Of a stretch of 64,000 bases of DNA, positions 1 to 64,000 are shown piece after piece. Under the pieces are notes generated by a model, which saw only the letters and a program-made list of their open reading frames with translations, was not told the DNA's origin and did no database searches. Position 1 is the first letter of the stretch; every line of letters starts with the position of its first letter. The stretch comes from Nocardioides sp. (GTDB lineage: Bacteria; Actinomycetota; Actinomycetes; Propionibacteriales; Nocardioidaceae). Where the stretch lies: NCBI GenBank assembly GCA_051306135.1, contig JBPPMQ010000158.1, forward strand, positions 429 through 64,428. Direction: 5' to 3'. The position numbers and the translations under genes were made by a program.

Positions 1-64
1 TCGTACGGATGGGCGCCGAGGAGTTCAAGAAACGAACGGGTGGGCAGGAAGGAGGAGACCCCTC

Positions 65-481
65 ATGAACCACGAACAACCCAAACACCGCAGCGAACGA
101 GAGCCGCTGATCGGTGACCACTTCATCAACCACCTGATCGAAACCGCACCGAACGCTGAAGCCGCCGAGCGGATCCGAGACGCCTACGACCACCACGGCA
201 CCGCCATAGCAGCGTTCCTCGGACTCGACGACATCGACCCCTACGGCGAGCACATCGCGGTGGACTTCCTCAACTGCTACCACGGCAAGTACGCCCGCAC
301 GAGCGACCTCCTCGATGAGGTCATCGAAGAACGCGGCTGGATGCAAACCCTCGAACGGATCTACGAGGAACACCCCGAACTGGAGGTCCTCCTCACCTTC
401 GACCGCGACGCGGTGACCGACCTGGTGGAGATGCGCTACGACATCGTCGACCTTGGTGAGCTGTATGTCTTCGAGAAGTAG
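65..481 (+). CDS. ArdA-like antirestriction protein (short form)
   Basis: 138-aa ORF. The segments FLNCYHGKYARTSDLLDEVIEERGW and FDRDAVTDLVEMRYDIVDLGELYVFEK resemble the conserved C-terminal part of ArdA as recalled. It lies immediately upstream of the recombinase. Confidence 0.4.
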   Translation: MNHEQPKHRSEREPLIGDHFINHLIETAPNAEAAERIRDAYDHHGTAIAAFLGLDDIDPYGEHIAVDFLNCYHGKYARTSDLLDEVIEERGWMQTLERIYEEHPELEVLLTFDRDAVTDLVEMRYDIVDLGELYVFEK

Positions 482-614
482 CAACGAGCTCGGCGGCCCG
501 CCGGACGACTTGTCCACAGGCTCACCCCCAATGGCTGCTGCCCAGGCTCATTTCGCTCTGGACTCGTCCGGCGAAACGAGCGTCAATGGAAGGAGTAATC
601 GAGGAGAGGAACAT

Positions 615-2642
615 ATGAACCCAGCCGCTGCCGCCAACCCCATCAACGCCTTCACCGAGGCACTCACCCCCAAAGTCGCCGTCAGCTACCTGCGAGTGTC
701 AACCACCGGGCAAGCCCGACGCGGAGGTGGCGACGACGAAGGGTTCTCCATCCCCGCCCAGCGCGACGCCAACAAGCGCAAGGCCGCAAGCATGGGCTCC
801 ATCATCGTCAAGGAGTTCGTTGACCGGGGAGCGTCCGCACGGTCCGCCAACCGGCCTGAGCTCCAGCGGATGCTCGAGTACGTCAACGACCACGACGTCG
901 ACTACGTCATCGTCCACAAACTCGACCGCCTCGCCCGCAACCGCAGCGACGACGTCGAGATCGTCCGCGCACTCGAAGCCGCCAACGTCCAACTCGTCTC
1001 CACCACCGACGCCATCGACGCCACCCCGTCCGGGATGCTGCTCCACGGAATCATGAGCTCCATCGCCGAGTTCTACTCCCGCAACCTCGCCGCCGAGGTG
1101 ACCAAGGGCCTCACCACCAAGGCGCAGCGTGGCGGCACTGTCAGCAAGGCCCCGATCGGCTACCTCAACCACCGCACCGTCGACGACCAAGGCCGCGAGC
1201 TGCGCACCGTCATCATCGACGAGGAACGCGCCCAGTTCGTCAAAGACGCCTTCGGCCTCTACGCCACCGGCGCCTGGACCGTTGCCGCGCTGGCCGATCA
1301 GCTCGCCCGCCGGGGCTTCACCACCATGCCAACGCCCAAGGTGCCCTCGAAGCCGATGAACGAGAAGTACCTACACCGGGTGCTGACCAACCCGTACTAC
1401 CGCGGCATTGTGACCTACAAGGGTGTCCAGTACGACGGACGTCACGACCGCCTGGTCGACGACGAGACCTGGTTCAAGGTCCAGTCCATCCTCGACAGCC
1501 ACTACAACGGCGACCGCGTCCGCAAGCACAACCACTACCTGAAGAACAGCCTGTGGTGCGGACAGTGCGGCGAACGGATGCTCGTCACCAACTCGAAATC
1601 GTCAAGCGGCGAGATCTACCCCTACTTCTACTGCGCAGGGCGACACTCCAAACGAACCAGCTGCACCCAGCGCTCGGTGCTCATCTACGAGATCGAGCGC
1701 AAAGTCGAAGACCTCTACCTGCGGATCCAACTCGACGACACCTTCCGCGGCCAGATCGAAACCCAGCTCCGCGCCGAACTCAGCGATGCTCGCCACGACG
1801 TCGAGCGACGACGCGTCGAGCTGAAGAAGTCCAGCGAACGCTTCATGAGAGAGCGCGGGAAGCTCATGGAGGCCCACTACGCCGGAGCCATCCCTGTCGA
1901 CCTGCTCGGCCAGGAGCAAGACCGCATCAGCAAGGCACTCGCCAGCATCCAGACCGAACTCGACGCCACCAACGAGAAGTGGGAGGTCATTGAACGCAAC
2001 CTGGGTCTCGCGCTCGACCTGTCTACCGATACCCACAGCGCCTACCTGAGCGCCCCTGAACACATCAGGCGACTGTTCAACCAGGCCTTCTTCGAGAAGA
2101 TCCTCGTGCTACCCGACGAAGACGCCCATGCCGGAGTCCGACTCGAGACCGAACTCGCGGAACCGTTCGACACCCTGCTCCCCAAAGAAAAGAGGCCCGC
2201 CGGTCAAACCGGCGAGCCTCTCAACTCTTCTTCAATCCACTCCGTTGCACTTACTCAAGCCAAAAGTTTGAGTAAGAACACCGTGGTGGAGGTGAGGGGA
2301 CTCGAACCCCTGACCCTCTGCATGCCATGCAGATGCGCTACCAGCTGCGCCACACCCCCATTGGCGTTGCTCCGGCACGTACGCTCACCGGGCAACTCGA
2401 AGAATGTTAGCGGGTCCATCCACGTCCACGAAATCGGAGGATGCCTGATCGCTCTCGGTCCGCGACCGGTGACAGACTCACCGCATGCAGCCCCTCACCT
2501 CGGCCCGCCTGAGCAACAAGATGTCGACCGACCGCGCCGATCTCGACACCCTGTTGGGCGAGACGTTCCTGGCCCATATCGCCTTCGCGGACGACGAGGG
2601 CCTGCCCCGTTCGATGCCCACCGCCGTGGCTCGTTGGGGTGA
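615..2642 (+). CDS. Large serine recombinase. The recognisable protein spans about 615-2190; the frame stays open to 2642.
   Basis: Resolvase catalytic domain (VAVSYLRVSTTGQ, VIVHKLDRLARN), recombinase domain, Cys-rich zinc ribbon (CGQCGERM...YFYCAGRHSKRTSC) and a coiled-coil tail. A GAGGAGAGG ribosome-binding site precedes ATG 615. The ORF track shows no in-frame stop before 2642. Confidence 0.85.
   Translation: MNPAAAANPINAFTEALTPKVAVSYLRVSTTGQARRGGGDDEGFSIPAQRDANKRKAASMGSIIVKEFVDRGASARSANRPELQRMLEYVNDHDVDYVIVHKLDRLARNRSDDVEIVRALEAANVQLVSTTDAIDATPSGMLLHGIMSSIAEFYSRNLAAEVTKGLTTKAQRGGTVSKAPIGYLNHRTVDDQGRELRTVIIDEERAQFVKDAFGLYATGAWTVAALADQLARRGFTTMPTPKVPSKPMNEKYLHRVLTNPYYRGIVTYKGVQYDGRHDRLVDDETWFKVQSILDSHYNGDRVRKHNHYLKNSLWCGQCGERMLVTNSKSSSGEIYPYFYCAGRHSKRTSCTQRSVLIYEIERKVEDLYLRIQLDDTFRGQIETQLRAELSDARHDVERRRVELKKSSERFMRERGKLMEAHYAGAIPVDLLGQEQDRISKALASIQTELDATNEKWEVIERNLGLALDLSTDTHSAYLSAPEHIRRLFNQAFFEKILVLPDEDAHAGVRLETELAEPFDTLLPKEKRPAGQTGEPLNSSSIHSVALTQAKSLSKNTVVEVRGLEPLTLCMPCRCATSCATPPLALLRHVRSPGNSKNVSGSIHVHEIGGCLIALGPRPVTDSPHAAPHLGPPEQQDVDRPRRSRHPVGRDVPGPYRLRGRRGPAPFDAHRRGSLG
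2191..2221 (-). terminator. Hairpin, probably the intrinsic terminator of tRNA-Ala (possibly bidirectional)
   Basis: AGAGGCCCGCCGGT-caa-ACCGGCGAGCCTCT forms a 14-bp stem with one mismatch. On the minus strand it is followed by TTTCTTTGGGG. Confidence 0.5.
2250..2276. repeat. Perfect 9-bp inverted repeat CTTACTCAA-N9-TTGAGTAAG next to the tRNA 3' end
   Basis: Read directly from the sequence. The patch is unusually AT-rich for this window. Confidence 0.7.
2284..2359 (-). tRNA. tRNA-Ala (anticodon GGC), CCA encoded
   Basis: The reverse complement is GGGGGTGTGGCGCAGCTGGTAGCGCATCTGCATGGCATGCAGAGGGTCAGGGGTTCGAGTCCCCTCACCTCCACCA. It folds as a cloverleaf with a G3:U70 pair, anticodon loop AUGGCAU and a GGTTCGAGTCC T-arm. 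Confidence 0.93.
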
Positions 2643-3114
2643 GCGACTGCTGACCCACGGCTCCACCGGATCCCGATGGCTGCGGATGATCGGCGACGGT
2701 CGCGAGGTCTGTGTCAGTCTCGCTCAGGTCGACGGTCTGGTGGTGGCGCGGACGACGTTCGAGTCCTCGGTGCACTACCGCAGCGCCACGATCCTCGGAT
2801 CCTTCACTCCAGTGGGTGCCGGAGACAAAGCAGCAGCCCTCGAGGTGTTGACCGACCGCCTGATTCCCGGAAGGAACGCCGAAGTGCGTGCTTCGAGTGC
2901 CAAAGAACTGGCTGCCACCACGATCTACTCCATGGATCTGGACCATTGGTCGGTCCGCATCAGCGACGGCTGGCCCGAGGACACCGACGCCGACGTGGCC
3001 GGCCAGGCGTGGGCAGGAGTGATCCGTTTCGGTACCCCGGCATACCGGATCGAGGCGGCGCCCGATCTGCGCGAGGGCATCGAGATGCCAGCCTCGGTGA
3101 AGGCGTTCGTCTGA
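2485..3114 (+). CDS. Pyridoxamine 5'-phosphate oxidase-family (flavin-binding split-barrel) protein
   Basis: 209-aa ORF with a PNPOx-like pattern (LAHIAFADDEGLPRSMPTA...HGSTGSRW...SVHYRSATILG). The start could instead be ATG 2521. Confidence 0.7.
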   Translation: MQPLTSARLSNKMSTDRADLDTLLGETFLAHIAFADDEGLPRSMPTAVARWGERLLTHGSTGSRWLRMIGDGREVCVSLAQVDGLVVARTTFESSVHYRSATILGSFTPVGAGDKAAALEVLTDRLIPGRNAEVRASSAKELAATTIYSMDLDHWSVRISDGWPEDTDADVAGQAWAGVIRFGTPAYRIEAAPDLREGIEMPASVKAFV

Positions 3115-3135
3115 CCTTCGGTGGCGGCTCCAGGG

Positions 3136-3735
3136 TCAGGCGATGCGGTTGTAGGCGCCCAAACGCCAGGGGTGCCCGGAGAACCAGCCTTCGCCGCCTT
3201 CGAGCAGTTCAACCCACCCGCAGTTCGCCAGCGACGCCAACGATTCCACCTGATCCTGATGCCAACCCAGGAACTCAGCCACCCCGAGTCGGATGGCTGC
3301 TCCGTGGGACACGATGATCGCGGTCGACCCGGCGGACATGGCGGCGATGATGTCGTCCAGAGCCGCCACCATCCGTATGCCGACCTGCTTGCCGCTCTCC
3401 CCGCCGTGGTCTGCGAAGTCCCACGGACCAGGCCCATGAGCCTCGATCACCTCGGAGTAGGTCAGCCCGGTGAAGGCACCCACATGGATCTCCCGCAGAC
3501 GTTCATCGAGCACCGGGGTCAGGCTCGTCGCCTGCGCCACATAGCTCGCCGTCTCCTGGGTGCGCTGCAGGTCTGAGGACCACAGTCCTGCCGGGTCGTA
3601 GCCAGCCAGTACGGGCGCGACGGACCGTGCCTGCTGGTGACCCTCGGGATGCAGACCGACACCGCCTTGACCCTGGAAACGCCGTTCGGCGTTCCACGGG
3701 GTCAACCCGTGACGGAGCAGCACCAGTCGCTTCAC
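3136..3735 (-). CDS. Histidine phosphatase family protein (phosphoglycerate-mutase-like). Its position matches gpgP downstream of nadD-rsfS.
   Basis: LLRHGLTPWN (RHG motif) and SDLQRTQETA...IVSHGAAI. It overlaps the rsfS stop by 4 bp. Confidence 0.85.
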   Translation of the reverse strand: MKRLVLLRHGLTPWNAERRFQGQGGVGLHPEGHQQARSVAPVLAGYDPAGLWSSDLQRTQETASYVAQATSLTPVLDERLREIHVGAFTGLTYSEVIEAHGPGPWDFADHGGESGKQVGIRMVAALDDIIAAMSAGSTAIIVSHGAAIRLGVAEFLGWHQDQVESLASLANCGWVELLEGGEGWFSGHPWRLGAYNRIA

Positions 3736-4109
3736 CGGTCGGACGAGGTCGCCTCGGCGGGCAAAGCAATGACCGGGCAGTCGCGCCAGAGCCGTTCGAG
3801 GGCATAGAACTGGCGCTCCTCGTCGTGCTGGACGTGCACCACGATGTCGCCGTAGTCCAGCAGCACCCAGCGGCCTTCCCGGGCCCCTTCGCGTCGGATC
3901 GGCTTGGCGTTGAGTTCACGCACCGACTCCTCGATGGCATCCACGATGGCGCCGACCTGGCGCTCGTTCGAGGCCGAGCACAGCAAGAACGCGTCGGCGA
4001 TCGCCAACTGTTCGGAGACGTCGAAGCCGATGATCTGCTTGGCCAACTTGTCCGAAGCCGCGATGGCGGCGGCGTGGATCAGTTCGATGGACTCGGGTGC
4101 TGCAGTCAT
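3732..4109 (-). CDS. rsfS: Ribosome silencing factor RsfS
   Basis: LLCSASNERQVGAIVDAI...WVLLDYGDIVVHVQHDEERQFYALERLW is typical of RsfS/iojap. Confidence 0.9.
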   Translation of the reverse strand: MTAAPESIELIHAAAIAASDKLAKQIIGFDVSEQLAIADAFLLCSASNERQVGAIVDAIEESVRELNAKPIRREGAREGRWVLLDYGDIVVHVQHDEERQFYALERLWRDCPVIALPAEATSSDR

Positions 4110-4127
4110 GAGGGTGCTCTCGATTGC

Positions 4128-4760
4128 TCAGGCCTGGTAAAGGCCGTATTTGGCGATGTACTGGACGACTCCGTCCGGCACCAGGTACCAGATCGGCTGG
4201 CCAGCACGGTGGCGGTCGCGGCAGTCGGTCGATGAGATCGCCAGCGCGGGAATCTCCACCATCGTGACCCGTTCGGGTGGGATCGAGGAAATCGTGGTCT
4301 CGTCCATCAGGTATCCCGGACGGGTGCACCCGACGAACTGGGCGAGTTCGAACAGTTGCGCAGTATCGCGCCAGGTGAAGATCTCCCCCAGCGCGTCGGC
4401 ACCGGTGATGAAGAACAGGTCCGCGTCGGGAAACTGGTCACGCAGGTCACGCAGGGTGTCGATGGTGTAGGTCGGTCCGGACCGGTCGATGTCGACGCGC
4501 GACACCGTGAACCGTGGGTTGGCGGCCGTGGCGATGACCGACATCAGATAGCGGTCCTCAGCCGGGGAAACCTCGCGATCGGCCTTCTGCCAGGGCGCGC
4601 CGGTGGGGACGAAGATGACCTGGTCGAGGTCGAAGAACGCCTGCACTTCTGAGGCCGCCACCAGGTGCCCGTGATGGATCGGGTCGAAGGTGCCGCCCAT
4701 CACGCCCACTCGGCGTCGGGCAGCGCTCACGGGAGGCTCAGGAGTGGTCGCGGCCGCCAC
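4128..4760 (-). CDS. nadD: Nicotinate-nucleotide adenylyltransferase
   Basis: [15 protein letters not shown] nucleotidyltransferase motif and ISSTDCR near the C-terminus. Confidence 0.92.
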
Positions 4761-4884
4761 CGAAGGCGACCAGACCGATCACCAACGCGAGCAGGATCCC
4801 CAAAGTCACCGCGCCGATGACCCACTCGATGCCGGAGGTCCCGTGCTCTTCGGCGGCCATGACCGCCGTTGCCGCAATCGTCAT
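4738..4884 (-). CDS. Possible small single-pass membrane protein (48 aa, below the ORF-track cut-off)
   Basis: Manual translation gives [48 protein letters not shown]. The stop overlaps the nadD start region. Confidence 0.25.
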
Positions 4885-4929
4885 GGGTTCAGCCTAGGGC
4901 ATCGGCCCCCGCAAACCCTCACAGGCCCG

Positions 4930-5412
4930 TCACCACAGGCCGAGCATCCAGTCCCAGCCCTGCCCGACGAAGTCACCGCCGATGAGGATCAGCCAGAACC
5001 GCAGGGTCCGTCCGACCAGGGTGGTCGGCAAGAAGATCCACATCGGCATACGGATGACTCCGGCGACCACCGCCATCGCCAGCAACGGCGGAATCCCACC
5101 GAATGCGGCGGCGAACATGATCGCACCGGCCATCCACGGATTCGACTCGGTGCGGTTGTGCCACTTCTCGATGGTGGCCTTCATCTTCGGCGCTTCGAGC
5201 CTGCGCTTGACCCAGCCGGAATTCACCGACTTCATCGCGATGACGTACCAGATGACCTTGCCGATGCTCTGTCCGATGCCGCCGACCACGGCGTAGAGCG
5301 GCGCCTGAGCCGGGGTGATCTCCGCCCCCAGCAGGATCATGTAGGTCTCGATGTTGACGAACGGCAGCAACGCTGAGGCGATCGAGACGCCCAACGTCGC
5401 CAGCAGCAGCAC
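4930..5412 (-). CDS. YqaA/DedA-like (VTT-domain) small membrane protein
   Basis: 160 aa with 4-5 hydrophobic helices. The pattern LLPFVNIETYMILLGA...GQSIGKVIWYVI resembles YqaA. The start abuts the stop of the upstream gene. Confidence 0.55.
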   Translation of the reverse strand: MLLLATLGVSIASALLPFVNIETYMILLGAEITPAQAPLYAVVGGIGQSIGKVIWYVIAMKSVNSGWVKRRLEAPKMKATIEKWHNRTESNPWMAGAIMFAAAFGGIPPLLAMAVVAGVIRMPMWIFLPTTLVGRTLRFWLILIGGDFVGQGWDWMLGLW

Positions 5413-6036
5413 TCAGACCCCTGCGGCCTTGGTCGGTCGCGTCGGGGTGGGCAGGCCGATCTTGAACAGCCAGCCGAGGGACACACACTTCACGATCAGC
5501 AATGCCAGCGCAGCGACAAGACCGACCTGCCACCAGCCGGTGAGCAGCAGAAGAACGGCGAATGCACCGGAGTTGGCGGCCTTGCCGGGCCGGGACCAGT
5601 TCCACTTCCAGATCCGCTCGTCGACCACAAAAAAGTAGTTGGGGCTCTTGATCGGCCAGGCCAGGAACGCCATGGACAGGAAGGAATCGACGACCATGAA
5701 CTCGAACATGTAGATCGCCACAGGGACGGTGAACATCGGTTCGATCCAGCACATCCCGAGATAGATCACCGCGACCGCGAACCGGTCACACACCATGTCC
5801 ATGACCGCGCCGATGCGGGTCTCGCAGTTGCGCCGACGGGCGACCTCGCCATCGAGGCTGTCGCCGATCCAGTGCAGGACCAGCGCGACCCAGACCCACT
5901 TCATGTCTTGGTCGTGGATGGCCCACAGCGCCGGGATGGCGGTGAGCACGACACGGATGAAGGTGATCACGGTGGCCGAGGTCCACAGCCTTTCAGCCGC
6001 CGGATCGACCCACACGTCGCGGTCCTTCATATCCAT
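5413..6036 (-). CDS. CDP-alcohol phosphatidyltransferase family protein
   Basis: DSLDGEVARRRNCETRIGAVMDMVCD matches the D-G-x2-A-R-x8-G-x3-D-x3-D signature. The protein is polytopic. Confidence 0.85.
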   Translation of the reverse strand: MDMKDRDVWVDPAAERLWTSATVITFIRVVLTAIPALWAIHDQDMKWVWVALVLHWIGDSLDGEVARRRNCETRIGAVMDMVCDRFAVAVIYLGMCWIEPMFTVPVAIYMFEFMVVDSFLSMAFLAWPIKSPNYFFVVDERIWKWNWSRPGKAANSGAFAVLLLLTGWWQVGLVAALALLIVKCVSLGWLFKIGLPTPTRPTKAAGV

Positions 6037-6049
6037 GACGACGACGCTA

Positions 6050-7300
6050 TCAGCGAGTATGGCCAGACCCCATCACGACGTACTTGGTCGAGGTCATCTC
6101 CGGTAGCCCCATGGGGCCGCGCGCGTGGAGTTTCTGGGTGCTGATGCCGATCTCCGCGCCGAAGCCGAACTCGCCGCCGTCGGTGAATCGCGTGCTGGCG
6201 TTGACCATCACCGCGGCGCTGTCGACCTGGGCGGTGAACGCCGCGGCCGCAGCGATGTCGTTGGTTACGATCGCCTCGGTATGCCCCGATGACCAGCGCC
6301 GGATGTGGGTCACCGCGGCGTCGAGGTCCTCAACGACCGCAGCGCTGATCTCCAGGGCCAGGAACTCCGCACCCCAGTCCTCCTCAGATGCCGGACGCAC
6401 CCCGTCGAACCGGGCGAAGTCGTCGTCGCCGTGGATGACTACCCCGGCCTCTTGCAACGCTTGAGTGACTCGTGGCACAAACGCATCCGCGACCTCGCGG
6501 TGCACCAGCAGCGACTCCGCCGCGTTGCACACCGAGGTGCGGTCGGTCTTGGAGTTCATCACGATCGCCAGAGCCATGTCGAGGTCTGCGGCCGCGTCGA
6601 CATACACGTGGCAGTTGCCGACTCCAGTCTCGATGACGGGCACCACCGACTCGGTGACCACGGAGTTGATCAGCCCAGCGCCCCCGCGCGGGATGAGGAC
6701 GTCGACCAGGCCTCGGGCCCGCATCAGTGCCTTGACCGAGTCGTGGGTCTCGCCTGGCACCAACTGGATGACGTCGGCCGGCAATCCTGCGGTGGCGACC
6801 GCCTCGCGCAGCCCAGCAACGATGGCGGCGTTGGAGTCACGGGCGCTGGAGGATCCGCGCAGCAGCACGGCGTTGCCCGACTTCAGGCAGATGCCGGCCG
6901 CGTCTGCGGTCACATTCGGCCTGGCCTCATAGATCATCCCGACGACACCGAACGGCACGCGGATCTGGCGCAGTTGGAGCCCGTTGGCCAACGTCGAACC
7001 GCGGACCACCTCGCCGATCGGGTCAGGCAGCCCGGCGACCTCCCGCAAGCCGGCGGCCATCGCGTCGAGTCGGTCGGTGGTCAGCCTCAGCCGGTCGACG
7101 ATGTTGGCCGGCGTACCACAGGATTCAGCGCGGGCGATGTCGGTGGCGTTGGCTGCCAGGATCGCGGCCGCCCCAGCAGTCAGGCTCCTCGCCATCGCCT
7201 CCAGGGCAGCGTCCTTAACCGCCCTGGTGGCGCCGGCCAGTTCATAGCTGGCCTCCCGCGCTCGACCCGCTGCCGCCCGCACGTCACTTTCGATGCTCAC
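6050..7300 (-). CDS. proA: Glutamate-5-semialdehyde dehydrogenase (gamma-glutamyl phosphate reductase)
   Basis: 416 aa with full-length ProA-like sequence ([39 protein letters not shown]). Confidence 0.95.
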
Positions 7301-7327
7301 GGGCCAAGGATATTCGCCCCTGCCCAG

Positions 7328-7471
7328 TCACTGACCGTGTCGTCGTCGCTTCGGACAAATCACTGACGTTGTGGCTCCCCACACCCCAATCACTGACGTT
7401 GTGGCTCCCCGCACCCCAATCACTGACGTTGTGGTCGTGATTTGGCGAAATTGGAGCAACAACGTCAGTGA
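7328..7471. repeat. Motif array A: a degenerate copy at 7328, three direct copies of TCACTGACGTTGTGG (7360, 7390, 7420; 30-bp period), a loop, then one inverted copy (7456-7471)
   Basis: Read directly. The 30-bp units are AATCACTGACGTTGTGGCTCCCC(A/G)CACCCC. The last copy forms a ~55-bp palindrome with CAACAACGTCAGTGA. Confidence 0.9.
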
Positions 7472-7513
7472 CCACCGCTAGCTCAAGCTCGCTGGGCGCT
7501 GGGCGCTGAGTTC

Positions 7514-7547
7514 GGGGATCCGGGGTCACGCGGCGCGCCGGATCCCC
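7514..7547 (-). terminator. GC-rich hairpin downstream of the 7557-8597 gene
   Basis: GGGGATCCGG...CCGGATCCCC forms a 10-bp perfect stem. There is no U-tract. Confidence 0.4.
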
Positions 7548-7556
7548 ACAGAACCG

Positions 7557-8597
7557 TCAGCCAGCCCGCCGGATCCAGATCGGCCGAAGCTGGGGGTCGA
7601 CCGCTCGTCGAGCCGAGACGGTGGTGGTGTCCGGCCAGGAGGCCGGCCGGGTGGTGGTCCACGTCCTCTGTGCTGTGCCTGGTCGATTCCGTGCACGGCG
7701 ATATGCCGAGGCGAGTCGCTGCTGAAAGTTGCGAACGTCGTGGCCGTCGGTCGCCATCATCGTCACCAACTCGATGTCGTGGTCGCGGTAGATCGCTTCC
7801 CGATCAAGGTCGCGACGGCGGGTGCGATCCTGGAGATGGAGGGCCCCGTCGTACTCACCGGCCACCCCGGCCGCCGAATCGAGAAGATCGGGGGTGAGAA
7901 GGTGGTTGCCGTGCAGGTCGAAGATTGGCACGTTCGTCAGCGGTCGCGGGAACCCAGACATCACCTGCCACACCAGACGCATCGAGGACTCCGGCGGAGA
8001 CCAGACGTTTTCGTCCGCGAGCACAATGGCCCGCCAGAACTTGGGAACCTTGCGCCGAGCGGTCAGATGCAATGAGGCGTACGCCGCCAACTCCTCGAGC
8101 GAGCAAAGGTCGGCCGAGCATGCCGTGTCGATCGCCCGGACGGCCTCAAACAGCGATGTGGCGTGGCGTGCCTCGAAGCACAGTGCGCGCTCAGCTCGGG
8201 TGATTCCGATGCCATCGACCACGGTGAGATCCCCCGCCGCCAGCCATTCTTCCGATATCCGCAGCCCTGGCTGGGGTCGCATGTTCCGGTTGTGGCCGAC
8301 GGCGATCGGAATCGGGGCATGGGCTGTGGTGGTGCCGCGGGGGCCGTTGGACCACCGGTCGCCCAACCATGACAACGCGGCCCATCCGGCAATTCCCGCC
8401 TCCGCGGGCATGGCCGCCGCCGCCTCGGCGATCCGCTGCTGGAGGCTGTGGCCATCGACTGCGGCCGGGACGTAGAGCCCTCGCGACGTTCGACGCCAGT
8501 TCGGCCCGCGAGCCTGGGCAAAGGTGGGGCCACCGGAATGGCCGTCGCCAACTGGCGCCACGATTCCGCGGCGGGTGGCAGCGTGGTGCGGGGTCAT
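7557..8597 (-). CDS. Hypothetical protein with a C-terminal DUF559/Vsr-like (PD-(D/E)XK-type) endonuclease-like domain
   Basis: SPPESSMRLVW...GFPRPLTNVPIFDLHGNHLLTPDLLD..AGVAGEYDGALHLQDRTRRRDLDREAIYRDHDIELVTM matches the actinobacterial DUF559 pattern as recalled. The N-terminal WRRTSRGLYVP is AbiEi/wHTH-like. The start was chosen at ATG 8597; the ORF is open to 8729. Confidence 0.6.
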   Translation of the reverse strand: MTPHHAATRRGIVAPVGDGHSGGPTFAQARGPNWRRTSRGLYVPAAVDGHSLQQRIAEAAAAMPAEAGIAGWAALSWLGDRWSNGPRGTTTAHAPIPIAVGHNRNMRPQPGLRISEEWLAAGDLTVVDGIGITRAERALCFEARHATSLFEAVRAIDTACSADLCSLEELAAYASLHLTARRKVPKFWRAIVLADENVWSPPESSMRLVWQVMSGFPRPLTNVPIFDLHGNHLLTPDLLDSAAGVAGEYDGALHLQDRTRRRDLDREAIYRDHDIELVTMMATDGHDVRNFQQRLASAYRRARNRPGTAQRTWTTTRPASWPDTTTVSARRAVDPQLRPIWIRRAG

Positions 8598-8743
8598 GCA
8601 CCGAATCCTCGAGCCACCGGCCGACATCGTGCTTCGGAGCGGCGGTTTGTGCACAGGCTGGCGACGACGCGCGCGCCCCTGTGTATGACGAAAGGCCCGG
8701 GAGGACGGCATACGACGTCCTGGGCCCATCGCGAAAGCTCAGG

Positions 8744-8855
8744 TCACTGACGTTGTCGTCGTGATTTCCGGAATCGGCAACCACAACGTCAGTGACTGGG
8801 CGTCAGGCGACCACAACGTCAGTGACTGGGCGTCAGGCAACCACAACGTCAGTGA
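8744..8855. repeat. Motif array B, the mirror image of array A: one direct copy, a loop, then three inverted copies CCACAACGTCAGTGA (8781, 8811, 8841; 30-bp period)
   Basis: Read directly. The palindrome is TCACTGACGTTGTCGTCGTGATTTCCGGAATCGGCAACCACAACGTCAGTGA, followed by 30-bp units with the locus-specific spacer CTGGGCGTCAGGC(G/A)A. Confidence 0.9.
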
Positions 8856-8878
8856 CTAGAGGGGGGCGCCACGACGGC

Positions 8879-9829
8879 TCACTTGCGCTTGGTGATCTCC
8901 TCGGTCAGCGCCGGGAGCACCGCGTGCAGGTCACCGACCACCCCGAAGTCGACCAACTCGAAGATCGGGGCTTCTTCGTCCTTGTTGACGGCCACGATGG
9001 TCTTCGAGGTCTGCATCCCCGCACGGTGCTGGATGGCACCGGAGATGCCGTTGGCAACGTAGAGCTGAGGGGAAACCGTCTTACCGGTCTGCCCGACCTG
9101 GAAGGTGTGCGGCTTCCATCCAGAGTCGACCGCGGCACGGGACGCACCCACAGCAGCACCGAGGGAGTCGGCCAATGCCTCGACCGCAGAGAAGTCGCCG
9201 CCGGTGCCGCGACCACCGGAGACCACGATGGCGGCCTCGGTGAGCTCGGGACGGCCGGTCGACTGCCGCGGCTGAGCGGCCACGATCTGGGCGGTCTTGG
9301 CGGCGTCGGAGACGGTCACCGCAACCGATACCGTCTCGCCGGCGCCGGTGGCCTCTTCCGGGGAGGCGGCGTTGGGCTTGACGGTGATGATCGGGGTGCC
9401 CTTGGTGACCTTCGACTTGGTGGTGTAGTTGCCCGCGAAGACCGACTGGGTGGCGGTGCCGTCGGCGTCGAGATCGACAGCGTCAGTGATCAGGCCGGAC
9501 TCCAGTTTGATGGCCAGACGCCCGGCGATCTCCTTGCCCTCACCCGAAGAGGTGATCAGGATGGCGGCCGGAGAGGCCTGGGCGGCAACCTGGGCCAGAG
9601 CCTCGGCCTTCGGAGCAACCAGGTAACCCTTGATCTCGGCGTCATCGATGACGTAGACCTTCTCGGCACCGAACTTCTTCACCGACTCCACGGCACCGTC
9701 GACCTGGTCGGCCGCACCGATGAACACCGCCGCCGGGGTGCCCAGACGCTTGGCCACCGTCAGCATTTCGTAGGTCGGCTTGCGGACTGCTCCGCCAACA
9801 TGGTCGACAAGAACTAACACTTCAGACAT
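8879..9829 (-). CDS. etfA: Electron transfer flavoprotein subunit alpha
   Basis: [10 protein letters not shown]... with the C-terminal FAD-binding pattern (VSGGRG...[12 protein letters not shown]...QVGQTGK.V.P.LY...[11 protein letters not shown]). The upstream extension of the ORF is Pro/Arg-rich junk. Confidence 0.93.
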
Positions 9830-9842
9830 CTCGCTGGCCTCC

Positions 9843-10631
9843 TCAGATGAACTTCTTGGATGCGAGGAACTCGGCCAGCGCGACAGCGCCCGACCCATCC
9901 TCGTCGGCGACGATCTCGCCCTTGGATCGCGGCGGACGGGCGTCGGCCGCGACGGTCTCGGTCCAGGCGGCGCCCAGACCGACCGAGCCGGCATCGACGC
10001 CGATGTCGGACAGCGACCAGGTCTCGAACGGCTTCTTCTTGGCCGCCATGATGCCCTTGAAGGACGGGAACCGGGCTTCGCCCGACTGGTCGGTGACCGA
10101 GAGCACCAGCGGCATCACCCCGCCGATGACCTCGGTGGCGGTGTCGCCGTCGCGCTTGATGCGGACCTGGTTGCCCTGGGTCTCCACTACTGCGGCCTGG
10201 GTGACCTGGGGCAGCCCGAGCCGTTCGGCGACCATGGCAGGTATGACGCTCATCCCGGCGTCGGTGGAGGCCAGACCGAAGACGACCAGGTCAGCGGGCC
10301 CTGCCTTCTCCACAGCCTTGGCCAGCACCAGCGAGGTCGCCGCGGCGTCGGATCCGGCGACCGCGTCGTCGATGACGTGAATGCCCTCGTCGGCCCCCAT
10401 CTGCAGGGCCTTACGGACGGCGTCGGCGGCCTTCTCGGGACCAACGGTGAGCGCCACGACGGAAATCTCCTCGTCGGCTCGCTTCTCCTTGATCTGCAGG
10501 GCCTGCTCGACGGCGTACTCGTCCAGTTCGGAAAGGAATCCGTCGACGGAGCGGTCGACGGTGAAGTCGGACTCAAACTTCCGGTCGCCGGTGGCATCCG
10601 GAACGTGCTTGACGCAGACAACAATCTTCAT
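9843..10631 (-). CDS. etfB: Electron transfer flavoprotein subunit beta
   Basis: MKIVVCVKHVPD... is a typical EtfB N-terminus. The gene lies immediately upstream of etfA. Confidence 0.93.
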   Translation of the reverse strand: MKIVVCVKHVPDATGDRKFESDFTVDRSVDGFLSELDEYAVEQALQIKEKRADEEISVVALTVGPEKAADAVRKALQMGADEGIHVIDDAVAGSDAAATSLVLAKAVEKAGPADLVVFGLASTDAGMSVIPAMVAERLGLPQVTQAAVVETQGNQVRIKRDGDTATEVIGGVMPLVLSVTDQSGEARFPSFKGIMAAKKKPFETWSLSDIGVDAGSVGLGAAWTETVAADARPPRSKGEIVADEDGSGAVALAEFLASKKFI

Positions 10632-10747
10632 GGTGGGGTGAGCCCCTCCTGTAGAGGTCGAAATGTGACGCCGATGTTACTCGCGGGTCACTTACCGGGG
10701 ATAGGGCGGGTCCCGTAACCCGCGCCACGATCTTGCCACAGGCCTGT

Positions 10748-11545
10748 TCAGCGACCGACGAAGGTCGCCTTTCCCGGGCCGTTAGCCACGAAGGACTCCA
10801 TCCCCCGCGTCTGGTCCTCGGTGGCGAACAGGCCCGCGAACTCCCGGGCCTCGATGCCCAATCCGGTGTTGAGGTCGACGTCCAGGCCGGCATCGATGGC
10901 GGCCTTGGCTGCCCGCAGCGCCAACGCCGGACCGCCCACGAACTGCCGTGCCCAGGCGACCGCCTCGGCATAGACCTGGTCGGCGGCCACGACTCGGTCG
11001 ACCAGACCGATACGCAGGGCCTCCTCAGCGGCGACGAAGCGGCCGGTGAAGATCAGGTCTTTGGCCACCGAGGGCCCCACCAGGCGGGTCAACCGTTGGG
11101 TGCCGCCCATGCCCGGGATGATCCCGAGCAGGATCTCGGGCTGACCGAACTGGGCGGTGTCGGCGGCGAACCGCACGTCGGCACATAACGCAAGTTCGCA
11201 CCCACCACCCAGGGCGTAGCCGGTGACCGCAGCGACCACCGGCTTCGGGATCGCCGCCAACGCAGCCATCGAGGACTGCAGCAGTGGAGCCATAGAGGCC
11301 ATCTCGGCATAGGAGATGCCGGCCATCTCCTTGACGTCGGCACCGGCGGCGAAGAGCCGCTCGCCACCGAAGATGACCACGGCTGCGACGTCGTCGCGGG
11401 TGGTGACCTCCACGGCAGCGGCCCGCAGTTCCTCCTGGACTTGACGGGAGATGGCGTTCATCTTCGGACGGTCAAGGCGAATAGTGGCCACGTGGTCGTC
11501 GACCTCGACGCGCACGAACTCTGATGTGTCCATGACCACAACCAT
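10748..11545 (-). CDS. Enoyl-CoA hydratase/isomerase family protein
   Basis: ATIRLDRPKMNAIS, FAAGADVKEM and GYALGGGCELAL crotonase-fold motifs. The start is ATG 11545 or 11533. Confidence 0.88.
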   Translation of the reverse strand: MVVVMDTSEFVRVEVDDHVATIRLDRPKMNAISRQVQEELRAAAVEVTTRDDVAAVVIFGGERLFAAGADVKEMAGISYAEMASMAPLLQSSMAALAAIPKPVVAAVTGYALGGGCELALCADVRFAADTAQFGQPEILLGIIPGMGGTQRLTRLVGPSVAKDLIFTGRFVAAEEALRIGLVDRVVAADQVYAEAVAWARQFVGGPALALRAAKAAIDAGLDVDLNTGLGIEAREFAGLFATEDQTRGMESFVANGPGKATFVGR

Positions 11546-11602
11546 AGGCCGACCAGGTCGTCGCTTCGATCCCCCGAAACATCGGTGGGACACAATGGGC
11601 CC

Positions 11603-13789
11603 ATGACCCACTGGAAAACTCTGGGACAGATCAACCCGGTCTGGCCCGGCCGCAACTGGCCGTTGGGCGCGACCTGGACACCGAAATCGACCAACTTCGC
11701 GGTCTACTCCCCCAACGCGACCGCGATGTGGCTGTGCCTGTTCGACGACGAGGGAGGCGAACGTCGCTACGAGTTGACCGAGCAGTCCCTCGGAATCTGG
11801 CACGGTGCGCTTCCCGCCATCGAGCCGGGCCAGCGCTACGGCTACCGAGCCGACGGTCCGTGGGGGCCCAGCAAGGGCATGCGGTTCAACGTCAACAAGC
11901 TGCTGTTGGACCCCTACGCACTGGCCACCTCGGGGACCATCGAGAACGAGAACGCGCTGTACGGCTATGACTGGAAAAGCCCCGACGAGATGGACACCAG
12001 CGACTCCGCTCCGGTGACCGGCCGCAGTGTGGTGGTCGACCCGAGTTTCGACTGGGAGGGCGACACCCCCATCCAGCGACGCTGGCGCGACACCGTCATC
12101 TACGAACTCCACGTCAAGGGCTTCACCAAGTTGCACGACCGGATTCCGGAGGAGATCCGCGGGACCTATGCCGGTCTGGGCCACCCGGTGGTGGTCGAAT
12201 ACCTGCGCGATCTAGGGATCACCGCGGTGGAGTTGCTGCCGGTGCACCAGTTCTTCTCCGAACCCGCGCTGCTCGAACGCGGTATGAAGAACTACTGGGG
12301 TTACAACACTGTGTCCTACTTCTCCCCCGACGCGAGCTACTCCTCCTGCGGCGACCGGGGCGAGCAGGTCACCGAGTTCAAGCAGATGGTGAAGTCGCTG
12401 CACGCGGCCGGCATCGAGGTCATCCTCGACGTGGTCTACAACCACACCGCGGAGGCCGGTCCGATGGGTCCGACGATCTCGTTTCGCGGATTGGACGACA
12501 AGGGCTTCTACAAACGCGTGGTGCCCCCGACGCCGTCCGGGGAGGGCTTCGACAACGCCGGATTCGATCCGGGTTTCGACGACACCTACTGGGATGTCAC
12601 CGGATGTGGCAACACTGTCAACAGTTGGGACGACTTGGCCCTGCGGATGATTCTCGATTCGCTGCGTTACTGGGTCACCCAGATGCATATCGACGGCTTC
12701 CGGTTCGACCTGATGAGCGCCCTGACTCGCACCGGCACCGCCGTCGACTTCCACTGTGCCTTGCTGATCGCGATCGGTCAGGACCCGGTGCTGCGCCACG
12801 CCAAACTGATCGCCGAACCGTGGGACACCTCCATGGACGGCTACCTGGTCGGCCGGATGCCGCCCCCCTGGGTGGAATGGAACGACCAGTTCCGAGACTC
12901 CATCCGGGACTTCTGGCGTGGCGCCTCCGACGGTGTGCACACCGTGGCAACCCGACTGGCCGGCAGCAGCGACCTGTATGCCGACGACGGTCGGTCGGCA
13001 TACAACTCGGTCAACTTCATCACCGCCCACGACGGGTTCACCGTCCGGGACCTGGTTTCTTACAACGACAAGCACAATGAGGCCAATGGCGAGGAGAACC
13101 GGGACGGCACCGACAACAACCGCTCCTGGAACCACGGTGTCGAGGGTGAGACCGATGACGTGCTCATCACCGAGCTCAGGCGCCGTCAGGCAGCCAACCT
13201 GATGGTCACTCTGTGTCTGTCCAACGGGGTGCCGATGATCACTGCGGGCGACGAACGGGGTCGCACCCAGCGGGGCAACAACAATGCCTACTGTCAGGAC
13301 AACGAGATCAGTTGGGTCGACTGGTCCATCGATGACGCGTGGCTCGACGTCTACCAGACGACCAAGGCCGCGCTGCAGTTGCGACGCGAACACCCGGCCC
13401 TTCGCCAACGGCACTGGTTCGAGGGCCGTCCGACGATCGTCGGCGGGCCTAAGGACTTGGCCTGGTTGCATCCCAGCGGCCGCGAGATGCGCGCCCACGA
13501 GTGGACCGATTCGTCGCTGGCCTGCATCGCAATGTTCTTGTCCGGTGGACCGCTGCGCTCTCCTGGCCAGTATGGCGACCAGGTCGTCGACAACTCATTC
13601 ATCCTATGGCTCAACGCATCTGGTGACTCGGTCGAGATCAGCCTGCCCGAGAACGACTGGGTGCACGCCGGCGAGATCGTGGTCTCCACCGATCCCGCCC
13701 TGCCGGTGGGAGTAGAACTCCGGGCCGGTGGTTACCTGACCATGGCTCCCCGGACGTCTTTGGTGCTGCGCTCCCTGAGTTACCCGTAG
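11603..13789 (+). CDS. glgX: Glycogen debranching enzyme GlgX
   Basis: VWPGRNWPLGATW...TNFAVYS N-terminus. GH13 motifs VILDVVYNHT, GFRFDL, EPWD and FITAHDGF are present. Confidence 0.93.
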   Translation: MTHWKTLGQINPVWPGRNWPLGATWTPKSTNFAVYSPNATAMWLCLFDDEGGERRYELTEQSLGIWHGALPAIEPGQRYGYRADGPWGPSKGMRFNVNKLLLDPYALATSGTIENENALYGYDWKSPDEMDTSDSAPVTGRSVVVDPSFDWEGDTPIQRRWRDTVIYELHVKGFTKLHDRIPEEIRGTYAGLGHPVVVEYLRDLGITAVELLPVHQFFSEPALLERGMKNYWGYNTVSYFSPDASYSSCGDRGEQVTEFKQMVKSLHAAGIEVILDVVYNHTAEAGPMGPTISFRGLDDKGFYKRVVPPTPSGEGFDNAGFDPGFDDTYWDVTGCGNTVNSWDDLALRMILDSLRYWVTQMHIDGFRFDLMSALTRTGTAVDFHCALLIAIGQDPVLRHAKLIAEPWDTSMDGYLVGRMPPPWVEWNDQFRDSIRDFWRGASDGVHTVATRLAGSSDLYADDGRSAYNSVNFITAHDGFTVRDLVSYNDKHNEANGEENRDGTDNNRSWNHGVEGETDDVLITELRRRQAANLMVTLCLSNGVPMITAGDERGRTQRGNNNAYCQDNEISWVDWSIDDAWLDVYQTTKAALQLRREHPALRQRHWFEGRPTIVGGPKDLAWLHPSGREMRAHEWTDSSLACIAMFLSGGPLRSPGQYGDQVVDNSFILWLNASGDSVEISLPENDWVHAGEIVVSTDPALPVGVELRAGGYLTMAPRTSLVLRSLSYP

Positions 13790-13799
13790 GCGGTCGCCC

Positions 13800-13822
13800 G
13801 GGGAAACTGGAACAGTTCCCCC
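13800..13822 (+). terminator. Weak hairpin after glgX
   Basis: GGGGAAACTG-gaa-CAGTTCCCC with a one-base bulge. Confidence 0.3.
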
Positions 13823-14016
13823 ACAAGAAGCGAACAGGTCCTCTTCATACCCAAATGGTGTCTTACCTTGGGGACGTCGGACGCGTCTCCACCTTGAGTG
13901 GTGCGCACAGTCCGACGGACACGCCACGGGGGAACGGGCGCGCAGACAGAGCATAATTCGAGGGGCCCCCAGCCCCGGCGACTGTCGATGCGCGCTGAGG
14001 ATCGGGGGATCTTTAG

Positions 14017-17000
14017 ATGAATGAACAACGCTCGAACGCGCGCCCACGACGGGCTCGGCACCGTGCTGTGACACGGCGCCTCAACATCGGCCGGCACACC
14101 GGTCTCGCCATGGTCCTGGTTGCTCTGGGCCTGTCCATACCTAGCCTGACACCGCCAGCATCCGCGGTCAGCGTCGCCGGGTTCGAGATCGACGGCAACC
14201 TGGTCAGCAACGGTGCCACCGACTGGGCATCGCCCTCGGTCGCTCCGCAACCAGTGGCCCACGACCTGACCGGCACCAACGCCGACGATGCCTTCACCGG
14301 CGGCAGCAAGGAAGAGGTCCCGGGCGGTTGGGTCACCACCACCAAGCCGAACACACCCAAAGACGATCTGGGTGACATCTACGGAACCACGCTGATCTCG
14401 AACAATCACCTGTTCGCATTCCTCGGCTGGGAGCGGGAGTCCGGCAGCGGAACCACCAACGTGACGATCGAGCTCAACCACCTGAACACGGTCACCAATC
14501 CCAAGGGCGTCTCGGTGCCCAACCGGTCGGCCGGAGACATCCTCATCGCGGTCGAACAGGCCGGAAACAGCGTGCCGGAGGTCAGCGGCGTCTTCGCGTG
14601 GGCCAACGGTGACTGGGATTCCGTGCAGGGGTCCGCCTACGGCATCGAGGCCGCTGCGAATGCGGGTCCGGTCCTCGACACCGACCAGAACACGCTGCCC
14701 GAACACACGTTCGGCGAGATTTCGGCCGACTTGACCAAGATCTTCGACTCCGAGAGCGCCTGTTCGTTGGGCGGTTTCGCCACGCTCAGCATGCGCACCC
14801 GTGCCAGCACGTCGATCACCTCTGAACTCAAGGACTACGTGCTCCCGACGTCGATCAGCGACGCCTGCGCCCCGGTGAGCCCCACTGCTCCGCCCACGCC
14901 GGGCGCCCCGACCTGTGACATCGACGGCTCTGCGACCATCCCCACCGACACTGCATCGGTGACCTACTGGGCGACCAAGGGCGCACAGACCCAGCAGGAC
15001 GGCGTGCTGGCTCCGGGGTCCTGGACCTTGCACGCCGCCCTGTCGACGGCTGGGACCAAGTGGAAGGTGCCGCTTCCAGCCGGCTGGAGCACGGACAACA
15101 ACCTCGACGGCGAACTGACTGCGACTGTCTCAGTGGGGGCGAAGACCTCCGACTGCCCGGTCACCCCGGCAGTCGTCGCGGTCACTGCCGCTTCGTGCGA
15201 CACCGACGGGACCGCGACGATTCCCGCCGACACCGACCGCATCACCTACTGGGCAACCGGAGGTGGAACCACCCAACAGGATGGCGATCTGTCGCCGGGC
15301 CTGTGGACGGTGCACGCCTCGCTGAGCGGTGAGGACGACCAGTGGTCCAATCTTCCAAACGGATGGAAGCCCACTGACGCAACCAAGCAGGACATCACCA
15401 CGACGGTGACCGTCGATGCCAAGACCTCAGACTGCCCGGTGACCGTCGGTCCCCTGGTCAAGTCGTCTGCGGCGACCTGTAACGCCGACGGCATCTTCGT
15501 GCCCTTCCCGGCTGACACCGCAGCGATCGACTACTGGGTGCTCAGCCCGAGCGCGGAGATCCTCGGCCGGGGCCAGGACGCGAACCCGGCCAGCCTGGGT
15601 GCTGGATCGTGGGTCATCCACGCCAGCCTGAAGGACCCTGATTCGGTGTGGGTCGACACCTCTGCTGCCTGGACCGCCGGAGTCAGCGACAAGGACGACC
15701 TGACCGCAGACATCTCCGTTGCCGCCAAGACCGGCGACTGCCCGGTCACCCCGGCGCAACTGCCCGCGATCAACCCGGCCACCTGCGACATCGCCGGGTC
15801 CGCCACCATCCCGAGCGACACCGACCTGGTTCGCTACTGGGCGACGATGGGCGAGACCACCCAGCAGGACGGCGATCTCGGTGCCGGCAGTTGGACGCTG
15901 CACGCCACCCTGCTTGACTCGGACTACGCGTGGTACCAGATCCCGGACGGCTGGCTGCCCGACGGTGCGGTCAAGGACGACCTCAGCGCGACCGTTGAGG
16001 TGCCGGCAGCCGACCCGAGCACCCAGAACTGTGCGCCGGATCCGAAGAAGACCTACGGCCAGGACGTGACGGAGTCGTGCGAGACCGGCGGCTACACCAG
16101 CACCCCGTGGACCGCGATCTCCACCCCGGTGTGGGACGGCTCGGCATGGGTCTACGGTGAGCCGGTCTACACCTACTACAACCCGACCTTCACCGCGTAC
16201 GACGATGCGGAGTACTTCGCCAAGTGCGCGCCGCCAGAGCCGCCGCAGGAGAGCCGGGTCGTGCCGCAGAGCTATGAGTCCTGCGACCTCAATCAGGTCG
16301 GCGGAGTCGAGACCTGGACGACCACCTACACCACCAGTTACCTGTGGGACACCGTGACTAGGACCTGGGTCGGCACCGAGGACGAAGGCGTGGACTCCGC
16401 TGCGGTGTTCACGGCCTACAGCGACGAGGAGTACTACCTCAACTGCGCTCCTGCCCAGCCCGACGACTATGTGCTGACCTCCGAGTGGGCCGACGGGCTG
16501 TGGGGCTGTGGCGACACCACCGTCACCCAGACCCGCACCGTGACCACCACCCCGTACGTCTGGGACGCCACGACCCGGACCTACATCGAGGACACCGCCA
16601 ATGCGACCGAGGTCACCCAGACCCAGACGCGAGGGTTGACCGAGGAGGAGATCGCCTCCCTCGACTGTGCTCTCACTGTGGGTGACATCGGCGCTGAGTG
16701 TGTCTCAGTGATCCCGACGTTGGCCTATGAGGTCATCGAACCCGTCACCACTGGTCGGGAGGTCGCCGCCAGCGGCACCGGACCACTGACGATCACCTTC
16801 GTCGGCGCTCCGGACCACAGCGACGTCGTCTACTCCGACCTGCCCCTGAGCGGGACGGTGCTCTGGCCTGGCGCCAGCGACGGCAACCCGCAGATGTGGC
16901 CCGGCTGGGACTACGTCAACGGCGAGTACGTCGACGTCGGGGACCAGCGCTACGGCTGGACCCGTGACGGCGTCACCGTCCGGTTCGACTCCGGCAATGA

Positions 17001-17316
17001 GTCCTACGAGGCGGTCGTCGATTACCCCGCGGACTCTGAGATCTGTGCCAACCCGCCCGGTGGGACCGACGAGCCCGGCACCGACGAGCCCGGTGGGACC
17101 GACGAGCCCGGCGGGACCGACGAGCCCGGCGGGACCGACGAGCCCGGCACGAATGACGGCCCGGATTCGCCTCAGCCCATCGCGAACATCCCCACCACAG
17201 GCGGCTCGCTGCCCTACACCGGTGCGCCCGGCGGCATCGTGTGGACGGGGCTGGGAGGGCTGATGCTCATCCTGGCCGGGGCCGTGATGGTCACCGCGCG
17301 ACGACGTCGCGACTGA
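14017..17316 (+). CDS. LPXTG cell-wall-anchored surface protein with two families of internal Cys-bracketed repeats
   Basis: Signal peptide (…LSIPSLTPPASA). C-terminal LPYTG followed by a hydrophobic helix and RRRRD. Four ~95-aa repeats have the form C(D/N)xDG..TIP.DT...YWAT.G.TQQDG.L..GSWT.HA.L…AKT(S/G)DCPVTP. Three further repeats end in FTAY.D.EY...CAP. Confidence 0.85.
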   Translation: MNEQRSNARPRRARHRAVTRRLNIGRHTGLAMVLVALGLSIPSLTPPASAVSVAGFEIDGNLVSNGATDWASPSVAPQPVAHDLTGTNADDAFTGGSKEEVPGGWVTTTKPNTPKDDLGDIYGTTLISNNHLFAFLGWERESGSGTTNVTIELNHLNTVTNPKGVSVPNRSAGDILIAVEQAGNSVPEVSGVFAWANGDWDSVQGSAYGIEAAANAGPVLDTDQNTLPEHTFGEISADLTKIFDSESACSLGGFATLSMRTRASTSITSELKDYVLPTSISDACAPVSPTAPPTPGAPTCDIDGSATIPTDTASVTYWATKGAQTQQDGVLAPGSWTLHAALSTAGTKWKVPLPAGWSTDNNLDGELTATVSVGAKTSDCPVTPAVVAVTAASCDTDGTATIPADTDRITYWATGGGTTQQDGDLSPGLWTVHASLSGEDDQWSNLPNGWKPTDATKQDITTTVTVDAKTSDCPVTVGPLVKSSAATCNADGIFVPFPADTAAIDYWVLSPSAEILGRGQDANPASLGAGSWVIHASLKDPDSVWVDTSAAWTAGVSDKDDLTADISVAAKTGDCPVTPAQLPAINPATCDIAGSATIPSDTDLVRYWATMGETTQQDGDLGAGSWTLHATLLDSDYAWYQIPDGWLPDGAVKDDLSATVEVPAADPSTQNCAPDPKKTYGQDVTESCETGGYTSTPWTAISTPVWDGSAWVYGEPVYTYYNPTFTAYDDAEYFAKCAPPEPPQESRVVPQSYESCDLNQVGGVETWTTTYTTSYLWDTVTRTWVGTEDEGVDSAAVFTAYSDEEYYLNCAPAQPDDYVLTSEWADGLWGCGDTTVTQTRTVTTTPYVWDATTRTYIEDTANATEVTQTQTRGLTEEEIASLDCALTVGDIGAECVSVIPTLAYEVIEPVTTGREVAASGTGPLTITFVGAPDHSDVVYSDLPLSGTVLWPGASDGNPQMWPGWDYVNGEYVDVGDQRYGWTRDGVTVRFDSGNESYEAVVDYPADSEICANPPGGTDEPGTDEPGGTDEPGGTDEPGGTDEPGTNDGPDSPQPIANIPTTGGSLPYTGAPGGIVWTGLGGLMLILAGAVMVTARRRRD
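17056..17150 (+). repeat. In-frame tandem repeat encoding (P)GGTDEP x5-6 inside the LPXTG gene
   Basis: GGGACCGACGAGCCCGGC-type units of 15-18 bp, read directly. Confidence 0.85.
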
Positions 17317-17345
17317 CCCAGCGGCTCACTCGCCGTCCGAGCAAT

Positions 17346-17378
17346 CGCCTGACCCCCGGCACTGCCGGGGGTCAGGCG
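17346..17378. terminator. Strong bidirectional hairpin between the convergent LPXTG gene and glgP
   Basis: CGCCTGACCCCCGGC-act-GCCGGGGGTCAGGCG forms a 15-bp perfect stem. It overlaps the glgP stop codon. Confidence 0.75.
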
Positions 17379-19942
17379 TTCGCGACCAGGCCCAACTCAG
17401 CCGACGCCGCGAGACGGTCGTGGCGCGGGACAACCCGCACGGTGTATCCGAAGGGCCCGGCCTTGGTCAGGTCCACCGATCCCGCGAAGCAGTATCGGCC
17501 ACCGTCGTAGGACTCGACCGGCTGCAGTGCCACCAGGGTCGGAGCGCTCAGCTGGTCGGCGTCGGTGACGCGGCCGTAGACCAACTCGACGGCCACGTCG
17601 GCTGGGGACAACTCGCCGAGGGCCACGAACGAACGCACTGCCAAGGTGCCACCGACTTCGGGGTTGTCCCCCAGACCGCTGCCTTCGACGTGCTCCACCC
17701 GAACCGCGGGCCACGCCGATCGGACCGAAGCCTTCCAATGGGCGAGCTCGGCGGCGCCGGCGTAGCCGCCGTTGATGGCTCGCGCTGTCGCTGATGCGGG
17801 GGTATAGAGCTGACGGACGTAGTCAGCCATCATCCGGCTGGCCAGCACCTTCGGCCCCAAGGTGCGAAACGTGTGGCGCAGCATGTCGACCCACCCGGCC
17901 GGCACGCCGTCCCGGTCCCGGTCGTAGAAACGCGGAGCAACCTGGGTCTCGATGAGGTCATAGAGCGACCCGGCTTCGAGTGCGTCGCGGCGGTCAGCAT
18001 CCTCCACACCGTCGGCGGAGGCAATGGCCCAGCCGTTGTGCCCGTCGTACCACTCGTCCCACCAGCCGTCGAGAATGGACAGGTTGAGCCCGCCGTTGAG
18101 GGCGGCCTTCATGCCTGAGGTGCCGCAGGCCTCATAGGGGCGCAGCGGGTTGTTCAGCCAGACATCGCAGCCGGGATACAGCGGCTGGGCCAGCGAGATG
18201 TCGTAGTCGGGCAGGAACACGATCCGGTGCCGGACCTCGGGGTCGTCGGCGAACCGCACCATCTGCTGGATCAACTGCTTGCCGCCCTCGTCGGCCGGGT
18301 GGGCCTTGCCCGCGATGATCAACTGCACCGGACGTTCGGGGTCCAACAGCAATGCCTTGAGGCGCTCCGGGTCGTGCAGCATCAGGGTGAGCCGCTTATA
18401 GGAGGGCACCCGGCGCGCGAACCCGATGGTGCAGATGTCAGGTGAGAGGACGTCGTCGATCCAGCCGAGTTCGCCGGGCACTGCCCCCCGGAGCAACCAG
18501 GCGTGCCGCAACCTGTCCCGGGCGTGGTCGACCAGCCGGGAGCGCAGGTCGCGCTTGACCGACCACAGTTGGTCGGCGGGCACCCGGTCGGCCGCGGCGA
18601 AGAAGTTCTCCGGGTCTTGGGAACCCGGGTCGGCACCGTGCTCGGCGGCCAACGCGAAGATTTCCGGCGCCACCCAGGTGGGGGCGTGTACGCCGTTGGT
18701 GATCGAGGTGATGGGCACCTCGGCCTCGTCGAAGGCCGGCCACAGCCCGTTGAACATCTGCCGGGAGACGTGACCGTGCAACTGGGAGACGCCGTTGGCG
18801 CGCTGAGCCAATCGAAAACCCATCACCGCCATGTTGAAGACTGAGGGATCGCCGCCGTGGTAGTCCTCGTGGCCCAAGGCCAGGATCCGGTCGGTCGGGA
18901 CGCCGGGCGTCACCCCACCTTCGGCGAAGTGCTGCTCGATCAGGCTCGTCGGAAACCGGTCGATGCCGGCCGGGACCGGGGTGTGGGTGGTGAACACCGT
19001 GGAGGCGCGGGTGACCTCGATCGCAGTCTCGAGGTCGAGCATCGGGCCTTCGGTGGTCAGCTCCCGAATTCGCTCCAGGCCCTGGAAGCCGGCGTGGCCT
19101 TCGTTGGTGTGGTAGACCTCCGGCGCCGGTGCGCCGGTGATGCGTGACCAGGTCCGCAGCGCCCGCACGCCGCCGATGCCGAGCAGGATCTCTTGACGCA
19201 ACCGGTGCTCGGTGGTGCCGCCGTAGAGGCGGTCGGTGACCTCGACCATGGCAGCCGAGTTCGACTCCACGTCGGTGTCCATCAACAGCAGCGGCACCCG
19301 GCCGACCTGGGCAACCCAGATCCGCGCGTGCAACTGCGCTCCACCGGGCATGGCGATCGTGATGGTGGCCGGCGTGCCGTCGGCTTCGCGCAACGCCGAG
19401 ATGGGCAAGCCGTCGGGGTCGAGGACCGGGTAGGTCTCCTGCTGCCAACCGTCCAGAGAAAGCGACTGGGTGAAGTAGCCGTGCCGGTAGAGCAACCCGA
19501 CCCCGACGATCGGCACCCCGAGGTCGCTGGCGGCCTTGAGGTGGTCGCCGGCCAGGATGCCCAGCCCCCCGGAATATTGGGGCAGCACCGAGGTGATGCC
19601 GAACTCGGGGGAGAAATAGGCGATGGAGCCCGGTGCCTCGGGCCCCTGGTCCTGGAACCAGAGGTCCCGGGAGAGGTAGTCGTCCAGGCTTTCACGCTGC
19701 CGCGCCAGTCGGGAGAGGAAGGCGTCGTCGTCGGTCAATTGGGCCAGACGCTCGGCCGAGACCCCTCCGAGGAGCGCGATCGGATCGTGTCCGCCGGCCG
19801 CCCACAGGTCGGGGTCCACCGAGGCGAACAGCTCTTGATCGGCCGGGTGCCAGCACCAGCGCAGGTTCGCTGCAATGGTGCCCAGATCGGCCAACGGCTC
19901 CGGCAGGACCGGACGGACGATGAATCGTCGAATCGCATGCAC
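17372..19942 (-). CDS. glgP: Alpha-glucan family phosphorylase (GlgP type)
   Basis: 856 aa with IAYFS.EFG...LP.YSGGLGILAGDH and the pyridoxal-Lys region EACGTSGMKAALNG. Confidence 0.93.
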   Translation of the reverse strand: MHAIRRFIVRPVLPEPLADLGTIAANLRWCWHPADQELFASVDPDLWAAGGHDPIALLGGVSAERLAQLTDDDAFLSRLARQRESLDDYLSRDLWFQDQGPEAPGSIAYFSPEFGITSVLPQYSGGLGILAGDHLKAASDLGVPIVGVGLLYRHGYFTQSLSLDGWQQETYPVLDPDGLPISALREADGTPATITIAMPGGAQLHARIWVAQVGRVPLLLMDTDVESNSAAMVEVTDRLYGGTTEHRLRQEILLGIGGVRALRTWSRITGAPAPEVYHTNEGHAGFQGLERIRELTTEGPMLDLETAIEVTRASTVFTTHTPVPAGIDRFPTSLIEQHFAEGGVTPGVPTDRILALGHEDYHGGDPSVFNMAVMGFRLAQRANGVSQLHGHVSRQMFNGLWPAFDEAEVPITSITNGVHAPTWVAPEIFALAAEHGADPGSQDPENFFAAADRVPADQLWSVKRDLRSRLVDHARDRLRHAWLLRGAVPGELGWIDDVLSPDICTIGFARRVPSYKRLTLMLHDPERLKALLLDPERPVQLIIAGKAHPADEGGKQLIQQMVRFADDPEVRHRIVFLPDYDISLAQPLYPGCDVWLNNPLRPYEACGTSGMKAALNGGLNLSILDGWWDEWYDGHNGWAIASADGVEDADRRDALEAGSLYDLIETQVAPRFYDRDRDGVPAGWVDMLRHTFRTLGPKVLASRMMADYVRQLYTPASATARAINGGYAGAAELAHWKASVRSAWPAVRVEHVEGSGLGDNPEVGGTLAVRSFVALGELSPADVAVELVYGRVTDADQLSAPTLVALQPVESYDGGRYCFAGSVDLTKAGPFGYTVRVVPRHDRLAASAELGLVANA

Positions 19943-20005
19943 GGGTTCGACGTTACCCAGTTGTGCCCGATTTTGGAACGATCCAACAGAATTGCTTCGG
20001 CCAAT

Positions 20006-20023
20006 ACGTGACGTCGGTCACGT
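20006..20023. promoter_or_regulatory. Candidate operator palindrome ACGTGAC-GTCG-GTCACGT in the divergent glgP / membrane-protein-glgE promoter region
   Basis: Perfect 7-bp inverted repeat read directly. Its function is not established. Confidence 0.3.
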
Positions 20024-20120
20024 TATGTGGTGCACTGTGTCCCACACAAAACTGCTCCGCTGCGAGCCTGCTCCCACCCGAACCTGCAGTGGGTTCGCCC
20101 GGATTCTGAGAGGATCGACG

Positions 20121-20963
20121 ATGTCGGAAACCACGCTGACTGGGCGGGAGACCGCACCGCTGGTGCGAATCATGTTGGTTCTCACCGGTGGAGCTGCCGG
20201 GTTCATCGGACTCATCTTGTTCCTGGGCAGTTCGATCACGGACGACAACTTCGCCTGGCCGCTCACCAGCCCGGTCACCTCGGTGATCCTGGGCGCCGGA
20301 TTCGTCGGAGCAGTGCCGCTGCTGTGGTGGAGCGCGACCAAGATCCTGTGGGAACAACTGCGGGTCTGTATGGCGGCGTCCACGATCCTGACGGTGCTGC
20401 TGTCGGCGATCACCCTCGCCGATCTGGGCCATACCAGCGCAAGCGGTGGCGACCTGGTCCCCTACCTCCTCGCGCTGGCCTGGGTCATCGGAGTGACCCT
20501 GCTGGCCCTGGGCAACCTCCTCGCGCTGGTGGTTCAGTTCCGCGAGCCCGCGCTGCCCCTGCCCCGCACGGCTCCGATCCCTCGTTGGGCCGTCGCGCTG
20601 GTTTCGTTGGAAGGCTCGGGTTTGCTCATCGTCGGCGGCGCGCTTCTGATCGAGCCGAACTTCTGGCGAGGGCTGCTGCCCTGGCAGGTCGGCGCCTTCG
20701 ACGCACGGATGCTCGGCGCCTGGGGGGTCACGCTCGGAGTAACCCTGCTGATCGCGCTGATCGAGGACGATCTGCTTCGGGTCAAGCCCGGCCTGCTCGG
20801 AGCCGCAGGCATCGGAGCCCTGGGCCTGGTCGGCCTGGCCTGGCGGTCCGCAGACATCACCTGGGGGAACTGGGCTTCCACCCTGACAGTGGTGCTGATC
20901 GGAGGCCTGTTCGCCACCGGGGCGATCGGCTGGAGACTGGCCCGAGTGCCGACGAAAGTCTAA
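20121..20963 (+). CDS. Uncharacterised polytopic membrane protein (about 8 TM helices, apparent 4+4 internal duplication)
   Basis: 280 aa from ATG 20121. Hydrophobic helices run throughout. NFAWPL..SVILGAGFVG in the first half matches NFWRGLLPW..RMLGAWGVT in the second. It ends 67 bp upstream of glgE on the same strand. Confidence 0.6.
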   Translation: MSETTLTGRETAPLVRIMLVLTGGAAGFIGLILFLGSSITDDNFAWPLTSPVTSVILGAGFVGAVPLLWWSATKILWEQLRVCMAASTILTVLLSAITLADLGHTSASGGDLVPYLLALAWVIGVTLLALGNLLALVVQFREPALPLPRTAPIPRWAVALVSLEGSGLLIVGGALLIEPNFWRGLLPWQVGAFDARMLGAWGVTLGVTLLIALIEDDLLRVKPGLLGAAGIGALGLVGLAWRSADITWGNWASTLTVVLIGGLFATGAIGWRLARVPTKV

Positions 20964-21030
20964 GCGACGCGACCCTGAGGACCCGTCGCGACAGAGCGGC
21001 CTGAAACATCGGCCCGATAGGGTTGCAGAC

Positions 21031-23006
<1,976 letters not shown>

Positions 23007-23010
<4 letters not shown>

Positions 23011-24269
23011 CGGCGACGCCGGTCTCCTCCATCCTGGCCGGGGCGGTCGACGAGGCTGCCCGGCGGCTCGGACCGGTGGCACGGCGCACCAGCCTGGAGT
23101 TGCACCAACGCCTCAGTGACGCAGTCGGGGCCGAGGTGTGGCTCAAACGCGAAGACCAGCAGGTGGTGCGGTCCTACAAGGTGCGCGGTGCCTACAACTT
23201 CATCGCTCAGGTCGCCGAGGAGGCCACCGAGCAGGGCGTGGTCTGCGCCAGCGCCGGGAACCACGCCCAGGGTGTGGCCTGGGCGTGCCGGGCCCTGTCG
23301 ATTCCCGGACGCATCTATCTGCCGCGCACCACTCCCCGACAAAAGCGTGAGCGAATCCGTGATCTCGGCGGCGACTGGATCCAGATCGTCGTCACCGCAG
23401 AGACCTACGAGGACGCCTCGAGGGCCGCCAGCGCTCACAGCGCCGACACCGGCGCCATCCTGGTGCCCGCGTTCGATGACCCGCGCACCATCGCCGGCCA
23501 GGGCACCGTGGCCCGCGAGATCATCGAACAGCTCGGTCGGGTGCCGGACCGCATCATCGTCCCGGTCGGCGGCGGTGGCCTGATCGCCGGGATGGCCAGC
23601 TGGCTGCGCGAGCATCGGCACCGGGTCGAGATCATCGGGGTCGAACCCGCCGGAGCCGCCTCGATGGCGGCCGCCCTAGCTGCCGGCGGCCCGGTCCCGC
23701 TGGCCACCGTGGACTCCTTCGTCGACGGTGCCGCCGTTCGCACTGCCGGTAGTCACACCTTCCCGATCGTGCGCGACCTGGTCGACCGGATGGTCAGTGT
23801 CAGCGAGGGACGGGTCTGCTCGGAGATGCTGTCGCTCTACCAGCGCGACGGCATCGTCACCGAGCCGGCCGGCGCCCTGGCGACCGCCTCTCTGGGCGAG
23901 GTCGTGCACCCACGGCCCGGTGAAACGATCGTATGCGTCGTGTCCGGCGGCAACAACGACGTCTCTCGCTACAGCGAGGTGATCGAACGTTCGTTGGTCT
24001 ACGAAGGCCTCAAGCACTACTTCCTGGTCGAGTTCCCCCAGGAACCGGGAGCGCTGCGGGTGTTCCTGTCAGACGTGCTCGGACCCGACGACGACATCAC
24101 CTTGTTCGAATACGTCAAGCGCAACAACCGGGAGACCGGTCCGGCCCTGGTGGGCATCGAACTCGGGGCGGCCGACGACCTCGATGCGTTGTTGGCGCGG
24201 ATGACGGACTCGCCCTGCACAGTGCGACGCATCGAGCCCGACGATCCGATGTTCGGCTTCCTCCAGTAG
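23007..24269 (+). CDS. ilvA: Threonine ammonia-lyase (short, single ACT-like domain form)
   Basis: LKREDQQVVRSYKVRGAYN (PLP lysine motif), SAGNHAQG and VSGGNND. The GTG start overlaps the glgE stop (GTGA). Confidence 0.9.
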
Positions 24270-24332
24270 CGCCCCGACGCCGCTGAGACTGGCCCGCCGG
24301 CGTGGTTCGACCCCGTCGGTAGGGTGGTCTTC

Positions 24333-26056
<1,724 letters not shown>

Positions 26057-26057
<1 letters not shown>

Positions 26058-27319
26058 TGTCTGTCCCTGCCAGCGCACTGGCCTCGATCTACACCTATCT
26101 GGACCACGCTCGCTGGTTCGGTGGGAAGGGACGCGGCGGGCAGGTGACCGGGGTGCGGGTGCTCACCGAGATCGGACCGGCCACCGTGTATGCGGTCGAA
26201 GTGGCTTACCCCGACGGCGACACCGACCTGTACCAGGTGCCGATGATCTTCTCCGCCGAACCGATCGAAGGCCTCGACCATGCCTTCGTCGGCTGGTGGG
26301 AGGACTCCGAACGGGGCTGGGTGCACGCCTACGACGCCGTCCATGACCGCGACGCCATCTCGGCCTGGCTCCCTGAGGTCGATGCTGTGCCCTCGGTGTT
26401 CTCGGGCGAACAGTCCAACACCACGGTCTTCTTCGGCGAAGACGCGGTGCTGAAGGTCTTTCGTCGCCTCGTTCCAGGAACCAACCCCGACGTGGAGATC
26501 CATCGGGCGTTGACCGACGCCGGGTCGACCCACGTGGCGCACCTGATCGGTTCGATCGAGGCCGAGGGCTACACCCTCGCCATGGCCCAACAGTTTCTGC
26601 GTACCGCCACCGACGGCTGGGAGGTGGCTCGGGCCAGTGCCCGCAACCTGCTCGCCGATCCACTGCTGAGGCCGGCAGAGTCCGGCGGCGACTTCGCCAG
26701 CGAGGCCGCTCGGCTGGGCGAGTCACTGGCGCAGGTCCACCTGGTGCTGGCCGCCGAGTTCGGCACCGGCACGGCCGACGCCTCGGCGATCGCCTCCCAG
26801 ATGACCACACGTCTGGACGACGCTGTCCGGATGGTGCCCGAACTGGCCGCCCACGAGGCAACCGCGCGCGCCGCCTTCGAGGCGCTGGCAAGCCTGGCCG
26901 ACGTGCCGGTGCAGCGTGTCCACGGCGACCTACATCTGGGACAGACGATGCGCACCTCGCTGGACTGGAAGTTCGTCGACTTCGAGGGTGAGCCACTCAA
27001 GACGCTTCAGGAACGGGTCACCCTCGATTCGGTCTGGCGCGACGTCGCCGGGATGCTGCGCTCCTTCGAGTATGCCGGCGCCGTGGTGGCCCGCAACTCG
27101 GTCGAGCCCGATGCCGCCGAGCATGCCGCGTCCTGGGCGCGACGCAACCAGCGGGCGTTCGTGGCCGCCTACGCTCCCGGCGGCCTCTCGGAGTCCGAGA
27201 TGGTTCTGCTGACCGCCTACGTGGTCGACAAACTCATCTACGAGGTGATCTACGAGGCGCACAACCGGCCCGGGTGGATCGACATCCCCCTCGCTGGCCT
27301 GACCAACCTCCCCGCGTGA
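26057..27319 (+). CDS. pep2: Maltokinase (Pep2/Mak)
   Basis: RWFGGKGR N-terminal cap motif and the kinase-like HGDLHLGQ...DFEGEP. The ATG overlaps the treS stop (TGATG). Confidence 0.85.
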
Positions 27320-27332
27320 GCCGCCCGCTAGG

Positions 27333-29297
27333 GTGGGACAGATGAAGCCCGGAGCACTCGACCTCCACCTGATCGCCGAAGGCCGCCACGAGGAGTTGTG
27401 GAAGGTCTTAGGCGCCCACCCGGGACCCGACGGCACCGATTTCGCCGTCTGGGCCCCCAACGCCTTGGAGGTCCAGGTCGTCGGAGACTTCAACAACTGG
27501 GACGGCTCCCGGTTGCCGTTGCACCAGATCGGTTCCGGAGTCTGGCACGGCGCCAGCCCCGAGGCCGGGCAGTGGTCGACATACAAGTTCCGGATCAGGG
27601 GCGCCGACGGGGTGTGGCGCGACAAGGCCGACCCGCTCGCCTTCCACGCCCAGACCCCGCCGGAGACCGCCAGCAGAGTCTTCGAGAGTTCCCACCTCTG
27701 GGGCGACGAAGACTGGATGTCCTCGCGGCCGGCACACCTGAACGACCGGCCGATGGCGATCTACGAGGTGCATCTGGGAAGCTGGCGCCGGGGGCTCGAC
27801 TATCGCGGGCTCGCCGACGAGCTCGTCGGCTACGTGCGCGACCTGGGCTTCACTCATGTCGAGTTGATGCCGGTCATGCAGCACCCGTTCGGCGGGTCGT
27901 GGGGCTACCACGTCACGTCCTACTTCGCACCGGACTCCCGCTTCGGCTCCCCCGACGACCTGCGCCTGCTGATCGACTCCTTCCACCAGGCCGGCATCGG
28001 CGTCATCCTGGACTGGGTGCCGGGCCACTTCGCCACCGACGACTGGGCGCTGGCCAACTTCGACGGGACCGGCCTGTATGAGGACCCCCGCGGCATGCAC
28101 CCGGAGTGGGGATCCTACGAGTTTCACCTCAGCCGCTGGGAGGTGCGCAACTTCCTGGTCGCGAACGCCAACTACTGGCTCAGTGAGTTTCATGCCGACG
28201 GGCTGCGGGTCGACGGGGTGGCGAGCATGCTCTACCTCGACTACGGCCGCAACGACGGCGAGTGGCAGCCCAACATGTTCGGCGGCCGGGAGAACCTCGA
28301 CGCGGTGCAGTTCCTCCAGGAGCTCAACGCCACCGTCTACAAACTGCACCCCGGCATCAGCGTCATCGCCGAGGAGTCCACGTCGTGGCCCGGCGTCACC
28401 CGGCCCACCGACCACGACGGGTTGGGGTTCGGCTTCAAGTGGAACATGGGCTGGATGCACGACACCCTGGACTACCTGCACCGCGACCCGATCCACCGCC
28501 GTTTCCACCACCACGAACTCACCTTCTCCTTGACCTATCAGTGGTCGGAGAACTTCGTGCTGCCGATCTCCCACGACGAGGTCGTGCACGGCAAGGGGTC
28601 GCTGCTGCGCAAGATGCCGGGCGACCGGTGGCAGCAGTTGGCCAACCTGCGAGCCGCGCTGGGGTTCATGTGGGCCCACCCCGGCAAGAAGTTGCTGTTC
28701 ATGGGTTGCGAGTTCGGCCAGGAGTCCGAGTGGGCCGAGTCACGCGAACTCGACTGGTGGCTTCTCGATCATCCCGAGCATCGCGGCATGGCCGATCTGA
28801 TGCGGCGACTCAACCAGATCTACTCCGACGCCGACGCGTTGTGGGCGTTGGACGGGTCCCCGGACGGCTTCAGTTGGATCGACGCCGACGACGCGGACCG
28901 GTCGACCTACTCCTTCGTGCGTCGAGGCAATGGTGAACAGATGGTCTGCGTGACCAACCTTGCCGGCATACCGCACAGCAACTTCGAGTTGCGGCTGCCC
29001 AGCGACGGGGTATGGGACGAAGTGCTCAACACCGACGCCCACGAATACGGCGGCTCGGGCGTGGGGAACCTGGGTTCGGTCACCGCGGTCGACGGCAGGG
29101 CGACCATCGTGGTGCCGCCGTTGGCGACGCTGTGGCTACGTCCCGCTGCGAAGTCCGCCACCCAACTCGACGGGACCCTCGAGCCTGTCCGAGCGGCGGC
29201 CATCGAGCCGGTGGCCTCGCCGGTAGAGCCGGTAGAGCCGGTAGAGCCGGTGGCCTCGCCGGTAGAGACCGCTGGTCGCGTCGAGGTGGTCGAGTGA
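27333..29297 (+). CDS. glgB: 1,4-alpha-glucan branching enzyme
   Basis: LGAHP...FAVWAPNA (CBM48) plus the GH13 motifs [29 protein letters not shown] and [12 protein letters not shown]. The C-terminal tail is a low-complexity EPV repeat. Confidence 0.93.
29205..29267 (+). repeat. In-frame 9-bp-unit tandem repeat ([21 protein letters not shown]) in the glgB tail
   Basis: Repeated GAGCCGGTA/GAGCCGGTG units, read directly. Confidence 0.8.
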
Positions 29298-30043
29298 GCC
29301 GACCGGTGCGGATCGCCAGCGTCACCGCGGGGGTCGCCCGGATCGAGTGGGACCCCGACACTGCGGTGGCTGCGGTCGCTGCTGTGGTAGCCGAGGCGCT
29401 CGTCGAGCACGGCCGAGTCGAGGCCTGGGTCGACCCTGACGAGCGCGCGGAGTTGCGCACCGCCGCCTGGTCGGGGCTGCGCCGCGAGGGGGTGGCCCGA
29501 GGGGTCGCCGCTGGCGCCGACCGGGTGGTCTATGCCCGTCTTGCCCGCGATCCCGCGCCGGACCAGCCAGAAGGCTTCCGCAGTCTGCTCAACTCGTTCC
29601 TGCCGCGCAAACGGGCCATCACCCAGTTGTTGATCCGCGACACTGGCGGTCGGGTGCTGGTGTGCGAACTGACCTACAAGGCTGACTGGGACCTGCCTGG
29701 TGGCGTGGTCGAAGTCGGTGAGTCGCCCCGCGATGCGGCGTCTCGTGAGGTGAGCGAAGAGCTCTCCCTCGAGGTGCCGGCCGGTGAGTTGCTGCTGACC
29801 GACTGGCTGCCGGCCTGGTCCGGCTGGGACGACGCGTTGTGCCTGGTCTGGGACGGCGGTGTGCACGATGCCTCCTTCATCGACCCGGCGGTCCTAGAGG
29901 CCAAAGAGATCGCGGCGGTGCATTGGTGCAGTCCAGACGAGATTCGCGAGCACTGTGCCGACTTCACCGCTCGCCGCATCGAGGCCGCACTGGCCCGGGT
30001 GGCCGGCAGCGGTCAGCCCTACACCGAATCTGGTCGTTCCTGA
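29294..30043 (+). CDS. NUDIX hydrolase with an N-terminal extension of about 100 aa
   Basis: Nudix box [26 protein letters not shown]. The GTG start overlaps the glgB stop (GTGA). Confidence 0.8.
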
Positions 30044-30059
30044 GCCTGCGGTGCCGCCA

Positions 30060-30103
30060 CTGCGCCGCCTCTGCGCCACCACTGCGCCACCACTGCGCCA
30101 CCG
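30060..30103. repeat. Four tandem 11-bp units (CTGCGCCACCA-like)
   Basis: Read directly. It lies immediately downstream of the Nudix stop and upstream of array C. Confidence 0.8.
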
Positions 30104-30109
30104 GCCCAA

Positions 30110-30264
30110 TCACTGACGCTGTGGTCGCCCGACAGCCGCCGCCGGCCCAATCACTGACGCTGTGGTCGCCCGACAGCCGCCACCGGCCCAATCACTGACG
30201 CTGTGGTCGCCATTTGGCGATATGACGACCACACCGTCAGTGATTGAGGCGCAAACGTCAGTGA
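30110..30264. repeat. Motif array C: three direct copies of TCACTGACGCTGTGGTCG (30110, 30151, 30192; 41-bp period), a loop, then two inverted copies (30226-30243 and 30251-30264)
   Basis: Read directly. It belongs to the same motif family as arrays A and B and sits between the convergent Nudix and EamA genes. Confidence 0.9.
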
Positions 30265-31170
30265 TCAGGAGTGGTTGACGGCACGATCGGAGCCCAGCCG
30301 CCGACGACTGGGCATCGAGACGACACTCTGGGCGATCAGGACGCCGAACACGAGCGGCACTCCCCCGGCAACCTCCGGACCGTTGGGCACCTCACCCAGG
30401 CAAAGCCACGCAGTCAGGATGCCAGTGGGCGGCACCAGCATCGTCCACGGCACCACCACGGCCGACGGGTAACGCGCCAGCAACGTGTTCCAGATCCCGT
30501 AACCCACGAACGACGCCAGCACTGCGGTATAGGCAGTCGACAACGCGGCCTGCCAGCCGAAACTGGACAGTCCGTCCGCCATCGCGTTCGGGCCGTCCAC
30601 CACCAGTGAGAGCAGCACCAGCGGGATCGGCACCACGGTGGCCGACCATATCGTCAGTGACAGCCCGCCGGGAACCTTCGCCGCCCGGGCGACCACGTTG
30701 CCCGAGGCCCAACACAGCGCTGCCAACAGGCACAGACCCAACGCCGCGAGCGGGATGTGGCCGCTCCGGCCGCCGGCGACCACGATCAGCCCGATCGCGC
30801 CGATGCTGACACCGACAACCTGCGGCACCGTCGGACGCTCGCGCAGTATGCCGGCCGCAATGACGATCGTGAACACCACTTGCGCCTGGAGCACCAGGGA
30901 CGCCAACCCGGCCGGCATACCGGCATGCATGGAGACATAGAGGAACCCGAACTGCCCCAGGCTCATCAACGACCCGACGGCAGCGATCACCCACCACGGA
31001 GCATCCGGCTTAGGCACCAAGAAAAGGACCGCAGGCAGCGCCACGATGACGAACCGGATCGCCACGAACAGCAGCGGGGGAACCCCGGGCATGCCCCACT
31101 CGATGACGACGAAGTTGAACCCCCAGATGATCGGCACCACCATCGCCAACAGGCGGTCGCGCGAGGTCAT
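30265..31170 (-). CDS. EamA/DMT family transporter
   Basis: 301 aa, about 10 TM helices, with two EamA-like halves. Confidence 0.85.
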   Translation of the reverse strand: MTSRDRLLAMVVPIIWGFNFVVIEWGMPGVPPLLFVAIRFVIVALPAVLFLVPKPDAPWWVIAAVGSLMSLGQFGFLYVSMHAGMPAGLASLVLQAQVVFTIVIAAGILRERPTVPQVVGVSIGAIGLIVVAGGRSGHIPLAALGLCLLAALCWASGNVVARAAKVPGGLSLTIWSATVVPIPLVLLSLVVDGPNAMADGLSSFGWQAALSTAYTAVLASFVGYGIWNTLLARYPSAVVVPWTMLVPPTGILTAWLCLGEVPNGPEVAGGVPLVFGVLIAQSVVSMPSRRRLGSDRAVNHS

Positions 31171-31245
31171 CGGCAGACCCGGGCTCGCCGCGGGCTGGCG
31201 TCTTCGGCCGACGCAGCGGCCACCGTGTCGAACGGCGGAAACGGC

Positions 31246-32169
31246 TCAGAAGAGCGCAGAAGCCAGAGCACGGCGCCCGGTCAGCACACGTTCGTCGTCG
31301 TTGCCGACCGCAGCGAACAACGAGATGAGGTGTTCGCGGGCTTTGGTGCGGTCCGGGTCGGCGGTGCGGGCTACCACCCCGATGAGTCGGTTGAACGCGT
31401 CCGACACGTGGCCACCGAGCAGGTCGAGATCGGCGACCATCATCTGGGCGTCGACGTCGTCTGGAGCGGCCGCGGCCGCAGCTCGGGCGTCGGCAAGGTC
31501 GACGCCCTGGGTGCGCTGGAGCACTTTGGCCATGGCGAGTCCAGCGACCGCTTCACCATCAGCGGGGTTGGAGTCGACCAGTTTCTGATATTCGGCCACA
31601 GCGGTAGCGATGTCGCCGGCGGCCAGTGCGTTCTGCGCGGGGGCATAGCGGGGGTCCTGGGCCGGTTCCCCGTCCTGGGCGACAACGGTGCGTGGCTGGT
31701 GGCGCCCGGTGATGCCTTGGGCGGTCAACTGCTGGCCGAGCTGCTGGAAGAAGGTGGAAAGTTCCTCAGCCGGGATGACCCCGGGCAGCGGCTGCATCGC
31801 GGGGCGACCGTCGAGCAGAACATAAGTGACTGGCACCTGCTGCACCTGCAGCGCGGCGGCCACCGACGGGGACTTGTCGACGTCGACCACCCCGAGCAGG
31901 AACCGACCGTCGTAGGAGTCCACGATGCTGCCCACGTCAGCGGCGAACTGGTGAGACTGCGGCACCCGCGAGGGGCTGATCAGCACCAGCACCACCGGGG
32001 CCGTCACCGACGCCTCAAGGATCTCGCTGAGGTTCGCGTCATTGACGCCGACCGTGTATGCCGACCCGGTCGGTGCTGCGTCGGCACCGGCTTGGGATGC
32101 TGCGGGACCGGTGGGGTTGAACCCGGACAGATCGACTGCTCCGGGGCGGGAGAACGGCTGCTGCGTCAT
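31246..32169 (-). CDS. Thioredoxin-fold plus TPR co-chaperone-like protein (YbbN/Rv1324-like)
   Basis: N-terminal thioredoxin-like region and a C-terminal TPR-like region (AIATAVAEYQKLVDSNPADGEAVAGLA). The ORF is open to a TTG at 32199. Confidence 0.78.
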   Translation of the reverse strand: MTQQPFSRPGAVDLSGFNPTGPAASQAGADAAPTGSAYTVGVNDANLSEILEASVTAPVVLVLISPSRVPQSHQFAADVGSIVDSYDGRFLLGVVDVDKSPSVAAALQVQQVPVTYVLLDGRPAMQPLPGVIPAEELSTFFQQLGQQLTAQGITGRHQPRTVVAQDGEPAQDPRYAPAQNALAAGDIATAVAEYQKLVDSNPADGEAVAGLAMAKVLQRTQGVDLADARAAAAAAPDDVDAQMMVADLDLLGGHVSDAFNRLIGVVARTADPDRTKAREHLISLFAAVGNDDERVLTGRRALASALF

Positions 32170-32195
32170 AGGTAGGAGTTTAGTTGGACGCTGAC

Positions 32196-33167
32196 TCAAC
32201 CGAGGAGTCGGTCCGCAGCGGTGTATGGATCGAGCTCTCCGGCGACCACCGACGCGGCCAGCGAGGCGAGTTGGCCGGAGTCGGCCACCCAGTGCGAGCG
32301 CAGCGTATCGGTAGCGATCTCGGAGATCTCCGCCGAGGCTCGCCGGGTTCGTCGCCGCGTCAACTCTGCGGAGTCCGAGAGCCAGACAGCGTGCTCATCG
32401 AGCGCGTCGACGACCTCCTCGATTCCGGTTCCGGTCTGGGCGACGGTGGTCAACACCGGCGGTTTCCAGGCACCGGTCGGCCGCACCGCCATGCTCAGCA
32501 TCGAGCGCAGGTCGCGCTTGACTTTGTCGGCACCGTCGCGATCGGCCTTGTTGACCACGTAGATGTCCCCGACCTCGAGGATCCCCGCCTTGGCAGCCTG
32601 AATGCCGTCACCCATGCCGGGAGCGAGCAAGACCAGGGTGGTGTCGGCCAGCCCGGCGACCTCGACCTCGGACTGGCCGACACCGACGGTCTCGATGATG
32701 ATGTGGTCGAACCCTGCGGCGCCCAGCACCCGCACCGCCTGCGGGGTGGCCCGAGACAGCCCTCCCAGGTGACCTCGCGAGGCCATCGAACGAATGAACA
32801 CCCCGGCATCGGTGGCGTGCTCCGACATCCGGATCCGATCGCCCAGCAGAGCGCCGCCAGAGAACGGCGACGACGGGTCGATGGCGATGACGCCGACCCG
32901 TCGGTCGCGAGCCCGCAAGGCGCTGATCAGAGCGGAGGTCGAGGTGGACTTGCCGACCCCTGGGGCACCGGTGATCCCGATGACGTGGCTCCCGCCCGGG
33001 GTCGGCGGGCCGGGCGAGGCTGCGATCAGCGCAGCCATCACCTCCCGCAGCCGCGGGGAGTCCTCCTCGACCCAACTGATCAGTCGAGCCACCGCCCGGG
33101 GAACGGCGTCCCCGCTGGCCGCAGCGCTCAGGGCGGCCTCGACGAGTTCCGCCGGTGAGGCCATCAA
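32196..33167 (-). CDS. meaB: Methylmalonyl-CoA mutase-associated GTPase MeaB (G3E family)
   Basis: [13 protein letters not shown]-loop, ETVGVGQSE and VNKAD. Confidence 0.92.
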
Positions 33168-34363
33168 ACCTTGGGCACCCGCACGATCAGGGCGTCACCC
33201 TGACCGCCGCCACCGCACAGTGCAGCAGCACCCACTCCGCCACCGCGGCGCTTGAGTTCGAGTGCCAAGGTGAGCACGACTCGGGTGCCCGACATGCCCA
33301 GCGGGTGTCCGACCGCGATCGCGCCACCGTTGACGTTGACTTTCTCGTCCGGGATGTTCAGGGCGGCCGCCGAGTCCAGGCCGACTGCGGCGAAGGCTTC
33401 GTTGAACTCGACCAGGTCGAGGTCGGTGGCGCTCAGGCCTTCCTTGGTCAGGGCTGCCTGGGTGGCATTGGCGGGCTGCAACTGCAGTGAGGAGTCGGGG
33501 CCGGCGACCTGACCGTGGGCACCGATCTCGCACAGCCAGTCCAAGCCGAGCTCCTCGGCCTTCGCCTTGGGCATCACCACGACGGCTGCTGCGCCGTCGG
33601 AGATCTGCGAGGCAGACCCGGCGGTGATGGTGCCGGTCTTGGAGAAGGCCGGACGCAGTTTGGCCAGCGACTCCACGGTGGTCTCGCCGCGCACGCCCTC
33701 GTCCTCGGAGATCACCACGGGCTCACCGCGGCGCTGCGGGATCTGGACCGGCACTACCTCGTCGGCGAACAGGCCGTTCTTCCAGGCTGCGGCGGCCTTC
33801 TGGTGGCTGCCGGCCGCGAAGGCGTCCTGGGCCTCGCGAGTCTGGGAGGTGGCCGAGTCGGCGTTGACGGCTTCGGTCAGCGCGCCCATCGCCTGCGTGG
33901 TGGTCTGGTCGTATAGGCCGTCGAAGGCCATCGAGTCGACGATCGCGACGTCGCCGTACTTGTAGCCCTCACGCGACTTCGGCAGCAGATGCGGAGCGTT
34001 GGTCATCGACTCCATCCCGCCGGCGACGACCACGGTGGCTTCTCCGGCGCGAATCATCTGGTCGGCGGTGGCGATGGCGTTGAGCCCGGACAGGCACACC
34101 TTGTTGACGGTGATCGACGGCACACTCATCGGCAGGCCGGCCTTGATACCGGCCGTGCGGGCCGGGTTCTGGCCGCAGCCGGCCTGGAGCACGTGGCCCA
34201 TGATCAGGTAGTCGACCTGCTCGGGCGAGACGCCCGCCTTGTCCAGCGCACCCTTGATGGCCACGCCACCGAGGTCGGCGGCAGACAGGGAAGTGAAGCC
34301 GCCCAACAGGCGGCCGATCGGGGTCCGGGCTCCGGCGACGATCACATTGGTCTGGTCTGACAT
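33164..34363 (-). CDS. Acetyl-CoA C-acetyltransferase (thiolase II)
   Basis: VNKVCLSGL (active-site Cys), [17 protein letters not shown] and CGGGGQG. The stop overlaps the meaB start. Confidence 0.93.
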
Positions 34364-34514
34364 GGTCTGCTTGCCTCCAAGCTGTTGTGTTCTGAACCAC
34401 CGTTGGTCCACTTCCGAACCTACTGATGAGTAACGTATGCCGGAAGAGTCGCACGTAGGCTGGTCGTGTTGCTCTCGTCACACATTCTCGCGCGAATGAA
34501 GGATTGGCACCACC

Positions 34515-34970
34515 ATGGCCTCTGTGAATGACATCACCAACACTGACGTTGACCTGTTTACCGCGATCGACCATGTGGGCGTCGCCGTACCTGATCTCGA
34601 TGAGGCGATCGCCTTCTACGAGTCGGCATACGGCATGACGTTGGCTCATCGCGAGGTCAACGAGGAGCAGGGCGTCGCCGAGGCCATGATGGCCGTGGGC
34701 GACTCAGGATCCTGCATCCAGCTCCTGGCACCCCTGACCCCGGACTCCCCGATCGGGAAGTTTCTGGACCGTTCCGGCCCTGGCATCCAGCAGATGGCCT
34801 ACCGGGTTGCAGACATCGACGCTGCGTGCGACATCCTGCGCGAGCGGGGGCTGCGGCTCTTGTACGACGTGCCCAAGCGCGGCACCTCCGACTCCCGGGT
34901 GAACTTCATTCATCCCAAATCGGCCGGCGGCGTACTCGTCGAACTGGTCGAGCCGGCCACTCACCACTGA
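34515..34970 (+). CDS. mce: Methylmalonyl-CoA epimerase (VOC family)
   Basis: IDHVGVAVPDLDEAIAFY...GPGIQQMAYRV.DID...FIHPKSAGGVLVELVE. Confidence 0.88.
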   Translation: MASVNDITNTDVDLFTAIDHVGVAVPDLDEAIAFYESAYGMTLAHREVNEEQGVAEAMMAVGDSGSCIQLLAPLTPDSPIGKFLDRSGPGIQQMAYRVADIDAACDILRERGLRLLYDVPKRGTSDSRVNFIHPKSAGGVLVELVEPATHH

Positions 34971-34981
34971 CCCAACCCAAC

Positions 34982-35036
34982 GCACCTGACGTTCTGGTCG
35001 GATTTCCGCCGAAATATCGACCAAAACGTCAGGTGC
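34982..35036. repeat. Single long palindrome of the same motif family (GCACCTGACGTTCTGGTCG-N17-CGACCAAAACGTCAGGTGC)
   Basis: 18 of 19 arm positions pair. The loop GATTTCCGCCGAAATAT is itself partly palindromic. It lies between the mce stop and the ccr start. Confidence 0.9.
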
Positions 35037-35058
35037 GATGACTTAACAGGAGCACTCC

Positions 35059-36399
35059 ATGCAGCACATCCTCGACGCCATCTCCTCCGGCGTCGCGACC
35101 ACCGAGGACTTCGCCAGCCTCGAGATCCCCGACCACTACACCGCAGCGACCGTGCACAAGGACGAGGTCGACATGTTCGAGGGCATGGCGAGCCGCGAGA
35201 AGGATCCCCGCAAGTCCATCCACATCGAGGATGTCCCCCTTCCGGAACTGGGCCCCGGCGAAGCACTGGTCGCGGTGATGGCCAGCGCCATCAACTACAA
35301 CACCGTGTGGACCTCGATCTTCGAGCCCGTGTCCACCTTCGGGTTCCTGGAGCGCTACGGCCGGCTCTCGCCGCTGGCCAAACGTCACGACCTGCCCTAC
35401 CACGTCGTCGGCTCGGACCTGTCCGGCGTGGTGCTGCGCACCGGCCCCGGTGTCACCAAGTGGAAGCCGGGCCAAGAGGTCGTCGCACACTGTCTGTCGG
35501 TGGAGTTGGAGAGTCCCGACGGCCACAATGACACGATGATGGACCCCGAGCAGCGCATCTGGGGCTTCGAGACCAACTTCGGCGGTCTCGCCGAGGTCGC
35601 CCTGGTCAAGGCCAACCAGTTGATGCCCAAACCCGCCCACCTGACCTGGGAGGAGGCCGCCTCCCCCGGCTTGGTGAACTGCACCGCCTACCGCCAACTG
35701 GTCTCCAAGAACGGCGGTGACATGAAACAGGGAGACAACGTGCTGATCTGGGGCGCCTCGGGCGGCCTGGGCGGTTTCGCAACCCAATACGCCCTCAATG
35801 GCGGCGCCACCCCGATTTGCGTGGTTTCCAACGAGGAGAAGGCGAACATCTGCCGCTCCATGGGAGCCGAACTGATCATCAACCGCTCTGCAGAGAACTA
35901 CCAGTTCTGGAACGAGGAGGGCACCAAGCAAGACCCCAAGGAGTGGTTGCGCCTAGGCAAGAAGATCCGCGAGCTCACCGGCGGCGAAGACATCGACATC
36001 GTCTTCGAGCACCCGGGCCGCGAAACCTTCGGTGCCTCGGTGTTCGTGACCCGCAAGGGCGGCACCATCACCACTTGCGCCTCCACCTCGGGCTACATGC
36101 ACGAGTATGACAACCGCTACCTGTGGATGAACCTGAAGAAGATCATCTCCAGCCACTTCGCCAACTACCGCGAGTCGTGGGAGGCCAATCGGCTCATCGC
36201 CAAAGGGAAGATCCACCCGACACTGTCGAAGTCCTACGCGCTGGCCGATGTCGGTCAGGCGGCCCTGGACGTGCACCACAATGCGCACCAAGGCAAGGTC
36301 GGCGTGCTGTGCCTGGCCCCCGAGGAAGGGCTGGGCGTGCGTGACGAGGAGTTCCGTAGCCAACACCTCGACGCGATCAACCGGTTCCGCGGCATCTGA
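35059..36399 (+). CDS. ccr: Crotonyl-CoA carboxylase/reductase
   Basis: Near-colinear with Streptomyces Ccr as recalled (DPRKSIH..DVP.PELGPGEALVAVMAS..NYN.VWTSIFEPVSTF.FLERYG, RIWGFETNFGGLAE, GKVGVLCLAPEEGLGV). Confidence 0.92.
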   Translation: MQHILDAISSGVATTEDFASLEIPDHYTAATVHKDEVDMFEGMASREKDPRKSIHIEDVPLPELGPGEALVAVMASAINYNTVWTSIFEPVSTFGFLERYGRLSPLAKRHDLPYHVVGSDLSGVVLRTGPGVTKWKPGQEVVAHCLSVELESPDGHNDTMMDPEQRIWGFETNFGGLAEVALVKANQLMPKPAHLTWEEAASPGLVNCTAYRQLVSKNGGDMKQGDNVLIWGASGGLGGFATQYALNGGATPICVVSNEEKANICRSMGAELIINRSAENYQFWNEEGTKQDPKEWLRLGKKIRELTGGEDIDIVFEHPGRETFGASVFVTRKGGTITTCASTSGYMHEYDNRYLWMNLKKIISSHFANYRESWEANRLIAKGKIHPTLSKSYALADVGQAALDVHHNAHQGKVGVLCLAPEEGLGVRDEEFRSQHLDAINRFRGI

Positions 36400-36535
36400 G
36401 TCGGCCCACCCTCGCCCCTGAACAGGGCAGGTGAGTAACAACATCGCACCCGGGGGTGCGGGATCACCAGGCATCGGCCAAGATTGGTCCCGCACCCCCG
36501 CATGCATTGATCCCAGCAGTTTCAGGAGCCTCACC

Positions 36536-37645
36536 GTGAGCAATCAAGGCCTGTCCATCTTCGACGACTCCCCCGCGCCGTTGAGTCCGCTGCCGATGGC
36601 GCGCAAGGGCGGGTACGACAAACTCGCCGCCGACGAACTGCTCACCAAACTCGACGCAGCCCAGAAGTCCGCCCTCAGCGAGCGGGACGCCGCCCGAGCC
36701 AAGATCGCGGCGCTGGAAAGGGAGATCGCGTCGCTGAAGTCGGAACTGTCTGAGAACACCGAGCCCACCTACGCCGGCCTCGGCGGGCGTGCTTCGGCGA
36801 TGCTGCGTCTGGCCGAGGAGGAGGCCGACGACGTGCGCACGACCGCGCGCAACGACGCCGAGGACATCGTGTCCCAGGCACAGGCCGACGCGAAGGCGAT
36901 CCGGGCCGAGGCATCCAGGGAGGTCGACGACATCCGGTCGGCCCAGCTTCGCGAGATCGACGACTCTCGAGCCCGTCAGATCGCCGATCTGGCGGCCGCA
37001 CGATCGCTGGCCGAGAACGAGGCCAGCGACATCCTCGCCTCGGCACGCCGCCAGGCCGAGCAGACCACCATGGCTGCCACTCAGCAGGCCAACGAGGTGA
37101 TGGCCAAGGCCGACCACGACGCTGAGGAGGCCCGCGCGGCCGCCGACCGAGAGGTCACCGAGGCACGTCGGCTGTTGGCGGTGGAGAAGGAACGGGTGCT
37201 CAAGGAGGTCGCCGACCACCGTGACTCCTCACTGGCTCAAACCAAGCAGTTGCTCGACGACGCCGAGAACCGGGCGCAAGCAGCTGAGAAGCGCGCCACC
37301 GAAGCGGCCGCCCGCGCGACCGAGACGCGGTCGGCAGCCCAGTCTGAAGCCGACTCGACGGTCTCCCATGCCCGCCGGGAGGCCGAGCAGATTCTTGCTT
37401 CGGCCACCACGCAAGCCGAGTCGCTGATCGCCTCCGGTGAGGCCGACGCCAAACGTTCGGTGGCCTCGACCAAGGCCGAGGTCGACCGGCTGACCAAGCG
37501 ACGGGCAGCAATCATGGCGCAGTTCGCCTCGCTCCAAGAACTCATCTCCGGATTCTCCGACGTCGACGACGCGACCTCGGCGTCGACGTCGAACGCGACC
37601 TCGGCGCCGTCGAAGGCGCCCGAGGCCGCCAGCAACAACAAGTAG
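36536..37645 (+). CDS. DivIVA-domain / coiled-coil protein (the type often annotated as cellulose-binding protein in actinomycetes)
   Basis: F..x..RKGGYDKLAADELL N-terminal DivIVA-like motif followed by a long Ala/Glu/Arg-rich coiled coil. GTG 36536 is preceded by CAGGAG. The ORF is open from 36431. Confidence 0.6.
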   Translation: MSNQGLSIFDDSPAPLSPLPMARKGGYDKLAADELLTKLDAAQKSALSERDAARAKIAALEREIASLKSELSENTEPTYAGLGGRASAMLRLAEEEADDVRTTARNDAEDIVSQAQADAKAIRAEASREVDDIRSAQLREIDDSRARQIADLAAARSLAENEASDILASARRQAEQTTMAATQQANEVMAKADHDAEEARAAADREVTEARRLLAVEKERVLKEVADHRDSSLAQTKQLLDDAENRAQAAEKRATEAAARATETRSAAQSEADSTVSHARREAEQILASATTQAESLIASGEADAKRSVASTKAEVDRLTKRRAAIMAQFASLQELISGFSDVDDATSASTSNATSAPSKAPEAASNNK

Positions 37646-37656
37646 CCGCCGACACC

Positions 37657-38799
37657 GTGAGCGAGGACAGTCCCCCGAGCACGGAGGTCGGCGCCTCCGA
37701 GTCGACGACGACGCCTGCCGGGGACACTCCCATGGGCCCGCAACGCAACCTGGGCAGACCCGGGGCGCCCTTCTCCGAGCGCAACCCGTTCTTGGTCGGC
37801 TTCTATGCAGGTCTTGGCCTGATCACCGCGATCGCACTGGCGATGGTGATCGGCTCCATCCAGGGCGTGATCGTGCAGATCGTGGTCGCGTTCTTCATCG
37901 CTGCCGGCCTGGATCCGGCGGTGCGGGCCATCGAGCGGCGACGCGTGCGCCGTTCGATGGCGGTCACGGTGGTGGTGACCGCAGTGATTATGGTGGTGGT
38001 GTTGTTCTTCGTGGCGATCGTGCCGGTCATCACCGATCAGGTCACCAAGATCTCGGCCAACGTGCCGGATTGGCTGGCCGACCTGCAACGCCAGCGATGG
38101 ATCCAGGACCTCGACGATCGCTACCAGTTGGTCGAGAAGGTCCAGGACTTCGCCTCCGACGGTGACGTGGTGGCCAACGTGTTCGGGGGCGTACTCGGCA
38201 TCGGCCTGGCCGTTCTGGGGTTCTTGCTCAACTTCTTCGTCATCACCGTCATGACGCTCTACTTCCTGGCGGGCCTGGAAGGTATCAAGCACTCGCTGGT
38301 GCTGTTGGCACCGGCCAGCCGTCGCGACCGGGTGATGAAACTGTCGAACCGTGTCATCGAGTCCATCGGCGGCTACGTGTCCGGAGCATTCCTCGTCGCG
38401 CTGTGTGCCGGTTCCTCGTCGATGATCTTCTTGTTCAGCGTCGGGCTCGGGGAGTATGCCGTCGCCCTGAGTTTCGTGGTGATGCTGCTCGACGTGATCC
38501 CCATGATCGGAGCCACCATCGGGGCTGTGGTGGTCACCGCGATCGGTCTGGCCACCGACATCAGGATCGGCATCGCCTGCGCGATCTTCTACCTGATCTA
38601 TCAACAGGTCGAGAACTACCTCATCTATCCGCGGATCATGTCGAAGTCGGTCGACATACCGGGTTCGGTGACGGTGATCGCGGCGCTCATCGGTGCGTCC
38701 CTGATCGGTGTCGTGGGCGCCCTCATCGCGGTGCCTACCGCGGCAGCGGTGCTGATGCTGCTCAAAGAGATTCTGATCAGACGGCAGGACGACCGCTAG
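37657..38799 (+). CDS. AI-2E family transporter (PerM-like)
   Basis: 380 aa, polytopic, with LDVIPMIGATIGAVVV typical of AI-2E/UPF0118. Confidence 0.88.
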   Translation: MSEDSPPSTEVGASESTTTPAGDTPMGPQRNLGRPGAPFSERNPFLVGFYAGLGLITAIALAMVIGSIQGVIVQIVVAFFIAAGLDPAVRAIERRRVRRSMAVTVVVTAVIMVVVLFFVAIVPVITDQVTKISANVPDWLADLQRQRWIQDLDDRYQLVEKVQDFASDGDVVANVFGGVLGIGLAVLGFLLNFFVITVMTLYFLAGLEGIKHSLVLLAPASRRDRVMKLSNRVIESIGGYVSGAFLVALCAGSSSMIFLFSVGLGEYAVALSFVVMLLDVIPMIGATIGAVVVTAIGLATDIRIGIACAIFYLIYQQVENYLIYPRIMSKSVDIPGSVTVIAALIGASLIGVVGALIAVPTAAAVLMLLKEILIRRQDDR

Positions 38800-38833
38800 C
38801 CCGTCCGCTCCCCCAGCAGACGGGCGGCCCCGG

Positions 38834-39832
38834 CTACCCGGGCGGGGCGAACCGGGTCGCAGGATCCTCCAGGATTTCTGGGTCGGCCTCGGCCAGACTG
38901 GGCTCACCGAGCTTGACCAGCACCACTCCGGCCAGGATCAGCAGACCCCCCAGCAACTGGATCGCCAGCGGCACCTCGTCGAGCAGTAGCCAGGCGAAGA
39001 AGACTGCGCCGACGACTTCGAACAGCGCCACGAAACTGGCCAGCCGAGCGCCCAACATACGTGCGGAAACCACGCCTAGACAGAAGGCCAAGCCGGCAGT
39101 GACGACGCCGAGCACCAGCACCGGCGCCCACCATGCGAGGGTGGCACCGGCCAGGTCCACGTCGTCGGAGTGCACGCTGACCGGCATCAGGCCAAGGGCC
39201 CCGATGATCGCCAGCACGACGCCACCGACGACCAGGCCCAGCCAGGCGAACCCGACCGGCGGGATGCCGGTGTCGTCGTTGCCGACCATGATGAAATAGG
39301 CGGCCGCCCCGGCCATCGCCGTCAGGGCCCAGGCCGCACCGGTTGCGGTGACTGCGGTGCTGCCACCGAACAGGTCCAGCACCAGCACCAACCCGACGGC
39401 GGCGAACAGAGCACCCAGCACCGTCAGCCGCCCCGGCCGCTGCCCGTGGACCAGCCACAGCCAGATCACCACGGCCGCAGGTGAGGTGTATTCGATGAGG
39501 ATCGAGGGACCGACCGCCATCTGCTGGACGGCAGAGAAGTAGGCGAACTGGGTGCCGCCGACTGCAACCACCCCATAGGCGATCACCAGCCCGGCCCGAC
39601 CCCGGACCTGGTGCCAGTGTCCGCGTAGCGAGATCAGCCCGAACGGCGCCACCACCAAACAGGCCAACCCGATTCGGACCAGCACCACCGACCCGGGGGT
39701 CCACCCGGTGTCGAACAGACTGCTGGCCATCGAGCCGGACAGCGCGAACGACGCCGCGGAGGCGAGCGCCAGCAGCACGCCGGAGGAGGCCCGCAGGGAT
39801 GCGCTGGTGGTGATGTCGGGGGTGGTGCTCAC
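38834..39832 (-). CDS. EamA/DMT family transporter
   Basis: 332 aa, 10 TM helices, with two EamA-like halves. Confidence 0.85.
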   Translation of the reverse strand: MSTTPDITTSASLRASSGVLLALASAASFALSGSMASSLFDTGWTPGSVVLVRIGLACLVVAPFGLISLRGHWHQVRGRAGLVIAYGVVAVGGTQFAYFSAVQQMAVGPSILIEYTSPAAVVIWLWLVHGQRPGRLTVLGALFAAVGLVLVLDLFGGSTAVTATGAAWALTAMAGAAAYFIMVGNDDTGIPPVGFAWLGLVVGGVVLAIIGALGLMPVSVHSDDVDLAGATLAWWAPVLVLGVVTAGLAFCLGVVSARMLGARLASFVALFEVVGAVFFAWLLLDEVPLAIQLLGGLLILAGVVLVKLGEPSLAEADPEILEDPATRFAPPG

Positions 39833-39883
39833 CGCATGAGGATAGGACCGGGACGCGGTGTCGACCCAACCCGGAACGAGGCG

Positions 39884-40675
39884 TCAGGAAATAAACTGCC
39901 TCACCACGTCGGCGAAGACCTCGGGTTGGTCGGAGTGCACCCAGTGGCTGGCGTTCTTGATGGTCACCTTGCGGTACTTCGGAAAGTATCTCGCCATTGC
40001 CTCGGCATACTCCGGGCGGATGTAGGTGGACCGTTCGCCTGCGACCCACAACACCGGCCCGTCGTAGGGCGCTAGGTCCTTCACCTGCTCTGCCGGCCAT
40101 CCGCCGATGACCCCCAGGTCCCGGCCCAGCACGTCGAGGTTCGCCCGCCACGCCCAGCCTGCGGCGTCGTGGGTGAGGTTCTGCAGCAAGAAGGACCGGA
40201 TGCTGGGCGAGTCGACGCGCGCAGCCAACTGGGCCTCGGCGTCGGTGCGCCGGGTGATCTTCGCCAGGTCGATCGAAGCTAAGGCGTCGACATACCCGGT
40301 GAACTCACGCAGGTTGTCGTAGCCGACCGGCGACATGTCGACCACCACCAGACGTGCGACCAGACCGGGGTGACGCAGCGCCAACACCATGGCGACCTTG
40401 CCTCCCATGGAGTGCCCCACCACCGTCACCGGGTCATCGGTTGAGACCAACTCAGCGACCTGGTCGGCCATGTCCAGGTAGTCGATATGGTCGGTCCAGG
40501 CCGAACGGCCATGGTTGGGCAGGTCGACCAGACTGACCCGATGGGTGGCAGACAACTGCCTGCCGAGGGTGTTCCAGTTGCGCCCCTGGCCGAACAGTCC
40601 GTGCAGGAAGACGAGCCGTGACCCGGCGGGCTGACCCGGCGGCGGGCCCAACTCCAGCACATTGAGGGCTCCCAC
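39884..40675 (-). CDS. Alpha/beta hydrolase
   Basis: LVFLHGLFG and the nucleophile elbow GHSMGG. C-terminal HWVH. Confidence 0.85.
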   Translation of the reverse strand: MGALNVLELGPPPGQPAGSRLVFLHGLFGQGRNWNTLGRQLSATHRVSLVDLPNHGRSAWTDHIDYLDMADQVAELVSTDDPVTVVGHSMGGKVAMVLALRHPGLVARLVVVDMSPVGYDNLREFTGYVDALASIDLAKITRRTDAEAQLAARVDSPSIRSFLLQNLTHDAAGWAWRANLDVLGRDLGVIGGWPAEQVKDLAPYDGPVLWVAGERSTYIRPEYAEAMARYFPKYRKVTIKNASHWVHSDQPEVFADVVRQFIS

Positions 40676-40686
40676 GAGCAGGGAGC

Positions 40687-41439
40687 CTAGAAGTCGAAAC
40701 CGTCGAAGATGTTGCCGATCCCGTCACCGATGCCCTCGAACATGCCGCCGACACCTTCGCCGAGTCCCTCGGCCAGTCCACCGAGGCCCCAGAGGATGTC
40801 GTCGGCGAACAGGCCGATAAACAACCAGTCCAGGGCACCGAAGTTGCCGAAGTAACCGCGAGCGTAGGGCTGGTAGGCCCTTCCGCCGGCCCAGTAGGGC
40901 ATCCGTCGCGCGCCGACCATGACCTGTCGGACGTCGGGTGCCGCGCCGGCGTCGACCCGTTCGGCGTCCAGGGCGCAGGCAGGCACCTTGCGGGCCTGCC
41001 CCCCGACCGGCGCGAAGTCGACATCGGTGACCGACAGGCCATGGCGCGGATCGAAGAAGCACGCCGGGCGCCTGGCCGGCAGCGGTTCTCCCGCGACCCG
41101 AGCCCGCACACAGGCGATGGCGTACCGGCCGTCCTCGACGATCTCGGTGACATGGGTGACGTCGTCGGGCTGGGCCATTGCGTCGCCGGCCGTCTTGGCG
41201 GCCTCATAGGCATCGAGGGCCCGCTGGTAGTCGGCTCTCATTCCCTCGTCAAGGGCCGTTCCGGTCAGTTCGAGGTCGAGCTGCTGAAGCTGCTCGCCGA
41301 GGGCGGTCACGTCCTCGAAGACAAGTTTCTTGGAGGGCTCCAGCTCGGAGACCGCCTTGGTTTTCTGGTTCCTCTTCGACACCAGCACCACCGCACCGAT
41401 GGCGGCGAGGATCACGAGCAAGCCGATCAGCAAGTCCAT
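40687..41439 (-). CDS. Conserved hypothetical membrane-anchored protein with a Gly/Asp/Glu-rich C-terminal tail
   Basis: N-terminal TM helix (LLIGLLVILAAIGAVVLV), a helical region, a Cys-containing middle region, and the tail GLGGLAEGLGEGVGGMFEGIGDGIGNIFDGFDF. Confidence 0.65.
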   Translation of the reverse strand: MDLLIGLLVILAAIGAVVLVSKRNQKTKAVSELEPSKKLVFEDVTALGEQLQQLDLELTGTALDEGMRADYQRALDAYEAAKTAGDAMAQPDDVTHVTEIVEDGRYAIACVRARVAGEPLPARRPACFFDPRHGLSVTDVDFAPVGGQARKVPACALDAERVDAGAAPDVRQVMVGARRMPYWAGGRAYQPYARGYFGNFGALDWLFIGLFADDILWGLGGLAEGLGEGVGGMFEGIGDGIGNIFDGFDF

Positions 41440-41479
41440 GGCCCAAGATTACGACCGGATTCCAAGAACTTCCTGTGGA

Positions 41480-41598
41480 CCGGCCCGCCGAGTGGAAGGT
41501 CCCGGCCCGCCGAGTGGAAGGTCCCGGCCCGCCGAGTGGCGCGAACTGGCGGGCGCGGGGCCACGGGGTTCCACTCGCGGGGCCACGGGGTTCCACTC
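41480..41598. repeat. Second repeat family: about 2.7 direct 22-bp units (CCGGCCCGCCGAGTGGAAGGTC), a spacer, then two inverted 22-bp units (GGGGCCACGGGGTTCCACTCGC)
   Basis: Read directly. The shared core is GAGTGGAA / TTCCACTC. The array overlaps the hbd stop codon. Confidence 0.9.
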
Positions 41599-42757
41599 AA
41601 CCGTAGAGGTGGAAGCCCTTGCCGGTCTTGCGACCCAGCTCGCCGGCAGCCACCTTGGCCTCCAGCATCGCGGCTGGCGCGAAACCTGGCTCCTTGAACT
41701 CGGCGTACAGCTCCTGCTGGATCGCCAGCGAGACGTCGTTGCCGACCACATCGAGGAGTTCGAACGGCCCCATCGGCAGTCCGACCTCGGCCTTGATGGC
41801 CGCGTCGATATCAGCCATGTCCTCCCCCGACTCGAGAAGTTTCACCGCGTCGTTGAGGTAGGGGAACAACAGGCAGTTGACGATGAACCCGGACCTGTCG
41901 CCGCACGAGACCGCAACCTTCCCTGCGGAGGCGCAAAGCGCCCGAACAGTCTCATCGACGTCGGGGCTGGTGTGAGCGGTGGTGACTACCTCGACGAGCT
42001 TCATGACGGTCGCGGGGTTGAAGAAGTGCATCCCGATGACATCCTGGGGACGCGAGGTCACTTCGGCGAGCGCGGTGATCGGCATCGAGGAGGTCGTGGT
42101 AGCCAGGATCGCTCCGGGCTTGCAGATCCGGTCGAGGTCCTTGTAGAGCGCAGTCTTGATGGCCATGTCCTCCGCGATCGCCTCGACCACGAGGTCGACG
42201 TCGCCGAGGGCTTCGCGTTCGGTCGAGCCGGTGAGGCGTCCGAGCACGTTCGACTTGTCGTCCTCGGTCGCCCTGCCGCGCGCGATCGCCTTGTCCAGGG
42301 CCTTGCCGATCGCGGTCGCGACACCGGCGACCTTGTCCTCGCCACGGCCGACGTAGATCACGTCGTAGCCGGTCTGGGCGAAGACCTGAATGATCCCGGT
42401 GGCCATGGTGCCGGTGCCGACGACGCCCACCTTGGTGATCTCGTGGCGCAGTTCAGGGTGCGGGTTCTCTCCCGCGCCCGCAGCTCCGAGAGCGGTACCG
42501 GAGGATGCGGTGGCTACCAGCACTCCTGCTGGCGCGTGCAAGTTGTCGCCGGTCTCGGCATACCGCGCCGTGAGTACGTCGACCACCTTCGAGGCCGTCG
42601 TCTCGTCGATGACCGCGATCGGCCCCGCAGGGTAGCCGCAGCCGAATCGCATCCCATTGTCGATGTCGACCGCGGTCGCGTAGCCGGACTCCAACATCCG
42701 CGCCGCATGGTTGAGGTAGGGGTAGATCAGGGTCTGGGCGATCTGCTCCGGAGTCAT
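41597..42757 (-). CDS. 3-hydroxyacyl/3-hydroxybutyryl-CoA dehydrogenase with an extra N-terminal copy of the C-terminal domain
   Basis: [13 protein letters not shown] Rossmann motif and [16 protein letters not shown]. The N-terminal [32 protein letters not shown] parallels the C-terminal [32 protein letters not shown]. Confidence 0.88.
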
Positions 42758-42823
42758 GGCGCAGATCCTGCCATCTACTACTGGCGAGTAACAGAGGCAG
42801 ACCGGTGACCGATATCACAAAGT

Positions 42824-42837
42824 CGCACAAATGTGCG
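42824..42837. promoter_or_regulatory. Candidate operator palindrome CGCACA-AA-TGTGCG about 20 bp upstream of nucS
   Basis: Perfect inverted repeat read directly. Its function is unknown. Confidence 0.25.
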
Positions 42838-42858
42838 GAGCAGGTAGATTCCCAGACC

Positions 42859-43545
42859 ATGAGACTCGTCGTCGCGCGGTGCCAGGTCGATTACGCGGGC
42901 AAGCTGACCGCCCACCTGCCGATGGCCACCCGGGTGCTGATGGTCAAGGCAGACGGCTCGGTGCTGATCCACTCCGACGGCGGTTCCTACAAACCGCTCA
43001 ACTGGATGCCACCCCCCTGCACGCTGCGCGAAGGAACCTGCGATGACGGCCAGATCGAGTGGACGGTGGCCGCCAGCAAGGGCGAGGACACCCTGCGCAT
43101 TCTCATCGAGGAAGTGCTCCACGACTCCACCCACGATTTGGGAGTCGACCCGGGGCTGCGCAAGGACGGCGTGGAGAAGCACCTCCAGGAACTGTTGGCC
43201 GAGCACCCCGCGACGCTGGCCGCAGGCCTGAATCTGGTGCGTCGCGAATTCATGACCCCGATCGGCCCGGTGGACCTGCTCTGCCGCGACACTGACGGGC
43301 TGTCGGTGGCGGTCGAGATCAAGCGCCGCGGCGAGATCGACGGGGTCGAGCAGTTGACCCGCTATCTCGACCTGATGAACCGCGATCCGCTGCTGACGAT
43401 CAAGGGGCCGGTCCGCGGCATCTTCGCCGCCCAAGAGATCAAGCCCCAGGCACGGACCCTGGCTACCGACCGCGGCATCGCCTGCGCCGTGGTCGACTAT
43501 GACGCCCTGCGCGGACTGGACGACCCCAGTCATCGCCTGTTCTGA
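42859..43545 (+). CDS. nucS: Endonuclease NucS (EndoMS, non-canonical mismatch repair)
   Basis: [21 protein letters not shown]...[16 protein letters not shown]...[28 protein letters not shown]. Confidence 0.93.
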
Positions 43546-43609
43546 AACCCGACCTCCGGGATCGATGGCTGTGCACTAGAGTCGCGGCCAGTCGGTGAAG
43601 GGGGAGTCC

Positions 43610-44830
43610 ATGCTGCGCTCGTGGCGTGTGGTGCTGGCGGGTGCGGTGCTGCTGACCGGGTGCCAGGAAGGCCCGACCGCGTGGACCCCGGCGCCGGGCC
43701 CATCCGCCACCGTGGTCGACCCGAGCGTGGTCGACCCGAGCGTGGTCGGCCCAGGGACGCCCGGCGGCAGCGCGCCGACGGCGGCACCCGAGCCGGAGCC
43801 CACCCGGGCCGTCTCGGACCTGCTGGTTACCGGTAACACCTTCTGGGGTCGCTACATCGATCAGCGATCAGCCGGCGACACCTCGTGGCCGTTCCAGGGC
43901 CTCGACGGCTTGAACCGGGAGTCCTATAACGCGTGGGTGTCCACTCTGGAGTGCCCCGCGGTCAATTCCGAGGACCCGTTCGAACTGCAAGAGACGATCC
44001 TGAAGTTCCACTGCAAGCCCGCCTATCTGGCCGACGCAGCCACCTGGTTCGACATCTTCAGCCTGGCCAACAACCACTCCGACAATCAGGGTCCCGAGGG
44101 ACTCCAGGCCACGCGCCGCAACCTGGACCGCGCCGGAATCGCCTCGTTCGGCGACCCGGACCCCGAGGTCCTCGACCGCGTCTGCAAGCCCATCGCGATC
44201 GAGGTCGAGACCGCCATCGACACTTCCGGTTGGCTGCCGATCGCGTTCTGCGGCTACCACGGTGTCTTCGTCATACCGAGCCAGCACTCGATCGACCAGA
44301 TCAGCGAATGGGGCGACCGGATCCCGGTCATCGCCATGCCCCACTCCGGCCTGGAATACGTCGCCGAGCCGGATTCCATCAAGACCGATCTCTACCGTGG
44401 GTTGATCGACGCCGGAGCGGACGCCGTCCTCGGCGACCACGCCCACTGGGTTCAGTCCACCGAGGCTTATCGGGGTCGGCTCATCGTCTACGGGATGGGC
44501 AACTTCATCTTCGACCAACAAGGCGATCTCGAAGTGCGCCGGTCCGCCGGGATCCACGTCCGGCTGATCACCGAGGACCCCAACCTGGATGCCTGGCTCG
44601 ACGTCGGCCGGGCCTGCGCCGTCCGGCCCGGGGCATGTGCCCAGATAGTGCGGGCCTCCGGTCTCCCCGAACTCGATGCCGCCCTTCGGTTCGGGGTGGT
44701 GGGCACTACCAATCCCGAGATGATCACCCGCCCCGCCTCACCCGGCCAGACCCAGGCGATCCTGGAGCGAATGCGCTGGAGTTCGACCATGGCCGGACTC
44801 ACCGAGCCACAAGGCCCGCTACCCCGCTGA
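43610..44830 (+). CDS. CapA-family (PGA_cap metallophosphatase-like) lipoprotein
   Basis: Lipobox LLTGC. FSLANNHSDNQGPEGLQAT and MPHSGLEY resemble CapA. Confidence 0.78.
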   Translation: MLRSWRVVLAGAVLLTGCQEGPTAWTPAPGPSATVVDPSVVDPSVVGPGTPGGSAPTAAPEPEPTRAVSDLLVTGNTFWGRYIDQRSAGDTSWPFQGLDGLNRESYNAWVSTLECPAVNSEDPFELQETILKFHCKPAYLADAATWFDIFSLANNHSDNQGPEGLQATRRNLDRAGIASFGDPDPEVLDRVCKPIAIEVETAIDTSGWLPIAFCGYHGVFVIPSQHSIDQISEWGDRIPVIAMPHSGLEYVAEPDSIKTDLYRGLIDAGADAVLGDHAHWVQSTEAYRGRLIVYGMGNFIFDQQGDLEVRRSAGIHVRLITEDPNLDAWLDVGRACAVRPGACAQIVRASGLPELDAALRFGVVGTTNPEMITRPASPGQTQAILERMRWSSTMAGLTEPQGPLPR

Positions 44831-44843
44831 CCCGGGCGCCCGG

Positions 44844-45614
44844 TCAGCCGCGCAACCGCACCGACAGGCAGGTCACACAACCCTCCAACTTCTCGAACTC
44901 GGAGATGTCCACGATGACGGGCTGATAGCCCATCGAGCGGAACTGGTCGGCCGTCGCGGGAGCAGAGGCAGCCATCAACAACTTGCCCTCGCCCAGCAGC
45001 ACCACGTGGGCGCCACTGGCCTCGGCGACCGCTTGGAAGGACCCGAACAGGTCCGGGTCGGTGACCAGCGGCTGGTAACCGATCACGGTGCCGTCGGGAA
45101 GCGCGGTGACCGCACTCTTGAGGTGCAGCACCTTGTCCTGCGGCGCCGCGATCACCTCCCAGCCCTCGGGCTCGAGCAAGGTGCGCAGTTGCTCGATCGC
45201 CTCGTCGTTGGTGCGCAGCGTGCGACCGACGAAGACCGTGCGACCGACCTTGAGGACGTCACCGCCGTCCAGAGTGCCGGGCTCGACAATCTCGGCAACC
45301 CGGTAGCCGGCGTCGCGGACAGCGTCTCGGGCGGTCGCGGTCTCGCCGCGCCGGACCTCGGCGCCGGACCGGGACACGACCGCCAGGTCGCCGTAGACGA
45401 CCACGGCGTCCTCGATGAACACCCCGTCGGGGAAGTCGTCGGCCGGAGCAACCTCGATGATCTCGAACCCGTGCGCCTGCAACGCCTCGACGTAGACCTG
45501 CCACTGAGCCAGGGCACGATCGACGTCGATTGCGGAGCGCGCGATGTGGGTGACCAGGCCCTCGGCGAGGCGAGGACTGGGGCGGCGAACCAGAGCGCGG
45601 TTGGGTGAGGTCAC
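44844..45614 (-). CDS. Dimethylarginine dimethylaminohydrolase (DDAH/amidinotransferase-fold) family protein
   Basis: DGVFIEDAVVV, GGDVLKVGRTVFVG.T.RTN, LHLKSAVT and the C-terminal catalytic Cys context EGCVTCLSVR. Confidence 0.85.
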   Translation of the reverse strand: MTSPNRALVRRPSPRLAEGLVTHIARSAIDVDRALAQWQVYVEALQAHGFEIIEVAPADDFPDGVFIEDAVVVYGDLAVVSRSGAEVRRGETATARDAVRDAGYRVAEIVEPGTLDGGDVLKVGRTVFVGRTLRTNDEAIEQLRTLLEPEGWEVIAAPQDKVLHLKSAVTALPDGTVIGYQPLVTDPDLFGSFQAVAEASGAHVVLLGEGKLLMAASAPATADQFRSMGYQPVIVDISEFEKLEGCVTCLSVRLRG

Positions 45615-45649
45615 CGGTCAAACCTATCGGGGCATGACACGATCTGCGG

Positions 45650-46234
45650 GTGCAGATCTTCCATATCGCCACCGTCGCAGACTGGACTCAGGCCCAACGC
45701 TCTGGGTTCTACCTGACCAGTTCGCGCGGCAAGACGTTGCAGGAGGAAGGCTTCATCCACGCCTCGCGGGCCGACCAGTGGGAGGGGGTGCGCTCACGCT
45801 ATTACGCCGACGTGGTCGAACCGCTGGTGCTGCTGGTCATCGACACCGACCTGCTCAGCGCCGAGTGGCGCGAAGACCCCGTCGGGGACGACACCTTCCC
45901 GCACATCTACGGCCCGCTGAACCCCTCAGCGGTCACCACTGCGGTTCCCCTCGCCCCGAGTACGCCGGCCGCGCCCCAGCCGAGGCCGGTTGCGGTCGAC
46001 CAGGGGCCGGCTCAGCCGGCGGGCACATCGTTTCGCCAAGAGATGTATCGCGAGATCTTCTTCCGGATCCTGCTGGTGCTGCTGGTGATGATCTGTGTCA
46101 TCACCGGCGGCACCATCGGGCGCCCGAGGCTGATGGGTGTGCTGATCGGAGCACTGGTGGGTGTGGTGGCCAGTTGGCTGTTGTTGCGCGGCTTCACCTC
46201 ACGCAACACCCGTCGCCTGAGCAGCCGTGGCTGA
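45650..46234 (+). CDS. DUF952 domain protein fused to a Pro-rich linker and two C-terminal TM helices
   Basis: MQIFHIATVADW...GFIHASRADQ...LVLLVID...FPHIYGPLN is the DUF952 pattern. The C-terminus has FFRILLVLLVMICVITGG and VLIGALVGVVASWLLL. Confidence 0.75.
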   Translation: MQIFHIATVADWTQAQRSGFYLTSSRGKTLQEEGFIHASRADQWEGVRSRYYADVVEPLVLLVIDTDLLSAEWREDPVGDDTFPHIYGPLNPSAVTTAVPLAPSTPAAPQPRPVAVDQGPAQPAGTSFRQEMYREIFFRILLVLLVMICVITGGTIGRPRLMGVLIGALVGVVASWLLLRGFTSRNTRRLSSRG

Positions 46235-46248
46235 CCGAGCCGAGCCTT

Positions 46249-46271
46249 GCCGGCGGCTCCTAGCCGCCGGC
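46249..46271. terminator. Bidirectional hairpin between the convergent DUF952 and ferritin genes
   Basis: GCCGGCGGCT-cct-AGCCGCCGGC forms a 10-bp perfect stem. Confidence 0.6.
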
Positions 46272-46790
46272 TCCGGCGATGGTCGGCGCAGTCGGGTCGG
46301 CTCCTCCGCTGCCCGTCTCGCGGGCGACGTAGGCCTCCAACTGTTCTAGTTCGTTCTGGTTGCGCTCGACCACGGCCAGCAGGTCGCTCATGGTGGCGAC
46401 CTCCTCGACCTGCTCGCGAATGAACCAGCCCATGAACTGCTCAGAGGCGAAGTCGACCTCGTCGCGCGCGATTCGGTAGAGGTCGCTGATCTGGTCGGTG
46501 ACCCGCTTCTCCTGTTCCAGCGCCAGCGCAACCGGGGCCACCACGTCGGCGAAGTCGTTGACGATCGCCGGCACTGCGGGGATCTCGACCTTCTGGTCGG
46601 TGTCGAGGAGGTACCGCACCATCATCATGGCGTGGTCGCGCTCCTCGAAAGCCTGCCGGTAGAAGAACGCCGCCATCTGCGGCAGTGTCAAGGCGTCGTA
46701 GTAGATCGCGCAGGCGAGATATTGATTGTGGGAAGCCAGTTCGTTGCCGATCTGGGCGTTGAGTTGGGTGACGAAGCGTTCAGCAACCAT
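46260..46790 (-). CDS. Ferritin (non-haem, BfrB-like)
   Basis: LNAQIGNELASHNQYLA...EERDHAMMMVRYL contains the ferroxidase-centre residues. Confidence 0.9.
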   Translation of the reverse strand: MVAERFVTQLNAQIGNELASHNQYLACAIYYDALTLPQMAAFFYRQAFEERDHAMMMVRYLLDTDQKVEIPAVPAIVNDFADVVAPVALALEQEKRVTDQISDLYRIARDEVDFASEQFMGWFIREQVEEVATMSDLLAVVERNQNELEQLEAYVARETGSGGADPTAPTIAGAGG

Positions 46791-46847
46791 GTCCGAACCC
46801 TATGCGATCGACGGCGTGATTCGATGGGGGCGGCAGCCGGAGTCGAC

Positions 46848-47057
46848 TCAGGCGGCTTTGCGCAGCTTCTTCTTGGTCACCTTGGTGCCGTCCACGCGCA
46901 CCAGTTTGCGTTTCTTGACGGTGTAGCCGGACGGGAGGGTGCCTTCCTTCAGCATCCGGATCGGGCACCGGTCGCATCTCTTCGTCGAGACGCAGCACTG
47001 GGTCTTCGGAAGTTTCGCAGCCTTGCCCACGCCGTCGAGGCTAACACACTTAGGCAA
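46848..47057 (-). CDS. Small Cys-rich, Lys-rich basic protein (69 aa from TTG 47057; alternative GTG start at 47030)
   Basis: Cys pattern C-x16-CC-x5-C-x2-C followed by the tail KKRKLVRVDGTKVTKKKLRKAA. Third codon positions are GC-rich, consistent with real coding. It is co-directional with ferritin, 57 bp upstream. Confidence 0.45.
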   Translation of the reverse strand: MPKCVSLDGVGKAAKLPKTQCCVSTKRCDRCPIRMLKEGTLPSGYTVKKRKLVRVDGTKVTKKKLRKAA

Positions 47058-47068
47058 GGCAGGCCTAA
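47050..47068. promoter_or_regulatory. Candidate IdeR/DtxR iron box
   Basis: TTAGGCAAGGCAGGCCTAA matches 14 of 19 positions of the TTAGGTTAGGCTAACCTAA consensus, with both TTAGG/CCTAA ends intact. Confidence 0.5.
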
Positions 47069-47095
47069 GTCACCGCGCCAGCCTGCTCATCGAGG

Positions 47096-49105
47096 TCAGG
47101 AGAGCCCGTTGACCCGGCGGATCACATCCACGAACGAGTCCATGATCTCGGTCATGCCGAAGTCCTTGGGTGTGTAGACCTCCGCGACGCCCAACTCCTT
47201 GAGCCGGGCGGCGTCCGACTCCGGGATGATGCCGCCGACGATGACCGGGATGTCGGAGATGCCCGACGCCTCCATGTGGGCGAGCACATCGGGCACCAAC
47301 TCCATGTGGGACCCGGACAGGATGGACAGGCCGACCAGGTGCACGTCCTCAGCGACGGCAGCCGACACGATCTGCTCCGGAGTGAGCCGAATGCCCTGGT
47401 AGATCACCTCGAAGCCAGCATCGCGGGCCCGCACGGCGATCTGCTCCGCGCCGTTGGAGTGGCCGTCCAAGCCAGGCTTGCCGATCAGCACCCGCAGTCG
47501 GTTGCCCAACTCCTCGCTGGTCTCCCGGACCCGCTCACGGACCTTCCTCAGGTCCTCGCCGGCCTCCGCAATCCCGACTGCGCCGGCCACCCCGGTCGGT
47601 GCCCGGAACTCGCCGAACACCCCACGCAGGGTGCCGGCCCACTCCCCGGTGGTGGCGCCCGCCCGGGCGGCCGCCAGGGTGTAGGGCATCAGGTTCTCGT
47701 CGGTCTTGGCCGCGGCCGCCAGCGCTGCCAGCGCCTCGTCGACGGCCGCTTGATCCCGCGCGGCCTTCCAGGAGTTCAACGATTCGATGGCGGCCGCCTC
47801 GGCCTCCGGGTCGGAGGTCTGGATGGCCGCGTCCAAGTCGGCGGTCAGCGGTGACGGCTCGGTGGTGGTGAACTTGTTGATGCCCACCACGATCTCGTCC
47901 CCCGCCTCGATCGCCGCTCGGCGACGGGCATGGGACGAGACCAGTTCGGACTTCATGTAGCCGGAGTCGACCGCAGCAATGGCGCCGCCCATCGCCTGCA
48001 CCCGGTCGATCTCGGCCTTGGCTCCCTCGATCAGCTCGGCGACCTTGGCCGCGACCACCGGCGAGCCGTCGAAGATGTCGTCATACTCCAACAGGTCGGA
48101 TTCGAAGGCGAGCACCTGCTGGAGCCGCAGCGACCATTGCTGGTCCCAGGGACGCGGCAGACCGAGCGCCTCGTTCCAGGCCGGCAACTGCACCGCGCGG
48201 GCGCGCGCCGTCTTCGACAGCGTGACCGCCAGCATCTCCAGCACGATCCGCTGCACGTTGTTCTCCGGTTGCGGCTCGGTCAGCCCGAGGGAGTTGACCT
48301 GCACGCCGTAACGGAAGCGCCGCATCTTCTCGTCGGTCACGCCGTAGCGCTCCCGGGTGATCTCGTCCCACAACTGGACGAAGGCGCGCATCTTGCACAT
48401 CTCCTCGATGAACCGCACGCCCGCGTTGACGAAGAACGAGATCCGGCCGACGACTCGTTCGAACTCGTCGTCGCTGACCTGACCGGACGCCTTGACGGCG
48501 TCGAGCACGGCGATCGCGGTGCTCATCGCGTAGGCGATCTCCTGGACCGGCGTCGCGCCCGCCTCCTGCAGGTGATAACTGCAGATGTTGATCGGGTTCC
48601 ACTTCGGGACGTTGTTGACCGTGTAGGCGATCACGTCGGAGATCAGCCGCATGGAGTGCTCGGGGCCGAAGACATAGGTCCCCCGCGACAGATACTCCTT
48701 GATGATGTCGTTCTGGGTGGTGCCGGCCAGTTGTCCGGCGACTTCGACCGGGTCCAGATCGGGGTTCTGCTCCTCAGCGACCACTTGGTAGAGCGCCAGC
48801 AACCACATCGCGGTGGCGTTGATCGTCATCGAGGTGTTCATCTCGGTCAACGGGATCTGGTCGAACAAGGTGCGCATCTCGCCCAGGTGCTGCACTGGTA
48901 CGCCGACCTTGCCGACCTCGCCGCGAGCCAGTGGGCTGTCGGGGTCGTAGCCGGTCTGGGTGGGCAGGTCGAAGGCGACCGACAGTCCGGTCTGGCCCTT
49001 GGCCAGATTGCCGCGATACAGCGCGTTGGACGCGGCGGCGGTCGAGTGCCCGGCGTAGGTCCGCATGACCCAGGGGCGGTCCTTGATGGGCTGAGTATCT
49101 GCCAT
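47096..49105 (-). CDS. meaA: Ethylmalonyl-CoA mutase (MeaA/Ecm), a B12-dependent acyl-CoA mutase
   Basis: DRPWVMRTYAGHSTAAASNALYRGNLAKGQTGLSVAFDLPTQTGYD and NICSYHLQEAGATPVQE closely follow Streptomyces MeaA as recalled. The C-terminal B12 domain contains GLDGHSNGAEQI. Confidence 0.88.
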   Translation of the reverse strand: MADTQPIKDRPWVMRTYAGHSTAAASNALYRGNLAKGQTGLSVAFDLPTQTGYDPDSPLARGEVGKVGVPVQHLGEMRTLFDQIPLTEMNTSMTINATAMWLLALYQVVAEEQNPDLDPVEVAGQLAGTTQNDIIKEYLSRGTYVFGPEHSMRLISDVIAYTVNNVPKWNPINICSYHLQEAGATPVQEIAYAMSTAIAVLDAVKASGQVSDDEFERVVGRISFFVNAGVRFIEEMCKMRAFVQLWDEITRERYGVTDEKMRRFRYGVQVNSLGLTEPQPENNVQRIVLEMLAVTLSKTARARAVQLPAWNEALGLPRPWDQQWSLRLQQVLAFESDLLEYDDIFDGSPVVAAKVAELIEGAKAEIDRVQAMGGAIAAVDSGYMKSELVSSHARRRAAIEAGDEIVVGINKFTTTEPSPLTADLDAAIQTSDPEAEAAAIESLNSWKAARDQAAVDEALAALAAAAKTDENLMPYTLAAARAGATTGEWAGTLRGVFGEFRAPTGVAGAVGIAEAGEDLRKVRERVRETSEELGNRLRVLIGKPGLDGHSNGAEQIAVRARDAGFEVIYQGIRLTPEQIVSAAVAEDVHLVGLSILSGSHMELVPDVLAHMEASGISDIPVIVGGIIPESDAARLKELGVAEVYTPKDFGMTEIMDSFVDVIRRVNGLS

Positions 49106-49235
49106 AGGGGTCACAATACGACCGAAGTTACCTGCGCGTAACGGGGCTGGGTGTGGAATATCCCACGCGATCGGGCCTTGCGGAACGGTGCACGAGCCCT
49201 GTGACCGCCGTCTCGGTTGCCCGTAGGGTGGCTGC

Positions 49236-49814
49236 ATGGTCAATCTCACCCGGATCTACACCCGCACCGGCGACGCCGGGACCACCCGCCTGGGCGACAT
49301 GTCGCAGACCTCGAAGACCGACTCCCGGTTGTCGGCGTACGCCGACGTGGACGAGGCCAACGCGAGCATCGGCGTGGTGTTGGCGGTCGGCGACCTCGAG
49401 GACGACGTGCGTGCTGTGCTGGTGCACATTCAAAACGACCTGTTCGATGTCGGCGCGGACCTGTGCACCCCGATCCCCGACCAGGACCCGGGCTACGAGC
49501 AGTTGCGGATCACCGGGGAGTATGTCGACCGGTTGGAGTCGTGGTGCGACCACTACAACGAGTCGCTGCCGAAGTTGCGCAGTTTCATCCTCAACGGCGG
49601 CACCCCGGCCGCCGCCCACCTGCACGTGGCGCGCACGGTGGCACGCCGCGCTGAGCGTTCGGCGTGGGCTGCCCATGCCGACCACGCCGAGACGATGAAC
49701 CCGGTCGCGATCACCTATCTCAACCGGCTCAGCGACCTGCTCTTCATCCTCGCCCGGCATGCCAACCGCGCCCTGGGCGACGTGCTGTGGGTGCCCGGCG
49801 GCGAGCGCGACTGA
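49236..49814 (+). CDS. ATP:cob(I)alamin adenosyltransferase, PduO type
   Basis: IYTRTGDAGTT.L......K.D.R..AYADVDEANA and LP.L.SFILNGG. Confidence 0.92.
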   Translation: MVNLTRIYTRTGDAGTTRLGDMSQTSKTDSRLSAYADVDEANASIGVVLAVGDLEDDVRAVLVHIQNDLFDVGADLCTPIPDQDPGYEQLRITGEYVDRLESWCDHYNESLPKLRSFILNGGTPAAAHLHVARTVARRAERSAWAAHADHAETMNPVAITYLNRLSDLLFILARHANRALGDVLWVPGGERD

Positions 49815-49818
49815 TCGC

Positions 49819-50796
49819 TCAGATCCAGCCGCGTCGACCGGCCTCGTGGCCCAATTGCAGGCGCGTGTCGACACCGGCACGATCCATCATCATCCGGACC
49901 CGGCGCTGCACCGTGCGCAATGAGAGTCCCAACTGGTTGGCGACGGCTTGATCGGTGAGTCCGGCGAAAAGCAACGACAGCACCCTGACGTCCAGGGGGT
50001 CCAGGTCGGGCTGGCCGACCTCCTCGGCGAACCCATGGACCAGGCCGAGCACCGAGGCACCCTCCCAGATGAGGTCGAAAGCGGTCAGCAGCACGTCCAG
50101 CAGTCCACTGGGATGGACCAGCAGGGCATCGGGAATCGCCTCGGGGGCGTCCCTGCTGGACAGCGGGATCAGCGCCAACGAGCGGTCCACGATCAGTGCT
50201 CGCAGCGGCACCGTCGGAACCACCCGGATCTGGGTGCCCAACCGCAGCACCTCCTCGGCCGCGGCGAGGAAGCCCGGCTTGTCGAAGACCTCCCGCTCGA
50301 CCACGAGGTTGTACTTCACCCCGCGCGCGATGGCGTCGGCTTCCACGTCGTCGTCGACGGGCGCTACCGCCGAGGCCTTCACCAGGGCATGCACCGAGGT
50401 GGTGGCTCCACGTTGGAGTTGGGCGAACCGTTGCGTGATCGCCTCGACGCCGCGCACCGAGTCCAACACCTCGGCCGTCCCGCGGCGGCCTCCGCTTGTC
50501 GCGTAGGCGGCCGACAGTTCCGCGATCTGTATGCCGGCGCGCCGCAGCGCTTCTTGTCGCTCGACCAGCAGCGCCGCCAGCGCGACATCGGGCGGGGACG
50601 GGATGAACCTGGTGCCGTCGAGCCTGGACCTGGTCACCATGCCCCGGCTGCTCAGGTCGGTGAGCACCGAGTCGGCCTCGGCCACCGTGACGCGGCATCG
50701 CGGTGCGACCTCTTCCACGCTCGCCGCCGACAACTCCACCAGGGTGCGATAGACGCGTTCGTGGATTTCGGGGAGCCCGAGCGCATCGAGTGCCAT
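49819..50796 (-). CDS. Transcriptional regulator with an N-terminal TrmB-like wHTH and a C-terminal LuxR-type HTH
   Basis: The N-terminus is LGLPEIHERVYRTLVELSAASVEEVA. The C-terminus is LTDQAVANQLGLSLRTVQRRV. The start was chosen at ATG 50796. Confidence 0.8.
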   Translation of the reverse strand: MALDALGLPEIHERVYRTLVELSAASVEEVAPRCRVTVAEADSVLTDLSSRGMVTRSRLDGTRFIPSPPDVALAALLVERQEALRRAGIQIAELSAAYATSGGRRGTAEVLDSVRGVEAITQRFAQLQRGATTSVHALVKASAVAPVDDDVEADAIARGVKYNLVVEREVFDKPGFLAAAEEVLRLGTQIRVVPTVPLRALIVDRSLALIPLSSRDAPEAIPDALLVHPSGLLDVLLTAFDLIWEGASVLGLVHGFAEEVGQPDLDPLDVRVLSLLFAGLTDQAVANQLGLSLRTVQRRVRMMMDRAGVDTRLQLGHEAGRRGWI

Positions 50797-51061
50797 GACG
50801 TGATTATGCCATCGGCGTAAATCTGTCAGCGCCGAGGCTTGCCAGGCTTTCCGGCGTCGGCAATGATTGCTTTCGCCGGCCCGGTCCAGACTCCCCCCAT
50901 CTGGATCGGGCCGGAGTTCCATCTCGGGCCAGGCGGAGCCCTCCCTGACCGGGCCGATCGCCTCCCCCTCAGCCCAGCGCCGCGAGGCTGCGAACCCGCG
51001 CGCACCGCGATCGGGGCGCGCCATCGTCAGTGTCGGAGGGCCGTGACAAGATTGGTCGTCT

Positions 51062-54000
51062 ATGAGCATTCTGGCTGCGATGACCGATGAGGCGCTGGAG
51101 GGCTGCTTCGACTGGCAGACCCTGCAACGCGGCAAGGTGTATGCCGGCCAGGACCGGGTCGGCAAACCGGCGCTGCGGGAGTTGAGCTCCACCTCGATCT
51201 CGGTGGTCGCCACCGTCACCGGCACCACCACCTACATCGTCAACCTGTTCGGCGACCTGGAGACCAACGGTTCGTTGTGGCTGAGCTCGCGTTGCACCTG
51301 CCCGGTGTCGCTGGACTGCAAACACGGCGCCGCCCTCGCGCTGACCCTGCGGGACTCGTTCGTGGCGCCCCGAGGCACTCGCCAGTGGGAGTCCACCCTG
51401 CGAGGTCTGGTCGACGAGCTCGAACACGCCGAGCCCGCCGTGACCGCTCCGTCCGGCCTGGCGCTTCAGTTCACCCTGGACAAGCCACGCATCGGCCGGG
51501 CCTGGCTCAACTCGCGTCCCACGGTGCGGGTGCGGCCGTTGCGGATGGGCGCGCGGGGCAAGTGGATCAAGACCGGGGCCGACTGGCGCGACCTCGACTC
51601 GGCCGAGCAACGCGGTTCCCTGGACCGTGATCAAGCCGAGATTCTGCTTCGGATGCTGGCCGGCATACGCAATGGGCAGGTCTATCCGGGGTCACTGCCG
51701 GCGCTGGGAGACTTCGACCGACATCTGGTGGTCACGTTGAGCGAGGCCGCCAAGGCAGGTGTGACCTTCCTGGCCGAGCCGCCCCTACAGGCGATCGAAC
51801 TGATCCAGGAGAAGCTGCCAACGGTCGCGGAGGTGACCGCCGCCGGCCAGGTCACCTCCATTCGCCTGGGCATCGACCACAATGAGAGGTTCTGGCACGG
51901 CGAGCAGGTGCAGCTGTTCGGCGACCCGGCCAACACCGTCGGCCTCCTCGACGACGGCGTCTTGTGTCTGGGAGCACTGGAACGTTCGGTGAGCGGCGCG
52001 ACCGCGCGGATGCTGCGCGAGGCTCTGGACATCGACGGTCCGAGCACCGACGCGTTCGCCAACTACCTGCGCCCGATGTCGCGCTACCTGACCGTGCGTT
52101 CCCCCGACGGCTCGGTCGCGCTGCCCGGCCAGGTTCGTCCGGTGGCCCGGGCTCGAGTCGTGTGGCGCTCCTCGACACGGGCGGAGCTGACCTGGTGGTG
52201 GCGGTACGCCGAACGGACCTGCGAGATGACCAGCAACGACCCGCTGGACGGCCTGCGGGACCGGCGGGTCGAGGCCGAGATCCGCCTCCGGCTGCCGCCC
52301 CACCTGGCTCGCTCGACCACGTTGACAGACGGCGATGCGCTGGCCTTGGCCATTTCCGACCTGGAGGTGCTGCGCGCGATCGAGGACGTCGAGGTGATCG
52401 AGGAGGAGCGACCAGACTTCCGGGAGTCCAGCGGAGATCCGCAGATCGAGTTCGGTTTCAAAGAGCCCACCGACGACGGAGTCCGCCGCAACGACTGGCT
52501 CGGCCTGGAGATCTTGATGACGGTCGAAGGCGAGTCGATTCCGCTGCCCTCGGTGCTCGAGGCGCTCACCAAGGACCTCGGGCACGTCATCCTGCCCAGC
52601 GGGCTCTACCTGTCCACCGCCCGTCCAGAGTTCGACCGGCTGCGCGAGGCGGTCGAACTGGCCGCGCAACTGCGCGACCGTGACGGCGAACTTCGCATCA
52701 ACACCGACGACCTGTCCAGCTGGGGCCAACTGGCCGAGATGGGGATCGTCTCCGACCAGGCCCGCCGGTGGGTCGCCCGAGCCCAGGCGCTGCGGGAGAT
52801 CGAGTCGCTGCCCGTGCCGGACACCACCGGGGTGACCACACAGCTGCGTCACTACCAGGTCGATGGACTTGCCTGGCTGGCCTTCTTGTGGGATCAGCAC
52901 CTTGGCGGGATCCTCGCCGACGACATGGGCCTGGGCAAGACGCTCCAGGTGCTAGCCCTGATCCAGCATGCGAGCAACCGTGGCATCGAAGCGCCCTTCC
53001 TGGTGGTGTGTCCCACCAGCGTGGTTTCGGCGTGGCTGACCGAGTCCGAGCGCCATACCCCGGGCCTGCGGGTCGCTGCGGTGGCCAGTCGCAACGAGGC
53101 TATCCCCGCCGACGTCGACATCGTGGTCACCACCTACACCGTGCTGCGTCTGGCCGAGGACCGTTTTGCAGCCCAGGCCTGGTCGGGCCTGATCCTGGAC
53201 GAGGCGCACAACGTCAAGAACCACACCTCGAAGTCCTACGCAGCAGTGCGTCGAATCCAGGCCGACTTCCGTCTTGCGGTCACCGGCACTCCGTTCGAGA
53301 ACCGGCTGATGGAGTTGTGGTCGTTGCTCTCCATCACCAATCCGGGCCTGTATCCGTGGCCCAAGGAGTTCAAGGAGCGGGTCTCCAACCCCGTCGAACG
53401 TCACGCCGACGCGGGAGCGCTGCATCGGTTCCGACGCCGGATCCGGCCGTTCATGCTGCGCCGCACCAAGGAACTGGTTGCCAAAGACCTGCCGCCCAAG
53501 CAGGAGCAGGTGCTGGCGGTCGACCTGTCGGCTCGCCACCGCAAGATCTACGACTCGCACCTGGCCAAGGAACGCCAACGCATTCTGGGTCTGGTCGAAG
53601 ACTGGGAGCACAACCGGGTCGCGATCTTCAGTGCCCTGACTACGTTGCGCCAACTGGCCATCGATCCGGCCCTGGTCGATCCCGAGAACGAAGCCGTCGG
53701 CTCGGCGAAGCTGGACCTGCTGGTCGAGCACCTCACCGAGATCGTCGCCGAAGGCCACAAGGCTCTCGTGTTCAGCCAGTTCACCTCCTTTCTCAAACGG
53801 GTGCGAACCCGGCTGGATGGGGAGCAGGTCACGACGCAGTATCTCGACGGCGGCACCCGCAACCGGCCCGAGGTGATTCAGGGGTTCCGTGACTCCGGGG
53901 CCAGCGCGTTCCTGATCTCCCTCAAAGCCGGCGGCGTCGGCCTGACGTTGACCGAAGCGGACTATGTCTTCGTACTCGACCCGTGGTGGAACCCGGCCAG

Positions 54001-54205
54001 CGAGGCTCAGGCCGTCGACCGGGCCCACCGCATCGGGCAGGACAAGCACGTGCACGTCTACCGGTTGATCTCCACCGACACGATCGAGGAGAAGGTGATG
54101 GAGCTCAAAGCCAAGAAGGCCGAACTCTTCGACCAGGTCGTCGACGGCGACGGGATGATGACCACTGCGGTGACCGCCGAAGACATTCGCGCTCTGTTCG
54201 ACTGA
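51062..54205 (+). CDS. helZ: SWIM zinc-finger plus SNF2-family helicase (HelZ-like)
   Basis: SWIM motif CTCPVSLDCKHGAA. SNF2 motifs are LADDMGLGKTLQ, LILDEAHNVKN, AVTGTPFENRL, KALVFSQFTS, GGVGLTLTEADYVFVLDPWWNPA and QAVDRAHRIGQ. Confidence 0.9.
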   Translation: MSILAAMTDEALEGCFDWQTLQRGKVYAGQDRVGKPALRELSSTSISVVATVTGTTTYIVNLFGDLETNGSLWLSSRCTCPVSLDCKHGAALALTLRDSFVAPRGTRQWESTLRGLVDELEHAEPAVTAPSGLALQFTLDKPRIGRAWLNSRPTVRVRPLRMGARGKWIKTGADWRDLDSAEQRGSLDRDQAEILLRMLAGIRNGQVYPGSLPALGDFDRHLVVTLSEAAKAGVTFLAEPPLQAIELIQEKLPTVAEVTAAGQVTSIRLGIDHNERFWHGEQVQLFGDPANTVGLLDDGVLCLGALERSVSGATARMLREALDIDGPSTDAFANYLRPMSRYLTVRSPDGSVALPGQVRPVARARVVWRSSTRAELTWWWRYAERTCEMTSNDPLDGLRDRRVEAEIRLRLPPHLARSTTLTDGDALALAISDLEVLRAIEDVEVIEEERPDFRESSGDPQIEFGFKEPTDDGVRRNDWLGLEILMTVEGESIPLPSVLEALTKDLGHVILPSGLYLSTARPEFDRLREAVELAAQLRDRDGELRINTDDLSSWGQLAEMGIVSDQARRWVARAQALREIESLPVPDTTGVTTQLRHYQVDGLAWLAFLWDQHLGGILADDMGLGKTLQVLALIQHASNRGIEAPFLVVCPTSVVSAWLTESERHTPGLRVAAVASRNEAIPADVDIVVTTYTVLRLAEDRFAAQAWSGLILDEAHNVKNHTSKSYAAVRRIQADFRLAVTGTPFENRLMELWSLLSITNPGLYPWPKEFKERVSNPVERHADAGALHRFRRRIRPFMLRRTKELVAKDLPPKQEQVLAVDLSARHRKIYDSHLAKERQRILGLVEDWEHNRVAIFSALTTLRQLAIDPALVDPENEAVGSAKLDLLVEHLTEIVAEGHKALVFSQFTSFLKRVRTRLDGEQVTTQYLDGGTRNRPEVIQGFRDSGASAFLISLKAGGVGLTLTEADYVFVLDPWWNPASEAQAVDRAHRIGQDKHVHVYRLISTDTIEEKVMELKAKKAELFDQVVDGDGMMTTAVTAEDIRALFD

Positions 54206-54232
54206 GCGTCGAGCCTGCGGTCACCACCTGGG

Positions 54233-54676
54233 TCAACCCTTGAGCCAGTCCGCCCCGGGGTTGCTGGACTCCAGCCAGGCCTGGAAACCGATCAGCGATG
54301 ACTCGGTCATCGCAAACTCGACATCGCCGGCGGGCGAGGAGCACACCACGACGACATGATCGGCGTAGATCGACACGGTCTCGTCGCCCTGAGGCACGCG
54401 AGAGGTCTCGAAGGTCAAGTCGGTACGACGCCAGGTGCGCCGGGCGCCGGGCCAGATCGAGAAGAACCGGAACCACTCCAGCGTCTCACCCGAGTAACGA
54501 CCGATCCCGAGAACCCAACCGCGCCCAGGCGAAGTCGCCTGGGCGCGGTTGGAGAGTTCAAAGGTGCCACCGTTGCGAGCGATCACCCGTCGACGGACGA
54601 ACACCGCCACCCCGAAGGCGAGCACGAGGACCAGACAGCCAACGATCGCGTCGAGTACCAGTGCCCACCATGCCAT
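54233..54676 (-). CDS. DUF2550 membrane protein (conserved downstream of atpC in actinobacteria)
   Basis: N-terminal TM helix plus the pattern GWVLGIGRYSGETLEWFR.FS. It occupies the position of Rv1312. Confidence 0.85.
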   Translation of the reverse strand: MAWWALVLDAIVGCLVLVLAFGVAVFVRRRVIARNGGTFELSNRAQATSPGRGWVLGIGRYSGETLEWFRFFSIWPGARRTWRRTDLTFETSRVPQGDETVSIYADHVVVVCSSPAGDVEFAMTESSLIGFQAWLESSNPGADWLKG

Positions 54677-54696
54677 GTGCGGATTCTAAGCGCCGG

Positions 54697-55086
54697 TCAG
54701 CGAATCTTCTCCACGGCCCGGATCCGTGCCTCGGCCCGGCGCAGTCGCCGTTCGGCCTCGTCATCGGAGCCGATCAGGCCGCGGGCCGTCTCAGCCTCCA
54801 CTTGAGCAGCGGACAGGTCGATGTCCTCGGCCATGATGGAAGTCTCGGACAGGATCGACACCCGGTCGGCCGCAACGGAGACGAACCCACCTTCAACCGT
54901 CGCGACCATCACGTCGCTGCCGTCCTCAGGGGTGATCTCCACGACAGCGTCGGTGAGCACCGAGAGCAGCGGCGCGTGCCCGGACAGGATGCCGACATCG
55001 CCTTCGACCGTCCGGGTGATGACCATGCTGGCCTCCCCCGACCACACGGTGCGGTCGGCGGCAACCAGTTCGACGTGAAGCGTCAT
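54697..55086 (-). CDS. atpC: F1 ATP synthase epsilon subunit
   Basis: MTLHVELVAADRTVWSGEASMV...G.VGILSGHAPLLS. Confidence 0.92.
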   Translation of the reverse strand: MTLHVELVAADRTVWSGEASMVITRTVEGDVGILSGHAPLLSVLTDAVVEITPEDGSDVMVATVEGGFVSVAADRVSILSETSIMAEDIDLSAAQVEAETARGLIGSDDEAERRLRRAEARIRAVEKIR

Positions 55087-55088
55087 GG

Positions 55089-56564
<1,476 letters not shown>

Positions 56565-57488
56565 TCAGTCGCGTGAGGCGCCTGCGTCGGCAAGCGCGTT
56601 CACACCGCCGACGATCTCGCTGATTTCCTGGGTGATGCCCGCCTGGCGAGCCTGGTTGGCGATCCGGGTGAACTTCTTGATGAGCTCGGATGCGTTGTCG
56701 GTGGCCGACTTCATCGCCTTCTGGCGAGCAGCCAACTCCGAAGCTGCCGACTGGAGCAGCGCGTTCCAGATGCGGCTGTTGACGTACTGCGGCAGCAGGG
56801 CGTCCAACACGGCCTCTCCGGACGGCTCGAACTCATACAACGGAAGCAGGTCGTCCGATTCCGGAGCCTCGGTCCCCTCCACGACTTCCAGCGGCAGCAG
56901 ACGCACGGCCTGCGGCAACTGGGTCAGCATGGAGACGAACCGGGTGTAGACGAGGTGCACCTCGTCGGCCCCGGTGGCACCGGCCGCACCCCCCTCGCTG
57001 GCGAGGAAGGTCTCGATGAGCGTGTGCCCGATTTCCCGGGCCACCTCGTAGGTGGGCTGGTCGGAGTGTCCCGTCCAGACCTGGGTGACCGGACGGCCAC
57101 GGAACTTGTAGAACGCGTCGCCCTTGCGGCCTGACACGTAGAGGTCGACCTGCTTGCCTTCAGCCTTGAGCTTCTCGACCAGCCCCTCCGCCTCGCGCAG
57201 CACGCTGGAGGAGTAGGCACCGGCCAGACCACGGTCGCTGGTAAGCACCAGCACCGCGGCCCGGTCGGGGTTGATCGGCTCGCGAGTCAACGGGTGGTCG
57301 ACGTTGGAGTACGTCGCCACCGCAGAGACCGCACGGGTCAGCTCACGGGCGTAGGGCGAGGCCGCGTTGGCCCGCTGCTGCGCCTTAATGATCCGGGACG
57401 CAGCAATGAGCTCCATGGCACGCGTGATCTTCTTCATCGACTCCGTCGACTTGATCCGCGCCCGATACTCACGCAGCGATACAGCCAT
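56565..57488 (-). CDS. atpG: F1 ATP synthase gamma subunit
   Basis: [27 protein letters not shown] and the C-terminal [11 protein letters not shown]. Confidence 0.95.
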
Positions 57489-57497
57489 CTGTCAGCC

Positions 57498-59135
<1,638 letters not shown>

Positions 59136-59178
59136 CTCAGGGGTTCCTTCTCTCTCGTGATCGATTGGGTACGCCGGG

Positions 59179-59969
59179 TCAGCCGGCGAGGGCTCGGGTG
59201 GTCTCGTCGACACGCGCCGCGACGGAACCATCGATGACGTCGTCACCGATCTCCACCTTGACACCGCCGACAAGGGTCGGGTCGATGATCGTGTTGATAT
59301 GCACCGGGCGTCCGTACTTGCCGGCTAGCGCTGTGGCCAACCGGGTGGTCTGGGCGTCGGTCAACGGAGTTGCAACGCGAACGGTGGCAACTCCCTCGTC
59401 GTGGGCGGCCGCGGCCACCTTCTGGTATTCGGCCAGAGCGACCGACACCGTGCGGTAGGTGCCGGCCAGCGCCTGCTTGACCAGCGTGACAGTGCCCGGC
59501 AGTGCCTTCGAAGAGAGAATCGAGTCGATCAGAGCCGACTTGTCCTCGATCGAACGAGCTGGGTCCGAGAGCGCGTCGCGAAGGCCCGGGGTCTCCTGAA
59601 CCAGCTGAGCGACCTCGAAGAGTTCGTCGGCCAGACGCTTGGCAACCGGCTCCGAACGCACCACGGCGAGCTCGGAGAGGTGCTCCAGCGCATCGGCCAG
59701 GTCCAGGCCACTGGTCCACTTCTTGGCGACCGCACTGACCAGCAGAGTCAGAGTGGGGGCCGCGACCTTCGATCCGAAGATCTCGGTCATCAGACCGGCC
59801 TTGGCTTCCGCTGGAAGCGAGCCGTCGGTGGCGAAGCGGCGCAGAGCCCCTTCGCCTCGCAGTGCTTGACTGACCGAGAAGAGCTCGTCGGCCATCGCAG
59901 CGGTGGGCGCAGTGCCCAACTCCGCAGTCAGGTCGGCGACCGCGTCAGCGGATGCTCCACGCAGGTCCA

Positions 59970-59970
<1 letters not shown>
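59179..59970 (-). CDS. atpH: F1 ATP synthase delta subunit
   Basis: The OSCP/delta C-terminal pattern is [18 protein letters not shown]. The start ATG 59970 overlaps the atpF stop (ATGA). Confidence 0.88.
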
Positions 59971-60524
<554 letters not shown>

Positions 60525-60544
60525 TTACTTGTGGTGGGTCTGCG

Positions 60545-60748
60545 TCAGAGAACGAAGGCGAGGGCGATACCGATGATCGCCAGCGCTTCGGCGAGCGCGA
60601 AGCCCAGAATTGCGATCGACTGCAAACGGCCCTGTGCCTCGGGCTGGCGGGCAACACCGGCGATGTACGCGGCGAAGATCAGGCCGATACCGATACCGGG
60701 GCCAATCGCAGCGAGGCCATAGCCGATCATGTTGAGGTTGCCGTCCAC
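60545..60748 (-). CDS. atpE: Fo ATP synthase subunit c
   Basis: [12 protein letters not shown]...ARQPE...ALAEAL hairpin proteolipid. Confidence 0.95.
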
Positions 60749-60839
60749 GGCGGTTCCTTTCGGTTGGGTTCTACTTGGTGTAGATCTCGGGGTTTGGTGT
60801 GTTCAGTTGGTACCAGGTGCCCGGCGTCTGCCGGGCAGG

Positions 60840-61634
60840 TCAGTGTTCGTCGGCCAGAGCGCCGGCGATGTACATCGCGTTGAGCAGGGTGAATACGTAG
60901 GCCTGGAGGACCTGGACCAGCAGTTCCAGGAAACTGACCGCGATGGCCAGCACCCAGGCGAGCAAGCCGGAGGTGACGCCGACGACGCCGCCGTAGTCGT
61001 TGATCAGGTAAAGACCGCCGGTGGAGAACAGGATCAGCAGCAAGTGGCCGGCGAACATGTTGGCAAACAGACGCAACGCCAGCGTGACCGGTCGCACGAC
61101 CAGGTTGGAGAAGAACTCCAGCGGCACCAACAGCGGGTACATCAACGGGGAGATGCCGCTGGGCACGCACTGCAGCTTCAGGTAGCCGACGAAGCCGTGC
61201 TTGTGGATGCCGACGGCGTTGTAGACGACCCAGCTCAGCGCTGCCAGCGCGTAGGCCATCGACGCGCGCGAGAAGGTCGGGAACTGGATGACCGGGACTG
61301 CGGCGAACAGGTTGTTCACCAAGACGAAGAAGAACAGGGTGACCAGGTAGGGAACGAACTTGATGAAGTCGTGGCTGCCGATGATGTCGCGCCCGATCGA
61401 GTTGCGGACCATGCCGTAGGCGCTCTCGCCGGCGTACTGCAATCGACCCGGCACCATCGCGCCCCGTCGGATCGCGAGCCAGAAGAATCCGAAGACCAAG
61501 ATAGCCGCGAGGACGACCTGGAACATCGGCTTGGTGATGGCGGTTCCGCCGATCTCGAAGAATCCGGGCAGGTCGAAGTTGCCCGGGCCCGGCGGGACGA
61601 ATTCGTCGCCGGAGGTCAGAAACCCTGCGGTCAC
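60840..61634 (-). CDS. atpB: Fo ATP synthase subunit a
   Basis: LALRLFANMFAGH contains the conserved Arg motif. The protein is polytopic. Confidence 0.95.
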   Translation of the reverse strand: MTAGFLTSGDEFVPPGPGNFDLPGFFEIGGTAITKPMFQVVLAAILVFGFFWLAIRRGAMVPGRLQYAGESAYGMVRNSIGRDIIGSHDFIKFVPYLVTLFFFVLVNNLFAAVPVIQFPTFSRASMAYALAALSWVVYNAVGIHKHGFVGYLKLQCVPSGISPLMYPLLVPLEFFSNLVVRPVTLALRLFANMFAGHLLLILFSTGGLYLINDYGGVVGVTSGLLAWVLAIAVSFLELLVQVLQAYVFTLLNAMYIAGALADEH

Positions 61635-61644
61635 TGTTGGCCTC

Positions 61645-61896
61645 TCAGTTGCTGTCGTGCGGTGTCGTAACTGCGTCGTTCGGCGGTCGCGGTTTCAGGT
61701 AGCGCGCCCAGGTCATGTAGATCCCCAGAGCAGCCCCCGCGATGATCCCGATCGCCACGATGAAGTGGGTGCCGAGCCATCTGTCCAGAGCGAACCCAGC
61801 CAGCCCGTAGACGATCACGCCGGCCGTGATGTAGCCAAATGCGCGCCACGGGTCCTGGGATGCAGGTTCGGGATCGGCCATCGGCATCTGACTCAT
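61645..61896 (-). CDS. AtpZ/AtpI-family small membrane protein
   Basis: 83 aa with two TM helices (GYITAGVIVYGLAGFALDRWLGT..FIVAIGIIAGAALGIY). It lies directly upstream of atpB. Confidence 0.7.
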   Translation of the reverse strand: MSQMPMADPEPASQDPWRAFGYITAGVIVYGLAGFALDRWLGTHFIVAIGIIAGAALGIYMTWARYLKPRPPNDAVTTPHDSN

Positions 61897-61923
61897 CGCG
61901 AACTGGACAATAGCAGTCGAGTT

Positions 61924-62241
61924 TCATCGGCGGCCAACCGGCTCCAGATCGAACGCCGGGACTCGGGAGCGTTGGTGCCGCACCACGGCACCGACCGTCC
62001 AGACCACAGCGACCACGATCACACCGGCCGCGAACCAGCCTGAGACCTGCGCCCCGGAGCTAGCGACTTCGCTGAGCACCGCGACGACCGCGACCGTCTG
62101 CAGGGTGTAGCTCAACAACGCGACCAGCAGGGACAGGTGGGGCAGGTGCCGGGCTACGTAGGCCACCACGGCGGTGCTGGAGACGCACAGAACCGCGGCG
62201 ACTGCTGCACCTGCCACGAGAGCGGTGATGGCTGTCATCAT
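61924..62241 (-). CDS. ATP synthase protein I-like hydrophobic protein (Rv1303 position)
   Basis: 105 aa with 3-4 TM helices. It is the first gene of the atp cluster. Confidence 0.6.
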   Translation of the reverse strand: MMTAITALVAGAAVAAVLCVSSTAVVAYVARHLPHLSLLVALLSYTLQTVAVVAVLSEVASSGAQVSGWFAAGVIVVAVVWTVGAVVRHQRSRVPAFDLEPVGRR

Positions 62242-62361
62242 CGGCGGCCAATCTAGATCGATTTCAGATGTGCGTGGCGCCCCAGGGGACGCTCGTGAAA
62301 ACTATCACAAAGTGGTCACCACGCTCCATTTGATCGATCCACCCACGCCCCCAGCCAGATG

Positions 62362-63501
62362 TCAACCCCCGCCAGGGTCCAGAGCCACTACTGGAGCCTT
62401 CAACTTGGGCACCAGGAAGGTCAACGCCAGGGTCACAACCGTCATCACAACGAGCACGGTCCACATCCACGCGCCGGCGTACAGACTGGCGAAAACTGAG
62501 CCGAACGCAATCAACCCTGCCCACATCCACATGATCAGCACCGCACGCCGTTGGGAGTGCCCGATCTCGAGCAGGCGGTGATGCAGATGCTGCTTGTCGG
62601 GTGCCAGCGGACTGCGTCCGGCCCGGGTACGCCGGATGACTGCCAGCACCAAGTCGGCCAGCGGCACGATCAGGATGGTCAGTGGCAACAGCAACGGCAG
62701 GAAGATCGGCAGCAGGCTCGCGTTGGATCCCGCGGCACCCTGGGCGATCTGTTCGGGACTGAACTGCCCGGTCAGACTCACCGCACTGGCCGAGAGCACC
62801 AGACCCAACAGCATCGACCCGGAGTCCCCCATGAAGATCCGCGCCGGGTGGAAGTTGTGGATCAGGAACCCCAGGCAGGCGCCGGCCAACACGATCGACA
62901 GCAGCGCCGCCGTGGTGGCCCGGTCGACGTTGTTGGTGCGCGACAGGGCATAGCAGTAGACGAAGAAGGCGGTCGCGCCGATGCCGATCACCCCGGCCGC
63001 CAAGCCGTCGAGTCCATCGACGAAATTGACCGCGTTGACGGTGGCGACCACCACGAAGCCGGTCAACAGAGCCCCCTGGGCACTGTCGAAAACGAAAGTT
63101 CGGCCGTTGAGGTCGATGAACCAGTACTGGATGGAGAAGTAGATCAAGAACGCGGTGGCCAGGATCTGCCCGCCGAGTTTGGTCAGCGCGTCCAACTCGA
63201 AGATGTCGTCGAGCACGCCGAACATGCAGATGATCAGACCGCCGAGGATGACGATGCCGGCGTCGTGGAGTACGAACGCCGGCGAGTTGCCGAGCAGTGG
63301 CAGGTTGCGGGCCACCAGATAGCCGGCACCCAATCCGGCGAGCATGGCCAGTCCCCCCATATAGGGGATCGGCACATCGTGGACGTCTCGGTCCCGGACC
63401 CGGGCCACTGCCCCGGTGCGCAGGGCGATTTCGCGGGCGATGACAGTGAGCAGGTAGGTGACCATCGCCGAGACGAGCAGCACCAGCAGATATTCACGCA
63501 T
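62362..63501 (-). CDS. wecA: UDP-GlcNAc:undecaprenyl-phosphate GlcNAc-1-phosphate transferase (MraY/WecA family)
   Basis: NAVNFVDGLDGLA, IFMGDSGS and HLHHRL motifs. It occupies the position of rfe (Rv1302). Confidence 0.9.
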   Translation of the reverse strand: MREYLLVLLVSAMVTYLLTVIAREIALRTGAVARVRDRDVHDVPIPYMGGLAMLAGLGAGYLVARNLPLLGNSPAFVLHDAGIVILGGLIICMFGVLDDIFELDALTKLGGQILATAFLIYFSIQYWFIDLNGRTFVFDSAQGALLTGFVVVATVNAVNFVDGLDGLAAGVIGIGATAFFVYCYALSRTNNVDRATTAALLSIVLAGACLGFLIHNFHPARIFMGDSGSMLLGLVLSASAVSLTGQFSPEQIAQGAAGSNASLLPIFLPLLLPLTILIVPLADLVLAVIRRTRAGRSPLAPDKQHLHHRLLEIGHSQRRAVLIMWMWAGLIAFGSVFASLYAGAWMWTVLVVMTVVTLALTFLVPKLKAPVVALDPGGG

Positions 63502-64000
63502 CGAGGCTGACTCCGGAGCCCTGGAGTGTCTTGTTCACGTCCTCCACACTCAAGGCGCCTAGGCGCAACAGCCGGGGAGTCGGGCCGGTGGCGTCGATGA
63601 TCGTCGACGGCTCGCTGCCCGGGGTCGTCCCCGCGTCGACGATCACGGCGACCTTGTCGCCGAGCATCTGCTCGGCTTCCTCGGCGTCGGTCGCGGCCGG
63701 TTCACCGGACAGGTTCGCGCTGCTGACGGCCAACGGGCCGGTGCGCTCCAGGATCGCGAGGGCGACCTCGTGGTCCGGCATACGCACGGCGACGGTGCCC
63801 TTGGTCTCGCCCAGGTCCCATTTCAGGCTGGTCTGCTGACGGCACACGATGGTCAACGGGCCGGGCCAGTGGGCGTGGGTCAGCGCGGCGACCCAGTCGG
63901 GCACCTGGTCGGTGAGAGCAGCCATCGCCTCACGGTTGGACACCAGCACCGGCGGAGGCATGTCGCGACCCCGACCCTTGGCACTGAGCAGGTCTCGCAC
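63494..64000 (-). CDS. L-threonylcarbamoyladenylate synthase (TsaC/Sua5/YwlC family). The N-terminus is truncated by the window end.
   Basis: HWPGPLTIV, VAVRMPDH, SSANLSGEPA and PSTIID motifs. The ORF runs to the window edge. Confidence 0.85.
   Translation of the reverse strand: MRDLLSAKGRGRDMPPPVLVSNREAMAALTDQVPDWVAALTHAHWPGPLTIVCRQQTSLKWDLGETKGTVAVRMPDHEVALAILERTGPLAVSSANLSGEPAATDAEEAEQMLGDKVAVIVDAGTTPGSEPSTIIDATGPTPRLLRLGALSVEDVNKTLQGSGVSLDA

What the first reader, a model, noticed from the sequence alone, without database searches (positions are those of the whole stretch)
7328..8855. A 1.5-kb cassette: a DUF559/Vsr-like nuclease-domain gene bracketed by mirror-image arrays of a 15-nt motif, resembling transposon ends
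Left end: one degenerate copy plus three direct copies of TCACTGACGTTGTGG at an exact 30-bp period, then a ~55-bp palindrome.
Right end: the reverse arrangement, a palindrome followed by three inverted copies at the same 30-bp period.
- The two ends are therefore terminal inverted repeats of about 110-145 bp, each with several phased copies of one short site.
- This resembles multi-site transposon ends such as Tn7 and Mu more than simple REP hairpins.
- The only cargo is a ~346-aa protein with an N-terminal wHTH-like segment and a C-terminal PD-(D/E)XK-type (DUF559) domain. That fold is the one used by TnsA.
- The cassette sits between proA and etfA, two unrelated housekeeping units, and array A starts only 28 bp from the proA start codon.
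This may be an undescribed nuclease-borne mobile or selfish element. Alternatively the protein may bind the repeats.
Basis: partly seen in the sequence, partly recalled or inferred. Interest (0 to 1): 0.7.

Follow-up and report, generated by a model that had tools for sequence, protein, structure and literature searches.

The report
Palindrome-bracketed nuclease gene family in Nocardioides
The repeats are real. They mark one member of a large, undescribed Nocardioides family in which a gene for a DNA-binding nuclease is nearly always bracketed by two copies of its own 62-base palindrome, an arrangement that looks like the known REPIN-RAYT partnership but uses a different kind of enzyme.

Summary
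The gene at 7557-8597 (minus strand) is flanked by mirror arrays of TCACTGACGTTGTGG at a 30-bp period, and each array ends in a palindrome.

This is neither a one-off nor a chance REP neighbour:
- In 80 homologous loci from Nocardioidaceae genomes, 81% share at least five 11-mers between the two gene flanks, against 3.6% of shifted controls.
- The shared element has a fixed geometry of 23-bp arms and a 16-nt spacer, 62 nt in all, with strong covariation.
- Its sequence is specific to each lineage, and the two flanks of one gene match each other.
- Solo copies also occur, including two in this window.
- A covariance model built only from other genomes recovers all the window's palindromes.

The genes sit in conserved syntenic slots, are under purifying selection, and were found on no plasmid or phage. 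The protein has an AbiEi-like half and a Vsr/DUF559-like nuclease fold with invariant acidic and histidine residues, and matches no Pfam family.

My best reading is that the protein recognises the 23-bp arms and cuts at the palindromes, so maintaining and occasionally copying them. That would be a REPIN-RAYT-like or IS/MITE-like partnership with a non-HUH enzyme. Binding and cleavage are inferred, not shown.

The parts
7328..7342 (+). Outermost degenerate arm copy (TCACTGACCGTGTCG, 3 mismatches), 27 nt from the proA start codon
7358..7434 (+). Tandem array of three exact arm copies at a 30-bp period (23-nt arm plus 7-nt linker). It lies downstream of the gene on the proA side.
   Evidence: TRF 2.6 copies, 97% matches
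7415..7476 (.). Gene-downstream palindrome element (core 7420-7471). It is a member of the family-wide 62-nt palindrome class.
   Evidence: DNA fold z = -4.6; model R1, 28 bits, E 2.5e-5; not in the training set
7516..7555 (.). Separate GC-rich palindrome directly after the stop codon, possibly a terminator. It is not part of the repeat family.
   Evidence: I13
7557..8597 (-). Gene for a 346-aa protein (356 aa if it starts at 8627). It has an AbiEi-like N-terminal half and a Vsr/DUF559-like PD-(D/E)XK C-terminal domain with invariant D237, D240, E248, H254, D263 and R266.
8739..8800 (.). Gene-upstream palindrome element (core 8744-8795)
   Evidence: z = -4.3; R1, 39 bits, E 2.7e-8
8776..8857 (-). 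Tandem array of three inverted arm copies at a 30-bp period, on the etfA side. The weak inverted-repeat match runs out to 8868.
30096..30264 (.). Solo element of the same class with no gene: three arms (TCACTGACGCTGTGG) at a 41-bp period, a palindrome at 30185-30250, and one further inverted arm. It lies between convergent NUDIX and EamA genes.
   Evidence: R1, 45 bits, E 6e-10
34976..35042 (.). Solo 62-nt palindrome of a second class (CGCACCTGACGTT...). It fills an 88-bp gap between two co-directional genes.
   Evidence: (R1, 63 bits, E 8.5e-15)

Best explanation
The cassette is one member of a Nocardioidaceae-wide family of chromosomal modules. Each module is a gene for a two-part protein bracketed by two copies of a cognate 62-nt palindrome. 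The protein has an AbiEi-like DNA-binding half and a Vsr/DUF559-like PD-(D/E)XK nuclease half. The palindrome has 23-bp arms and a 16-nt spacer, and the same palindromes also occur as solo copies in intergenic DNA. In this organism the 23-nt arm has additionally been multiplied in tandem (arm plus 7-nt linker = 30 bp), which gives the mirror arrays.

Proposed mechanism, all inferred:
- One protein monomer binds each 23-bp arm, as AbiEi does on its 23-3-23 operator.
- The nuclease domains cut at or next to the palindrome.
- Repair or re-joining then keeps all copies in a genome matched to the protein and occasionally creates or removes copies.

This would be a REPIN-RAYT-like (or IS plus MITE-like) partnership that uses a non-HUH enzyme.

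Shown here: the gene-palindrome association, the fixed geometry, the matching specific to each lineage and paralogue, the solo copies, vertical inheritance, purifying selection, and the fold.
Inferred: binding, cleavage and mobilisation.
For: Association with the gene:
- 81% of 75 homologous loci share at least five 11-mers between the two gene flanks, against 3.6% of 276 shifted controls.
- Palindromes were called on both sides in 72 of 80 loci.
- The upstream and downstream copies of one locus are 84% identical (median). Copies from different loci are 61% identical, with a 95th percentile of 74%.
- Paralogues within one genome carry different palindrome classes.

Geometry and covariation:
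- Pairing runs sharply from 9 to 31 nt either side of the centre.
- 93.5% of cells are paired, against 59.5% when shuffled and 32-42% when the partner is slid. There are 640 double-sided changes against 199.
- G-T cells make up only about 2.4%. That points to a constraint at the DNA level rather than on an RNA.

Held-out tests with model R1:
- R1 was built from other genomes and finds all three TCACTGACG palindromes in the window plus a fourth of another class.
- R1 also finds 5 of 6 gene flanks in a subfamily only 36% identical to the window protein.

Solo copies:
- About 10 solo sites were found in 793 kb of flanking DNA, and 2 in the 64-kb window.
- One orthologous site is occupied in L007 and L022 but empty in L048.
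- At that site the arms match the host genome's own gene-flanking copies (0.85-1.0), while the loop matches the orthologue (0.83-0.89).

Inheritance and selection:
- At least 7 syntenic slots are shared across species, although the proteins are only 50-70% identical.
- dN/dS is 0.12-0.39.
- No match was found in plasmids, phages or IMG/VR.

Protein:
- Foldseek against BFVD puts DUF559 and Vsr endonucleases on top (probability about 1.0, best E 2.9e-3).
- Foldseek against PDB returns I-Bth0305I, PvuRts1I and AbaSI.
- PADLOC AbiEi models match residues 95-177 at E 5.6e-6.
- hhalign to an AbiEi_4/AbiEi_1-type neighbour gene gives probability 93%, E 3e-7.
- AbiEi binds two 23-bp inverted repeats, and the authors predict one monomer per repeat (PMC3985639).
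Against: - No binding or cleavage data exist.
- All structure matches have E above 1e-3, and no Pfam or NCBIfam model matches.
- Solo copies are sparse in the DNA I could sample, about 1 per 30-160 kb, far fewer than classical REPIN populations. No whole-genome census was possible.
- The relative orientation of the two flanking palindromes is mixed: 26 direct, 21 inverted, 20 tied.
- Only one presence/absence polymorphism of a solo copy was found, and its boundaries are blurred by divergence.
- No target-site duplication is visible around the cassette.
- The covariation comes from hairpins that were selected as the best hairpins, which inflates the percentage paired.
Confidence: 0.55

Rival explanations
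1. Regulatory reading. The protein is an AbiEi-type autoregulator. The upstream palindrome is its operator, the downstream one is a terminator, and solo copies are further operator or decoy sites. No DNA is mobilised.
For: - The N-terminal half is AbiEi-like.
- AbiEi and Rv2827c bind inverted repeats in their own promoters (PMC3985639, PMC7319586).
- The upstream palindrome lies 45-130 bp before the start codon in most loci.
- Arm length is 23 bp, the same as the AbiEi operator half-site.
Against: - The same palindrome also lies downstream of the gene in about 90% of loci.
- The nuclease-type residues are invariant and the gene is under purifying selection.
- Operators of a regulon would be expected to stay conserved. 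Here the arms diverge quickly between species while staying matched within a genome.
- A solo copy shows presence/absence polymorphism.
- Solo copies sit between unrelated housekeeping genes.
Confidence: 0.2
2. The whole 1.5-kb unit is an autonomous transposon whose nuclease acts on multi-site terminal inverted repeats, as at Tn7 or Mu ends.
For: - The window has mirror arrays with 3-4 phased sites per end.
- The cassette is absent from the etfA-proA gap of Nocardioides sp. CPCC 205120.
- Proteins that are 72-75% identical and carry the same palindrome class lie in different chromosomal slots, for example L051 and L053. So the unit has moved or been duplicated together with its palindromes.
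Against: - Orthologues stay in the same slot across many species while diverging to 50-65% identity.
- Paralogues within a genome are divergent, not near-identical copies.
- The family is absent from plasmids, phages and IMG/VR.
- There is no DDE, TnsB or TnsC partner gene.
- Multi-site ends occur in only 2 of 80 relatives.
- No target-site duplication is seen.
Confidence: 0.15
3. Defence or toxin-antitoxin reading. The gene is an AbiE-like or restriction-like defence gene, and the palindromes are incidental.
For: - PADLOC AbiEi models match weakly.
- The Vsr-like nuclease fold is shared with the restriction enzymes PvuRts1I and AbaSI.
Against: - No AbiEii (DUF1814) partner lies next to the gene in the window.
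- The neighbours are housekeeping genes in the three slots examined, with no defence-island context.
- This reading does not explain the matched palindromes on both flanks.
Confidence: 0.05
4. Chance reading. An ordinary REP/BIME-type repeat family happens to lie next to a resident gene.
For: Solo copies exist without the gene (30096-30264 and 34976-35042).
Against: - Palindromes with at least 20 of 23 pairs at the fixed geometry number 81 within about 56 kb of gene flanks. Only 5 occur in 800 kb elsewhere, and none in shuffles.
- 81% of loci pass the shared 11-mer test, against 3.6% of controls.
- Paralogues in one genome have distinct, self-matched classes.
Confidence: 0.02

Closest known systems
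REPIN-RAYT systems (REP-associated tyrosine transposases of Proteobacteria)
   Same: - The gene is flanked by its own palindromic repeat.
- Each gene type is paired with its own repeat type.
- There is one divergent copy per type in a genome.
- Inheritance is vertical and chromosomal.
- Solo repeats are dispersed in intergenic DNA.
- Gene and repeat appear to co-evolve (PMC3337134).
   Different: - The enzyme is not an HUH/Y1 transposase. It is an AbiEi-like plus Vsr/DUF559-like PD-(D/E)XK protein of about 346 aa.
- The repeat is a single 62-nt palindrome with 23-bp arms, not a doublet of short REP hairpins.
- Solo copies appear far less numerous.
- The host group is Actinomycetota (Nocardioidaceae).
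AbiEi antitoxins / COG5340 regulators (S. agalactiae AbiEi, M. tuberculosis Rv2827c)
   Same: The N-terminal half is homologous (PADLOC E 5.6e-6; hhalign 93%). AbiEi binds 23-bp inverted repeats, and the authors predict one monomer per repeat (PMC3985639, PMC7319586). The arm length here is also 23 bp.
   Different: - No AbiEii nucleotidyltransferase partner is present.
- A nuclease domain is fused to the C-terminus.
- The spacer is 16 nt rather than 3.
- The repeat lies on both sides of the gene and elsewhere in the genome.
DUF559 / Vsr-like endonucleases, including the homing endonuclease I-Bth0305I
   Same: The C-terminal domain has the same fold. The PD...E-x-DG..H...D..R pattern that I recall for DUF559 is invariant in the family.
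   Different: - The protein scores below every Pfam threshold. The best relative reaches DUF559 at E 0.095.
- There is no intron or intein context.
- No mismatch-repair context or partner methyltransferase was seen.
Tn7 ends with TnsA
   Same: TnsA has a PD-(D/E)XK fold. Each end in this window carries several phased sites.
   Different: - The module has a single gene, with no TnsB, TnsC or TnsD.
- Multi-site ends are rare in the family.
- Orthologues are syntenic across species.
IS elements with derived MITEs
   Same: A solo 23-16-23 palindrome has the layout of two terminal inverted repeats brought together. The gene-carrying unit has changed slot a few times.
   Different: - Each gene end carries a complete palindrome, not a single terminal repeat.
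- No target-site duplication was detected.
- There are no multiple identical gene copies in a genome.

Membership tests
REPIN-RAYT | The gene encodes an HUH/Y1 (IS200-like) transposase | tested here: not met
   No Pfam or NCBIfam hit. The fold is PD-(D/E)XK / Vsr-like.
REPIN-RAYT | The gene is flanked by its cognate palindromic repeats | tested here: met
   81% of loci against 3.6% of controls. Upstream and downstream copies are 84% identical (median).
REPIN-RAYT | Each gene type has its own repeat type, with one divergent copy per type in a genome | tested here: met
   Six same-genome paralogue pairs have distinct classes. Cross-identity is 0.62-0.78, against 0.78-1.0 within a locus.
REPIN-RAYT | Vertical inheritance, with no plasmid or phage carriage | tested here: met
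   Syntenic slots. No hits in plasmids, phages or IMG/VR.
REPIN-RAYT | A large dispersed population of repeats (tens to hundreds per genome) | tested here: inconclusive
   Solo copies occur at about 1 per 30-160 kb in the sampled DNA. No whole genome was available.
DUF559 (PF04480) / Vsr | Match to the Pfam model above its gathering score | tested here: not met
   No hit at E up to 5 for 22 members. P0377 reaches only E 0.095.
DUF559 (PF04480) / Vsr | Vsr-like PD-(D/E)XK fold | tested here: inconclusive
   BFVD top hits are DUF559 and Vsr endonucleases (probability 0.98-1.0, E at best 2.9e-3, TM normalised to target up to 0.65). PDB returns 3r3p, 4oq2 and 4par at E 0.07-0.5. The hits agree in kind, but none passes E below 1e-3.
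AbiE type IV toxin-antitoxin | AbiEi-like wHTH plus C-terminal domain | tested here: met
   PADLOC AbiEi at E 5.6e-6 on residues 95-177. hhalign to an AbiEi_4/AbiEi_1-type protein gives probability 93%. The wHTH part itself is not matched directly.
AbiE type IV toxin-antitoxin | Adjacent AbiEii (DUF1814) nucleotidyltransferase toxin | tested here: not met
   The window neighbours are proA and etfA. The neighbours examined in L007, L009 and L206-L209 are also unrelated genes.
Tn7-like transposon | TnsA together with TnsB (DDE) and TnsC | tested here: not met
   There is a single ORF between the arrays. Both flanking genes are housekeeping genes.
Tn7-like transposon | Several phased transposase-binding sites in each end | tested here: inconclusive
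   Present in the window and minimally in L063 and L064. Absent in the other relatives.
IS / MITE | Target-site duplication and an empty site in close relatives | tested here: inconclusive
   An empty etfA-proA gap exists in L202, but only at about 80% ProA identity. No duplication is visible at 7315 or 8868.

The most novel reading that the evidence does not exclude
A second, independently evolved 'resident enzyme plus palindrome population' system. An AbiEi-Vsr fusion nuclease uses PD-(D/E)XK chemistry to copy, delete or homogenise a population of 62-nt palindromes. It would have persisted by vertical descent through the Nocardioidaceae radiation, as a mechanistic counterpart of REPIN-RAYT in Actinomycetota.
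Probability: 0.35. Interest if true: 0.85.

Novelty: new variant of a known kind. Interest (0 to 1): 0.72.

Why it matters
REPIN-RAYT is so far the main model for a long-lived, vertically inherited partnership between a domesticated DNA enzyme and a population of short palindromes. All known examples use HUH/Y1 transposases in Proteobacteria.

A family with the same genomic logic but an unrelated restriction-endonuclease-fold enzyme, in Actinomycetota, would show that this lifestyle evolved more than once.

It would also give DUF559-like and AbiEi-fused proteins, a very common class of 'hypothetical' genes in actinobacteria, a concrete and testable substrate: a 23-bp arm whose sequence can be read directly next to each gene. 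The dozens of natural protein-site pairs amount to a ready-made specificity table.

On the practical side, these palindromes probably break short-read assemblies of Nocardioides genomes.

Tried and rejected
- **Searching the exact window motif in the 80 homologous loci.** It is absent, because the palindrome sequence is lineage-specific. De novo repeat detection was needed.
- **Sequence searches against PDB, with a single sequence and with profiles.** Nothing useful.
- **Pfam and NCBIfam.** No family.
- **PHROGs.** No match.
- **Rfam.** Only one tRNA in the window. The palindromes match no known RNA family, and the scarcity of G-T pairs argues against an RNA structure.
- **A fixed inverted orientation of the two flanking palindromes.** I suspected this from the TAGTCC/TACTCC asymmetry in several loci. 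The orientation turned out to be mixed across loci, so I dropped the idea.
- **Integron attC cassette.** Rejected because the cargo is always the same gene family and the two sites match each other.
- **Promoter and terminator scan of 7200-9000.** No promoter-like site, and the only two terminator-like matches lie inside etfA, at the rate shuffles give. Not informative for a high-GC actinobacterium.
- **Literature searches.** No description of this association in the papers held.
Full report
**1. The observation**

Reading 7000-9200, the repeat finder, the motif search and Tandem Repeats Finder all confirm the anatomy.

- On the + strand there is a degenerate copy at 7328, then exact TCACTGACGTTGTGG at 7360, 7390 and 7420.
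- An inverted copy at 7457-7471 forms a 52-nt palindrome with the third direct copy.
- The mirror image lies at 8744-8855.
- The two ends are 114-nt inverted repeats at 74% complementarity.
- With up to 3 mismatches the 15-mer occurs 18 times in the window. Shuffles give 2.3 on average and at most 6.
- The hairpins are much more stable than shuffles (z = -4.3 to -7.7).
- The ORF is 7557-8597 on the minus strand.
- The neighbours are proA and etfA.
- Two independent Logan assemblies carry the same cassette.
- The window is from a soil-metagenome contig of a Nocardioides-like organism. Its nearest ProA relatives are about 80% identical.

**2. The motif also occurs without the gene**

A third array lies at 30096-30264, between convergent NUDIX and EamA genes. 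It has three arms at a 41-bp period, a palindrome, and one further inverted arm. Taken alone, this would favour an ordinary REP-type reading.

**3. The gene's relatives change the picture**

- The protein has more than 1000 relatives at about 50% identity, essentially all from Nocardioides or Nocardioidaceae, and none has a precomputed Pfam domain.
- I fetched 80 genomic loci. None lies next to proA or etfA, and none contains the window's 15-mer near the gene.
- De novo analysis nevertheless showed that the two flanks of the gene share long matches in most loci.
- Inspection showed a palindrome of about 62 nt on each side. It differs between genomes but is nearly identical on the two sides of one gene.

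Quantitatively:
- 81% of 75 loci share at least five 11-mers across the gene, against 3.6% of 276 controls shifted by 3-4.5 kb.
- Upstream and downstream copies of one locus are 84% identical (median), against 61% for copies from different loci.
- Palindromes with at least 20 of 23 pairs at the fixed geometry number 81 at gene flanks. Only 5 occur in 800 kb elsewhere, and none in shuffles.

**4. The element**

- Profiles anchored on the centre show pairing from 9 to 31 nt either side of the centre with a sharp outer edge. That is 23-bp arms, a 16-nt spacer, and 62 nt in all.
- An essentially ungapped alignment of 91 copies gives the consensus GGTAGTCCCnGACGT....GTCG / CGAC....ACGTCnGGGACTACC.
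- All 23 pairs show double-sided changes. 93.5% of cells are paired, against 59.5% when shuffled and 32-42% when the partner is slid.
- G-T cells are only about 2.4% of the total. The constraint is therefore on DNA symmetry, not on an RNA helix.
- Caveat: the copies were chosen as the best hairpins, which inflates the percentage paired.
- Classes differ in the outer arm: G(G/A)TAGTCC..., CGTCGTACC..., CGCACCTGAC..., CGTCGTCACAT.... The window's (A/G)GTCACTGACGTT is close to the first class.

A covariance model (R1) built only from other genomes gave two held-out tests:
- It recovers the three window palindromes at E 2.5e-5 to 6e-10. It also finds a fourth, of the CGCACCTGACG class, at 34976-35042.
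- It finds 5 of 6 gene flanks in a subfamily only 36% identical to the window protein.

**5. Evolutionary behaviour**

- Flanking genes are conserved between many loci even where the proteins are only 50-65% identical. Single-linkage clustering gives at least 7 slots shared across species.
- One slot lies between a GMC oxidoreductase and guaA. Another lies between a pstB-like ATPase and a PHO4 transporter.
- Palindrome class largely follows slot and protein clade.
- Paralogues within a genome have different classes.
- Proteins 72-75% identical, with the same palindrome class, occur in different slots (L051 and L053). So gene and palindromes have occasionally moved or been duplicated together.
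- In the window the unit fills an etfA-proA gap that is 160 bp and empty in Nocardioides sp. CPCC 205120. Two other relatives hold unrelated genes there.
- dN/dS is 0.12-0.39.
- There are no hits in plasmids, phages or IMG/VR.

**6. Solo copies**

- BLAST with each locus's own palindrome finds about 10 solo sites in 793 kb. They are full-length elements.
- At one orthologous site, L007 and L022 are occupied and L048 is empty.
- In that pair the arms of each solo copy match the gene-flanking arms of its own genome (0.85-1.0) better than they match the orthologous solo copy (0.74). The loop does the opposite: 0.83-0.89 to the orthologue against 0.22-0.39 to its own genome.
- This is a single example. 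It is what one expects if the arms are kept matched to a genome-specific recognising protein.

**7. The protein**

- The AlphaFold2 model is confident (pLDDT 87.7).
- The C-terminal domain resembles Vsr-type PD-(D/E)XK nucleases. PDB returns I-Bth0305I, PvuRts1I and AbaSI. The BFVD top hits are named DUF559 or Vsr endonuclease, with probability about 1.0 and best E 2.9e-3.
- No hit passes E below 1e-3, and Pfam does not match. So this is a resemblance of fold, not membership of the family.
- D237, D240, E248, H254, D263 and R266 are invariant in 22 of 22 sequences. From memory, they form the PD...ExDG..H...D..R pattern of DUF559.
- The N-terminal half matches PADLOC AbiEi models (E 5.6e-6). 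It also aligns to an AbiEi_4/AbiEi_1-type neighbour gene in L208 (hhalign probability 93%).
- AbiEi binds two 23-bp inverted repeats spaced by 3 bp, and the authors predict one monomer per repeat (PMC3985639). [quoted passage not shown]
- A profile search finds 1849 cluster representatives at E up to 1e-3.

**8. The arrays**

- Each 30-bp unit is one 23-nt arm plus a 7-nt linker. The solo array uses an 18-nt linker.
- Among the 80 relatives, only L063 has one extra outer arm on both sides, again at 30 bp. L064 has one extra arm at 32 bp.

**9. Interpretation**

The data fit a cognate pair of protein and palindrome. The best-supported mechanism is recognition of each arm by the AbiEi-like half and cleavage by the Vsr-like half, which would maintain and occasionally copy the palindromes. 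In genomic logic this parallels REPIN-RAYT: a flanked, single-copy, vertically inherited gene with type-specific repeats (PMC3337134). It fails the defining enzyme test for that family.

- A purely regulatory role is the main rival.
- An autonomous Tn7-like transposon is less likely.
- Chance association is excluded.

I found no description of this association in the literature held.

Noticed in passing
window 34976-35042: A fourth 62-nt palindrome, of a different class (CGCACCTGACGTTCTGGTCG...), fills the 88-bp gap between two co-directional genes. It suggests that this genome holds a second paralogue of the nuclease family outside the window.
   Followed up: partly
window 41480-41598: An unrelated intergenic element with a similar layout: three direct 22-bp units (CCGGCCCGCCGAGTGGAAGGTC) followed by two inverted-type 22-bp units (CGCGGGGCCACGGGGTTCCACT). 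The arms are 71% complementary over 41 nt.
   Followed up: partly
window 30053-30102: An 11-bp tandem repeat (GCCACCACTGC, 4.5 copies) directly abuts the solo arm array.
   Followed up: no
L208 9044-9946: Directly upstream of the family gene lies a 300-aa gene with weak AbiEi_4/AbiEi_1 Pfam hits. It is homologous to the family (hhalign probability 93%) but lacks the EYDG nuclease motif. It may be a degenerate paralogue or a partner.
   Followed up: partly
L009 5748-5787, L013 5792-5830, L016 5773-5813, L047 5862-5907: Loci in the GMC-oxidoreductase/guaA slot share another conserved hairpin (TCAGGGCCCGGCC - ccctccctcccc - GGCCGGGCCCTGA) 70-190 bp upstream of the gene. In L009, L013 and L016 this hairpin, not a family palindrome, was the strongest hairpin call upstream.
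   Followed up: no
L050 7116-7225; L072 7113-7163: Short tandem repeats (22-bp units in L050, 14-bp units in L072) begin right at the outer edge of the downstream palindrome. The palindrome boundary may be prone to local duplication.
   Followed up: no
L001-L080, outer arms: The commonest arm class starts with G(G/A)TAGTCC, which contains GTAG. From memory, GTAG is the tetranucleotide conserved at the 5' end of proteobacterial REP sequences. This may be coincidence.
   Followed up: no
window 7483-7510 compared with L205: The short GCGCCCA repeat just downstream of the gene has one more unit in the Logan contig L205 than in the window. This is a small copy-number polymorphism between samples.
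   Followed up: no
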